From Zootoca vivipara (taxonomy: Eukaryota): a stretch of DNA of 64,000 bases. Location: assembly GCF_963506605.1 (NCBI RefSeq), contig NC_083277.1:20956001-21020000 (forward strand). The letters are read 5' to 3'. The notes under the pieces are model-generated. The model searched no databases. It was given only the letters and a program-made list of their open reading frames with translations, and was not told the DNA's origin. The translations under genes and the position numbers were made by a program. This document shows, piece after piece, positions 1 to 64,000 of the stretch (position 1 is the first letter of the stretch; each line of letters starts with the position of its first letter).

Positions 1-1116
1 AGTTGTTGGGAGCTGGGGGCACTGTCATGCAGTGGTTCCGCTCCTTCCTCCTGGGCTGTGTTCAGAAAGTGGTGGTGGGGGATGAGTGTTCAGACCCCTG
101 GGCTCTCACTTGTGGGGTGCCTCAGGGTTCTGTCCTCTCCCCCATGCTTTTTAATATCTATATGAAGCCGCTGGGAGAGATCATCAGGGGGTTTGGGCTG
201 GGTGTTCATCAGTATGTGGATGATACCCAGCTCTACCTCTCTTTCAAATCAGAATCAGTGAAGGCGGTGAAGGTCCTGTGTGAGTGCCCTGGAGGCGGTT
301 GGAGGATGGATGGTGGCTAACAGATTGAGGTTGAATCCTGACAAGACAGAAGTACTGTTTGTGGGGGACAAGAGGCGGGCAGGTGTGGAGGGCTCCCTGG
401 TCCTGAACGGGGTAACTGTGCCCCTGAAAGACCAGGTGCGCAGCCTGGGAGTCATTTTGGACTCACAGCTGTCCATGGAGGTGCAGGTCAATTCTGTGTC
501 CAGGGCAGCTGTCTATCAGCTCCATCTGGTACGCAGGCTGAGTCCCTACCTGCCTGCGGACTGCCTCGCCAGAGTGGTGCATGCTCTGGTTATCTCCCGC
601 TTGGATTACTGCAATGCGCTCTACGTGGGGTTACCTTTGAAGGTGACCCGGGAACTACAACTAATCAAGAATGCGGCAGCTAGACTGGTGACTGGGAGCG
701 GCCACCGAGACCACATAACACCGGTCTTGAAAGACCTACATTGGCTCCCAGTACATTTCCGAGCACAATTCAAAGCGCTGGTGCTGACCTTTAAAGCCCT
801 AAACGGCCTCTGTCCACCCCCATCGTTTTGCCCGGACACTGAGGTCCAGCGCCGAGTGCCTTCTGGCGGTCCCCTCACTGCGAGAAGCAAAGCTACAGGG
901 AACCAGGCAGAGGGCCTTCTCGGTAGTGGCGCCCGCCCTGTGGAACGCCCTCCCATCAGAGGTCAGAGAGATAAACAACTACCTGACATTTAGAAAATAC
1001 CTAAAGGCAGCCTTATTCAGGGAAGTTTTTAATGTGTGATATTTGATGTATTTTGATGTTTGTTGGAAGCTGCCCAGAGTGGCAGGGGAAGCCCAGCCAG
1101 ATTAATAATAATAAAA

Positions 1117-1164
<48 letters not shown>

Positions 1165-1165
1165 G
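1..1165 (+). mobile_element. L2/CR1-group LINE, 3' part of RT ORF, frameshifted
   Basis: ORFs 3-320 and 280-993 carry RT motifs GVPQGSVLSP, YVDDTQLY, LRLNPDKTE, SRLDYCN, LHWLPV; ends in an (ATT)n tract at about 1117-1164. Confidence 0.9.
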
Positions 1166-1219
1166 CACTAGCCTTGATTTGGCAACCATGGTTGCCTGAA
1201 CAGAAGGACAGAAACATAC

Positions 1220-4108
1220 TTTGATTGTATTTAACCATATGTCCTTGTTGAATGCCAATCCATGAAGAATCAACACAGATGGCTTGCGTCCGGGTTCCCC
1301 TCGGCAGAAGTAGCAGAACCTGTAGCCCTCGTGCTCAGCATAATTCACTGCCACACCCCTTTTCTGACGTTTGTACCTAAAAGCAGAGAGAGAGAAACAA
1401 AATGAATGGACAAGGGATTTTCAACTGGAGGGGTGATTTTGCAGTGGCTTCCAATTAAAGTAGGGGCTTTAGGATTGCTGCAGCTCTACTGCTTGCATAG
1501 GGTTGGCCATCTGCAAAATGGGTATAATTCAGCCCAGCCTTCAAATCAATGGTTTTCCTGGGCATTTGGGCAGCACCAGTGATTGGATGTTTCTATTCTA
1601 TGTTGATGCATTTTTTTTGTCCTCATTGTAAATCCATTTGGGACTTTTTTGTGTGGATCTTCAGGGAGGGAGAAGAGAGAGAAGATTTATTAATATCCTT
1701 CCTAACTTTCATTAGCAAGTTCCTTCACTTAGCAGAGTTTACATCCCCCTTTTACATGCACAGTAGATAGCTGGTTGCAGGCTTTTTTTTTTTTTAAGAA
1801 ATTTTATTAATGCAAAAAAGAACAATACATGCATACAGTACAAGCATATATATATATATACCATATATGGCTTCAATTTTATACTGTTTACATGAGATTA
1901 AAATCCCAAAAAAGAACTAAGAGGAAAAAAGGGGGAAGAAAAAAGAAAAAAAAAGAAAAAAAGGAAAAAAGAAAATAGAAAAAAGGGGGAAAAAGGAAAA
2001 ATCAGAAAAAAAGAGGGGGGGAAAAAGGACTGAATCAACAGCCTTCTCTTACCTACATTCTTTACATCTAACATTCCTTCCACTGCACTGAACACATAAT
2101 TAAACCTTTCTTCACTTTTATACGGTTGTCCTCTCGATGGTAACCACTTTTACATGAATACAGAAAATAATAATAATAATACTTCAAACCTCTATCAATA
2201 TGATTATCCTACACAGTTATTCTAGGCACATCCATGTATCTTTTCCCATTCCTGAGTTCTTTAAGTAATCATTTAGGCATTCCCACTGAATCCTGACTCT
2301 ATTTCTAGGTTTGTTACGTATCCAATCCGTTAATTTAGCTAGCTCCAGATATTCACAAAGCTTGTCAATCCATTCTCCTTTCGATGGTATAATAGGTTCT
2401 TTCCAAACTTTCGCTATTGTCATCCTAGCTGCTGTTGTTGCATATAGGAAGATATCTATCTTATCGGGTGGAATATCCCGATTGAGAATTCCTAATAAAT
2501 ATGCTTCTGCTCTTTTCCTAAATGATATCTTAATTAATTTTTGGATCTCTTGATGAATCATCTCCCAAAACTTTTTAATTCTTGGGCACAGCCACCACAT
2601 GTGGTACATTGTCCCGGCAGCCTGTTGGCACTTCCAACACTTATTGTTACCACTTTTGTTTATTTTTGCTATTCTCACCGGGGTCAAGTACCACCTATAA
2701 TGTACTTTCATATAGTTCTCTTTCAATACATATGAAGCTGTAAAATTAATTCGTCTCTCCCAAAATTCTTTCCATTTAGTATGTTCTATCGTGTAGCCCA
2801 AGTCTTGTTCCCATTTTTGATATACTTATTTTTTGTTTCCTGCTGTTGTTTGGGTTCCCTTAATAATCTATACATTTTGGAGAGGGTTTTGTTTTTACTA
2901 TTGAGAATTTCTTTCTCGAACCTTGTATTCACCTCATCAAACCCCCTTGTTTGAATATCTTTTTCAAAGGTTGCTTTCAATTGAAAATATTCAAGCCATG
3001 ACATTCCTTTAACCTTTAGTTCATCATATTCTTTAAGTTTAATATGTCCATTAACATTTTCGGTTAAGTCCCTATATGTTGGCCACACCTGTCTCAAATA
3101 ACATTTTAAGGTGGCATTTGCCTCAACTGGCGATGCCCACCAGGGAGTTTTCTCTATTATTTTTCCTTTGGTTCTCTCCCACACCTCCCACAAGGCCCTT
3201 CTTACAGTATGGTTTTGGAATTCTTTGTTTTTCTTTCCCTTTCCATATAGTAGATAACCATGCCACCCATAAGCTGGTTGCAGGCTTGTGTAAGCCTCTC
3301 ACTATCATACAATTCAGTTCCCTTTTTGGTTGGACAGTGTTCTCGAAGCTACTAACATGAGTTTGACCAAACTGCGGGAGGCAGTGGAAGACAGGAAAGC
3401 CTGGCGTGCTCTGGTCCATGGGGTCATGAAGAGTCGGATATGACTAAACGACTGAACAACAACAAGTTCCCTTTTATCCCTCTTAAAAGAATAAAGATAC
3501 GACAATCTTATTTAAAGTCAATAAAAGAAGTTTACTCACATCAGTTCACAGTTGGATCCCTGAAGGCAGACTTAGTTACAAATTTGTACACGTGGATCTA
3601 CCCCATATGGGGGGTTAATCTCAGTGCTTCTGCTAGCTGAGAAGCTACCAGAGTATTGCTAGCTAAGAAGCTGGTCCAACGACGAAGGAAGTGAAAAAGA
3701 GAGAGAATGGCAGCATGCCTTGTCCTTTTGTTACCTGGACAGGTTAGGTCACGCCCATGCAAAAGGAAGGATGCTCCAGCCCAGGAGGAACAAGGAAGTT
3801 TTGACTGGCTGGACCAAACCTCCCCTTGCCTGTCCACTCTAGGAAAACAAGGAATGTTGTATTTGACTGCTCCCAGTGGATTACATCCCACATTTTTTGT
3901 TGTGGAAGGTGCAAATGTCAGAAACCTAACCTAAACCTAAGACATGGAAATCATTCCATATCCCTTCCTAGAGATACACTCACCATATCATGATCCTGGA
4001 TATTTTTGCCCTAGCCAGCAGGTGGTACACTGTGACAAGGGTCAGTGCAGAGATTAATCCAACGATGCTCACAATCTTGAAGAATATATTGGCCAGAGAG
4101 AGCTCCAT
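1220..4108 (-). CDS. ABHD6: ABHD6-like monoacylglycerol lipase, paralog A, 5' part only (coding exons 4108-3984 and 1376-1220; remainder beyond left edge)
   Basis: Exon 1 is 125 nt (MELSLANIFFKIVSIVGLISALTLVTVYHLLARAKISRIMI, hydrophobic anchor, GTGAGT donor). Exon 2 is 157 nt (YKRQKRGVAVNYAEHEGYRFCYFCRGEPGRKPSVLILHGLAFNKDIWLNTIK, AG/GT bounded). Phases match each other and paralog B. Symbol denotes family; this is a divergent paralog. Confidence 0.85.
1785..3271 (-). mobile_element. 5'-truncated L1-clade LINE (ORF2 C-terminus, 3' UTR, polyA)
   Basis: ORF 2217-2801 has CWKC...HMWWLC zinc-knuckle; poly(T) at left end; 16-bp TSD AGCTGGTTGCAGGCTT at 1769-1784 and 3272-3287. Confidence 0.9.
3327..3464 (+). 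mobile_element. BovB (RTE) 3' end fragment
   Basis: Matches 3' ends of the other BovB copies here; (CAA)n tail; flanking repeat AGTTCCCTTTT. Confidence 0.8.
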
Positions 4109-4294
4109 GCTGGGTAGCCAAACACTCTTCTTTGCTGCCTGTACAAATAAAAGAATTGGATAATAGTTCAGGTGAATATGGTCAATTGGGAGGGAAAGAG
4201 GGCAGTGTATTAAAATTAAGGTTCACCACTTAAATGTCTTCTGCTGTTAGCTGTTTCTTCAAAAGAGAGGCAAGGAAGAGCAGTACAAGGAGTA

Positions 4295-4536
4295 CAATGG
4301 TACCTCTGGTTACAAACGCTTCAGGTTGCAAACGCTTCAGCTTACAGACTCCGCTAACCCAGAAATAGTACCTCGGGTTAAGAACTTTGCTTCAGGATGA
4401 GAACAGAAATCGTGTTCCGGCAGTGCAGCGGCAGCAGAAGCCCCCATTAGCTAAGGTGATGTCTCAGGTTAAGAACAGTTTCAGGTTAAGAACGAGCCTC
4501 CGGAACGAATTAAGTTCTTAACCTAAGGTACCACTG
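4295..4536. mobile_element. Tc1/mariner (Tigger-like) MITE
   Basis: TA TSD; CAGTGGTACC-type terminal inverted repeats. Confidence 0.85.
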
Positions 4537-4799
4537 TATACCACTTTTAACAAAACTGGATTAAAAGTAAGTGAGGTCACATCCACTCCATACATTTAAA
4601 GCACACTTATACCATTTTAACAGCCATGGTTTCCCCTAAAGAATCCTGGGAACTGTAGTTTGCCAAGGGTGCTAGGAATTGTGGCTCTGTGAGGCATCTC
4701 CTGATAACTCTCAGGACCCTTAAAAAATGACAGTTCCCATGATACTTTGAATGAAGCCGTAACTGTTAAATCAGGGCTTTTGTGACAGTACTCACAGGG

Positions 4800-5752
4800 A
4801 CCTGTGATGAATTTTAACAAGGAGAAATGTAAAGTACTACACTTCGGCAAAAAAAAATGAAATGCACGAATACAGGATGGGTGACACCTGGCTTGAGAGC
4901 AGTACATGTGAAAAGGATCTAGGAGTCTTGGTAGACCACAAACTTGACATGAGTAAGCAGTGTGATGCAGCAGCTAAAAAGGCCAATGCATTTCTGGGCT
5001 GCATCAATAGGAGTATAGCATCTAGATCAAGGGAAGTAATAGTACCACTGTATTCTGCTCTGGTCAGACCTCACCTGGAGTACTGTGTCCAGTTCTGGGC
5101 ACCACAGTTCAAGAAGGATACTGACAAGCTGGAACGTGTCCAGAAGAGGGCAACCAAAATGGTCAAAGGCCTGGAAACGATGCCTTATGAGGAACGGCTT
5201 AGGGAGCTGGGTATGTTTAGCCTGGAGAAGAGAAGGTTAAGGGGTGATATGATAGCCATGTTCAAATATATAAAAGGATGTCATATAGAGGAGGGAGAAA
5301 GGTTGTTTTCTGCTGCTCCAGAGAAGCGGACATGGAGCAATGGATTCAAACTACAAGAAAGAAGATTCCACCTAAACATTAGGAAGAACTTCCTGACAGT
5401 AAGAGCTGTTCGGCAGTGGAATTTGCTACCAAGGAGTGTGGTGGAGTCTCCTTCTTTGGAGGTCTTTAAGCATAGAATCATAGAATCATAGAATCATAGA
5501 ATCATAGAATCATAGAATCATAGAGTTGGAAGAGACCACAAGGGCCATCCAGTCCAACCCCCTGCCAAGCAGGAAACACCATCAAAGCATTCCTGACAGA
5601 TGGCTGTCAAGCTTGACAGCCATATGTCAAGACAGCTTGACAGCCATATGTCAAGAATGCTTTGATGGTGTTTCCTGCTTGGCAGGGGGTTGGACTGGAT
5701 GGCCCTTGTGGTCTCTTCCAACTCTACAATTCTATGATTCTATGATTCTATG
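4800..5752 (+). mobile_element. CR1 LINE 3' region with internal inverted 3'-end copy
   Basis: ORF 4862-5491 ([27 protein letters not shown]); (ATTCTATG)n tail at 5729-5752; inverted tail piece 5471-5611. Confidence 0.92.
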
Positions 5753-6078
5753 GACCTCTAATAATCAATAACTCTTTCCTGCCGTGTTTCAGCTTGTTGT
5801 CCGGATCCACTGGAGGGAAACTACTTCCTAGAGGTGTTGCCAAAATAAAGCACTGTTGACGTGTTGCTCAAAGTTTCTGGATTACGGATAGTGGGAGTTG
5901 CATGACAACAAGAGCTGAAGAGTCACAGATTTACCGCCTTTTCCTTGCAATATGATGGCCTGTTGCAAGAAGCAAGGGCGTCCTTGATATTCTTCCCTGT
6001 GATTCATTCATGTTCATAGCACATGCACTGCTGCAGCCACCTTTTCCAATGTAGGCAAACATGTCCTGTGTTGTAGGG

Positions 6079-6339
6079 CAGGGGTCGGCAAGGTATACCT
6101 CGCCTGGGCCGGTTCACTCCCGTGGGCCAGATCGTGTCTGCGCAGATGTGATTTCCGGCGTCTGCGCAGACGCGATTTCCGGTGCCATGGAAGCGAGTTC
6201 CCGCTCCGCGCTGCACCTGCTTAGTGTAGCGCACGGGGACTCGCTGAGCGGGCGGCTCAGTTCGGGGGCGGCTCTTGGGCTGTTTAAACGACCCCCGTGG
6301 ACCGCTTGTGGCCCATGGGCCACAGGTTGCCAACCCCTG
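6079..6339. mobile_element. hAT non-autonomous element
   Basis: CAGGGGT...ACCCCTG termini; 8-bp TSD TTGTAGGG (6071-6078, 6340-6347). Confidence 0.88.
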
Positions 6340-6717
6340 TTGTAGGGTATAACTATTTTAGTACAGGCCTGTACCAGGGATGAGGAAGCTGTTGCCCTCC
6401 AGATGTTTATGGAATCATAGAATTGTAGTGTTGGAAGGGACCCTAAGGGTCATTTAGTCCAACCCCCTGCAATGCAGGAATCTCAGCTAAAGCACCCTTG
6501 ATAGATGGCCATCCATCCTCTGCTTAAAAACACCCAAGGAAGGAGAGTCTACAACTTCCTGAGGGAGACCGTTGTGGGACTCCAACTCCCATCATTCCTT
6601 GCCACTGGCCATGCTGGAGGGGGGCTTTTGGGAGGCCAACAACATCTGGAGGGCCACTAAGGTGCCATCCTATACCCACTTACCTTGGAATAAGCCTCAC
6701 TGGACCCAAATGGACTT

Positions 6718-7408
6718 AGAATCATAGAATCATAGAGTTGGATGAGACCACAAGAGCCATCCAGTCCAACCCCCTGCCAAGCAGGAAACACCATCAAAGC
6801 ATTCTTGACATATGGCTGTCAAGCCTCTGCTTAAAGACCTCCAAAGAAGGAGACTCCACCACACTCCTTGGTAGCAAATTCCACTGCCGAACAGCTCTTA
6901 CTGTCAGGAAGTTCTTCCTAATGTTTAGGTGGAATCTTCTTTCTTGTAGTTTTAATCCATTGCTCCGTGTCCGCTTCTCTGGAGCAGCACAAAACAACCT
7001 TTCACCCACTTCTATATGACATCATTTTATATATTTGAACATGGCTATTATATCACCCCTTAACCTTCTCTTCTCCAGGCTAAACATACCCAGCTCCCTA
7101 AGCCGTTCCTCATAAGGCATCGTTTCCAGGCCTTTGACCATTTTGGTTGCCCTCCTCTGGACACATTCCAGCTTGTCAGTATCCTTCTTGAACTGTGGTG
7201 CCCAGAACTGGACACAGTACTCCAGGTGAGGTCTGACCAGAGCAGAATACAGTGGTACTATTACTTCCCTTGATCTAGATGCTATACTCCTATTGATCCA
7301 GCCCAGAATTGCATTGGCTTTTCTAGCTGCTGCATTACACTGTTGACTCAAATTTATGGTCTACCAAGACTCCTAGATCCTTTTCGCATGTACTGCTCTC
7401 AAGACAGG
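6718..7408 (-). mobile_element. CR1 LINE 3' region
   Basis: Near-identical reverse copy of the CR1 at 4800-5752 (ORFs 7022-7351, 6794-7009); tail at 6718-6735. Confidence 0.92.
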
Positions 7409-7508
7409 TACCTGTGAAAACTTATTTCTCAGACTTATTTCTGAGTAGCTATGTATTGGATTGCACTTAGAACTACTTTCCTGTTTTAAGGAAAAAGATG
7501 AAGAAGTA

Positions 7509-8011
7509 CAGTGGTACCTTGGTTCTCAAACTTAATCCGTTCCGGAAGTCCATTCCAAAACCAAAGCATTCCCAAACCAAGGTGTCCTTTCCCATAGAGA
7601 GTAATGGAAAACGGATTAATCCGTTCCAGACTTTTAAAAAAACAACCTCTAAAACAGCCATTTAACATAGATTTTACTATCTAATGAGACCTTTGATCCA
7701 TAAAATGAAAGCAATAAACAATGTACTGCCGTCACACAGTCAATCAATCAGTCAGTCAGTCAGTAGCTGTTGTTTTCCAACACAGTCACAAAAACAACAA
7801 AGGAAGAGCCGCAAAAACGAAACCCCAAAATAAATAGCAAAAACAGACAGATCTCAGCGTAACACTCAAAACGGAAATGTGGCACTAAAAACAGAATCGT
7901 TACACTCAAAACGGAGCACGTTCAGCTTCCAAAAAAAGTTACACTGACTGTGCACTGTTTGGGTTCCGAGTTGTTTGAGTACCAATTCATTTGAGAACTA
8001 AGGTACCACTG
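7509..8011. mobile_element. Tc1/mariner MITE (long subtype; sibling at about 40088-40560)
   Basis: TA TSD; CAGTGGTACCTT terminal inverted repeats. Confidence 0.85.
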
Positions 8012-9241
8012 TAATAACCATCTGCATAGACCAAAACTTTACCATACTTGTTTTAGATCCTAGTGCACTTTACACGCAATAGAAAAGTGGCTTCCAATAC
8101 TGTATATGAATACAGTGCATTCAAAGAAACCTGAACACTCATGTTTTGCCATCAAAATAATTTAAATCCATCAGCATTTCAATTTCTAGGATGCCTATAA
8201 ATCTGCTGTTCTTAAAACCTACCCCATCATAGAACAAACATATTACCAGTGCTATTTTTCTAGAAAAAGGGGTGCCGGAACTCACTATGAACACCTCCCT
8301 CGTTCTCTTAGAATGGGTGCCAGAACTGAGTTCTGGTGAGTTCCAGCTGAAAAAAATGCCATGCATATTAGCAAAACATTGTTCACAGAGATTTCAGATT
8401 TTGCTCCTGAAATGCTATGCTAAATCTTCTGAAAACACTTATTCAATAAAGCCTATCCCCTCACTTAAGCAAACTATCAAAATAATTGCACATGCAAGAA
8501 ACACAGTTGAAGCTGAAGTCCAAGAGCATATGGAAGGCTACTACAGGTTCCCCTTCCCTGCTTTAGACAAAATAACAATGCATCTTAAAATACTCCCTTC
8601 TAAAATGCCTCCTCCTAAAGGGAAACAAAACCATTAGAGGACGAGATCTAGCTGCTTGTAAACAAGTATTACGTGCTTTGTCATGCATATTAAATTTTTA
8701 AAAAATCCATACCTATACAACCACTTCAAGAAGACAGAAACAAAAGGCAAGCAAAATTAGACTCTTATAACAATACATCTGAAACAACCCATTCATGTAC
8801 ACCAAACTTTATCTCAAAGCAACTGAGAAATAGAATACTTACTACCAGATTGAGACAGTATTGCCCAGGATACAGTCACTGGCAAAGATTCAAGTCACCA
8901 ATGCTTCCCCGAGAGGGTTATCGTTTAATTATGAGGGCTAGGCAGCTGCTCACTTTAATTAGCAATTAGCCAATATTCCGGTTTTGCTCAATAGAACATG
9001 AGTTACCAGAGTATGCACCTTGTCACGAATTATTTGCCTAACATTTTGAACTTCTTAATTGCTTTCAGGCTCTCTATAAATAAAACTTAGGCCGTCAAGT
9101 GTACATTATTTTACAGAAATTGCCAGCACAGGGGTTTGTCCCCATGGAGGGGGAAAGATTAGAAAATTAACGTGGGTAACAAAATAAAAAACAATGTGAA
9201 TAAGTGCATAATCAAAGCCAGTGCAGATCCAACAAATGGAT

Positions 9242-9341
9242 TGTTGTTTGTTTAGTCATTTAGTCGTGTCCGACTCTTCATGACCCCATGGACCAGAGCA
9301 CGCCAGGCACTCCTGTCTTGCACTGCCTCCTGCAGTTTGGT
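9242..9341 (-). mobile_element. BovB 3' end fragment
   Basis: BovB tail sequence flanked by direct repeat CAACAAATGGAT. Confidence 0.8.
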
Positions 9342-9478
9342 CAACAAATGGATAATGGATCCCAATAGTCAAAATGAAAGAAATAATGAACCAAAGTCAC
9401 TCTCCAAAAATACCAGGTTGCCCAAAGCAGAGATCACCCTGGAACACACCTTATCATACTGCTGAAGTGCTGGTACAT

Positions 9479-10243
9479 GTTGTTGTTGTTGTTTAGTCGT
9501 TTAGTCGTGTCCGACTCTTCGTGACCCCATGGACCATAGCACGCCATAAACTTGGATTACTGTGATGTTAAAAGGTCTGCCTTGGATTCGTATCGAGATC
9601 ATTCTGTCATTTTTGAGATTGCATCCCATTACAGCTTTTGCCACTCTTTTGTTGACTATGAGGGCCACTCCATTTCTTCTACAGGATTCTTGCCCACAGT
9701 AGTAGATATGATAGTCACCCGAACTGAATTCGCCCATTCCCTTCCATTTTAGTTCACTGATGCCCAGGATGTCGATATTTATTCTTGTCATCTCATTTTT
9801 GACCACATCCAGCTTACCTCCATTCATGGTTCTTACATTCCAGATTCCTATGCAATATTTTTCTTTACAGCATTGGACTTTCCTTTCGCTTCCAGGCATA
9901 TCCGCAACTGAGCGACCTTTCGGCTTTGGCCCAGCCGCTTCATCAGCTCTGAATCTACTTGTACTTGTCCTCCGCTCTTCCTCAGTAGCATGTTGGACGC
10001 CTTCCGACCTGAGGGGTTCATCTTCCAGCGTCATAACTTTTATATGCCTGTTGTCTTTGTCCATGGAGTTTTCTTGGCAGGGATACTGGAGTGGCTTGCC
10101 AGTTCCTTCTCCAGGTGGATCACGTTTAGTCAAGACTCTCCACTATGACCTGTCCGTCTTGGGTGGCCCTGCATGGCATAGCTCATAGCTTCTCTGAGTT
10201 ATTCAAGCCCCTTCGCCATGACAAGGCATTGATCCACGAAGGG
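9479..10243 (-). mobile_element. Internally deleted BovB (5' UTR plus APE N-terminus joined to 3' tail)
   Basis: ORF 9501-10133 has APE motifs IGIWNVRTM and DILGISELKW; (CAA)n tail; TSD GCTGGTACAT 9469-9478 and 10244-10253. Confidence 0.88.
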
Positions 10244-10688
10244 GCTGGTACATACCTCTCCCTGTATTTCTTAAATATTCTGAGAAGTAGCTGCCACCGT
10301 TCATTACTATAACATAAACATACCTACCTTCTTCAGATGATGGAAACACAGAGAGAGATTGGGATGGGGTGAGCTCACAGCCTTCCCCAGCCAGATGACT
10401 TCCTAATGTTTTGGCACTGTAGTCAAAACATCTGGAAGCCCCCAGGTTGAGGAAGCTTGGCTTAAAGTATTTGCCCTGCTCAGAGACGGACACTTGATAT
10501 TTTAACTGCTGTTGCAGTTTCCTGATTTATCCAGGCTCAGTTTCTCAAGATTATGTTTTTTTCTTTTCTTTTCTAGGATCAAATCCTGCAACAAATACGG
10601 TACATTTATTTCACCATGGACAACATCTGGGGACCCAAGATTGAAGAGCATGGCTCTAGGTGACCTGCCGGTATGTAGTAGTGGCAGT

Positions 10689-11223
10689 TGTTGTTGTTAT
10701 TTAGTCGTTTAGTCGTGTCCGACTCTTCATGGACCAGAGCACGCCAGGCACTCCTGTCTTCCACTGCCTCCCGCAGTTTGGTCAAACTCATGTTTGTAGC
10801 TTCAAGAACACTGTCCAGCCATCTCATCCTCTGTCGTCCCCTTCTCCTTGTGCCCTCCATCTTTCCCAACATCAGGGTCTTTTCCAGGGAGTCTTCTCTT
10901 CTCATGAGGTGGCCAAAGTATTGGAGCCTCAGCTTCAGGATCTGTCCTTCCAGTGAGCACTCGGGGCTGATTTCCTTCAGAATGGATAGGTTTGATCTTC
11001 TTGCAGTCCATGGGACTCAAGAGTCTCCTCCAGCACCAGAATTCAAAAGCATCCATTCTTCGACGACCAGCCTTCTTTATGGTCCAGCTCTCACTTCCAT
11101 ACATCACTACTGGGAAAACCATAGCTTTAACTATATGGACCTTTGTTGGCAAGGTGATGTCTCTGCTTTTTAAGATGTTGTTCAAGCCCCTTCACCACGA
11201 CAAGGCAGTGATCCATGAAGGGG
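10689..11223 (-). mobile_element. Internally deleted BovB (about 45 nt 5' end joined to RT C-terminal region and tail)
   Basis: ILKSRDITLPTKVHIVKAMVFPVVMYG and EKTLMLGK motifs; TSD AGTAGTGGCAGT 10677-10688 and 11224-11235. Confidence 0.88.
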
Positions 11224-11588
11224 AGTAGTGGCAGTAGTATTTGCCAAAATCAGCTACTGTATATTCTTTTCCCCATGGACTGGAGAAAGGAGAATAATAT
11301 GTTGAAATAAGGCTCACATTTTCGTTATATGTGGTAACCCCCATCAGGTCTAACTGGCCTGTAGTTGCCTTCTGATGACAAGCCCCATCAGCCCCAGGGA
11401 GCAGAAGCAGTTGTCTCCTGGCACAGGAATCCCAGTAAGATTATTTGTCAGAGCAGCCATCTGCTGAGATCCAGTGCTGGATTTACATATAAACTATTAA
11501 TGTTTTGTGTTGTGTATGGACCTATTAGGTCCATAGATTACCATATATTGTAGCATATACAGCTGCACATATAAAGGGCCCCATTTCC

Positions 11589-11678
11589 CATAGCTGCCAA
11601 GTTCTCCCTTTTTTTAAGGGAAATTCCCTTATGCTGAATAGGCTTCCTCGTGAGAAAAGGGAAAACTTGGCAGCTATG
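11589..11678. mobile_element. 90-bp hAT MITE (TIR CATAGCTGCCAAG)
   Basis: 8-bp TSD CCATTTCC. Confidence 0.88.
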
Positions 11679-12109
11679 CCATTTCCTTCAGTAGTTTAGG
11701 GCCTCATCAAACCTAAACCCGGGCCTGCTGAGATCCATCACTTAATCTCCATAACAAAGGGAAGGCACTGAGCAACCTTGCCAGAATTTTATTAATAAAT
11801 CCTGAATTATTCCCAGGTCTTTCTTATGCCACCTTCAGTGGTAGAAACCCCATTCACATAAATCTTAAGAGCCACGCCTCCCGAGTTGAATTTAAGAAAA
11901 CGTTTCCCAGATAGTAGCCTGCAGGCATATTTTAAATCTCATAGATCATCTGTGTAAACTGCACAAAATGTTCTGGGTGCAATTTGATCCTTCAATCATT
12001 TGGGAAAGATTCTCTTCCAGCCATCCTATGCTGTGATTTCTGCTGTGATTGCTTTGCTTCAGGGCCTTTTTTTTTTTGTATGCTACTGTAGATGTTGTTT
12101 GGACTGCCT

Positions 12110-12448
12110 CTCTCCTGAACCCTGCAATCATCATTTGAGGGCCTTTTCCTCCACCAGGGGCCTCTAGAAGACAGCAACACAAGAGCGGGCCTTTCCTGTG
12201 GTGACTCCCTGCTTGTGGAATGCTCTCCCCAAGGAGGTTCGCCTGGCACCTTCGTTGCATATCTTTAGGCAACAGGCAACAACATTCCTCTTCTCCCAGG
12301 CCTACCTATGGCTAATTAAACAAACTACAGTACGGCCTTTTGAACTATGTGTGTGTGTTGTTGTTTTTTGTTACTACCATATGTTATGTATTTTTGTGTT
12401 TTTATATTGTGAACTGCCCTGTGTTCCTCGGATGAAGGGTAGTATAGA

Positions 12449-12495
<47 letters not shown>
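12110..12495 (+). mobile_element. Old L2-type LINE 3' fragment
   Basis: Similar to L2 3' ends elsewhere in the window (LWNALP); (TAA)n tail. Confidence 0.6.
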
Positions 12496-12803
12496 ACCAT
12501 TATATAAATAAACTATAACAACAACATCAACAACAAATCTTGTTTCTTCCTCTCCAATTCCAATTGCTCATATTTTTTGTTATTCCTTTGTTTATGCAAT
12601 TTCTGAGGTTCTCTAATGTTTTCCAAATAGACCATTGTTCCTCTTGCCATGATTTCTTCTGAGATGAAGATAAGCCCAGGGCCAGCCCTTTGATTAGGCA
12701 GAGTGTTGCAGTTGCCTCAGGAGGCAGCTGCTAATGAGTGGGGACAAGATTTGTAAGACAGAGCTGTTCATATCACATGGCTTGCCTTGCATCCACTATA
12801 CTA

Positions 12804-13723
12804 AATAAAAAAATCCTTCCAGTAGCACCTTGGAGACCAACTAAGTTTGTCATACGGTAGGGATGAGCTTTCGTGTGCATGCACACTTCTTCAGATACAC
12901 TGAAACAGAAGTCACCAGACCCTTATGTATAGTCAGAGGGTGGGGAGGGGTATTACTCAGAAGGGTGGTGGGAATTTTTCTGTAATAAAACAGCTACTTT
13001 GAGATCTTGTATAGAATGTCCTGGGAGATTGAAATGTTCTCCTACTGGTTTCTCTGTCTTGTGATTCCTGATGTCAGATTTATGTCCATTTATCCTTTGG
13101 CGTAGGGTTTGGCCTGTTTGTCCAATATAGAGAGCTGAAGGGCACCGTTGGCATTTGATGGCATACACAATGTTAGAAGATGAGCAATTAAATAGTCCTG
13201 AGATGGTATGTTTGATGTTGTTGGGGCCAGTGATGGTGTTGTCCGGGTGTATGTGGCAGCAAAGTTGGCATCTGGGTTTATTGCATTACCATCAGAATTT
13301 CAGAAACAGACTGGAAAGAGAAGTTTCTGAATTGCAACTCATCACCAAGCTTAAAACCATGGAGAGACCTGGTCTGAATAAGGACACTGGATTCTTATCT
13401 CATTATACATGATCAAGCTTTCTTTAGCACCTCAGCCCTTGCTTTTTCCTGCAAGACCAATTGCAGTCGTTAACAGTCATCAACAGGTTTACCACTTCTA
13501 TCAGCCAATCACCTATTCCCACCACCCTTCTGAGTAATACTCCTCCCCACCCTCTGACTATACATAAGGGTCTGGTGACTTCTGTTTCAGTGCATCTGAA
13601 GAAGTGTGCATGCACACAAAAGCTCCTACCTATGACAAACTTAGTTGGTCTCTAAGGTGCTACTGGAATGATTTTTTTATTTTGTTTTGACTGCATCAGA
13701 CCAACATGGCTACCTACCTGTAA
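12804..13723. mobile_element. Penelope-like retroelement (Neptune-type) insertion with internal inversion
   Basis: Minus strand 13285-12975 encodes CNKPRCQLC linker plus GIY-YIG (VYAIKC...LYIGQT...RQRINGH). Plus strand 13292-13723 continues the GIY-YIG C-terminus (..GLNKD) and terminal repeat. 14-bp TSD CATCCACT(A/C)TACTA at 12790-12803 and 13724-13737. Confidence 0.9.
12861..12898 (-). ncRNA. Minimal hammerhead ribozyme-like motif in Penelope terminal repeat
   Basis: Minus strand reads GUAU-CUGAAGA-A-GUGUGCAUGCACAC-GAA-AGCU-C-AUCC; core intact, palindromic helix III, one mismatch in helix I. Confidence 0.65.
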
Positions 13724-14541
13724 CATCCACTCTACTAGTTTGCTGCCTGCAAGAGGACACTATTTCTTCTTCAGTGTTGATATAAGAGTCAAGCACCAGC
13801 CCAGCCCACTTCTGTGCATGAAATAAGTGGGACTGCCCTCATTTTGCCCTTCACCTCAGGTGGCAAAATGTCTTGGGTCATCCTGGATAAACTTAAAAAT
13901 ACTTCCAAGTCCCCTAAGTTTTCAAAGTATGCTGAGCACACAGGAACCCTACAGTTTAAACAGGTTTTACAATATTCAGTTGTTTCTTCCATTACCTGAC
14001 CAGGTGTTCATTTCTCCAAGAGGAAGTGATGACTCCATTTCCAATATGGACCCAATTTATTCATTGGTGATGCAACCCATTGAAGAGTGCTCTCACCCAA
14101 AGCAATTCCTTGGCAGGCATTATTATGTAGCAATAAGTGTTGCTTGCTTGATTTAGCATTTATATTAAACTGCTCCGTGCTGTTCGCCTGAAGAGTGGCA
14201 AAGCCACAAGAGGAAGCAGATAAACGTACAACTTGCATGTGCTATTTTCTATGTATAGATGCAAATTTATGAATTGACAACACGTCTCACCATTGCAGGG
14301 AAGACGGAGGCCCCATTTGCCCATTTAAAACACTCTCATGCCACTGAGCATTCATGGCTTCCCCCAAAGGATTCCTGATAAGCATAATTCGTTAAGGGTG
14401 GGGGAAATCGTTTGGAGGCCCCTCCATTCCCTTCACAGACCTACAATCCACAGAGTGATTTAAGAATCAACTCCTCTTCCCAGGGAACTCTGGGAACTGT
14501 AGCTTTGTGAGGGGAATAGAGGTCTCCAGACAATTCTCAGC

Positions 14542-14915
14542 CGTAGGTGCCAAGTTCCGAATTGAAAGATCCCAACATGCGTAGAAGCGACTTCCGATGC
14601 TGCTATGCCCATTTCCAAAATGTCCGCAGCGCCAGAAGTCGCTTCTATGCACTTCTGAACATGCGTAGAAGCGACTTCTGGCGCCGCGGACATTTTGGAA
14701 ATGGGCACAGCAGCATCGGAAGATCGCTTCGACGCATGTCCGGAAGTGCGTAGAAGCGGCTTCCGGTGCCGGTGCGGCACCAGAAGAACATGGCCGCCAG
14801 CAGGAGCTCCATAATCCGGGGGGAATACGGGGTATTTTGCCATTCGGGACACCTGCGGGAAACGGTAAGAAAATACGGGGGTTTCCCGGGAAAAACGGGG
14901 TACTTGGCAGCTATG
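14542..14915. mobile_element. hAT element, CATAGCTGCCAAG family, long CpG-rich form
   Basis: 8-bp TSD TTCTCAGC; internal palindromic GAAGCGACTTC repeats. Confidence 0.85.
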
Positions 14916-15728
14916 TTCTCAGCACCCACCACAAATACAGTTCTCAGGATCTGTGGGGAGGGGGAAGCCATGGCTGCTTAAAGTGGCATGATACTGCTTT
15001 AAATGCGTAGTGTGGATGGGGCCTGTGGCTGCCCTCTGTGCCTGCTTGATCTGATGTCTAGGTGCTAATTGTTCAAGGCCCCCTCCTGCCCCTTCTTATG
15101 GTTCTTGAAACCAGAGGTGGTCCGGACAACCCTTCAAACAGAGCTGCCTCTGTGATGCCCTCAAGCAGGGCTCCATGAAAGGGCAGCAGCAATTGAAAGT
15201 GCTGGTGCCACAGTGGAGGAGCATGTACAGTGGAGGAGGCTATGCATAAGTCAAATATTAATAGGAGGCGGCTGGGTGACTTGTTGGCAACAGGTCAAGA
15301 TTAAGCAAAGATTTCCTAAGTGGATGCAGTTCAGTTTCAAAATGGGGGAAAGTGTTCTAAAATGTCGTGTGGCTTAGATGATTTCACTGTATTTCAAAAC
15401 ATTATTCCTTAGTTTGAGAAGACGTGTTTTATCCTCCGCAGCTTTAATGCCTTCCTGCAGTGTTACACCCATCGAGTTCAAGAGAACTTATTCCCAGTTA
15501 AGTATGCATAACAATACAGCCATCTGGTGCAACCCTTCACATGTTTACTTATAAATATGTTCCAGTGCATTCAGTGGGGCTCGCCCCTAGATAGGATTGC
15601 AATCTGAAATGTAATACCCACAAGTTGGTTGGCTTCTCTTCGCTGGCGTGGCCTAATTACAAGTTGTGACATGGAAAATGAAGCATGCAAATTCCTCAGT
15701 TCTGTCTGGGCCCTGTGGAGAGCCTATA

Positions 15729-15972
15729 CAGTGGTACCTCTACTTACAAATAACTCTACTTACGAATTTTTCTACTTACAAATGGAGCTCCGTCCGCCAT
15801 CTTGGATGCGGTTTAGATAGGATTTTTTCTACTTACGAATTTTTAGATAGGGTTGCTTCGACTTATGAATTTTTTCTTCCAATGCATTCCTATGGGATTC
15901 GACTTACACATTTTTTTCGACTTACAAATGTGTGTTCGGAATGCATTAAATTCGTAAGTAGAGGTACCACTG
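15729..15972. mobile_element. Tc1/mariner MITE
   Basis: TA TSD; CAGTGGTACCTCTACTTAC TIRs. Confidence 0.85.
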
Positions 15973-16127
15973 TATACGGTATCATATTTCATAAACCTTT
16001 TGCAGTGAAAATTGCAGGGGGGAGGGGAACATTCACAGACATTCATAATGTTGTTTCCACATTGTCCTTTCTGAGGTACCAAGTTGCTTTGAATCTTCAT
16101 GAGCTCCTCCTCCATCCTTGGCGAGCT

Positions 16128-19100
16128 TTACGCCATCTTCTTATTCTCTGCTGTGCCACGGACTGAATTGTGGAATTCTAGAAGAAGTTTTGACAGTTTC
16201 CTGGGCCTATCAAGAGTGATGAAGTGCCCACATTTCTCCAACATATTCACTTGAGAGGCAGGGATGGCTTTGGCTAACATTTCCGCTCCGGAAGGATCCA
16301 TCACCTATATAACAAAACAATGTGTGCATTGTTTTAATTTTTTATTTTTTTTATTAAAGATTTCTTAGTTTACAAAAATATGTGTCTTTTTTCTCAAGTT
16401 GTGTTTTCTACAGATCAGTTTCATATGTTGTGAGACATTAGTGTCGCATGCAGAATTAGGTTGGGAAGAAAAGAGGGGGGAGGAGGGGGAGGGGGCCATA
16501 CTTTTATTCTTCTACTTGGTGCATGTGTGGGGTTTTGTGTGTCAGCATCACTTGGGTGGGTTCTCTGACTATTCGCTTGTTGTGTTACTTTGGGGGTAGA
16601 GAGGTTGGGGGTGGCCTAGGGTGTGGTTGGTTGCCTTTGGTTGGCTGTAGTGATAGCGTATTTGTTTATGTGTGTGAGTGTGGGGTGTGGATTTTTGGAT
16701 CAGGCTAGCCAAATTGATTTGTACGCCGTCGGTGAATTCTTGTTGTTGTCTTGCTGGGTTATGTATGTAAAGAGCAGGCATCCCCAAACTTCGGCCCTCC
16801 AGATGTTTTGGACTACAATTCCCATCTTCCCCGACCACTGGTCCTGTTAGCTAGGGATCATGGGAGTTGTAGGCCAAAACATCTGGAGGGCCACAGTTTG
16901 GGGATGCCTGGTAAAGAGGAACCATATTGGAGTGTAGGCATCTTCTTCTATTTGTCCCTGTGTCAGTTTCAGTTTATTGGTTAGTTTTTCTAATAAGGCT
17001 GTTTCCCATACTATTTGACACCATTGGTCCATGTCTACTCTCTCCAGTGTCTGGCTATGATGCTTCAGGCTGCTGAGAGTCGGTGGGTTATGAGCTCTTA
17101 ACGATGTGAGTAGGCATTATTATCTTGGAAGATGTTCAGTAGGGCCAGTTCTGGGGTGACTTCTAATATTTGCTTAGTTATTTTGCATATTTCTTGTATG
17201 ACTGATGTCCGGAAGAGTTGGATTTTGGGGCATTCCCACCACAGTGGAGGTATGTGCCTGTGGAAGTGCAGCCTCTCCAGCATTTTGGTGCATAGCTGCC
17301 AAGTATCCCGTATCCGCCGGGAAAACCCCTTTTTTCTTACTGTTTCCCGGCGGTATCCCGTTTGGCGATAAATCCCGGCATTCTCCCTTAAATTCGCTTC
17401 TTCCCGGCGGCCATTTTTCTGGGCACCAGAAAATGGCGCCGCCGGCGCCGGAAGTCGCTTCCGCGCATGACCGGAAGTTGCGTGACGTGACTTCCGGTGG
17501 CGCTTCGCCCTTCTATGGGCATCAGAAAATGGCGGCACCTTTTATGTGTTTCCGGTCATGCGCGGAAGCGACTTCCGGTGCTGGCGCCGGCCATTTTCTG
17601 ATGCCCATAGGAGGGCGAAGCGCCACCGGAAGTTGCGTCACGCAACTTCCGGTCATGCACGCGCTGCCGATCCCGGATCTTTACGACCCGGACTTGGCAG
17701 CTATGTTTTGGTGAGGCTCCTGGGCATATCAGTGCCAGTTTCCATGGTCTTAGGTACCATCTGTATGTGAGTTTCAGGGTGTGTTGCACCCTGTTTGAGG
17801 ACAGAAATCTCACTGCCCCAGTTCCCGGCTACAACAATCTATATTCATTGGGGGAAATGTAAGGGTCTCTTTGCAAAATCCACAATCTCAACTCCCAGAT
17901 ACTTCCCCTAAGGTTCACCAAATCATATCTCCCTGTAGTCTTGTCAGGGGGCCAGCTGAAAAAGTAACAGGCCTGGGTCCCCTCTTGCCATCTGTGCCCA
18001 CTACCTTTGGAATTAAAAGGCTGTTGAAACCAAGCAAGTCCTATTTTAAATACAAGAACATAAGGAGAAGCCCTGCTGGATCAGGCCAGTGGTCCATCTG
18101 GTCCAGCATCCTGTTCTCACAATGGCCAACAAAGTGCCTATGGGAAGCCCACAATCAAGAACCTAAGCACAAAAGCACTCCAAGCAGCAGCCATCAAGGC
18201 AGAGTGCAGCCAATATGGATAGTAGCCCTTGATAGCATAGTGATTCAGCCAGGGAAGCTGAGCAATTCCCTAACTGAACTACACTGCAGGAGACCAGTTC
18301 AGCACCATTTCATGAACAGTTCTCGCATTTTGTTACATCTGTCTAACTCTACCTACAAATACATCTTGCTTTGTCCCTTCCTTATACTTACACTTTCAGA
18401 ATTTATTGGACACAGTCCATAAAGGTAAAGGGACCCCTGACCATTAGGTCCAGTCGTGACCGACTCTGGGGTTGCGCGCTCATCTCGCATTATTGGCCGA
18501 GGGAGCCGGCGTATAGCTTCCAGGTCATGTGGCCAGCATGACAAAGCCGCTTCTGGCGAACCAGAGCAGCGCACGGAATCGCCGTTTACCTTCCCGCTGT
18601 ACCTATTTATCTACTTGCACTTTGACGTGCTTTCGAACGGCTAGGTGGGCAGGAGCTGGGACCAAGCAACGGGAGCTCACCCCGTTGCAGGGATTCGAAC
18701 CGCCGACCTTCTGATCGGCAAGCCCTAGGCTCTGTGGTTTAACCCACAGCGCCACCTGCGTACATCTTTGCTAATTTATTTGGCGTTAAATACACTTGTA
18801 TATCATTTCCATTAAAAAAAATCCTTGAAAGTAAAACGGGCTGTCAATTTCATACCCGCTCTCCGCAGTCCCCCCCCCCCCCGGTGAGGCCATGTCAATA
18901 TGATGACCTAAATCTTTAGCCCAGTGTGTCATTGCTGATTTAACCAGTTAGCTTACCTTGTCCTCCCTTCCCCAGATGATTTGCGCTGGAGCCCTGATCT
19001 TGCTCATGCTGTCATACAAGCTGTACCTCGACTCCATGCTGGACATGTCTAAAAAGCCTTTTCCAAGAAAGAAGCAGAGTTAGGCCTGATTCTATTTCCA

Positions 19101-20698
19101 GGCTTGTGCCCTGAAGTTAGGTGTGCGTCTATTTTGCAGCAGAAGATAAACCCAGAAGCCCAGCAACCACCTTCAAACCATTTTGAATCATCAGAGGGTC
19201 ACTTTGCATGTCTTCTTGGAAACACAGGGCCACCTCCACACATGAATGTCCTATCTTAATGCTGTGTGCATTGCCCCCCCCCCCCATGTCTGTTTATTGT
19301 TGGTGGAAAAATACAGATAAGCACCCTTCTTTAGAGATTGTTACAGACATAAAATTTGATATGTGATGCAGTGACACTTTTCCGTGACGAAGCAAAGGAG
19401 TGCCTGAAGTCAGACCCTGTGCCCCCTTTTCGCCACACTTGTTGCTGGACTACAATTCCTATTATCCCTTATCATTGGCCATGCTAGCTGAGGCAGATGG
19501 GAGTTGGAGTGTTAATGAGGGCCAGTGTGGTATAGTGGTTAAGAGCGGTAGACTCGTAATCTGGGGAACCAGGTTCGATTCCCTACTCCTCTACATGCAG
19601 CTGCTGGGTGACCTTGGGGTAGTCACACTTCTTTGAAGTCTCTCGGCCCCACTCACCTCACAGAGTGTTTGTTGTGGGGGAGGAAGGGAAAGGAGAATGT
19701 TAGCCGCTTTGAGACTCCTTCGGGTAGTGATAAAGCGGGATATCAAATCCAAACTCTTCTTTTTCTTCTTCTTCTTAATGACATCTGGAGGGTTTTTTTG
19801 TAATATTTGGGTTTACAGTATTTACAAATATGCAAGGTGGGGCAGATTTTGGTCTTTCGAATTTCAGCAGAGCCCTGCACAAGGTCAAAATTCACCCCCC
19901 CACACACACCTCTCACCTTCTGTTGCAATGCCCTGCAGCGCCCCCTGGGCTTGGCGCCCGGTGCAGCAGAACCAATTGCACTGCCCTCAATCTGCCTCTG
20001 CGCAAGGCAACATTCACACCATACATTTAACGAACTCCTAGACCGCTTTCACAGTCATGGCTTCCCCTTATAGAATCCTGGGAACTGTAGTTTGCTAAGG
20101 GTGCAGTGGAGGCTAGTCGATTGGAGCAAGTGGGGCACTGACATCCAATCTGCCTTCTTCTAGCACCCACCTACCTGCCTTCTTCCTTACAACCAGTCCA
20201 GAGGGTGGCACCCGCTATCAGCTTCCTTCACCTTAAGTCTCAGCACTGTCCTTGTAGAACTCAAGCAGGGAGGAGGGAAGGGGCAAAACTAGAATTAATT
20301 GGCCGGTTGGCTCTGGCTCCACCTACTGTTGGCCTCCTGCCTAACGCTCTACTTATCCCAACGGACACCACCCTCTACTGACTTCACAGACCTACACAGC
20401 ATCCTTAATAAACTACAGTTCCCAGGACTTTCCCCTGACTGTTACCTGAAGGAGCGTCTCCACCACCCATCGTTCTGCCCTGTCCACTGAGGTCCAGTAC
20501 CGAGGGCCTTCTGGCGGTTCCCTCGTTGCGAGAAGCCGAGTTGCAGGGAACCAGGCAGAGGGCCTTCTCGGTGGTGGCGCCCGCCTTGTGGAATGCCCTC
20601 CCATCAGATGTCAAAGAGAAAAAACAGCTGCCAGATTTTTAGAAGACATCTGAAGGCAGCCCTGTTTAGGGAGGCTTTTGATGTTTAATAGATTATTG

Positions 20699-20749
<51 letters not shown>

Positions 20750-20983
20750 AAATTATGTATACCCCGCCCATCTGGCTGGGTTCCCCCAGCCACTCTGGGT
20801 GGCTTCCAACAAAATATCAAAATACAGAAATTCATCAAACATTAAAAGCTTCCCTAAACAGGGCTGCCTTGAGATGCCTTCTAAAGGTCTGGTAATTGTT
20901 GTTCTCTTTGACCTCTGGTGGGAGGGCATTCCACAGGGTGGGCGCCACCACCGAGAAGGCCCTCTGCCTGGTTCCCTGCAAAA

Positions 20984-21032
<49 letters not shown>

Positions 21033-24000
21033 ATGGTACAAGAGTGCTTTAACTGTATGGTGCAGATGCAAGCTAAGCTGAGCATAGGTGCAGCCAGACT
21101 TCTTCAAGCAGCAAATCTGCTGCCTCAAGACAACAGCTGGGCTGGGCTGCATATCTTTGTTCCATTTAGCATATTGATAGGAATCCCGGATCAGCCTCTG
21201 TGAAATGCCCCAGGCAGAGCGCAGGCAATGCTATTGAACTTACATTTTAAGAAGAACGACTTGTGTGGCCTCCTGTCTTCCAGATAGCCCTTCAGGAGCT
21301 AAGGGGGCAAAGAAGAAAAAGAAAAGTTAAGAAGGCCTGGAAAGGTTGGCAACCCCTGTAGACAAAACCAATGGTCTGACCAAAATAAGGCAGCTTCCAC
21401 GGGTTCCAAGCCAAACCTCAACACATCCAACTTTTAAGTCCGACTGCACTTGCCCTCTTTTCCTGCCATTTCGCTGTTTTTATTGTCTTATGCTCTTCAG
21501 GCAGACTGAGACCTATCCTCTGTAAAGCATCATGCAGATTGATGGCGCTATATCATGAATGAATGGATGGGTGAAGTTTCCCAATGCATGTGGGAGAAAG
21601 GGATGTGGGAGCTCTCTCCTAATTAGAAGCATAGAAATGTTGTCTTGGGAGGGATCCCAAGGGTGGCCTAGAGTGGCTGCGGCAACCCAGCTAGGTGGGT
21701 GAGGTAGAACGAAGAAGAAGAGGAGGAGGAGGAGGAGATGTCCAACTCTCTGCAATACAGCAATCACAGCTAAAAATAATAGAATTGTAGAGTTGGAAGA
21801 GGCCCCGAGGACCATTGAGCAGTCAGGGACTGTGCTGAGGAGGGCTGCATTGAGGAAGAATGGTGGGAGCCTCCCCCTCTCCCCCTCTCCCTGTTCCTGA
21901 TCCTGAATCTTCCCAGGAGCAGGAGGACAGTATAGATTTGGAACAGTGGTTTGCAGAGGGCCATAGTTCAGAAGGCAGAAGCTGGGAAATACTGGATGGG
22001 AAACAGCTAGCAGAAGAAACACTAGGGGAGAGAGAGTTAACAGATTCACAGTCTCTGGATAGTATCCACACACACCCTTCCCCAAAGACATGGAGAGCTC
22101 AGAAAGTGTCAGAACAGAAAGCACAGAGACTACAGACTCAGATTACAAGATGTGGGAGTGACGTGAATTAATAGGGACGGAGGGTGGAGTGACCTTAACT
22201 GGGAGCACCACCATTCTGGTTTGATGCTTTCTTTTGCCCTTCGCTGTGTTTATTAAAGAAACTAACTGGTAAGAATTCCTTTCGTTTGATCTGCTCATTT
22301 ACGGCCACGGGAAGGAAGCTGATTCCCCGAACCCTGACACTATCCCAACCCGATGCAATTCAGTAATATGCAGCTGTCCCACACGGGGATCGAACCTGCA
22401 ACCTTGGCGTTAACAGCACCACGCTCTAAGCAACTGAGCTTAAGAATCCCTGACAAATGAAAAGTTGCAAGTTCACAAAACACAGTCTATTTACCCAGCC
22501 TTCTGTTTCAGATTTCATCTCGTGCCTCTCCTGCCTGTACCACCAAACTCTGCAGAAGACAGGCAGGTGGACAAGCTTGCCAAGGTCTGGGATACTGTTA
22601 CAAACTATTAGGCCAGAGCACTACAATTTTTCAGGGCGCTACTACCTCTTCACCTGCATGTTTGTACTGCTGGGGTGGTATAAGCCAAGTCTGAGCAAGC
22701 TTTCTCCCTGTTTTACGGTCAAAGGAACCAGAGGGTTGCTGTGTGAGTTGGTAGATTTCCGCAGCTCCTTCAAACGTTTGATGAACTCATTATCTTCTAC
22801 ATACCGTAGGCCTAAAGAGTTGGGAGAAAATGTGTGGCTTAGAAATGTAGTTACTGGTCAACCGGTTGCTATAAATGGGAGATCTGGTACTACAGAACAG
22901 TGCTGAAAGCCCACAATAGTCTTTGCCAACCTGGCCCCATCTAGATGTTGTTGGACCACAACTCCCATCAGCCCCAGGCAGTAAGAGCATGCTGGCAAGG
23001 GCTGATTGGAGTTGTAGTCCAGCAATATCTGCCAGGCCAAGTTGGTAATGGCTGGAATAGATGTTGGGACTGGAGTGAGCTAATGGAGCAAGGAATATTG
23101 CTGGTGGCTACCTCAATAGTCCTAGCACAGCTGTCAAATGTGGTACGCTATTAATATTAATGTATGTGTTAGGATAGTAATTTCAAATTTATGTAAGAAT
23201 GTATGGGTTAGGTTTTCCCCTGTATATCCTATACAGTATAATAAAGTCCCTGTGTCTCTGAGTCCAGTCCCTGTGTCCCTGTGTCCGCGCTAATGCGCAT
23301 GTGCCCCACGGACACAGGGACTGGACGAAGAGGTGGGATATACACACGCGTGCGCTCTCTCCCCCCCTCAACCCTCTGCCTTCCGTTCCCCTGCGGTGGC
23401 GGACCAAGATGGCGGCATCGGGCTCCAGGGCCGCGGCGGCGGGAGCCCAGTCCGGCTCCCCCCGCCGCCACCGCGGCCCGCGGCCCCAGAGCCCGATGCC
23501 GCCATCTTGGTCCGCCACCTCCTCCTCCTGACAACCCTACCTGGCCCGTGGGAGGAGCGGCGGGGCCGCGGCCTTCCCTCCCTCTCTGCGCTCGGCCGCG
23601 GGACACGACGGGAGAGCGCTTTGTTTAATTGCATTCCCCGCGCGCCCCGTGGCCGAGCGCAGAAAGGGAGGGAAGGCCGCGGCCCCATCGCACCTCTAGC
23701 GCCCGTTTTCTTAACGGGCTCAATGAGACTAGTTGTATATATTCATATACAGTGGTACCTCGGTTTTCGAAAGCGCCTCAGAAGTCGAACGGCTTCCATT
23801 GAGTGTTTCTCAATTTTCTCAATTAAATTTGCAGACCTCCCTTTGCGCCTCAGTTTTTGAACGTTTCAGAAGTCAAACAGTCTTCCGGAATGGATTACAT
23901 TTGAAAACCGAGGTACCACTGTGATCTGTCTACGAAGAGAAGCTACTCTCTGAGCAGCACTGAGAACAATACACTGTACCTTTTGAACACATTCAAAGCA

Positions 24001-27000
24001 CATTTTTGGTCTCAAAGAATTCTGGGCATGGTAGTTTGTTATGTGCTGCTGGGGACGGGAGCTCTGTGAGGGATAAATTGCAGTGCCCAGGATTCTTTGA
24101 GGGGAAGAATGTGCTTTAATAGTATAGGGCTAGTTTCCATATACACTCACACAATCCTTAAGTCAGACAAGCAAGAGGCAATCATCAGTGTTCAATTGCA
24201 GCCAGGAATCTGGGATGCAAAGCAAGGCTGCAGAGAGGGTGTGACCTGGGGAGAGTTTTGAGGATGAAATAGAGAGGCCTGGAGTGGGGGTTGTGTCTGG
24301 TCCCCAGGTCTGACATTCCCCATGCCTGCCTCATACACTCACCAGGTGGGCAAAGGAGAGACAAGCAAGAGACGTCAGATGGATACCGAGCTGCATAAAT
24401 ACCAGCAATTGTTCCGCCCATGGACATGCCAACCAGGTGGAAAGGCTTTTGGTTCAGGCCAATGCACTCAACAAACTGAAAGAAGAAGCATGGGGTTAGG
24501 CTGAAAGTTAAAGCGATGATTCTTCAACATCAACATCAACTCCGTTGGACCGGTCATGTTGTGCGGATGCCTGATTATCTATCTATGCCAAAGCAACTAT
24601 TCTATTCCGAACTTAAAAACGGAAAGCGTTATGCCGGTGGCCAACAAAGGAGGTTTAAAGAGTTTTTCAAGGCAAATCTAAAAAAATGTATAAATACCGA
24701 CAACTGGGAAACACTGGCCTGCGAGCGCTCCAGTTGGAGAACAGCCTTTACCAAAGGTGTCATGGGCTTTGAAGACACTCAAACTCAGGACGCAAAAACG
24801 TGCTAAGAGGAAGGCACGCTTGGCAAATCCACACCGTGATCAACTCCCACTCGGAAAGCTATGTCCCCACTGTGGAAGGATGTGTGGATCCAGAATTGGA
24901 CTCACTGTTAAAACTGTGTTTATGGAAGACAATCTTACTCGGCTACAGGGCCGTCTCAAGCAGGTCAGGCGCCGTGGCGCGGAGATCGCTCCGGCGCCCC
25001 CGCCCTGGTGGGAGGCAGCTTTGCTGCACAGAGCCCGCCTGCCAGCCCGGCACCCTGGTGCCCTGCACCACTGAGACTACCCCTACAGCCAGGCCTGCTC
25101 GGCTACAAGTGATCGCCAAAGAAGAAGAAGAAGGAAATGTGTCTCTACTGGTTTAAGGAATCCCCCAAGCAAGTCCCTAGCTGCTGCCAATCTGTCAGGG
25201 GTTTTTGCGGCTACTCTTGAGTAAAGACGCTCCACGCCTGCTTGTCTTAAGGTGTTTATTATGGTGCATTCTATTTACAGTGCAAAGTCTACGGAAAACA
25301 TGTCTGCTTAGTCTGAGTCAGAACCTCGCAATGGCTTCTTTCTGTTTCGTGCCCAACATAACAGCTTGGGAACACCAAAGCGCCTCCCTCTTGTCCTACG
25401 GGGTGCCGTTCGCCTCAATTCAGGCGTCGGGGGAAAGGGCCGTCCTTCTGAATGCTTTCCTTGCATTTCCTGCCTCTCTGCCTCCCTCCCTGCTCGGAGT
25501 GGAGGCTCTTTGACGCTGCTGGAGCCTTGTCCCTCACTCTCTGCTTCCTGCCTCCTGTAATCTGATCCACTGCTTGACTTACTGCTCTGAGAGGAACTCG
25601 ATCTGTGGAGCAGGGAAATGTTCAAGGAAAGCCATGTCCTTCTGCAGGGACAGGAAAGCTGCAGTGCACCCTGAGGGTGAGCAATTGCAAAATCAGCCCC
25701 TTGGCTCCAGCTTAAACTTCATCAATCCATATTGGCTCCATACTTCATCAATCGGCGACAGTGACGCCCTTATCAGTCCAGAACCACTTGCTTGCCAGCC
25801 TTACCTGGTGTATCATTTTAGCTTGGTTAACTGCCGTGTAGCTTTTTGCCAGCAGGCGAGTGGTTTCTCCATGGCCAGGCATGTCAAGGCAGACCAGGTG
25901 GAGGTCCTTAGGAAAGAGCTGGGGAAAGACGGCATCGGAAATGAGACAACCATAATTGGGCTGGTCATTATCGAAGGGGTGGAGTGGTTGATATGCCGAA
26001 ATACCATTGCACCCTTTTTCAGCCTATGCTATGGTATAAAGAAACATATACAGTGAGGAAATGTTTGTGTATATTATGGAGTGGGTAGATAGGATTAAGT
26101 TAAAAAGGTAGAGCTGCAATGCCTGAGATACAAGATGATGCAAACTATAAGATTTGCCACTTGGTCATCCACTCCCTCTTTATGATATGGTGCCTTTTCC
26201 CCCCTGGAGCATGCATAGCTGCCAAGTTTTCCCTTTTCTCGCGAGGAAGCCTATTCAGCATAAGGGAAAATCCCTTAAAAAAAAGGGATAACCTGGCAGC
26301 TATGGGAGCATGAGGTGGTTGGGCAGCTGAACACCAGACTTAAAATCTAATGTGGCGATCATGCTTCTCCCAACCCAGGAGCAGCCAATGTGATGCCTTC
26401 AGGTTGTTACTGGATTACAACTCACCCCATGGGAACATTAGAAGGGAACATCTAGTCCAGCATGCTGTTCTCACAGCGGCCAACCACATGGCTTATGGGA
26501 CCATCCCTGACTATTGGCCATGGGGTCTGCAGGAGTTGTAGCCCAACAGCAGCTGGGGGACACCAGCTTGTCTCCCTTTGCTAGACCAACAAGCCTGGCC
26601 TCACAGCTGTACTTCCACAATTTAGATCCAGGTATGGCTTCTAACACATTGCACCAAGGGTAGGGAAACTATGGCTCCTCCAGATGTTGCTGGAGTAACG
26701 TTCCTCTCACCCATTCCATTGGCCATTGCGTCTGGTGCTGATGGGAGTTGGAGTCCAACAGCATCTGGAGGGCCACATGATGCCCCCAACCCCTGCACTA
26801 CAGAAAGATGAAGATGCTGTGTGTCCTTAGGGCAGCTGCTCGTGCTTTACGTCTCACCGGGGAAACTCTGGGGTTGCAGCGCTCATCTCGCTCTATAGGC
26901 CGAGGGAGCTGGCGTTTGTCCGGGTCATGTGGCCAGCATGACTAAGCCGCTTCTGGCGGACCAGAGCAGCACATGGAAACGCCGTTTTTTACCTTCCCTC

Positions 27001-28308
27001 CAGAGTGGTACCTATTTATCTACTTGCACTTGACATGCTTTCGAACTGCTAGATTGGCAGGAGCTGGGACCGAGCAACGGAAGCTCACCCCATCGCAGGG
27101 ATTTGAATTGCCAACCTTCTGATCTGCAAGGCCTAGGCTCTGTGGTTTAGATCACAGCGCCACCCGCATCCCAAAACGTTGGGTATTTTTGGTCATTTCC
27201 AACAGTCTCAGAGAAGGCACAAAAGAGACATCCAAGTTGCCTGATTAGAAAAACGGGAACCTACTTTGATGGTGTCTAGCCACATATCTTTGTTGAATGA
27301 GAAACCATGAAGCATCAGCATGGATGGCTGGGAGCCTGGTTTCCCTCGGCAGAAGTAACAGAACCTGTAGCCCTCATGTTCAACGAATTTCACCTTTATG
27401 CCCCTCTTCAGACGCTTGTACCTAAAAGTACAGAAAGAAGCAAGATGAAGAGACTGGTGGTTCTTCAGAGGAAGCACTTCCAGTTAAAGTGAGGAGTGGA
27501 AGGAGCTGCCTAACTCTACTGTAAGGAGAAATTAGTTTTGGTTCGCATTAAAATGCCAACTGGCCTAACTTGTACTTCCTGTACCAATATGGAATTGAGT
27601 TGGAAGGTCATCTGGTCCAAACCCCTGCGATGGAGGAATCACAGCTAAAGAATCCCTTCTTAGTTCATACGTTTACTGTTCTGGCCAAAGATGATGGCAA
27701 ACTTGTAATAAGCCATAGTTGTTGGCATTTGTCTGTCTTGAGAGGCAACGGAGTGTGCCTCTGGGGGTGAAGTCCAACCACTATGTTAGCAGCACCCAAG
27801 TGGCATCCCTGGGGCACAGATCTGGGCAGAGTGTACAGAGGTCCTGGGCTGCCCAGACAACAAGACCCTCCTCCCAGCCTCGCTGATGTGGTCCAAAGGA
27901 AAGTAGAGCAATATGTTTGGCTGCAAGAGTTGCTGGAAGGAGGCATGCAAAGCACCATCCAACCATCTTAGGGACTCCACACTTGTGTAGGGTTTCCTCC
28001 GTAGCCTTTTCTTCTCCAAAATATATTCCCCAAGGAAAGGGGTAGGGGTAGGATTCAGAGCCAAGCATGAGGGACTCCTGTGTGATCTCTCATCCAGGTT
28101 TCATGTTAGACCCTGCATGCTGATGCTCGCCTCTTTGACCAAGGCATTACAAGTCACCCCATATATATCCCTAGGTGAACACTTACCTTATCATGATCCT
28201 GAACAATAGTAAAGTCCAGTGGGAATACCACCTGTCAAAGATGATTGAAAAGGTACCCACAAAGAAGAATGCAATCAGCAGCAGCATCTTGACCAGAGTG
28301 AAATTCAT
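16128..28308 (-). CDS. ABHD6: ABHD6-like monoacylglycerol lipase, paralog B, complete, 338 aa
   Basis: Coding exons 28308-28187, 27421-27265, 25918-25805, 24475-24343, 22811-22654, 21298-21244, 19057-18957, 16304-16128 (122+157+114+133+158+55+101+177 = 1017 nt). All introns GT-AG, frame open to TAA. Motifs LHGFS, DMPGHG, GMSMGG (Ser), WGREDK (Asp), CGH (His). Divergent paralog, not necessarily the ortholog. Confidence 0.93.
16335..17790 (-). mobile_element. Decayed L1-clade 3' fragment with two nested hAT insertions
   Basis: WWECPKI zinc-knuckle remnant at about 17210-17250; T-rich tail at 16335-16355; nested elements at 16775-16910 (TSD GTAAAGAG) and 17291-17705. Confidence 0.65.
17291..17705. 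mobile_element. hAT element, CATAGCTGCCAAG family, 415-bp CpG-rich form
   Basis: 8-bp TSD TTTTGGTG; large internal palindrome. Confidence 0.88.
18421..18761 (-). mobile_element. Sauria SINE
   Basis: tRNA-like head with B box (GGTTCGAATCC on minus strand); ACCTTT tail; near-identical to 43099-43447. Confidence 0.88.
19517..19775 (+). mobile_element. tRNA-derived SINE (Squam3-like)
   Basis: A box TGGTATAGTGG, B box GGTTCGATTCC, (CTT)n tail. Confidence 0.75.
20445..21029. mobile_element. Two L2-type 3' ends in tail-to-tail inverted orientation with (TAA)n/(ATT)n tracts
   Basis: 20445-20700 (+) and about 20750-20980 (-) both match 820-1100. Confidence 0.8.
21551..22339 (+). mobile_element. Possible solo LTR
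   Basis: Purine-rich body like 31959-32514, ATTAAA near the end, ends in TGACA; no clean TSD, left boundary uncertain. Confidence 0.3.
22345..22440 (-). mobile_element. tRNA-Ile-derived SINE fragment
   Basis: AGCTCAGTTGCTTAGAGCGTGGTGCTGTTAACGCCAAGGTTGCAGGTTCGATCCCC followed by non-tRNA tail; acceptor stem 5' arm missing. Confidence 0.65.
23227..23732 (+). mobile_element. Non-autonomous Helitron
   Basis: Starts TC after host A, ends CTAG before host T; subterminal hairpin GCCCGTT-TTCTT-AACGGGC at 23701-23719; no TSD. Confidence 0.82.
23750..23921. mobile_element. Tc1/mariner MITE
   Basis: CAGTGGTACCTCGGTTTTC TIRs. Confidence 0.8.
24515..25135 (+). mobile_element. RTE-clade (non-BovB) LINE 3' end with nested hAT element at 24946-25097
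   Basis: QLRWTGHVVRM...PKQLFYSEL motif, CPHC finger, (GAA)n tail; nested element has TSD CTCGGCTA. Confidence 0.8.
26214..26304. mobile_element. 90-bp hAT MITE
   Basis: CATAGCTGCC TIR; TSD GGAGCATG. Confidence 0.88.
26855..27172 (-). mobile_element. Sauria SINE
   Basis: Homologous to 18421-18761. Confidence 0.8.
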
Positions 28309-30323
28309 GCCAACTAGTCAAGGTTCTCTTTACTTGCCTGTGTAGTAAACATTTAGACAACAACAGGAAAGATTAAAGGGGTACAGGTAATAAAAATTAC
28401 AGCTAAAAATGTTGTTTTTGTTGTTGTTTTTGTTGTTGTTGTTGTTGTTGTATTTATACCCCACCCATCTGGCTGGGTTTCCCTCTCTGGGTGGCTTACA
28501 GCACATAAAACATTGTAAAACATTAGACATTAAAAATTTCCCGATACAGGGTTGCCTTCAGATGCCTTCAAACTGAGGTTGAAACACATCTTAAGAGACA
28601 GCAGGTAAACAACTCAGTTTCCTTGCCCATAAAGTCCTATCTACTAATAGTGAATTCATTGAGTATCAAAATTTACACAGCCAAAACATAAGAATAACAT
28701 CATCCATGCACAAGAGGAGGGCAACCCCAGGCTTTGGAAAACACCAAGGCTTGCAGGATGTGTTTGTGTGTGTGTGTGAAGAGAGGAGAGATTAAGAAAG
28801 GCAGAAAGAAAATAAACCCAAGGGGTGCTGAGCCCGATGAAGGCTGAGCATGTTCCATGGCCAGAAACCACTAAGTATCTGTTGGAGTAAAATAACAGGA
28901 ATCTGGGGGAGTGGAAAGGGACACAGCTACCTGGCCAAAAAGCTGCACAGGACCAGCTCACTACAGTCCAACATTCTGTGGCAAGCCCCACTTGTACAAT
29001 CAAAGGGTTGTATCATCATTCTTTTTTTAAAAAAAATTATTATTAAAATCATCATTCTGTTGACGGAAGCTGCTTTAATTCAGCAGAAGCACCTGTTAGC
29101 CAAATGGGATGGGTAGCTATTTTTGATGATTTGCCCTCCCCTCTGCAGCCTCTGGTGCCACCTGCTCCCATGCTGTTCCAAAGTGTCCACCAAGCCTCTA
29201 GAAAAGAGTGGGCAATGGAGTCTGCAGGGTGTGTGTTTGTGTGCCAATATGCAGAAGTTGCCCTCCATTACTGATCCACTTGCTGGGTCAAAAACCTCCC
29301 TTCATCGGAGCAACGCAACTGGACGCAACCCCAAGTCTGAGTGTTTTAATGAAAGCAAACTCGCTATGAACTGAAGGGTCCTCTTTGGCCATTGGCACAA
29401 ACAAAGGGCCCGTTCGAAACTTTAAACTTAAACCTCATTCAGAATTCTGTGCGTAAAGTTCACAACCAAACTCACCACCTGGGGCTACTTCTCCGAAATC
29501 TCTCCATTCATCTCTCTGTGTGCTTTAACTCTGACTGTGTGGGATGAATGGTTCTGTCCAATCAGGGTAAGCCACATTGAAAAAGAGGGAGCCAGAAGCG
29601 TCTGAAGGAACGGTATACGCATTCCAATCATTACCACTACGCCAACAGTTTGTGCTACCCAGTAAAGATCTATTTCACCCAAAATTTAATGGTTTTTAGG
29701 CCAAGCATCTTGCATGAATCTCATGGATATCTCCCATCACTAGCGGAATTGCAGCAACTTATAAATACAGTACAATAGACAACAAATCTTCCTCTTGTAC
29801 ACTGCACTGAGCTCAGCAAAATGTCCAAGGATGAGTTGTTCTACACAATGTACTACAATCAATGTTGTGTTATAATACAGAATTTACATTATCTCAGCAT
29901 GTTGATCCACCTGCCCCTTCCCACTGACATAGCCAACATGCTCAGAGAGGCTGACAAATACATAAATGGCAATCTCACTCCTATTTCTGACATATGCTGA
30001 AACTTACCTGGGATGGGAAGTTGTGAGCTGTTCTTCAATCTCACTTTTTCACTGCTGTCACGGCTGTGGGCATCTGCATCTTGTAGCAGGTAGGAGGAGC
30101 TTGCAAAGTTGTAAACAATTTCTTCCCCAGGTCAGTGGAGGTGTTAAGATGATAATTTCTTCTGCCAACACCCTTTGATGCTATTGAATATTCCAGAGGC
30201 TGGTTCATATTGATGTCCATCTCACTGCAAGACTGAAACCACCGGGAGTTTTGTAACCAAATGGTTAGTGTCCCTGACTGATACATCCCTGAAACCAGCT
30301 TTGTTCCTCGGCCCAGTATACCT

Positions 30324-30635
30324 GGTCTCCATCCCCATCGTTCTGCCTGGACACTGAGGTCCAGCGCCAAGGGTCTTCTGGCGGTTCCCTCACTGTGAGA
30401 AGCAAAGCTACAGGGAACCAGGCAGAGGGCCTTCTCGGTAGTGGCACCCGCCCTGTAGAACGCCCTCCCATCGGAGGTCAAGGAGATAAACAACTACCTG
30501 ACATTTAGAAAACACCTAAAGGCAGCCCTGTTTAGGGAGGCTTTTAATGTGTGACATTTTAATGTATTTTAATCTTTGTTGAAAGCCGCACAGAGTGGCT
30601 GGGGAAACCCAGCTGGATGGGTGGGGTACAAATAA

Positions 30636-30667
<32 letters not shown>

Positions 30668-30668
30668 T
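30324..30668 (+). mobile_element. L2-type LINE 3' end
   Basis: Matches 810-1100; (TAA)n tail. Confidence 0.8.
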
Positions 30669-31958
30669 GGTTGACTCCAGAGGGATGGTCCCAGGGTATG
30701 GTCTGAAGGCACATGAGGTAGCCACCTTGCTAAAGCTAAACAGGTTCAAGTCTGGTCAGGGTTTGGATGGGCGACCCTATGGAAGCCACATGTACACTGC
30801 TTTGGGTATCATGAAGGAAGAAGAAAGGAAGGATATGAATGAAAAAAGAAAGACCTCATCTCACTTCACAGAGAAAACCAAGGTGACTATTTTCTGGAAC
30901 CAACTACCACTCATGTGAATGATAACTGCCCTCCGTCCTGCCCCACACAATCAAGGGGTACTATGGGGAAAGCTATTAGTCCATCTTTCCCTTGGCCAAA
31001 ATGGTTCAGTTACAGCAGATATGAGGAACCAGATATTTGCTGGACTATAGCTCCCAACAACTCGGACAACTGGTCATGTTGGCTGAGGCTGATAAGAGTT
31101 GGAGGCCGGACATTCCCCCATCCTGGGTTAGAGGAAGTACTGTCCAATTTTTCAGGATGTCTCAAGTGCCCTAGAATGCCATCAGCATCAATTTCCTGTG
31201 GGATGTGTTCCAAGAGCGTGCACACATTTGCATCGTTGTTGTTTAGTCGTGTCTTCATGACCCCATGGACCAGAGCGCGCCAGGCACTCTTGTCTTCCAT
31301 AGATAATTTTATTTTTATGTCCGCCTTTCCACAGTTCAAAGCATGGTCGAGGCAGCTTACAACACGGAGAAAAATACATAACTGCAACGTAACAAAAGGA
31401 GTCAAAAACAATAAACAAAACAATGCAAAATACAAAACCATACTGAACAATTTCCACACAAATCAAAATCTGAAATAAAGATACAAAAACCCACCAGCAA
31501 CAACCCCCTCCAGCCCCAGAGTCTGTTCAGCAGCCTCGGCTTCCGTAGCTGGAGCCAGTCAAGGCCTCACCCTCCCAGGCCAGGTGGAAAAGGCCTGCAA
31601 GGCAGGGAGTAGGTCTTCTGGGACTCACAGCCAAGATCTGCTGCTTTTGTAACCATTAACAATGGATTACTTGTATGTCACTGGAAATTTCTCACCACCC
31701 TTTTCTCATATGGTTGGATATATTTTTTTCCCTTTCCCCTTGAAACAGAAAAATGTTTTTTTTTCAAAGATGAATGTTGTGTGTTCCCATTCCACTGGAT
31801 ATGTGTAAATTCACTAGTTGGCCAATTCAGGATCCCAGGTGGTGGATTGGGAAAGGATATAACATCACTCCTCCACCTCCTCCTGAGGGCCTAATTTCAC
31901 TCATCCTTCCAGGATACTGTACTTTAAAGTAGGGGAGTAAACCTCAAGCCTGGGGAGA

Positions 31959-32514
31959 TGTCAGGAACTAGTGTCAAGCGTAGGTCATCAACCAAAGAAA
32001 TATACAGTGTCACTGAAGTTAACACTTTATTCAAAGAAAGCAAAACAGTGCAGCCCTAGTGATCCCAACAACTCTTCCCAGTAGGTCTCGTCCCAATGAA
32101 GCAGTTGCGAAAACTGAAGGGTCCCCATCTTCCCAACACCTCAAGCCGTTGCAAACCCCCTCTGTTCTGCCCTCTTCATTTCTCTGCACGCCCTACCGGT
32201 AGGAGACCAGGTGGAGGGGAGTTGGTTGCAGCAGGAGGGGGAGACCCCCTGGCTTCTTCAGCAACCTGCCTCTCTGTCTCCTGGCCTCCGCTTCTGCCTC
32301 AGAGTTTGAACTGTCCTCTGCCACAGACTCTTCTTGCTCACCAAACCCTGTGACCTCATCTGCTTCTGATACCTCCTCCTTCTCCCAGCCTGCTCCCTCT
32401 GGCCACTCACTGTCACCCCACCACCACCAGTCCCCTGGTTCTGAGACTTCTTCCCTGGGGGGTTCCCCAGCTGGTGTCTCCCTCCACTCCTCTACATACA
32501 GCCAGTCCATGACA
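31959..32514 (-). mobile_element. Solo LTR (Ty3/gypsy-like)
   Basis: TGTCA...TGACA termini; 5-bp TSD GGAGA; AATAAA on minus strand near 32026. Confidence 0.8.
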
Positions 32515-32939
32515 GGAGATGAATGCAGCCCTCCGAGTCTCCCAATCCAGCCCTCCGTACTCTTTCCAAGTCAATCCCCATCACTAGGTCACAGCCCTGC
32601 ATGCCTTCATTGGATTCTTTTGACTGGCTGAACTGTGCCCTTGATTTGTGCAAGGGTGCCTTTTGCTTTCTTGGATGCAGGGTGGAGAGATGTTCTACCC
32701 AGGAATACAGAAAAACCTCCTTTTGCTTGACCTGGACCTAAACTATTGTACAAAGGGAAAAGTCACACCTGTTGCTCCACTCACTCTTTGCCCCTGAAGG
32801 CTGCCAGTGAGCAAGTGAGGTCCTCAGGCTGAAAAAATGCTCCTTTTCCCTTGCTTTCAACTTCAAGTCTTTCAGTATCATCTTTCCCTCTCTCTTCCTA
32901 GGACTAAAAAGCTCCCTTTCTTTTCTTTTTTATTTTTGG

Positions 32940-33615
32940 TGGAAAAAAATTCTTTATTGTAATTCATTAATGTCATTACAGATTTAACTTCATACATACA
33001 AAGAAAAAAGAGAAATTATCCTTAAATTAATTTACCATAAGATGTTAATTTAAACTTCTAGTTTCACTTGGATTTCAACTAAGCTAAGATCAAATAATAT
33101 TACATATAATAAAGTAACATATAACAAAATAAAGTAAAATAAAATAAATGTAGACTTCCCATCGTTTCCCGATATTGTTGACCTTTATGATTTTGAATGT
33201 ACTTATAATTATTACCTTACATTTAATATACATTTTAATACTTTCTTACAACATATTGTACCGATTTTTCTTTATTTCTTAATATTTTACGTACACAAGG
33301 GTCATTCAAACACGGCCATATGTCACTGTTGTGTTTTTTTGTAAGTATCTCTTAAACATTTCCCATTTTTGAGAAAATGATTGTTTTGTGTTACCTCTTA
33401 ACCTATTTGTTGAGCCATTTCCATATAGTCTAATAATTTATTTTGCCATTCCATTAGCATTGGTATCTTTCCCCCCTTCCCATTAGATGCTATTAATAGA
33501 CAGGCGGCCGCTGTTGCATATAAAAAGATTTCTCTTATATTTTTCGGGATATCTCTGCCTAAAATTCCCAACAGAAAAGCTTCTGGTTTCTTTAAGAATG
33601 TTAATTTAAACATTT
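32940..33615 (-). mobile_element. L1-clade 3' fragment
   Basis: ORF 33398-33613 (KKPEAFLLGIL..FLYATAAA) resembles the L1 ORF at 2217-2801. Confidence 0.7.
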
Positions 33616-35236
33616 CAGTTTCCTTTTTCTCAATGGATTACTTAGCAGTGGATAAGTCCTAGAAGCTCTTTCAAAACTGTTTAAACTTTTCTGGGGGTAG
33701 CCTCGTTTCATTTCCAAACTGATAAACCCTAAAGGCTCATCCACACTTTTGCTTGACCTGTATTTTGACTGTATTGTATTGTGTACTGATTAACTTCCTG
33801 AAGTCCAATAAATTTTCTCAGTGTTCTGCAGATGTGCCTTGTGAAAACCTGATCTTGCTCACTGGATCCTATCAGTCACATAGAAAACCCTCTGTTTGCA
33901 CCTGTTCAGTGGGTGAGATCAGGTTTTCGCAATAAACTCAAGTCCTACCCGAATAGCTCTGAGTCGAAGATTGGTTCTTAACCCATGAGGCAAGCTTTAT
34001 TGGCAAACTTTTGAATGAATAAGCCATTGATTGCTAGCACCACACCAAGTCCAATAGATTAATCAAATTTGGCCCAGTATATAATTATTACTAAAGTCAA
34101 TCATCCCCCAGTGGTGGTGAGGTTTCATTTATACGCAACACTTATTTATGTTGGGTTTCTACCCTTCCCCTGTAGGATGCAGAATGACTTGTGGTGTTTT
34201 GCAATATTCGCTTTTCAGTTTGCAGATATTCAGATGACACAGGTGGATGTACAGTACAAAACTTGACACACCTGCAGACAAGATGAATTCTGTTTCTCTC
34301 TCTAGCCCTCTTCTGGCCATTCACATTATCATTTGCTCAGCCATAATTATCCTCGAGTGGACTGGCAGTTTCCTTAGTGATCACCATTTCTTTGCCGTGA
34401 AAAAAGAGAAAGACCTGATTTCCAGTTCTGTTTTTCAGGAAAGGCAAATTTGTTACTCACCAGAGAAGGTGATTAGATCTCTGTTAAGAACTGGGTTACA
34501 GTGTGCTGCGTCATGATGCAAATGAATCAGGGCTGGGTTGGATGGAACAGAGTAACTAGTGATTAGAAATCACGATGCCATCGATTCCAGAGATTTATGA
34601 TCAGAATTCCCTGGGGTTTTCGCCCTCTGAAGGGTGTGCCCACGTGGCAGGCAGCAGGGTGGAGGGGGGCTTGATTCTGTATCCATTTGAATATGAAGCA
34701 ACCTCAATAACACTTCCTGAATCAATATGTGAACTGAAACGCAGCCATCCTTCAAAATTCTGATTGCCATTCACAGGTGCAGCAGTGTTGCAGGCCGGCG
34801 GTGCCTTGCCTGGCATGATCTGATGTCAAACGGCTGTTGGTGGAGATGCCCAGCTGGCGAGGGGCCAAAGGTCCTTCCCACCGGCTGGGACTTTGAATGC
34901 AAGCCTGCCTGCAAATGGACCAATCTGCCTCTTGCGCTGCATCCTGTTCGTCATTGGACCTCCCGCCCACTCTCCCTATTGTATTATCAATTGTGTACTG
35001 TCCTTGACATCATTGGTTGCTGTATTCGGGGGCAGGAAGGATATTCCCCTCCCCCCCCCCATCAGGCCAATTTGCCAATGTCTGGTGGTTTTACCTACCT
35101 CATAGCAACCACCACAACTTTAGGCATTGGGTAAGCCTAAGTCTTGGTTGGAGGGGAGGTTGTAGCCTCTGCCTGCCCCTCCAAAGGTAAAGGATATGCT
35201 GCTAAAGGGATATTGGAGTTGCTTCTGTCCAAATGC

Positions 35237-35326
35237 CATAGCTGCCAAGTTTTCCCTTTTCTCACGAGGAAGCCTATTCAGCATAAGGGAATTTCCCTTA
35301 AAAAAAGGGATAACTTGTCAGCTATG
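35237..35326. mobile_element. 90-bp hAT MITE
   Basis: CATAGCTG TIR; TSD CCAAATGC. Confidence 0.88.
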
Positions 35327-35481
35327 CCAAATGCCCATGTGGGGGCCACAGCCACACTTCGCCTCAAGGTGGCATAACTCTGGGGGGCCTTTCTATTTTA
35401 TGTAAGTCATAGGACCTCCTTGCTTCAGGGTTGACCCTAAAAGAAATACTTCTAGCAGGCCGGCTGGAGGTCAATGGTTAT

Positions 35482-35625
35482 GTTGTTGTTGTTTAGTCAT
35501 TTAGGACTCTTCGTGACCCCATGGACCAGAGCACGCCAGGCACTCCTGTCTCCCATTGTCTTTCACTGCCTCCTGCAGTTTGGTCAGTAGAAGTCAGGAA
35601 TGCCTGGCGTGCTATGGTCCATGGA
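35482..35625. mobile_element. Short BovB 3' end with fold-back duplication
   Basis: TSD GTCAATGGTTAT 35470-35481 and 35626-35637. Confidence 0.75.
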
Positions 35626-35652
35626 GTCAATGGTTATACCCAATGCCTATAC

Positions 35653-35789
35653 CAGGCACCCCCAAACTTCGGCCCTCCAAATGTTTTGAGACTACAATTC
35701 CCATCATCCCTGACCACTGGTCCTGCTAGCTAGGGATCATGGGAGTTGTAGGCCAAAAACATCTGGAGGGCCGAGGTTGAGGAAGCCTG
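35653..35789. mobile_element. About 135-bp palindromic hAT MITE (siblings 16775-16910, about 47441-47575, 49956-50092, 57562-57697)
   Basis: CAGGC...GCCTG ends; TSD GCCTATAC; internal CCCTCCAGATGT/ACATCTGGAGGG palindrome. Confidence 0.8.
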
Positions 35790-36488
35790 GCCTATACCAA
35801 ACCTCTTACATCTGTAATCAATAAAGTTGTGGCCTTATTTGACCCAAAATTGGTTGTCCTATTTGCTTAGTATTCTCTATTAAAGTTGGGGAAGCAGGGG
35901 AATAACAACATTTGAAAGTAAGATATATTTGAGCAGGAATAAAAGAAGACACATGCAAAAATTGCATTTCCAGGAAATCAACCTTTGCATGTTTCTTCTT
36001 CCCAGCCGTCCTTGGTGCTAACAGAAATCTGCATAATCACCTCAAAGAGACTCATTTGATTGTGCATTTCCTCCTCCGACTGCCATCTTTCTTTTCAGTT
36101 TTGCCACTAATTTATAACATTTTTATTGTATCAATATAACCAAATTTCTAAGTGATTTACATAAAAAATACAGCAATTTTAAAAATACTTTTTAATGTAA
36201 GTAATCACAATATAACAACAAGCTGAGGTTTTTTTCCTTAAAAATGTTTAGGGGGTACTCTCATTTTCCTACTCCTATTGAAATACTGCCCCTCAATGAG
36301 GCCAAACTTAAGATTCACAAAATGTTTAGGGGTATGTGTACCCCCACCCCACATACCCCCAGAAAAAAAGCACTGAGTAATAGTATCCACAACAACCCTG
36401 TGAGGTAGACTGGGCTGAGAGGCAGTGACTGGCGCAAGGCCACCCATCCAGCTTCATGCCCAATTTTGCAAAGGAAATGATTTTTTAA

Positions 36489-36644
36489 TTACAGGTAGGT
36501 AACCGTGTTGGTCTGACGTAGTCGAAACAAAATAAAAAAAAATCCTTCCAGCAGCACCTTAAAGACCAACTAAGTTTTTTATTTTGGTATGATAAAATAA
36601 AAAAACTTAGTTGGTCTTTAAGGTGCTGCTGGAATGATTTTTTA
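36489..36644. mobile_element. Penelope terminal-repeat fold-back mini-insertion
   Basis: Both arms match 13625-13723; inversion junction at about 36591; flanking repeat AATGATTTTTTAAT. Confidence 0.8.
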
Positions 36645-36899
36645 ATATGATACTTTCCCCCCTCCACCCATGTATGTAGACATGGAGAAGAAACAGACTC
36701 AGCAGGAGAAAAACCCACAACAAAAGGCATTAATCCACGGGAGGGCTCCCGGAAAACGCTGCGTGCTTACCCGGGAGTAAGCCTCACTGAGCACAATGGT
36801 GCCTGCTTGTGACTAAGAATGGCAGCAAAGCGAGGCATTCTGTGGCCTTTTGCTTTGACTGTAAGCTTTCCCTGGATTAAAATTCACAACCCGGCAAAA

Positions 36900-37520
36900 G
36901 CGGCATGGGGGTGGAAAAAAGACTGGCCCCACAGCAAGGCAAGAACTGCTCGCTGCCCGTCTCCCTTCTCCAGCTCTCAGCCTCCGCGACAGCGCAGCAG
37001 CGCTCTACAAAGCAGCCCGATTCGAACGCCCTTTGACGCAGGCGCGCAACGTCTAGTAACTTAAGGGAGAGACTCCGAAGCATAGAGTTTTTGATCCTAT
37101 TGGCTACCAAGCGTTCCAAACCGCCCCTCCCACTCTAATTATTTCCCCGCCCTCTCTTCTCCCGAGTGCTCCTTTACGTCTGTCCCGTGATCGATCAGCC
37201 CATTGGGCCGCCAGCCTAAGCGCGGGGCGGAGCTCCTGACGACTTCGCGCATCCGCCATTGGTCAGAATGGAAGATACGGAGCTCCATCATTGGCCGGTG
37301 GAAGTTCTGTCCGGTTGTCCCCCACCCCACCGTGCATCGTTCTAAGTGTTGTCCCGAGAAGAAAGGCACGTGCGGGCGGCATGTGGCGCCTGGTTCGATG
37401 CAGGACAGTTGTCGGTAGGTTCCCCCCTCGCAGGGCTCCAGCCTCCATCGAAGAAACTCGTGGCAGCCTTGGCCGGCTCCTGTGTGTATCTGATGCGTAT
37501 TTCGTAGGTTGACTTCAATG
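36900..37520 (+). promoter_or_regulatory. CpG-island promoter and probable non-coding exon 1 of RPP14/HTD2
   Basis: CpG dense; ATTGG boxes at 37099, 37202, 37258, 37290; GC boxes at 37121, 37147, 37224; candidate donor G|GTAGGT after 37414. Confidence 0.75.
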
Positions 37521-37955
37521 CTGGCCCCGCTTAACTTGCGGGAAAATTCATTCATGCATTCATTTTTATTGAATTTATATACTGCCGGATTGAGGTTTGA
37601 TGAGGCCCTAACTAAGCTACTGAAGGTATTGGGGCCCTTTATACGTCCAGCTGTCCTTTGTCAACAACAAATTGTCGCTGTTTTTTTGTGTTGAATATAT
37701 GCTTTGTGGTAATTTATGGACCTAATAGGTATCTAAAGCCATTTTATGTATTTTATCAAAGTAATTGTTGAACTGAAATACAATTAAGAAGAAGTATATT
37801 AATAGTGAAATTTTGGGGGGCTCCCAAGAGAGTGGGGCCCTAAGCTATAGCTTGTTTAGCTTATACGGAAATCTGGCCCCTATACCTAGATGGCTCTGGG
37901 TGGTTCACAGAAAGGCCCCACGGAATCTCATAAGGATTGTTTCCGAGCAGGGATA

Positions 37956-38113
37956 CAGTCATACCTCGGTTTAAGTACGCCTCGGTTTGAGTATTTTCAG
38001 TTTAAGTACTCCACAGACCCATCTGGAACTGAAAGTTCGCTTCAGGTTAAGTATACTTCAGGTTAAGTACAAACTTCCGGAACCAATTGTGTTTGTAAAC
38101 CGAGGTACCACTG
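37956..38113. mobile_element. Tc1/mariner MITE
   Basis: TA TSD; CAGT..TACCTCGGTTTA TIRs. Confidence 0.78.
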
Positions 38114-38791
38114 TACATGCAGTCAACCTTCCAAAACATCTCTCCCACCTTGTTCTGAAATTGTGGGTTCCCGCCCCAGTTTAAGCTTTTCGGGGAATGT
38201 TAGTTTGCTAACAGTAAGTGCAATGGAATTCAAAAGAAGGGTGGGTTTTTTGTTTTGTTTCGTTTTTTAATGATTGACACCCCCACCCCAAGTTTCTACT
38301 TGTTCCTATTTTATCTGTAAGCCGCCCTTGTCAGAGAAGAAGGCAGTGTATAAATAAATACATAATTATAATCCCAATGATAATCTCCTATGTATCCCAC
38401 TGTTTCGGAAGGTGGTTTAATTATATGTCCTGAGCATGCTTTGTGGTTATTATTATTATTATTATTTATTTGCACCCTGTCCATCTGACTCGGCTGCCCC
38501 AGCCACTCTGGGTGGCTTCCAGCATATATAAACATATAGAATGCTTCAAAGTTCTGCAGAGCTTTGCATGGCATTTTTCCTACTTGTGATTTGTACAGTA
38601 CTGGGTTTCGCAACTTGGGAGCCCCCCAGTTGTTTGGACTACCACTCCCATCAGCCCCTGACACCCCAAGCCTGAAGATCTTTGCTGAAGAGTCCTTGGC
38701 TTATGACAGTTTGACAATTTGTGGAATTTCTAGTGTAGGACTTGTTGTGCTTTAATAGGCTATTTCTTCTTTTAGAAGTCGGCTTACCAAA

Positions 38792-41621
38792 ATGACTGAA
38801 TTTGGAGAGGGCAACAAGCCAGCTTCCTATAAAAGAATAGTTCTCAAGAATGCTTCTGAATACCACTATCTAAAGATCCATTTGTAAGTTCATGCCATTT
38901 TTTCCTTTTGTCCCTTCACCTTGGAAGGATTTTGTGCAGAGTATTCTTTTGCTGCTCAATAGGATTTGCTAATAAGACTTATTGCTAACTTACATTTCAG
39001 GGAGTTTCAGGAAGCTGACTTTAGCCTAAATGCTGTTGAATTCAAACAACTTATCATCTCTGCTCTGAAACGGCTGCATGGTGAGGTATGTTTGTTGTGT
39101 ATGTTATTTGGAGATGACATTTCTTCAGTTTCCAAATTATGTATATGTAAATATCCCCTTGTTTATTTGGATTCACTGCATAGAGGAAAGATGGCTTCTG
39201 AAGGAGTACAACTATGCACTGTTTATGCTTTTAAAACTAGGTGAGAACAGGCAGCTGTTTCTCCCAACTTTAAAGGGTGAAACATTGCAGTGATAACAAG
39301 AGAAGACTATGAAGAGAGGAAGTGATATAAAATATGAATATTCAGCAACTTCATTTTGCAAAGTCTCTTTCTGCTTTTTAGTAACAACGTAATACCTTTT
39401 CTTTCTTAGGTTGGTGCAGCTTTGCTTGTTGATGTGCTGACATATGAGGAAGAAACATTGTCTGCAGTACTCCGCGTACCTAATGCGTAAGGAACTCTGA
39501 ATCTACATCCTTAGCAAGCGCTATTGGATGAAAACAAGGCTTTCTAAAATGAAGGGGATGCTCTTTATGTCTAAAGAAGATGTCGCAAGCGTGGTTGGTA
39601 TAGCGGTACCTTTAGTTACGAACTTAATTTGTTCCGGAGGTCTGTTCTTAACCTGAAACTGTGCTTAACTAGAGGCGTGCTTTTGCTGCACCACCAGCAC
39701 ACGATTTCCATTCTTATCCTGGGGCAAAGTTCTCAATTCGAAGGTAACTCTTCCAGGTTAGCGGAGTTTGTAACCTGAAGCGTTTGTAACCTGAGGCGTT
39801 TCTAACTCGAGGTACCACAGTACAGGCAAATCCTCATTTACACAGGGGTTGCATTCTGAGGAATGGTGTACGTCGCCCGTCCCCCTCACCCTCTTCTGGT
39901 GCCGAAAACGGTGCTTGCTTCCATGGTTGTGCTTGTGCCAGTCATGCACAAATGGGGAGTTGCCTGTATGTAGCATTGCTTTTGCTTGGGTGTAGGAGTG
40001 TTACTTTATGGTGGTGAAGGTGCAATTTCCTCGTCATTCCTGCAAGGTCAGGGTTGGAAAAATACTTCCAATTTCAAGATGCATGTACAGTGGTACCTTG
40101 GTTCTCAAACACTTTGATACGGAAACAACTTGGAACCCAAACACTGCAAACCCAGAAGTAAGAGTTCCGGTTTGCAAACCATTTTTGGAAGCCGAACGTG
40201 CTCCGTTTTCAGTTTTACACTTCCGATTTGAGTGCCACACTTCCATTTTGAGTGTCACGCTGAGGTCTGTCTGCTTTTGCGGCTCTTTTCATTTTGTTTT
40301 TGTGACTGTGGAACCCAGCTCAGCTTCTGATTGATTGATTGATTTTGTGACTGCAGTACATTGTTTATTGCTTTCATTTTATGGATCAGTGGTCTCTGAG
40401 ATAGTAAAATTCATGTTAAATTGCTGTTTTAGGGGTTGTTTTTAAAAGTTTGGAACGGATTAATCTATTTTGCATTACTTTCTATGGGAAAGCTCGCCTT
40501 GGTTTTGGAACGCTTTGGTTTTGGAACGGACTTCTGGAACGGATTAAGTTTGTGAACCAAACTTGTGTAGGCCTGGTGCTGGTACTGCTTGAAGTACCAG
40601 CACCAGGCCTACACAATGTTAACCAAAAGAACTTGATTTGAGTTACTTGGCAATAGTCAAATGGATTTCTGGCAACCACATACCAATCCTGTGCAAGGTG
40701 TTCTCTGCATTCTCCTAAAAAAGAGGATTTTTTTTTTGCTAAATTTGTGTGTGGAAAGGTGTACTTAAAAATTCCAACAACACAGAACTGTGGATCTTGC
40801 CTCTCAATGAATGAGACTGAAATCTTAATATTTGTCCGTAGCCTTTTCTGTCATGTTGTGTTGGCACTTGTTTTATGTAAGCATGAATGCCTCTCATTCT
40901 GTCGTTTGAACAGTGGCCTCGCAAAGCTGTGGAGTGCTCTGACGCTGTTTGGATCATATCAGAACAGAAAGTGTGCTTTTAGGGTGATACAGGTAAGAGT
41001 TAAGATGCAAGCAATCTAATCCCAGGTTATAAAGTTGCCTAACAGAATGGCCATTTTTTCAGGATTTACATGGGAGTTTGTCACTTTGAGTTACTCCTAG
41101 ATGGATAAAGAATTGCTTTACCCCTGTACCCTTTCGTCTCATAATCTATCGTCAATGTCGGCGAGGGGGTTCGTCGCAGCTCACTCCCTGAATGGTCACT
41201 TCTGTAGCTACTGATTTGCTGATATATCATGTTGTGTTTTTATTTTTGCAAGAACACCCCCCCCCCCAATTGTCCTTGGCCCTCTTCTGAATACCAAATA
41301 ATTATATAGGCTGTCATCAGCATGTAAAAGTGACTGTTGGTGGCTGCAGAACTGAGTGTTCCTGCCCTCCCATTGTCTTTGAAATGCGGAAGGTTAGCCA
41401 CTTCACCCTCGCCTCCTAGGCTTATATTTTCTGAAATCTGGTTTCCAAGAAGATTAATCAACTTCCATTTTGTTGGCACAAGTTACTCACATTTTGCTTT
41501 CTGCAGGAGGAATTTTCCTGTTCTTTGTTTTGAAATGCATGTTCCTGTTTGTTCTCCTTCCTAGACTTCTCCATTTCTTCTTGCGTTAGCTGGGAACAGC
41601 AGAGAACTGGTGCTGGATTAA
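38792..41621 (+). CDS. RPP14: Ribonuclease P protein subunit p14, 129 aa
   Basis: Coding exons 38792-38883, 39001-39085, 39410-39486, 40914-40992, 41565-41621 (390 nt, GT-AG, in phase): MTEFGEGNKPASYKRIVLKNASEYHYLKIHLEFQEADFSLNAVEFKQLIISALKRLHGEVGAALLVDVLTYEEETLSAVLRVPNAGLAKLWSALTLFGSYQNRKCAFRVIQTSPFLLALAGNSRELVLD. Confidence 0.95.
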
Positions 41622-41658
41622 ATAAACTGAAAAGGCAACTGACTTGAGCTGTCTTAAG

Positions 41659-42180
41659 ATGCAGGTAGCATGGTTGAAATGCAGATTTCTACGTGCGAGA
41701 CTCCAAAGAACTTTCCCAGCACGGCCAGATGTTGCCACCCCACTCGCTCAACCCTCTGTTCATCATTTGCACATACAAGTAGGAGACAAGGCAGAATTAA
41801 CCAAGACATTTACACAGGAGGATGTTGTTACATTTTCGAAGTTAACAGGAGACACGAACCCATTGCATCTGGATGAAGACTACGCAGGGAGCTCAATATT
41901 TGGCAGGAGAGTTGTACACGGTGTTCTGATCAATGGACTCATCTCTGCTCTTCTGGGTACTAAGATGCCAGGGCATGGCTGTGTTTTTCTTTCTCAGGAA
42001 ATTCGTTTTCCATCCCCGTTATACGTTGGAGAAGAGGTCTTAGTTGCAGCGGAAGTGAAGAAACTGAAGAGATGCCTTGCTTATATTTCCGTCTCCTGTA
42101 CTGTTGCAGAAAGTGGCAAAACAGTGATGGAAGGCACCGTTAAAGTCATGGTGCCAGACGATCAGAAATCACAGATTTGA
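41659..42180 (+). CDS. HTD2: Mitochondrial hydroxyacyl-thioester dehydratase type 2 (mtFAS, hotdog fold), 173 aa, intronless
   Basis: First ATG at 41659 (the track start at 41644 is TTG); Arg/Leu-rich presequence; hydratase-2 motif [18 protein letters not shown] and VHGVL; lies in the RPP14 last exon. Confidence 0.95.
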
Positions 42181-42502
42181 CCCCAAGCTGCAGTATATTA
42201 TTGTAGCTGGGGCCATGAATAGTTTGTGTGGACATACATTTAGATGCTTTTCAAGACAGTGCCGGCTGTACATTAATGCAACTGCTTAATGATACACAGA
42301 GTACATCTTATCTATATCTGTAATCATTGGTGTTTTGTTTTATCCCACCACGGCTCAGAACAGAGAGCTGAATGCAGATTTCCTGCACCAGTGCATCATT
42401 CCCACCTACATTTCTGTGGTTTGTTAATGTGGCTGGTTTGGATTCCTTTGGACCGTTGGTTGCTCAAAACGGCTTTTTCCTAGTAATGGGTTCATAAACT
42501 TT

Positions 42503-42508
42503 AATAAA
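42503..42508 (+). terminator. Candidate polyadenylation signal of the RPP14-HTD2 transcript
   Basis: First AATAAA downstream of the HTD2 stop; another at about 42586. Confidence 0.5.
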
Positions 42509-42730
42509 TCACACAGATCCCATTATAAAAAATTCATTCTCTTGTAATCGAGTGCATAGTTTGGTGGGTTCCTCCCCCCACCCACAATAAAAATAATTAC
42601 TTTCAAAAGGCCGTTTTGCTACCTATTCCCTTCATGCAGAAAGCAAATTGCAGGATCCCTTTACCCCATATATATTCACTCAGCCACTTGGATTCACAGA
42701 ACTGGCACTCTTGACAGGTGCTACATAATA

Positions 42731-42948
42731 CGGTGGTACCTCGGGTTAAGAACTTAATTCGTTCTGGAGATCCGTTCTTAACCTGAAACTGTTCTTAACC
42801 TGAGGTACCACTTTAGCTAATGGGGCCTCCCGCTGCCGCCGTCGTGCGATTTCTGTTCTCATCCTGAGGTAAAGTTCTTAACCCGAGGTACTATTTCTGG
42901 GTTAGCGGAGTCTGTAACCTGAAGCGTCTGTAACCCGAGGTACCACCG
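42731..42948. mobile_element. Tc1/mariner MITE
   Basis: TA TSD; CGGTGGTACCTCGGGTTA TIRs; same family as 4295-4536. Confidence 0.85.
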
Positions 42949-43098
42949 TACTTGTTCTGCGCTTGTAAGAAATGGGTATTTTAGTGCAGGCTGCACCTGT
43001 TCTTTGGAACTCCCTGCCTGTTGATATTGGACAGGCGCCTTCACTGAGCTCTTTTTGCTGCCTGTTGCTTGTTTTTAGACAAGCCTATCCACAAATGC

Positions 43099-43447
43099 GG
43101 GACCCAGGTGGTGCTGTGGTTAAACCACTGAGCCTAGGGCTTGCTGATCAGAAGGTTGGCGGTTCGAATCCCTGTGACGGGGTGAGCTCCCGTTGCTTGG
43201 TCCCAGCTCCTGCCAACCTAGCAGTTCGAAAGCACGTCAAAATGCAAGTAGATAAATAGGAACCGCTACAGCGGGAAGGTAAACGGCGTTTCCATGTGCT
43301 GCTCTGGTTTGCCAGAAGCGGCTTTGTCATGCTGGCCACATGACCTGGAAGCTATACGCCGGCTCCCTCGGCCAATAATGCGAGATGAGCGCGCAACCCC
43401 AGAGTCGGTCACGACTGGACCTAATGGTCAGGGGTCCCTTTACCTTT
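43099..43447 (+). mobile_element. Full-length Sauria SINE
   Basis: A/B boxes; ACCTTT tail; TSD TATCCACAAATGC. Confidence 0.9.
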
Positions 43448-43901
43448 ATCCACAAATGCACAGGTTGCGTGTGTTTGATTTCTTTAACTATTGCTGACTA
43501 AATTATTATTTTTTAAAGATCTGTTTTTCACGTGGGCAACAAGTACTATTGGAATTGCTCTGGCCTCCAGAAAAATGGCTGTTGTCGGTTCCCCTGTAGT
43601 TCTCTCCAGGGCTTTTTCTCAGCAAGAACTTGCCGGAGCTAGCTCAGTTCCAGCACCTCTCTGGTGGGTGCCATTGCTATGTTAAGAGAATAAGGGAGGC
43701 ATTCATAGTAAGTGATGGAAAAAAGGCATAGCCAAGGGGGGCAAGCGGCAAGCTGCCCCCCCAAAAAACCAAGTACATAAATAAAAAATAATTAACTGGG
43801 CAATTGTATCACATATAGCTCAGTTCTGCCCCCCACCCCCACGTAAATCCTGGCCATGCCCATGGGAGTGCGGCAACAGCTTCCCTCAATGTAGCCATCT
43901 A

Positions 43902-44715
<814 letters not shown>

Positions 44716-45640
44716 TAATAGACTTTTACTTGTTTTGAGGGCCTTTTTTTTAATTATTTTTAACGTATCTTAAGTTGCTTTTAGTTACCCACGTAAAAAA
44801 GCAGGCGGTAAATTTAATAAAATATGCAAATCTATTAAAAAATTAAAAATGCATAATGCCCCCAATTAAACAGATAAAATCAGTAAAAACCTATGAAGCT
44901 TTTTGTTTGTTTGTTTGTTTTAAAAGATATTGCCTTTTTGTAAAAACAACAACAACCTCTAAATCAAATGACTTTCAGCTGATGCGTAGAACAATAGTGA
45001 GTGCTTTCCTTTTTTCAGGGTTTGGCTAGCGATACAGAGCAGGCTCGGTGCCTCTATTTTATTTTTATAGTATTTTTAAAATATCACTTGTTTCAAGCCA
45101 CTTTGCTAAGTTCAAGAAGACTCTGGTTACATGCTCCTAGGTTCTCCATATCCTGGAGCTGTCTTATCTTTCTCCTGCACAGCCATCTGGTCAAAACCAG
45201 CACTTGTGTGTGAGTGAGAGAGAGAACTTGAGTCATTGGTCCCACCTCTTCTTTTCATTTGTGGGATCTTCTCCCCCTGTGTTGGTAATGAGATCAGACA
45301 ACCACCCCTTCCCATCCCTGGACCCATAAGAGTTGGGGTCAAGGCAGAGCAGCCTGTTCATAATTTGAATGCTTGTTAATTCCAGGGAGGGTAGAATTTC
45401 TAGGTTAACACTTTCCTGTAGAAATCAGTTCCCTCCAAAATAGTTATGGGTACTTCAGGTTGTTAGCTAAACAGGATGAATATAGAGAAGTGCTAGTTTC
45501 TTGGACGACTGACCATATCAAATACGGCAACTAGTTTTGCTGACTGCCAAAATGGAATTTGAATATTTTTAAACTGACAAGCGGCAATGTTAAGCTGGCC
45601 ACTATTAACTCGGGTTCATTAAATGCTTTACCATTATTTC

Positions 45641-45730
45641 CATAGCTGTCAAGTTTTCCCTTTTCTCGCAAGGAAGCCTATTCAGCATAAAGGAATTTCC
45701 CTTAACAAAAGGGAGAACTTGACAGCTATG
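45641..45730. mobile_element. 90-bp hAT MITE
   Basis: CATAGCTGTCAAG TIR; TSD ATTATTTC. Confidence 0.88.
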
Positions 45731-45772
45731 ATTATTTCCAAAGTGTAAAGTCATGTGTACTCTTCCTAAGAT

Positions 45773-45968
45773 AAAAAAAATATTTCTAGTAGCACCTTAG
45801 AGACCAACTAAGTTTGTCATTGGTATGAGCTTTCGTGTGCAAGTGTGCATGCACACGAAAGCTCATACCAATGACAAACTTGGTTGGTCTCTAAGGTGCT
45901 ACTGGAAGGATTTTTTTAATTTTGTTTCAACCACGGCAGACCAACACGGCTACCTACCTGTAACTAAA
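45773..45968. mobile_element. Penelope terminal-repeat fold-back mini-insertion
   Basis: Arms match 13600-13723; 14-bp TSD ACTCTTCCTAAGAT at 45759-45772 and 45969-45982. Confidence 0.85.
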
Positions 45969-47049
45969 ACTCTTCCTAAGATGTGTGGGTTGCTTTGGGC
46001 TTTACTCATAAAGCTAGGGCATGCAGAAAACATAAAGTCCTGAGATCACAACTTGCACAAAAAGATGTTTTGAGTGGAAAACATTAACTTCCCCTGAAAC
46101 AATTCCATTCAGCATAATGGTTTTCTTTTTGAAACACTATATTCTTAAAAGTTGTAGAGCTAGCATTCATTAAAATGGTGGCCTTAAATGGTTTGCGTTT
46201 CCTCAGTGATGTTTGTAGGATTATGGCTTGGGGCGAAAGACGGGGGTTTAAAACATAAACTGCTCAGCACGACTGAAAAATCTGCATTCCTAGTTAATTT
46301 GGTCAGTATGTCAACTTAGGTTTTAAATAGCTGCAAAACACAACAACTCCTTGAGGAGAAATTTGTTTCACATTCTGTGGTTAATCCAAACAAAATAAAA
46401 AATTCCTTCCAGCAGCACCTTAAAGACCAACTAAGTTTTTATTTTGGTATGAGCTTTTGTGGTATTGCTTTTTAGACCAGTTATCTAGGGAGTAACGGAG
46501 GGGGGGGGAATCTGTTTGCCAGATTTCATTGGATCTGTGCAATGGTGTGTTTCTGAAGTACAATGATACATTAAAATTACGCTTCATGGCATTACGGATC
46601 CTCTGACTCCCCAGAGCATCCTTTAAAGATTTTGATCAAAGCTGTGTGGATGTCTACTACGCACACACTTCAAAGTTGTTGTGGCACAGGGGTCCTTGCG
46701 TCCTGTTTACTTCTGAATAGCCTCTTTGATTTTTGTGCATAAAAAGGATAGTGAATGAAAGAGCAAGAAGAAAAAGACCATGTGGTCTGTCCTGACACAA
46801 ACATGTTTCCCTTTTCCCAGCGAAAAGGATGGTGAACCTTTGTAAAGTTGTCTTTTGATTCCCTTGTTCCTCAGTCAGTCATCGTGGCATTTATCAAGCA
46901 TCTCAATAGGGAGCTACCCTCTCAGAGCAGCTTTTGGTTAGCTGGAGATTCAGAGAGAAACAAAAATAGTAGTAAAATAAAAGGCGCTTCCCACACCTTT
47001 CTGCATAAACTTTGTTTAAATTAATAATGTGTGGAGTAGAACTTTTTGC

Positions 47050-47219
47050 CAGGGCCGTCTCAAGCCGGTCGGGCGCCATGGCGCGGAGATCGCTCCGGCG
47101 CCCCCACCCTAGTGGGCGGGCGCAGCGCACAGCATGGCTTCCGTGTGGCTTTGCCGCGCAGCGCCCTCCTGCCAGCCTGGCGCCCTGCGCCACCGAGACT
47201 ACCCCTAGAGCCGGGCCTG
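47050..47219. mobile_element. hAT element (sibling of 24946-25097)
   Basis: CAGGGCCG...CGGGCCTG ends; near-perfect 8-bp TSD. Confidence 0.75.
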
Positions 47220-47924
47220 ACTTTTGCATCTCGCCCTATTTTGAGAGGTGTCAACTGCCCCTCTGTTCCCTGACTGCAGTAAGAGATACAAAGCGCCACT
47301 CCGCATGACCTAATAAAAGGAAAATGCAAATTGCTAATGCCAGCCTGCCACCTCCACAGTCTGAAACCGCTCTTAGGCACATGCTTCAATGCTCTTGAGT
47401 GCTTGTCACAAGGCAGAGTTGGAGGATTGACTGCCTAAGCCAGCCTTCCTCAAACTCGGCCCTCCAGATGTTTTTGGCCTACAACTCCCATGATCCCTAG
47501 CTACCAGGACCAGTGGTCAGGGATGATGGAAATTGTAGTCTGAAAACATCTGGAGGACAAAGTTTGAGAAGTGTGGCCTAAGCCCATGGGTAGCTAAGGT
47601 GTGGTGCCTTCCAGATACTGCTAGATTACAATGCCCATCAGCCCTAGCCAGCATGATGGGAGTTGTAGTCCAAAATCATCTGGAGGGCACCATGTAAGCT
47701 ACCCCCGGTCCAGGGCTATAGCCCGATCTGTGGAGAGTACTTGGGAGAGGCAGCCCATTTCATGCAAAGGCAATTTGTGTTTGTGGCTTGAGAAAAGCAG
47801 CAGGCCCCTTTGCCAGGCGGAAGCTACATCACTGGGGTGAGGCTTAGAGGTGTTCTGTCAAGGCTTAGATGAGGGCAAGAAACACAGTTAGGACTACATT
47901 TCACTGTGTATGTGTGTGTGCTTG

Positions 47925-48120
47925 TATCCCACTACTTTTCCTCCAAGGAGCTTCAGGTGGTATACATGGCTCTCCATTGTGCTACCCTCACAACAACCCT
48001 GTGAGGTAGGTTAGGTGGAAAGACGGTGAGCGGTTCAAGGTCACCCAATGAGCTTCATGGCTAAGTGGTGATTTGAACCCTTGTCTCACAGGTCCTAACC
48101 CAACCCTCTAGCCACTATGG
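47925..48120 (-). mobile_element. Old tRNA-derived (MIR/CORE-like) SINE; sibling at about 61395-61570
   Basis: CTCACAACAACCCTGTGAGGTAGG core; B box on minus strand. Confidence 0.6.
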
Positions 48121-49026
48121 TGAGCTGGCTGCCAAATGAGCGTTTGCTCACATTTACCAAGTGTAATAATGATGGTGCTTGTAGCCTCAAGTCTGGCAGA
48201 CCGCTGGCACCACTTTAGCTGTGGACGCATTGTAGTTTTGCTTTCGTTTCCACTGTCAAGTTTTAGCTCACGGTTTCTGTTTCCTAGAGTTCCTTCAGCT
48301 CACTGCTGCCAAGTGCTTTCGCTGGGAGCATTGCCCAACATATTAACTGCTCCCAGGGCCTTCCATACCACAAAACAGGTTTGGCAACAGCAGTGAAAGG
48401 AAGGGGGGCAAGCAGGGGGAGGGAAAATGGTTCCGATTTCAGTACACCATCCCCCCCATTGTGTGTGTGTGTGTGTGTTAATATGGTTCCTAGGATAGTA
48501 CCAGCTGAAAAGCCCCTGACTTATTTCTGAGACTATTGGCTGACTTTTCACTCAACGTTCCCAGGACAGGCAGTGCAAAAAAATAAAATCTGCAATATTT
48601 TAAACTAAGGTTGTTATATATATATTATCTTATAGTTGATGCAATAAATAGAATTCACTTGGTAGCAGGATATAGGACAACTGCCTTAACCTGGTGCCAC
48701 ACATCACCTCTCCCCAAAAGCCTTCACCTGTCTGTGAAATAAAAATAAGGCTGAAACTTGTCTTTAAAAAAATTCTCTTTCCTTGACCATAGTTATAGAA
48801 TTCATTGATACCACATCGCTACAACATGTGCGAAATGCCAAAATGTCAAAACGTGTTATGATGCCACCCTTTAAAGAGAGTAAGTAGGCTGAATTATTCT
48901 TTGTTCTCCTTTGATTGCAAGTGCAAAAATAAGTACGGTAGTATAGGCTGCAATTCTAAAGAAGCTACAAAGGAGTAAGCCCCATCAGGCACAATAGGAT
49001 TCCCTTCTGAGTAAATGTGCATAGAC

Positions 49027-49509
49027 CAGGGGTTCCCAACAAAATTTTCTCGAGGACCCCCTCATCGAGCCGCTATTGTGACAAGGACCCCCATTAATTC
49101 CTAATCCTAAAATTAAAAAGTGAGAGCCAAATTAAGAGTCTTTTTATAAGAGTCCAGGGAGGAGGGAGGGGAATGGAGAAGACAGGGTACCTGCGCAGTA
49201 GCGCACAAATGAAGCCGACGCGCGCAAAGCATCTTGGGGAGGTGAGCGTTAGTAGAATGCGCGCGCTGCCTCTTTGCAAAACAGTAGTGTTTGTAAAGCG
49301 CCACCTAACGGCATACAGCAGAACTACTGCCTCTATCTAATTCTAGTTTTGCGCTAGACTCTGCTCATGCAGGAAGCGGCCAAAACAAAAAATCTGTTAT
49401 CATACGAAATATATTTAATATATTTTTTATTCTAATAGCATCTTGCGGACCCCTCTGGCATAGCTCGCGGACCCCTGGGGGTCCCCGGACCACCTGTTGG
49501 GAACCACTG
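49027..49509. mobile_element. hAT non-autonomous element
   Basis: CAG(G/T)GGTTCCCAAC TIRs; TSD not preserved. Confidence 0.7.
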
Positions 49510-50099
49510 GGACTATTGTGAATGATAAAGTCTCCTGCTTAGTGTGGGATTTCCTGTGTTTGTTTATGGATAAATATCTGACTGCTTTACTTACCGTAGC
49601 AACAATTGCCAGCACATCAGTCCAGAGCAAACAAATAAATAAATGGGACAGAATGTTGAGCTATGGGATTCTGTTTCCCCTGCATATACCTAAAGTGAAA
49701 AAAAATTGTGGGAGGGTGGACACCTATGAAACTGTAAGTTTGCAAAATGCAAGCTTGCTTTGTCTGTGCGCAAAAAGGGCTAGTGAAACCAGCAATGAAG
49801 CCACCCACTTTCAAACTGGTAGGAAAAATCTATAAAGTACCTTCAAAACACTTTCCGTTTTGCAGAAAAATATTGAAATTATAGATCGCAGAGCAAGGTG
49901 AAAACTGACCTCCTTAGTGAGGGATGGAAAGTGAGAACCATGCCATGCTTAAAAGCAGGCACCCCCAAAATCGGCCCTTCAGCTGTTTTGGGACTACAAC
50001 TCCCATCATCCCTAGTTAACAGGACCAGCAGTCAGGGATGATGGGAATTGTAGTCCCAAAACAGCTGGAGGACCGAGTTTGAGGGGGGCCTGCCCTAAA

Positions 50100-50950
50100 C
50101 TATAGCTTGTTTAGCTTATACGTAAACCCGGCACTGCGCTCCCCCCCCCCCCCAATTCAATGCAGGACTTCCAACGAAAGCATCCCTGGAAGACGGCCAT
50201 CCAACTGGGAAAGCCTCCGACTGGAAGGAGAGCCCACCGCCCTTCCAACGAGGGAGGCCGTTTCCACTGTGGTTGGGGGGGAGGGCTGTTTAAGGGGCAG
50301 CGAATCCTACAACCGGCGTAGTAGTAGCGGATCCGATGCGGTTTCTGGGAAAGGGGGTGGGGCTGGCTCCTAGCCACGCTTCTCCCTCTTTCCTCCTCCT
50401 CCTCCTCGCCTCGTAAAGCTCCAGCCTCCTTTTTTTTTCCCCAGGCCGGAGTCGCGGAGGCCGGGAGCCCTGCGGGCTTTAAGACCCAGAGGAGGCCTCG
50501 CTGGCCGGCTGCGCTCGCTCCGGTGTTGACGGCGGAACCACCATCGCCACCAGCAGCAAATCCTCCTCGGGGCTTGGCGGGAGCTGCCGGGCGAGGCGCC
50601 GCTTTCTCCTCCTCCTCCCCCCTCCAGCTCGGCATGGCCTTCATGGAGAAGCCGGCGGCGGGCAAAGTGCTGCTGGACGACACGGCGCCGCTGACAGCCG
50701 TGATCGAGGCCAGCCAGAGCCTCCATTCGCACACGGTATACGGGCTGGAGCAGGAAGAAGGGGGTCGCCGCGGCCAGCGCAGGCCGGGCTCTCGGCGCTG
50801 CTCTCGGGGGTCGCGTTTGGGTGGGGGGCGTCTGCAGAGCCTGGTCGTGACGAGTGGGGGGGGCGCTTGAGGTTATGGGTGGTGGTCGTGGGGGTTTGTT
50901 GGCTGCAACATGTCCCCTTCTTCGAGGTAGCAAGAGCCTCCCTCCGCCTC
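50100..50950 (+). promoter_or_regulatory. CpG island, PXK promoter and exon 1
   Basis: High GC and CpG content surrounding the PXK start codon. Confidence 0.8.
50634..50735 (+). CDS. PXK: PX domain-containing protein kinase-like, coding exon 1; intron 1 apparently runs past the right edge
   Basis: MAFMEKPAAGKVLLDDTAPLTAVIEASQSLHSHT matches the vertebrate PXK N-terminus; good Kozak GGCATGG; donor ACG|GTATAC; synteny with RPP14. Confidence 0.93.
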
Positions 50951-51020
50951 CCTTCCTCCCCCAGGAAGGATTTTGCACATCGTGGGCTTGGGAGGGAGAT
51001 GGGGGAGAAAGTGGAGAATA

Positions 51021-51382
51021 CAGGTGAAACTCGGGAAATTAGAATATCGTCGAAAAGTGCATTTATTTCAGTAACGCAGCTTATTATTATTATTTATTTT
51101 TATTTTAATTTTTACAAATGCTTTCTTTTGGAAATTCCACAGTAATAAAACAAATAGTTACAATAATACAAAAATAAACATCGCTGTTACCTTTCATTAA
51201 TTACATTCCATTTGTAATGGACCCGCCTAAGGACAAATAATTACAATTACAACAAATAAAGGCTTGACATATCTTGCTTTGCATGTCATGCCTCTATCTC
51301 ATATATTGGTTTCACCTTTTAAGTTGCATTACTGAAATAAATGCACTTTTCGACGATTTTCTAATTTCCCGAGTTTCACCTG
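51021..51382. mobile_element. Tc1-like MITE
   Basis: About 45-bp TIR CAGGTGAAACTCGGGAAATTAGAA...; TA TSD. Confidence 0.85.
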
Positions 51383-52431
51383 TAGGTGGAAAGTAAGTCT
51401 TAATAATAATGATGGTGATTTTATTTATTTGCACCCCACCCATCCGACTGGGTTGCCCCCAGCCACTCTACTACTACTACCTCTTCTGCAGCTGCTGCTG
51501 TTATTAGTGCTAAGGGGTCAGCCTTGGGGGTCTGTTGTCACTGCTAGGGTTGCTGATTTTTTTTTGGGGGGGGGGTAATTTTTGTTTTTTTTTCCCACTT
51601 TGTAGTGTGCCTAAAACCGAGGGAACAGTTGCAACGGCAGAGGGAAATTGAAAACATGGGGAAACTATAGAACCGGCACGTAGGATGAGTACATGGGTTA
51701 AATAACAAAGTCCAAACTTTTTGAGTACAGTGGGTGCATGGGTTAAAACAAGCAAGGAAAGGCCTTGGGTGTTATCTGCTGATCAGACTTGCGAGCCACA
51801 GTGTGGGGCTTAGGGGTTACAGTGGCTGGAGGAGAACTGGGGAGAGACTTGGGTTCGAGTCTCCTCTCGGCCACAAACATCATTGGATGAGGCTGAAGGA
51901 CTTCTCTCCCAAACTTATCTCTCTGGGTTTTTTGTTGTTTTTGGTGAAGATAAAATAGGAGGCAAGGACATGCCATGTACACTGGCTGATTTGAGTTCTT
52001 GCCATAGAAGAATAGTCAGGTGAAATGTTACGGAAAAATACAACTCCAGAAAGTGTGAATAGTTGGCAGCCCCACCGAGTAGGTGCAGAGTGTATTTTTT
52101 TCTGACTGCAGAGTAATGGAGAGTGTCATTGCACTGTTGTGAATTGGAGGGAAGGGTTTTTCAGGAAAGAGAGTGTTTTGTTTCAAAGTGGATTTCAGCT
52201 GTGACCAGAAAATGGAGTACTGTATTGGTGTGAGATGCTGTGTTCAGGTGCGGAGTTAGTGTGAATGTTTTTCTTTTCATTTTCATTTCAACCTTAATGA
52301 ATGCTACTGTACTCAAGGCAGTTTGTAAACCGAGAGAAATGACAAAACACACAGCAAAAACCACACTGCCGTCCTATAGCAGTTCAGAACCACATGACAA
52401 CATTCAAGAGTCCCATTTTGCATGTAGTGTT

Positions 52432-52820
52432 GTTGTTGTTGTTGTTTAGTCGTTTAGTCGTGTCCGACTCTTCGTGACCCCATGGACCACAGCACGCCAG
52501 GCACTCCTGTCTTGCACTGCCTCCCGCAGTTTGGTCAAACTCATGTTCGTAGCTTCGAGAACACTGTCCAACCATCTTGTCCTCTGACGTCCCCTTCTCC
52601 TAGTGCCCTCAATCTTTCCCAACATCAGGGTCTTTTCCAAGGATTCTTCTCTTCTCATGAGGTGGCCAAAGTATTGGAGCCTCAGCTTCAGGATCTGTCC
52701 TTCCAGTGAGCACTCGGGGCTGATTTCCTTCAGAATGGATAGGTTTGGTCTTCTTGCAGTCCATGGGACTCTCAAGAGTCTCCTCCAGCACCACAATTCA
52801 AAAGCATCAATTCTTCGGCG
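52432..52820 (-). mobile_element. 5'-truncated BovB
   Basis: ORF 52446-52796 WCWRRLLRVPWTARR...EKTLMLGKIEG; TSD TGTAGTGTT. Confidence 0.9.
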
Positions 52821-52880
52821 TGTAGTGTTACAAAATAATAAGTTAAAATATAGCTAAACCCCTCTTGCCAATTATAAGTA

Positions 52881-52913
<33 letters not shown>

Positions 52914-53109
52914 CAACTAAGAGGATACCTTCTGCACAATACAATATGTAAAATGCCAGGTATTGCCATGGTGGGGTAGATTGGAAGTTGGTGTTAGTGC
53001 ATGACGGGGAACTGAGGTTATTTAGATTGGTGTGAGGTACTCCTTGGGTTTTGCATTAAAAGAAAACACTTCCCATCAAACTAGAAACCATTCATCCAAA
53101 CTGCTTGGA

Positions 53110-53617
53110 ATATTGTGTCCAGTTCTGGGCACCACAGTTCAAGAAGGATATTGACAAGCTAGAACGTGTCCAGAGGAGGGCAACCAAAATGGTCAAAGGC
53201 CTGGAAACGATGGCTTATGAAGGGAACGGCTTAGGGAGCTGGGTATGTTTAACCTGAAGAAGAGAAGGTTAAGGGGTGATATGATAGCCATGTTCAAATA
53301 TATAAAAGGATGTCATATGGAAGGGGGTGAAAGGTTGTTTTCTGCTGCTCCAGAGAAGCGGACATGGAGCAATGGATACAAGCTACAAGAAAGAACCTAA
53401 ACCACCTAAACCCCCTAAACATTAGGAAGAACTTCCTGACAGTAAGAGCTGTTCAACAGTGGAATTTGCTGCCAAGGAGTGTGGTGGAGTCTCCTTCTTT
53501 GGAGGTCTTTAAGCGGAGGCTTGACAGGCATATGTCAATAATGCTTTGATGGTGTTTCCTGCTCGGCAGGGGGTTGGACTGGATGGCCCTTGTGGTCTTT
53601 TCCAACTCTATGATTCT
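53110..53617 (+). mobile_element. CR1 LINE 3' end
   Basis: Matches 5080-5750. Confidence 0.9.
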
Positions 53618-53765
53618 AGAATATGAAGGCAGTAGCAGTCACCTTTTGTTTCCCCCTGGCATTCACAGGTATAATGCTTATGTTTATCAAGTGTAAAGGG
53701 CACAAACAACAGTAAAAGCCCAACCCTGCTTTATGTTGTGATCCATTACAGCTTAGATATTGACA

Positions 53766-53962
53766 AGTTGCTTCCTGGAAATAAAACTGATCAGAGATCA
53801 TAGACAGATGAAGTGCATAATCCTGTGATATGCTTAGATTAGCCAGTGTGGTAATTGTAACTTTTAGATGAATTTTATCATACTAAGAAATCATAGAAAT
53901 GCATGTTTCTTTGCCTTCATCCGACTATGATCTCTGATCAGTTTTATTTCCAGGAAACAACT
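53766..53962. repeat. 48-bp inverted repeat pair
   Basis: 53766-53813 versus 53915-53962, three mismatches. Confidence 0.8.
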
Positions 53963-54751
53963 GTTGGTCACTTGCAGTGGGGCTAAGAGCAGGCAGCTTA
54001 TTATCAAGAGTGATTTACTGTATGGAACATACTTTAGTTTTAAGTTGTTTGAATGTCTGTGGGTTGCTGCTGCTTAGTGATCGCCCTTCATTAAACTGAT
54101 TGCATGATAGGAATGATTGTTCGGTGATGGTTTCTGAAAGAGCCCTTTTGGTGCAATGTGAGAAAAGAGTTTTCAGTTTGGGTTTTGAGAGAAGATAAAA
54201 CTGTGGATTAGATTACTGGTAAACCACCTTTGAGATTCAGTGCTCTCTTTGGAAATCTAATTAAGGATCAACAGTTGTGCTTTAGGAGCCTATTTTCTTC
54301 CTCATGGCTCTGCCTGTGTAGTTATAAATAAAGCATATTTGCAGCAGAGTTATCTAGTTATGGAAATATGGAACACTTACTTAAGTGTGTAACAAGTGTG
54401 TAACAAGAGAGATTGTAATAGTGTTTATACCCCATAACAAATTAACCGAGAACTGTTGACTAGAAGGGTAGCCATGGCCTTGAATAGAGATTTGGGACTA
54501 AGCAGGCCTCATATTGGAATAAATTGCTTTAGCCCTGGACCTGTTTAATGTTTATCTGCCAAAACTTCTGGTATTCTTCCTTGCCATGACCTGACTATCC
54601 TTCATGGTCATGTAACACAAAGCCAGGTTTACAACTAAGACAGGAACAGTATAAGGAAATCAGAAACTTACCTGCACTAACCATCATCCCACCCCTCCTC
54701 CAAACACAGTTTTAAGAAGACTTTGCTAACTATTTACAAGCCTGTAGTAGT

Positions 54752-55097
54752 AAAGGGACCCCTGACCATTAGGTCTAGTCGTGACCAACTCTGGGGTTGC
54801 AGCGCTCATCTCGCATTATTGGCCGAGGGAGCCGGCGTACAGCTTCCAGGTCATGTGGCCAGCATGACAAAGCCGCTTCTGGCGAACCAGAGCAGCACAC
54901 GGAAACGCCGTTTACCTTCCTGCTTGAAGTGGTACCTATTTATCTACTTGCACTTTGAGGTGCTTTCGAACTGCTAGGTTGGCAGGAGCTGGGACCAAGC
55001 AACGGGAGCTCACCCCATCTCAGGGATTCAAACCGCTGACCTTCTGATCAGCAAGCCCTAGGCTCTGTGGTTTAACCCACAGCGCCACCTGCGCCCC
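54752..55097 (-). mobile_element. Sauria SINE
   Basis: Homologous to 43099-43447; TSD GCCTGTAGTAGTA. Confidence 0.88.
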
Positions 55098-55898
55098 CCG
55101 CCTGTAGTAGTAGGGTCCCATAAATAACTACTACTCTGTTGGCAAGTAACAATTGCCTCAAAACGAGGAAAGTATTTTTATACTGGAAAAGAATCTACTC
55201 TGTTTTTCTTTTCAGGCTGTGAGTTGTCCTTAAATGACAAGCACAAATATCATGTGTGGGCAAGTATACAAATGAAAATGTGTGGGGCCTGGTCCTTTTG
55301 TGGCCTTAAGTCACATGGCTCACATATTTTAACAATCCTGCACAACATTTTCTTGACAAACCAGATTTTATATTAAACCACATCACCTTTTTATCCCTCG
55401 GTTGCCTTGACATGCCCATTCTCTTGAGACTCCAACTAGCATGATGATGATAGAAGAAATTCCTCTCAACCTACTGTTCAGGAGTAAGTTTAAAGAAAAT
55501 TGAATAATTTTCAGTATTTCCTTGAGGTTTCCAAGTTACATTATCTTCATTTGTTAACATGAACAAAATAGTTGGAGTCATATTTAGTGTTACTTCATTT
55601 AGTATAGGCTAAATTGGAGTACCTGAATTTAGTAATTTCACTTCAGTGGCGACATTGGTTGACATGTGGATATTCCTTGCCTCCCTCTATTTCCTTGGCT
55701 CACAGATTGTAAACCAGAGAATGTGGATTTAAACTAATGTAGTCCCATTCAAATGAATTGGATATGGTTTATATCAGCCACACTTTAGGTGATGGGTCAT
55801 GGCTCAGTAGTAGAGTAGGTTTTTGACTTGCTGTGTTGTGTATTGGGTTGTCTTCTAGAAATACTACTTTATTAAAACTTACACATATGTACTATGTA

Positions 55899-56113
55899 CA
55901 GTGGTACCTTGGGTTACAGACGCTTCAGGTTACGAACTCCGCTAACCCAGAAATAGTACCTCAGGTTAATAACTTTACCTCAGGATGAGAACAGAAATCA
56001 CATGGCGACAGTGGGAGGCCCCATTAGCTAAAGTGGTACCTCAGGTTAAGAACAGTTTCAGGTTAAGAACGGACCTCCAGAACAAATTAAGTTCTTAACC
56101 CGAGGTACCACTG
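55899..56113. mobile_element. Tc1/mariner MITE
   Basis: TA TSD; CAGTGGTACCT TIRs. Confidence 0.85.
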
Positions 56114-59100
56114 TAGTTCTTGCTATTAAGTATATCTGACACATTTATTTTTATTCTTTTTTAGGGAAGTTTTTAATGTATTGTATTTTAATATTTTAAG
56201 ACCATTGTATTTTAATATTTTGTTGGAAGCCGCCCAGAGTGGCTGGGGAAACCCAGCCAGATGGGCAGGGTATAAATAATAAATTATTATTATCATCATC
56301 ATCATCATCATCATCATTATTATTCTAAAGGGCATAATAGCAACCCAAAGGTTTTTGTGGACTTGACATTCTGCCTTGGTTTCTACGGGTCTTTGGGGAG
56401 CTCAAATTGGCAAAGGGAGAGTCAGGTCTAGCTTCCCATTGACAAACATTTAAAAGCAGTTTTCCCAGAGAAATAGTGTGTCTTTCATATGTGGGAGTTG
56501 AAAAAACCAATTTTGTGAGCCTTGATTGCTTATCTTTGCATTTCCGTTTTGTCAAGGCACACTGAGGAAAGTTCAAATAGAGGTTTGTTCTTTAAATCAC
56601 ATGTGTACTGTGAAGCAAGAGTCCTGCTGGGCTTTCTCGGTAATTTCAGAGCTGTATTTGGCCATTCTTAAACTTCTGTTTCATCTGTTAGGAGGCAGAG
56701 ACAAAATAGTTGCACAAGGTGGCAAAAAGTGTGTTGACGTATTTTTTTAAGAAAGAATATGATACATAGCTGTACTTCGTAGTTTGCCACAATGTTTCAT
56801 TGGGTTTCCTGTTATCTGGAGTGTGAAACAGTCTGAATACAGTGAGAAGCAGGTTCTGTCCTTTGATGCAAGTATGAATTAACATTTTAAAGTAACGTCC
56901 TCTTGAGCTGGAGCAAGGAAACTTGAAGCAATTGCATTTGGCAAATCACATTTTCCCTTTACCACCGCTCTAGCCCTCTTTTGACTAGACAGAACACTGA
57001 GAAAATGTCACAGTGCTTCAAGGTGTTCGGAAGTCACTCCAAATCAATAGTTCCCAAATAGCATGCTTTTCCAACATGCTACCTGTTGGGCAGGATGGGC
57101 TGGAAGACGCTAAGTGCAGATAAGGCTGGATAGGACTGCCCTTTCTCAACTTGGATGGTAAATAGCAGAACCCCCCACTTTTTTTTGAGTGGGGGAAGTG
57201 CAGATCTAACTATTGCAGTACATGCACCAGTAACCTGTAGGAACGCGAGGCCTTCTAGATGTTGTTGGACTCCCAATTCCCATCGGCCCCAGCCAGCATC
57301 GCCAGTAGTTTGGGATGATGGAGGGTTGCAGATTATTCATATTCTTATTCTTATTGGGTTAATTCACATTCTGTGGCCTTTTAAATGCGTTTGTGGGAGG
57401 GGAAATATTGGTTTCTTTTTGTTTTTATGGTGCATTTTGTGTTCTCATTTTGTATTTTTATGTTGCGAACCGGCCCTGTGATCTCTGGATGAAGGGCAGT
57501 ACAAAAATAAAATAAAATAAAATCACACTGTATGTCCAGGTCAGTTCTAAATGGTCTAATCCAGGCACCCCCAAACTTCGGCCCTCCAGATGTTTTGGAC
57601 TACAATTCCCATCATCCCTGACCACTGGTCCTGGTAGCTAGGGATCATGGGAGTTGTGGGCCAAAACATCTGGAGGGCCGCAGTTTGGGGATGCCTGGTC
57701 TAGTCACTGAACTTCTGAAGGAGCACTTAGTCTCATGTACACCCTCTCATGCCTTATTTGTAGGAAAGAGCCTGTTACGAGTGCCCTTGTCTTCTGAAGT
57801 GTTGCAGGTGTGGCAAATGATCACAAGGCCTTTCCTCTGTTGTGTCCCTTCTTGCTCTTTGGGACGACTTTGTCCAACAGGGGCTCTGCTTGCCTATTTC
57901 CCTTCTGGAATTTAAAATGCTGATCAAAACCTTGCTTGGTAGGAAAGCATTTTGACTTACTGGTACCTGTTTTATGGCTTGCACTGTTTCGGATTTTGTT
58001 GCTTCATTTTGCTGTGTGTATTTTATTTCTCCTAATTGTCAGCTACGCTGCCTTGGGGAAGGGTGGCTTTCTTGGCCTGGAAGCAGGGCATGAAATGGAG
58101 CTTTAATGAAAAGTAGCTCTGGGAGTGGCCTGTTCTGAGTGCAGAAGCAGGGAAGGGAGTAAGCATGCTTAACTCTTTCCCTGCCATCTGTTTTTTTCTT
58201 TCCAAAGGTCCCCCCCTCCAGCTTCCATATGCATGTGTGGAATCCGGGGTGTGGTATAACAAATGATTTGTATTTCTCTCTGTGTTTTTTTTTGTTTTTT
58301 TTTTGGGGGGGGTGTTCATTACTTGGGTGGAGGCAGGGATCAGAAAAGCCTGTTGTTCCAGTAGAGGCAAATTCTAGATTTGCATTTGGAATCCAGAGGC
58401 CTTTTGGAATTGAAAGAATTCTTGGTAACATATTTATCCCATATATTCACTGGCAGGTTGACAGATTGACACTGTAGCCAGAAAAAAGCCACGGGCTTGT
58501 ATGCCAGTGGGAAATCCTACTCAAAAAAGTTATGGCTAAACTAGGATTTATGGATTTTTAGTTTTGCTATAGTAATAGTACATATCAGTATTCTTCAGCC
58601 TTTCTGTTTCTTCCTTTCCTCTTCTTTCTTCACCTCCCTTTTTCCCTGCACAGAGTCTCCTGTTTTCCATCTGTCACTCTCCTTTGAAAAAAACAAAATG
58701 AAATACCTTAACAAGCTAAATAATAATAATAATCTGTGGGTGTGACCCACTTTAGATTAGGATACAACCCAGTTGTGGATCCTAAACCAGCAGTTGTAAA
58801 ACTGATGAGTCCAAACCTTCAAATAGGGCTTCTTTTAAAAAAGGAATTTTCAGTGTGGCAGGAATGAACAGCATCTAAACCTGCATTTTGTTTTCCCCAA
58901 ATGGAAACCGGTGTCAGGCAGAGTTAAAAGTGCACAACTGGGGGATTTTGAGTTCACCGGGTGATGGTGGAGGGTGCATGAGGAATGGAAGGGAATTTCA
59001 AACCCCCCACATACTTTATATATTTTTATATGCCCTGCCTTCAAGCACAGGCATTATTGGGCAATGTAATGCTTTAAAATGCCCTGCCTTCAAGCACAGG

Positions 59101-59786
59101 CATTATTGGGCAATGTAATGGTTTCTATCTTGGCAGCTTCGTGTTATAGGCTTGCAGCAGTGTTGAAACCGTACTTGTAGTTTTGTAAATACTGAAGTGG
59201 GGGGGGGGTAGCTTAAGCAATATTTCTGCTGTTCCAAAACATCCTGGGTTTTGTGAGAGCATTTGGCTTCGGATCAAACAGGGCAGCAAAGACAGAGCTC
59301 CAGATTCTATCGCAGAATGATGAGGATTGTGTATATTGCTGCATATTACAGTAAACAGGTGCTTTAATATTTCCTGATTTTGCAGGTTACATACATTGAA
59401 GTTCCGTTAATGTACTTTTTTAATGTATGTAAAGTTCCGTTGGCATTCTGAGGGAGGCATTGCTGTTTTGTGGGTGAATACTTTTCCTTTCCCTCTGGAG
59501 GGGAGCGCGTTTGTTTGTTTTGCTTCTCTACACTCATTACATCAGCATTATCAGTGTCAAAGCCCCACAGGAGTAATGCTGCTTTGGTGTCAGAGTTCAT
59601 TCAGAGATGAGTGTCAATAAGGGGGAGGGGAAAGAGAGGTTTTCTACTAGCCTAGAGTCCTTAATCTGTGCACCATAGTCAACCCTGAAGCATGAAGCAC
59701 TGGAGGTATATGCGTAAACTGCAAATTTGTGTCAGGAGAGTGCAGTGATTCATTTCCAATTGTGCCCTTGAGCAGAAGAGCATATA

Positions 59787-60015
59787 CAGTCATACCTCGG
59801 CAACCGAACGCTTCGACTTCTGAAGGTTTCGACTTCCAAAGTCGACAACCCCCAGATGTCTTTTCTCCGTGCACGCCTGGTGTGTGCATTCTGCGCCTGT
59901 GCAGAACGGTGCGCGCGGTCGGCACATGCGCCAAAGCGGCGCTTCGAGAACCGAAAACCTCTACTTACGAAGACGTCCGTGGAATGGATCGTCTTCGTAA
60001 GTCGAGGTACCACTG
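59787..60015. mobile_element. Tc1/mariner MITE
   Basis: TA TSD; CAGT..TACCTCG TIRs. Confidence 0.75.
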
Positions 60016-60066
60016 TATGTGGTTGCTGCTCTGCTGCTAGTATCCCTGTATGTCTATGAGGCTTTA

Positions 60067-60409
60067 AGGGAGCGGGTGGCCCTGTGATTTAAACCACTGA
60101 GCCTCTTGGGCTTGCCAATCGGAAGGTCGGCGGTTCGAATCCCCATGACGGGGTGAGCTCCCAGCTCCTGCCAACCTAGCAGTCAAAAAACATACCAGTG
60201 CAAGTAGATAAATTCCCCCCTGTGGCGGGAAGGTAAACAGCGTTTCCGTGCGTTCTGGCTTCCTTCATGGTCCTCTGTGTGCCAGTAACAGCTTAGTCAT
60301 GTTGGCCACATGACCCGGAAAGCTGTCTGTGGACAAACACCGGCTCTCTCAGCCTCAAGCGAGATGAGCCTTTGACTGGACTTAACCGTCCAGGGGTCCT
60401 TCACCATTT
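60067..60409 (+). mobile_element. Sauria SINE, diverged
   Basis: Homologous head and body; B box GGTTCGAATCC. Confidence 0.78.
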
Positions 60410-61780
60410 TTAAAAAAAACCTATTTAGAGACTGTCATACCATAGGGGTTTGTTTTATTTTATTATTTTTTACAATCAAGCACCCTCTCTCTATATATAC
60501 ATGTATAATGAAATAAATAAGTGAATATCTCTTTATGACATACTGCTTCAGGATTTAGCTACCTTGTCCTTTTATTTCTGTTCATAATTTTACACTCTTT
60601 CGTTGGCATCTTCTTGTACGTTCTAATTTATATTATTTCTTTCTTTCTTTCCCTCCCTTCATCCCGTTTCTCCAAAGTTGAGCAGCGTAAATGGCAATGC
60701 TTTGGTGCACATGTGTGTGCTTCAGAAAGCAAAGCTGGTTTTCTGACTCTTTTTGTTGGGGGGCCTTTGGCTTTCAGCTCCCATTAGAGGTTCATACAGC
60801 CAGCGTAAGCAAGGGCTTGAAGGCTCTGTTGTTATTTTCAATGCAGAGGGCTACTAATTCACTTTCAGTAGGATACAGTAGAAACCTGGTTTTTAACATA
60901 TGCAAATTGTGGCCCCGAGAGAGCTATTGATAGCTAGCTGAATAAAAGTGTGTTTCCTCAGCGTGTGGAAATCGGAAACCGAATGTGGGTTCCCTCTCGC
61001 ACAATACAGTATTTATTAGAAAACAAAGCATAAGGCAATTTTCACCCAGGCAGTCTAGAGCTGGATTAAACCATTACCTAAGTAGACTACATAATAGGCC
61101 CCCAGTCTATGTAAACTGGCAGTTCCTCATGTGTGGATTATTATTATTAATAATAATATTAATTCAACTTGTTATTGCTTGTTACCTAACAGGTATCCAA
61201 GCAATTTACTTTTTTATATAAAGAAATGATTAAACCATAGAGGTGAAAATTCATATGAAACATTTTCATACAACACATACCATTCTTATTCTCTCTCTCT
61301 CTTTCTTATGCGCGCGCGCACCTCCCCCCCCCCCCTAGAAAACATCCTCCCTAATTGCAGCCACAGCAGTATTTTGATTGATTGATGACATTTATATACT
61401 GCCTTTTCTCCCAAGGATCTCCTCCTCCCCATTCATCTTTACAACAGCCCTGTACGTCAGGTTAGGCTAAGAGATGGTGGCTGGTTCAGGGTCACCCAGT
61501 GAGCTTCATGGCTGAGTGGGGATTTGAACCCTGACCTCTCAGGACCTAGTCCAGCACTCTAGCCAGTATGCCAGTCTCGCTCCTCCCCTGGACTCCTCAT
61601 TCAGCTCTGAACGCAAGACAACAGATCAGCTGCTTTGCAGCAGGGAGATTGAACATGGTGACTGTCAAGAAGACCGAAATGCTTAGGAAGACTGGAGGGC
61701 AGGGAAGAATAGGATGGGCTGGTATATGCGGTTCGTGAAGACTACATTTGTGAGAGCTTGCCTTCACTTGTGAAAGAGTA

Positions 61781-62424
61781 CTGTATTTTTCGCTCCATAA
61801 GACGCACCTGACCAAAAGATGCACCTAATTTTAAGAGGAGGAAGGGGAAAGCCCTGTTTTTTGGGATCAGCTCAAAGTTGTGCAGCTTCTTTTGCAAATG
61901 GGGAAAGCCCCATTTTTTTGAGCATCAGTTCACAGTTGTTCAGTTTTTTTTTTTTTTTTGCAAAAGGGGAAAGCTCCATTTTTGAGGATCAGCTCAAAGT
62001 TGTTGAGCTTACCTTGCAAAGGGGAAAAAATCCTGTTTTTATGGGGATCAACTCACAGTTCTGCAGCTTCTTTAGGAAAGGAACGGGAGCCATTTCTACA
62101 GTTTCCAGACAGATAATCTAATCAGCCAGTCACATGTCAGCTGGGGAAACACAGCAATGGAGGCCTGGGGAAGGGGGCAGGGTGGGAAGGGAGCTAGAGT
62201 CTCTTAACTCCCTCCCGATCTCTTGCAATCAGCTGCTGAGCGGCTTCCTTTAAACACCCTCCTTCCCTCTTGTTGGCCTTTAGCTCTTTCTAAAAAAACC
62301 CAAACATGATTTACCCATGGGCAATTCAGCTCCAGGGACCATGCATTCTCCCCATAAGACACACAGACATTTCCTCTTACTTTTTAGGAGGAAAAAGGTG
62401 TGTCTTATGGAGCGAAAAATACGG
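61781..62424. mobile_element. pogo/Tigger-like non-autonomous element
   Basis: TIR C(T/C)GTATTTTTCGCTCCATAAGAC; internal imperfect repeats of about 60 bp. Confidence 0.78.
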
Positions 62425-63027
62425 CAAGTTACATAAATATGCTGGTTTACGTATAACTGTGCCTGTTGTACAGCAGGGGTGGGCAGAAAGTAGATTGGAA
62501 TCTACTGCTAGGTCTCTGGCTGATTTGCAGCAGATTAGGAAGCGTTTGACTGCCTTTTTATTCAGCAAGCAAAATTACTTTTCCCTCCTGAATTAGACTG
62601 CTGAAATGAAGTAGGGTAATCAGGAAGTGGACGTTTCTAACAAACCTACACCCCCCCCCCAAAAAATACTATACTCCTAGCCACTAGCCAGCAGGAAAAA
62701 AAAGAAAAACCATATTTTTTAATGTTCAGTGGTCTTTTGGTTTAAATCTCTCCCTTCCAGCAAGAAGTCCAGGGTCAAGACAGCTGCTGTAAAGTGGTGT
62801 GTTTGTGTTTCTTTGTGATCCCACGGCTCCCTTCTCTTGCAGAGAAAGCAGCAGAAAATGCATAGCAAGGAGAGAGAGTTGTTCCAGCTGTGCATCCTCT
62901 TCTGTCTCTAGTAAATGCACCAATAAAAAACAGACCAAGAACCCAGGCCAATATAAGATTCAATAGTGAGAATAATCCCTAGTAACAAATCAAATATGAA
63001 TTTGCAAAAACAAGAATACATATAGTC

Positions 63028-63426
63028 CAGGCGTTGGCAACGTTTTCTGCTCGCGGGCCAGAGGATTCCCACGGACTATTGTCCGTGGGCCAGACATGGG
63101 CCGCACAGGCGCAGAAGCGATTTCTGGTGGCGCTGCGGACATTTTGGAAATGGGCAGCACAGCACCAGAAATGGCTTCTGCGCATGTCCACAGCTGCGTA
63201 GAAGCGATTTCCGGTGCTGGCTGCCCATTTCCAAAATGTCCGCAGCGCCAGAATGCACTTCTGTGGCTGCATAGACGCGATTTCTGGTGCTGCTCGGCGA
63301 GTCCCTGCGTCACGCTGCACCTGTTTACCGCAGCATGTGGGGGACTTGCCGGGTGGGCAGCTCAGTTCACGGGCAGCCCATGGGCCGGATAAACGGCCTC
63401 CGTGGGCCGGAGGTTGCCAGTGCCTG
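63028..63426. mobile_element. hAT non-autonomous element
   Basis: CAGGC...GCCTG ends; 8-bp TSD ATATAGTC. Confidence 0.85.
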
Positions 63427-63595
63427 ATATAGTCATACAGAAGTTGTAAACTCAAAACTACAATAATCTGTTACAGCATTAGATGCGAGAGTCTTTAAAT
63501 TGGGTCGAGTTCATGCTAGTCCAAAATCAGGATATATCAATGTCGTGTTTGATGTAGAAGTCTTAAAGTCTCAATCATTAATCAGAAATCAGAAG

Positions 63596-63639
63596 CCAGG
63601 ACAGGGCCCTGTTTCGGTGTCTTCACCTTCATCAGCTGG
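63596..63639 (-). ncRNA. Type I hammerhead ribozyme motif
   Basis: CCAG-CUGAUGA-A-GGUG(AAGA)CACC-GAA-ACAGGGCCCUGU-C-CUGG; all core nucleotides and three helices present; GUC cleavage triplet. Confidence 0.82.
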
Positions 63640-64000
63640 AAGTATTAAACATTACAGTACATGAAAACACATTTATGAACTGGTTACATGAATTGAAATT
63701 GAAATTATAAGTCATTAAACAACATTTAAACGTGTGGTTCCTCACCTGCTTTAAAACTTGCTCTAAAAAAAACTAATTAACGAGCAATTTTGGGTAGAGC
63801 TGTACCTCTTTGCAATTAGAGTCTCGAGTGTGCTCCGGGGATTTGTGTTTAAAGTCTGAAATGAAAAATAAATGAAATGGGCAACCTGAGATTGCCTTGA
63901 TGTAAGGAGGAGGCCATAACATATAGAAATAAATGGCTTCTACGTTAGTTCTCTGGAGAGCACTTCTATTTATTTTGCTACTCATGGTTAGGGTAGGGTG

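What the first reader, a model, noticed from the sequence alone, without database searches (positions are those of the whole stretch)
63596..63639. Intact minimal hammerhead ribozyme motif antisense within PXK intron 1
Seen: perfect helix I (CCAG/CUGG), CUGAUGA, one extra A, helix II GGUG/CACC with an AAGA loop, GAAA, a 12-nt perfect palindrome ACAGGGCCCUGU as helix III, and a GUC triplet (predicted cut between 63600 and 63599). It is unrelated in sequence to the other Penelope motif here and has no recognisable ORF nearby. Established: such motifs mark Penelope terminal repeats and retrozymes, and some amniote intronic hammerheads are conserved. Inference: a second, possibly uncatalogued ribozyme-bearing element occupying about 63435-64000, or a retained self-cleaving RNA.
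Basis: partly seen in the sequence, partly recalled or inferred. Interest (0 to 1): 0.8.

Follow-up and report, generated by a model that had tools for sequence, protein, structure and literature searches.

The report
Penelope-type hammerhead in a lizard-specific repeat
The hammerhead ribozyme motif is really there and complete, but it sits in a dispersed repeat of the Penelope retrotransposon type that three related species lack at this site, so it is an ordinary transposon relic and not a conserved ribozyme of the host gene.

Summary

- **Chance:** a strict descriptor hits 0.0018 times per shuffled 64-kb window. That would still give tens of chance hits per genome. What argues against chance is that the stretch is multi-copy.
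- **Type:** the motif shows the published hallmarks of metazoan Penelope-like-element (PLE) minimal hammerheads: a nucleotide between A9 and G10.1, a G10.1-C11.1 pair, a 4-bp helix I and a palindromic helix III.
- **Folding:** the monomer is predicted to misfold. Two 44-nt cores are predicted to form exactly the double hammerhead.
- **Not conserved:** single-copy contigs of three related species join 62907-62909 directly to 63746, so about 62909-63715 is missing at their orthologous site.
- **Repeat family:** the hammerhead stretch is nevertheless multi-copy in all three species.
- **Nested element:** a 399-bp hAT-like MITE (63028-63426, 8-bp target-site duplication ATATAGTC) lies inside the inserted block.
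- **No ORF, tandem partner or cleavage signature** was found.

Verdict: a dead copy of a PLE-type hammerhead-bearing repeat, and a new member of a known kind. The scan has already found PLE hammerheads elsewhere in this genome.

The parts
63596..63639 (-). Complete minimal type-I hammerhead motif. Helix I CCAG/CUGG, CUGAUGA, unpaired A between A9 and G10.1, helix II GGUG-AAGA-CACC, GAA, 12-nt palindromic helix III ACAGGGCCCUGU, C17. Cut predicted between 63600 and 63599.
   Evidence: Weak Rfam HH9 match at the same coordinates. Shuffle controls. The predicted dimer of the 44-nt core is the double hammerhead.
63640..63715 (-). 76-nt AT-rich (24% GC) part of the repeat 5' of the hammerhead, probably a 5'-truncated pseudo-LTR remnant. 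Right edge of the lineage-specific insertion.
   Evidence: Contigs of the relatives match up to 63704-63712 (table 8). Single-copy orthologous contigs resume at 63746, and the 32-33 letters they carry in between partly resemble 63716-63745 by eye. GC content.
63467..63595 (-). Part of the repeat 3' of the cut site, about 129 nt, non-coding and not unusually structured. The family similarity seems to end near 63467-63473.
   Evidence: Multi-copy depth in three relatives, a contig piece covering 63467-63571, six RNA read starts at 63473, and depth roughly halving in bin 63451-63500. Stops in all frames. Fold z-score +2.27.
63028..63426 (.). Nested 399-bp GC-rich MITE with terminal inverted repeats CAGGCGTTGGCAAC and CAGGCACTGGCAAC (reverse complement of the right end), and internal palindromes. 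hAT-like by its 8-bp target-site duplication.
   Evidence: Related copies at 14575-14772 and 6162-6304. Very high depth in relative C.
63020..63027 (.). Left copy of the perfect 8-bp target-site duplication ATATAGTC of the MITE.
63427..63434 (.). Right copy of the target-site duplication ATATAGTC.
62909..63019 (.). Very abundant AT-rich repeat piece that was contiguous with 63435 onward before the MITE inserted. It is either the 3' continuation of the hammerhead element on the minus strand or a separate + strand retroposon fragment with an A-rich end. This is unresolved. It is also absent from the orthologous site of the relatives.
   Evidence: highest depths of the stretch; other copies continue left of 62909; an A-rich loose end lies behind 63001; one colinear contig in species B bridges 62989 to 63600. 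Reconstruction.
63435..63466 (.). A-rich stretch between the MITE target-site duplication and the apparent end of the hammerhead family. Which element it belongs to is unresolved.

Best explanation
The motif is the hammerhead of a dispersed, non-coding retroelement copy of the Penelope-like-element (PLE) kind. It is either a 5'-truncated PLE end piece (pseudo-LTR remnant, hammerhead and tail) or a PLE-dependent non-autonomous derivative. The copy inserted in minus orientation into a + strand intron in this lizard's lineage, and a hAT-like MITE inserted beside or inside it later. In the parent element the hammerhead is built to work as a dimer. Its 12-nt palindrome forms an intermolecular helix III, and helix I forms in trans, so two copies (tandem units or two transcripts) build two active sites that process the element's RNA, probably helped by the element's protein. 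At this locus the copy is solitary and antisense to the host transcript, and shows no sign of cutting, so it is most likely inert. Shown here: the motif, its multi-copy nature, its absence at the orthologous site, and the nested MITE. Inferred: the PLE parentage, which rests on the hammerhead architecture and the published literature and not on a linked RT/GIY-YIG ORF; the dimer mechanism, which is a thermodynamic prediction only; and the inertness.
For: All core nucleotides and all three helices are present. [quoted passage not shown] That paper also reports such motifs in reptiles, mostly as single dispersed copies from truncated PLEs. The monomer hammerhead fold is -8.6 kcal/mol against an MFE of -12.2, about 0.2% occupancy. 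The predicted dimer MFE of the 44-nt core, -37.9 kcal/mol, is exactly the double hammerhead. Orthologous single-copy contigs of three relatives skip 62908-63745 (table 5). In bin 63601-63650 the summed contig depth is 3426/975/247 against single-copy depths of 42/10.4/3.5, the local maximum of the 63451-63700 stretch (table 2). The hammerhead is a 59% GC island in flanks of 24-34% GC. The MITE has terminal inverted repeats and a perfect 8-bp target-site duplication. Earlier follow-ups of this scan filed other hammerheads of this genome as PLE-derived; these are unchecked leads.
Against: No RT or GIY-YIG ORF is linked to this copy, and all frames carry stops. I could not see other copies letter by letter, so conservation and covariation of the hammerhead within the family are not shown. 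Helix II is only 4 bp, whereas the PLE hammerheads described for Schistosoma have 7-8 bp. Rfam models do not reach threshold. With 10-30 nt of flank the predicted dimer keeps the 12-bp helix III but rearranges the rest. Depth is summed over contigs and is not a copy number.
Confidence: 0.8

Rival explanations
1. It is a monomer of a non-LTR retrozyme family. Tandem hammerhead units elsewhere in the genome would be transcribed, self-cleave as dimers and circularise, and PLE machinery would copy them back. This locus would be a dead single-unit offspring. This is a sub-case of the best explanation and does not oppose it.
For: The copy is non-coding, a few hundred nt long, and has a single type-I hammerhead with a palindromic helix III. 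The preprint 10.64898/2026.07.22.740005 reports non-LTR retrozymes in 4 of 5 sampled reptiles, with evenly dispersed monomers (shown in Xenopus) and descent from PLE pseudo-LTRs.
Against: There is no tandem or second unit at this locus. No head-to-tail joints over the hammerhead stretch were listed for the contigs of the relatives or for the RNA reads. The contigs are short, so this is weak evidence.
Confidence: 0.25
2. It is a chance hammerhead-like motif. The letters arose by accident in one copy of an unrelated AT-rich repeat and have no ribozyme history.
For: The strict descriptor occurs 0.0018 times per shuffled window, which means tens of chance hits in a genome of more than a gigabase. 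A CUGAUGA...CGAAA stretch at 9946-9918 lies inside an ORF with a sub-threshold Exo_endo_phos match and is such an accident. Rfam scores are sub-threshold.
Against: No shuffled hit had a fully palindromic helix III. Three features not required by the descriptor match the PLE class: the extra nucleotide, G10.1-C11.1 and the palindrome. The hammerhead bin is the most abundant part of the 63451-63700 stretch in all three relatives, as expected if it is the conserved part.
Confidence: 0.08
3. It is a functional host ribozyme: an antisense or intronic self-cleaving RNA kept by selection, like the amniote HH9/HH10 hammerheads, that acts on PXK expression.
For: The core is intact, and the best (weak) Rfam match is HH9. 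Some minus-strand-sense reads lie on 63473-63622.
Against: The block is absent at the orthologous site in three related species. The motif is antisense to the transcribed strand. At least six reads, which may be duplicates and may come from other copies, cross the cut site uncut, and no read ends pile up at 63599/63600. There is no tertiary-contact loop, and the monomer misfolds.
Confidence: 0.03

Closest known systems
Minimal hammerheads of metazoan Penelope-like elements (Cervera & De la Pena 2014, PMC4209133; Lunse, Weinberg & Breaker, cited in PMC6765202)
   Same: Type-I topology. An unpaired nucleotide between A9 and G10.1. A G10.1-C11.1 pair. A 4-bp helix I without loop-loop contacts. 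A palindromic helix III implying dimeric action. Dispersed, mostly solitary copies. Present in reptiles.
   Different: Helix III is a full 12-nt palindrome (4 bp plus a GGCC loop as a monomer, 12 bp as a dimer) where the commonest variants have 0-2 bp. Helix II is 4 bp where Schistosoma has 7-8 bp. No PLE ORF is linked here.
PAc (Poseidon of Anolis carolinensis) hammerhead, PMC11167929
   Same: A lizard PLE hammerhead at the pseudo-LTR/ORF junction. It is inactive alone and protein-assisted in vitro. No RNA-seq ends were found at its cut site, as here. Genomic copies end a short distance 3' of the hammerhead at internal reverse-transcription start sites.
   Different: In PAc the ORF starts at stem II and continues. 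Here the AUG inside CUGAUGA opens only 16 codons. The sequences could not be compared because the PAc sequence is not held in the text or supplements.
Common PLE minimal hammerhead of this genome (example in this window, minus strand 12894-12869)
   Same: The same class: CUGAAGA, an extra A, a palindromic helix II, and GAAAGCUC with the palindrome AGCU.
   Different: No sequence similarity outside the core. That variant has essentially no helix III, whereas this one has a 12-nt palindrome.
Animal non-LTR retrozymes (PMC7229834; preprint 10.64898/2026.07.22.740005)
   Same: Short non-coding units with dimer-type type-I hammerheads, derived from PLE pseudo-LTRs, with dispersed monomers.
   Different: Retrozymes are defined by tandem units and circular RNAs. 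Neither was seen for this locus.
Conserved amniote intronic hammerheads HH9/HH10 (Rfam RF02275, RF02277)
   Same: An intronic location and the same catalytic core. HH9 is the best Rfam match.
   Different: 11.8 bits against a gathering score of 52. Not conserved at the orthologous site, antisense to the host transcript, and without the long helices and tertiary loops.

Membership tests
Hammerhead ribozyme (motif level) | Conserved core C3 U4 G5 A6 N7 G8 A9, G12 A13 A14, A15.1-U16.1, H17 | tested here: met
   All are present on the minus strand 63635-63600, with N7 = U and H17 = C.
Hammerhead ribozyme (motif level) | Three helices around the core | tested here: met
   Helix I 4 bp, helix II 4 bp, helix III 4 bp with a GGCC loop, or 12 bp between two molecules.
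Hammerhead ribozyme (motif level) | Reaches the gathering score of an Rfam hammerhead model | tested here: not met
   No hit at gathering score. HH9 scores 11.8 bits against 52, E = 5.2.
Hammerhead ribozyme (motif level) | Mg2+-dependent self-cleavage 3' of H17 | not testable with these tools
   No read ends pile up at 63599/63600 in one RNA run, of which only about 6% was read. This does not decide the matter.
Metazoan PLE minimal hammerhead | [quoted passage not shown] | tested here: met
   A at 63628. Criterion from PMC4209133.
Metazoan PLE minimal hammerhead | G10.1-C11.1 pair | tested here: met
   G at 63627 pairs with C at 63616.
Metazoan PLE minimal hammerhead | Palindromic 15.2-16.2 / loop 3, so that two motifs form an extended helix III | tested here: met
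   ACAGGGCCCUGU is a perfect 12-nt palindrome. The cofold MFE of the 44-nt core is the double hammerhead, -37.9 kcal/mol.
Metazoan PLE minimal hammerhead | Multi-copy consensus families with compensatory changes | tested here: inconclusive
   The multi-copy nature is shown in three relatives.
Metazoan PLE minimal hammerhead | Lies in the pseudo-LTR of an element encoding RT and GIY-YIG endonuclease | tested here: inconclusive
   The copy has no ORF. Most genomic PLE hammerheads are solitary truncated copies. The parent element could not be searched.
Non-LTR retrozyme | Head-to-tail tandem units, each with a hammerhead | tested here: not met
   There is no second unit or internal tandem at this locus. 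The window ends 361 nt upstream of the motif.
Non-LTR retrozyme | Circular RNA joined at the cleavage site | tested here: inconclusive
   No such joint was listed in the RNA run. Sampling was shallow.
Conserved amniote intronic hammerhead (HH9/HH10 type) | Orthologous conservation across species | tested here: not met
   Single-copy contigs of three relatives join 62907-62909 to 63746 without the block.
hAT-like MITE (the nested element) | Terminal inverted repeats and an 8-bp target-site duplication | tested here: met
   The 14-nt terminal repeats match at 12 of 14 positions, and ATATAGTC is duplicated perfectly. Assignment to the hAT superfamily rests on the 8-bp duplication alone.

The most novel reading that the evidence does not exclude
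The copy is not inert. Minus-strand transcripts of this and sister copies pair through the shared 12-nt palindrome and cut each other in trans, so that a lineage-specific antisense self-cleaving RNA (or a retrozyme-type circular RNA) arises inside the PXK intron and affects the host gene.
Probability: 0.03. Interest if true: 0.55.

Novelty: new member of a known kind. Interest (0 to 1): 0.15.

Why it matters
It matters little beyond annotation. It adds a second hammerhead sequence family, with an unusually long 12-nt palindromic helix III, to the Penelope-type ribozymes of a lacertid-type lizard. It also illustrates that an intact hammerhead core in an intron need not be a host ribozyme. The presence/absence difference between species and the nested MITE give a relative order of the insertions. 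If the family turned out to form tandem arrays and circular RNAs, it would be one more reptile retrozyme.

Tried and rejected
- **Rfam:** the gathering scan found nothing at the motif. The E-value scan gave only a sub-threshold HH9 match.
- **More copies in the window:** BLAST of 63000-64000, of 62880-63030 and of the MITE-free 400-nt reconstruction found no second copy.
- **Metagenome pattern scans:** the first found nothing. The second found three near-identical ORF-free contigs with a look-alike motif that lacks a proper helix I. They are not relatives.
- **Earlier findings of this scan:** look-ups by sequence and by relatives were blank.
- **Paper supplements:** supplements of PMC11167929 and of the 2026 preprint hold no matching letters. 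The Lunse et al. paper is not held.
- **ORF starting in the hammerhead, as in PAc:** there are only 16 codons before a stop, and stops in all frames. Rejected.
- **Tandem or retrozyme layout at the locus:** none found.
- **Other CUGANGA...GAAA stretches:** 9946-9918 lies inside an ORF with a sub-threshold Exo_endo_phos match and is chance. 21500-21469 does not fit the descriptor.
- **Structured 3' part:** the fold is less stable than shuffles, z = +2.27. A small hairpin with an AC-rich loop at about 63553-63536 recalls the PAc reverse-transcription start, but this was not testable.
- **One contig of species B joining 62989 to 63600 (exactly C17):** its short side is only 30 nt at 80% likeness, so I left it unexplained.

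Full report
**Observation.**
The minus strand of 63639-63596 reads CCAG CUGAUGA A GGUG AAGA CACC GAA ACAGGGCCCUGU C CUGG. This is a complete type-I hammerhead:
- helix I is CCAG/CUGG;
- the core C3-A9 is present;
- one unpaired A precedes G10.1;
- helix II is 4 bp with an AAGA loop;
- G12-A14 is present;
- helix III runs from A15.1 to U16.1 and is a perfect 12-nt palindrome;
- C17 is at 63600, so the scissile bond lies between 63600 and 63599.

**Chance.**
A descriptor I wrote finds this as the only hit in the window on either strand. Dinucleotide-preserving shuffles give 0.13 hits per window for the loose form. The strict form (all three helices at least 4 bp) gives 5 hits in 2844 windows, 0.0018 per window, and none of those has a fully palindromic helix III. 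The motif is therefore unexpected in one window. A genome of more than a gigabase would still hold tens of strict-descriptor accidents, so the descriptor alone does not settle it. One such accident is in this window: CUGAUGA...CGAAA at 9946-9918 lies inside an ORF with a sub-threshold Exo_endo_phos match. Twelve-nt palindromes as such are common here, 36 in the window. Rfam does not call the motif. There is nothing at gathering score, and only Hammerhead_HH9 at 11.8 bits against 52 (E = 5.2) over exactly these coordinates.

**Architecture.**
Cervera and De la Pena (PMC4209133) list features of metazoan Penelope-like-element (PLE) minimal hammerheads that their search descriptor did not require:
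- a conserved G10.1-C11.1 pair;
- palindromic 15.2-16.2 and loop 3;
- a short helix I of 4-5 bp.

All four are met here. [quoted passage not shown]

**Folding.**
Folding supports the dimer design. As a monomer the 44-mer prefers a CAGGGC/GUCCUG hairpin that buries the cut site (MFE -12.2 kcal/mol). The hammerhead fold is worth -8.6, about 0.2% of the ensemble. Two molecules have as their MFE (-37.9 kcal/mol, against 2 x -12.2 for two monomers) exactly the double hammerhead, with a 12-bp intermolecular helix III and helix I formed in trans. With 10-30 nt of flank the 12-bp helix III persists but the rest of the prediction shifts. These are predictions and not measurements.

**Context and relatives.**
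Reads and contigs of four runs were laid on 62501-64000.
- *Absent at the orthologous site.* In three related species (coded B, C and D) the single-copy orthologous contigs (depths 42.1, 10.4 and 3.5) join 62907-62909 directly to 63746. For B and C, 32-33 other letters are listed in between; for D the letters between are not known. By eye those letters partly resemble 63716-63745. About 62909-63715 is therefore missing at their orthologous site. Flank divergence is roughly 5-12%, so these are not very close relatives.
- *Made of repeats.* The missing block consists entirely of repeats that are multi-copy in all three species. For the hammerhead bin 63601-63650 the summed depth is 3426/975/247. 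That is the local maximum of the 63451-63700 stretch and far above the single-copy depths.
- *Copies in the relatives.* Contig pieces cover 63467-63571, 63582-63704, 63594-63704, 63608-63689 and 63622-63712 with about 5-16% mismatches.

The hammerhead therefore belongs to a dispersed repeat family shared by at least four species. This particular copy is either a lineage-specific insertion or, less parsimoniously, was lost once in a common ancestor of the three relatives. Either way it is not a conserved intronic ribozyme.

**Structure of the block.**
63028-63426 is a MITE. Its terminal inverted repeats are CAGGCGTTGGCAAC and the reverse complement of CAGGCACTGGCAAC, and it is flanked by a perfect 8-bp target-site duplication ATATAGTC at 63020-63027 and 63427-63434. 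The 8-bp duplication is the hAT hallmark. The MITE has relatives at 14575-14772 and 6162-6304.

Removing the MITE and one copy of the duplication joins 62909-63027 to 63435-63715 into 400 nt. On the minus strand the hammerhead is at nt 77-120 of this reconstruction. All frames carry stops, and there is no internal tandem. The AUG inside CUGAUGA opens only 16 codons.

The hammerhead family proper seems to end near 63467-63473, judged from a contig piece start, six RNA read starts and the halving of depth. Whether 62909-63027 belongs to it is unresolved.
- In favour of a separate + strand retroposon fragment: this piece is much more abundant, it has an A-rich end on the + strand, and other copies continue to its left.
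- In favour of one element: one colinear contig in species B links 62989 to 63600. This is weak evidence.

**Expression.**
The RNA run behaves as a stranded library. Unique intron sequence at 62551-62900 gives only first-mate-on-minus reads, which under the usual convention means + strand RNA. This fits a + strand host gene downstream of the HTD2 MaoC ORF at 41644-42180. The hammerhead is thus antisense to the host transcript.

A handful of first-mate-on-plus reads cover 63473-63622. Six begin at the same base, 63473, so they may be duplicates. Their computed span crosses the predicted cut site uncut. Most laid reads are under 95% alike, so these probably come from other copies. No pile-up of ends at 63599/63600 was listed. 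Only about 6% of the run was read, so this is weak negative evidence. The Anolis PAc study also found no reads ending at its hammerhead cut site, and found cleavage only with the element's protein (PMC11167929).

**Mechanism.**
The motif is the processing ribozyme of a PLE-type retroelement. In transcripts that carry two units, or in two transcripts, the palindromic helix III pairs and two composite active sites form. Cleavage 3' of C17 then trims the element RNA, probably helped by the element's RT-EN protein. New copies arise by target-primed reverse transcription that begins a short distance 3' of the hammerhead (PMC11167929) and are often 5'-truncated. The copy here (76 nt, then the 44-nt hammerhead, then about 129 nt) has that shape.

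PLE parentage is inferred from the architecture and the literature. No RT/GIY-YIG ORF is linked, and I could not read the other copies to test covariation. A non-autonomous, retrozyme-type family (PMC7229834; preprint 10.64898/2026.07.22.740005) is a sub-case that I cannot exclude. Its defining tandem layout and circular RNAs were not seen at this locus.

**Comparison and novelty.**
This hammerhead differs in sequence from the common PLE hammerhead of this genome, of which an example sits at 12894-12869 (CUGAAGA A GUGUGCAUGCACAC GAAAGCUC). Its helix III palindrome is also longer than in most described PLE variants. The kind has been described since 2014, and earlier follow-ups of this scan filed several hammerheads of this lacertid-type lizard as PLE-derived (these are unchecked leads). 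I rate it a new member of a known kind, of low interest.

**Limits.**
No eukaryotic genome search was available. The single read-laying run does not show the letters of other copies. 'PXK intron 1' was not verified directly.

Noticed in passing
window 63028-63426 (target-site duplications at 63020-63027 and 63427-63434): 399-bp GC-rich MITE with 14-nt terminal inverted repeats, a perfect 8-bp target-site duplication ATATAGTC, and a perfect 31-nt internal inverted repeat (63128-63158 / 63220-63250). Related copies lie at 14575-14772 and 6162-6304. It is extremely abundant in related species C, and RNA reads fall on both strands.
   Followed up: partly
window 12869-12894, minus strand: Typical PLE minimal hammerhead, CUGAAGA A GUGUGCAUGCACAC GAAAGCUC: helix II is palindromic and helix III is reduced to the palindrome AGCU. 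Only 2 bp of helix I are visible, so my descriptor missed it.
   Followed up: partly
window 9501-10133, minus strand: 210-codon ORF with a sub-threshold Pfam Exo_endo_phos match (19.6 bits against a cut-off of 24.5), which looks like the endonuclease part of an RTE/BovB-like LINE. It contains a chance CUGAUGA...CGAAA stretch at 9946-9918.
   Followed up: partly
window 62909-63027: The most abundant repeat piece of the stretch in species B (summed depth up to 7762 against a single-copy depth of 42), AT-rich, with other copies continuing to its left. Its identity and its relation to the hammerhead element are unresolved.
   Followed up: partly
window 22383-22440, minus strand: Partial tRNA match (Rfam RF00005, 33.5 bits, model positions 9-63), possibly the head of a tRNA-derived SINE.
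   Followed up: no
L001 6906-6933, L002 6883-6910, L003 9767-9794: Three near-identical metagenome contigs carry CAGCUGAUGA U GGUG AUCA CACC GAAAC AUGU, a look-alike with an extra U and the palindrome ACAUGU but no adjacent helix I. L003, the only one checked, has no ORF of 150 aa or more in 11 kb, so it is probably eukaryotic host DNA.
   Followed up: partly
window 62989 / 63600: One contig of related species B joins 62989 colinearly to 63600, which is exactly C17 of the hammerhead. The letters between are unknown and the short side is only 30 nt. It is either a real link between the two repeat parts or a spurious low-likeness match.
   Followed up: no
It shares no similarity with the motif studied here.
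   Followed up: no
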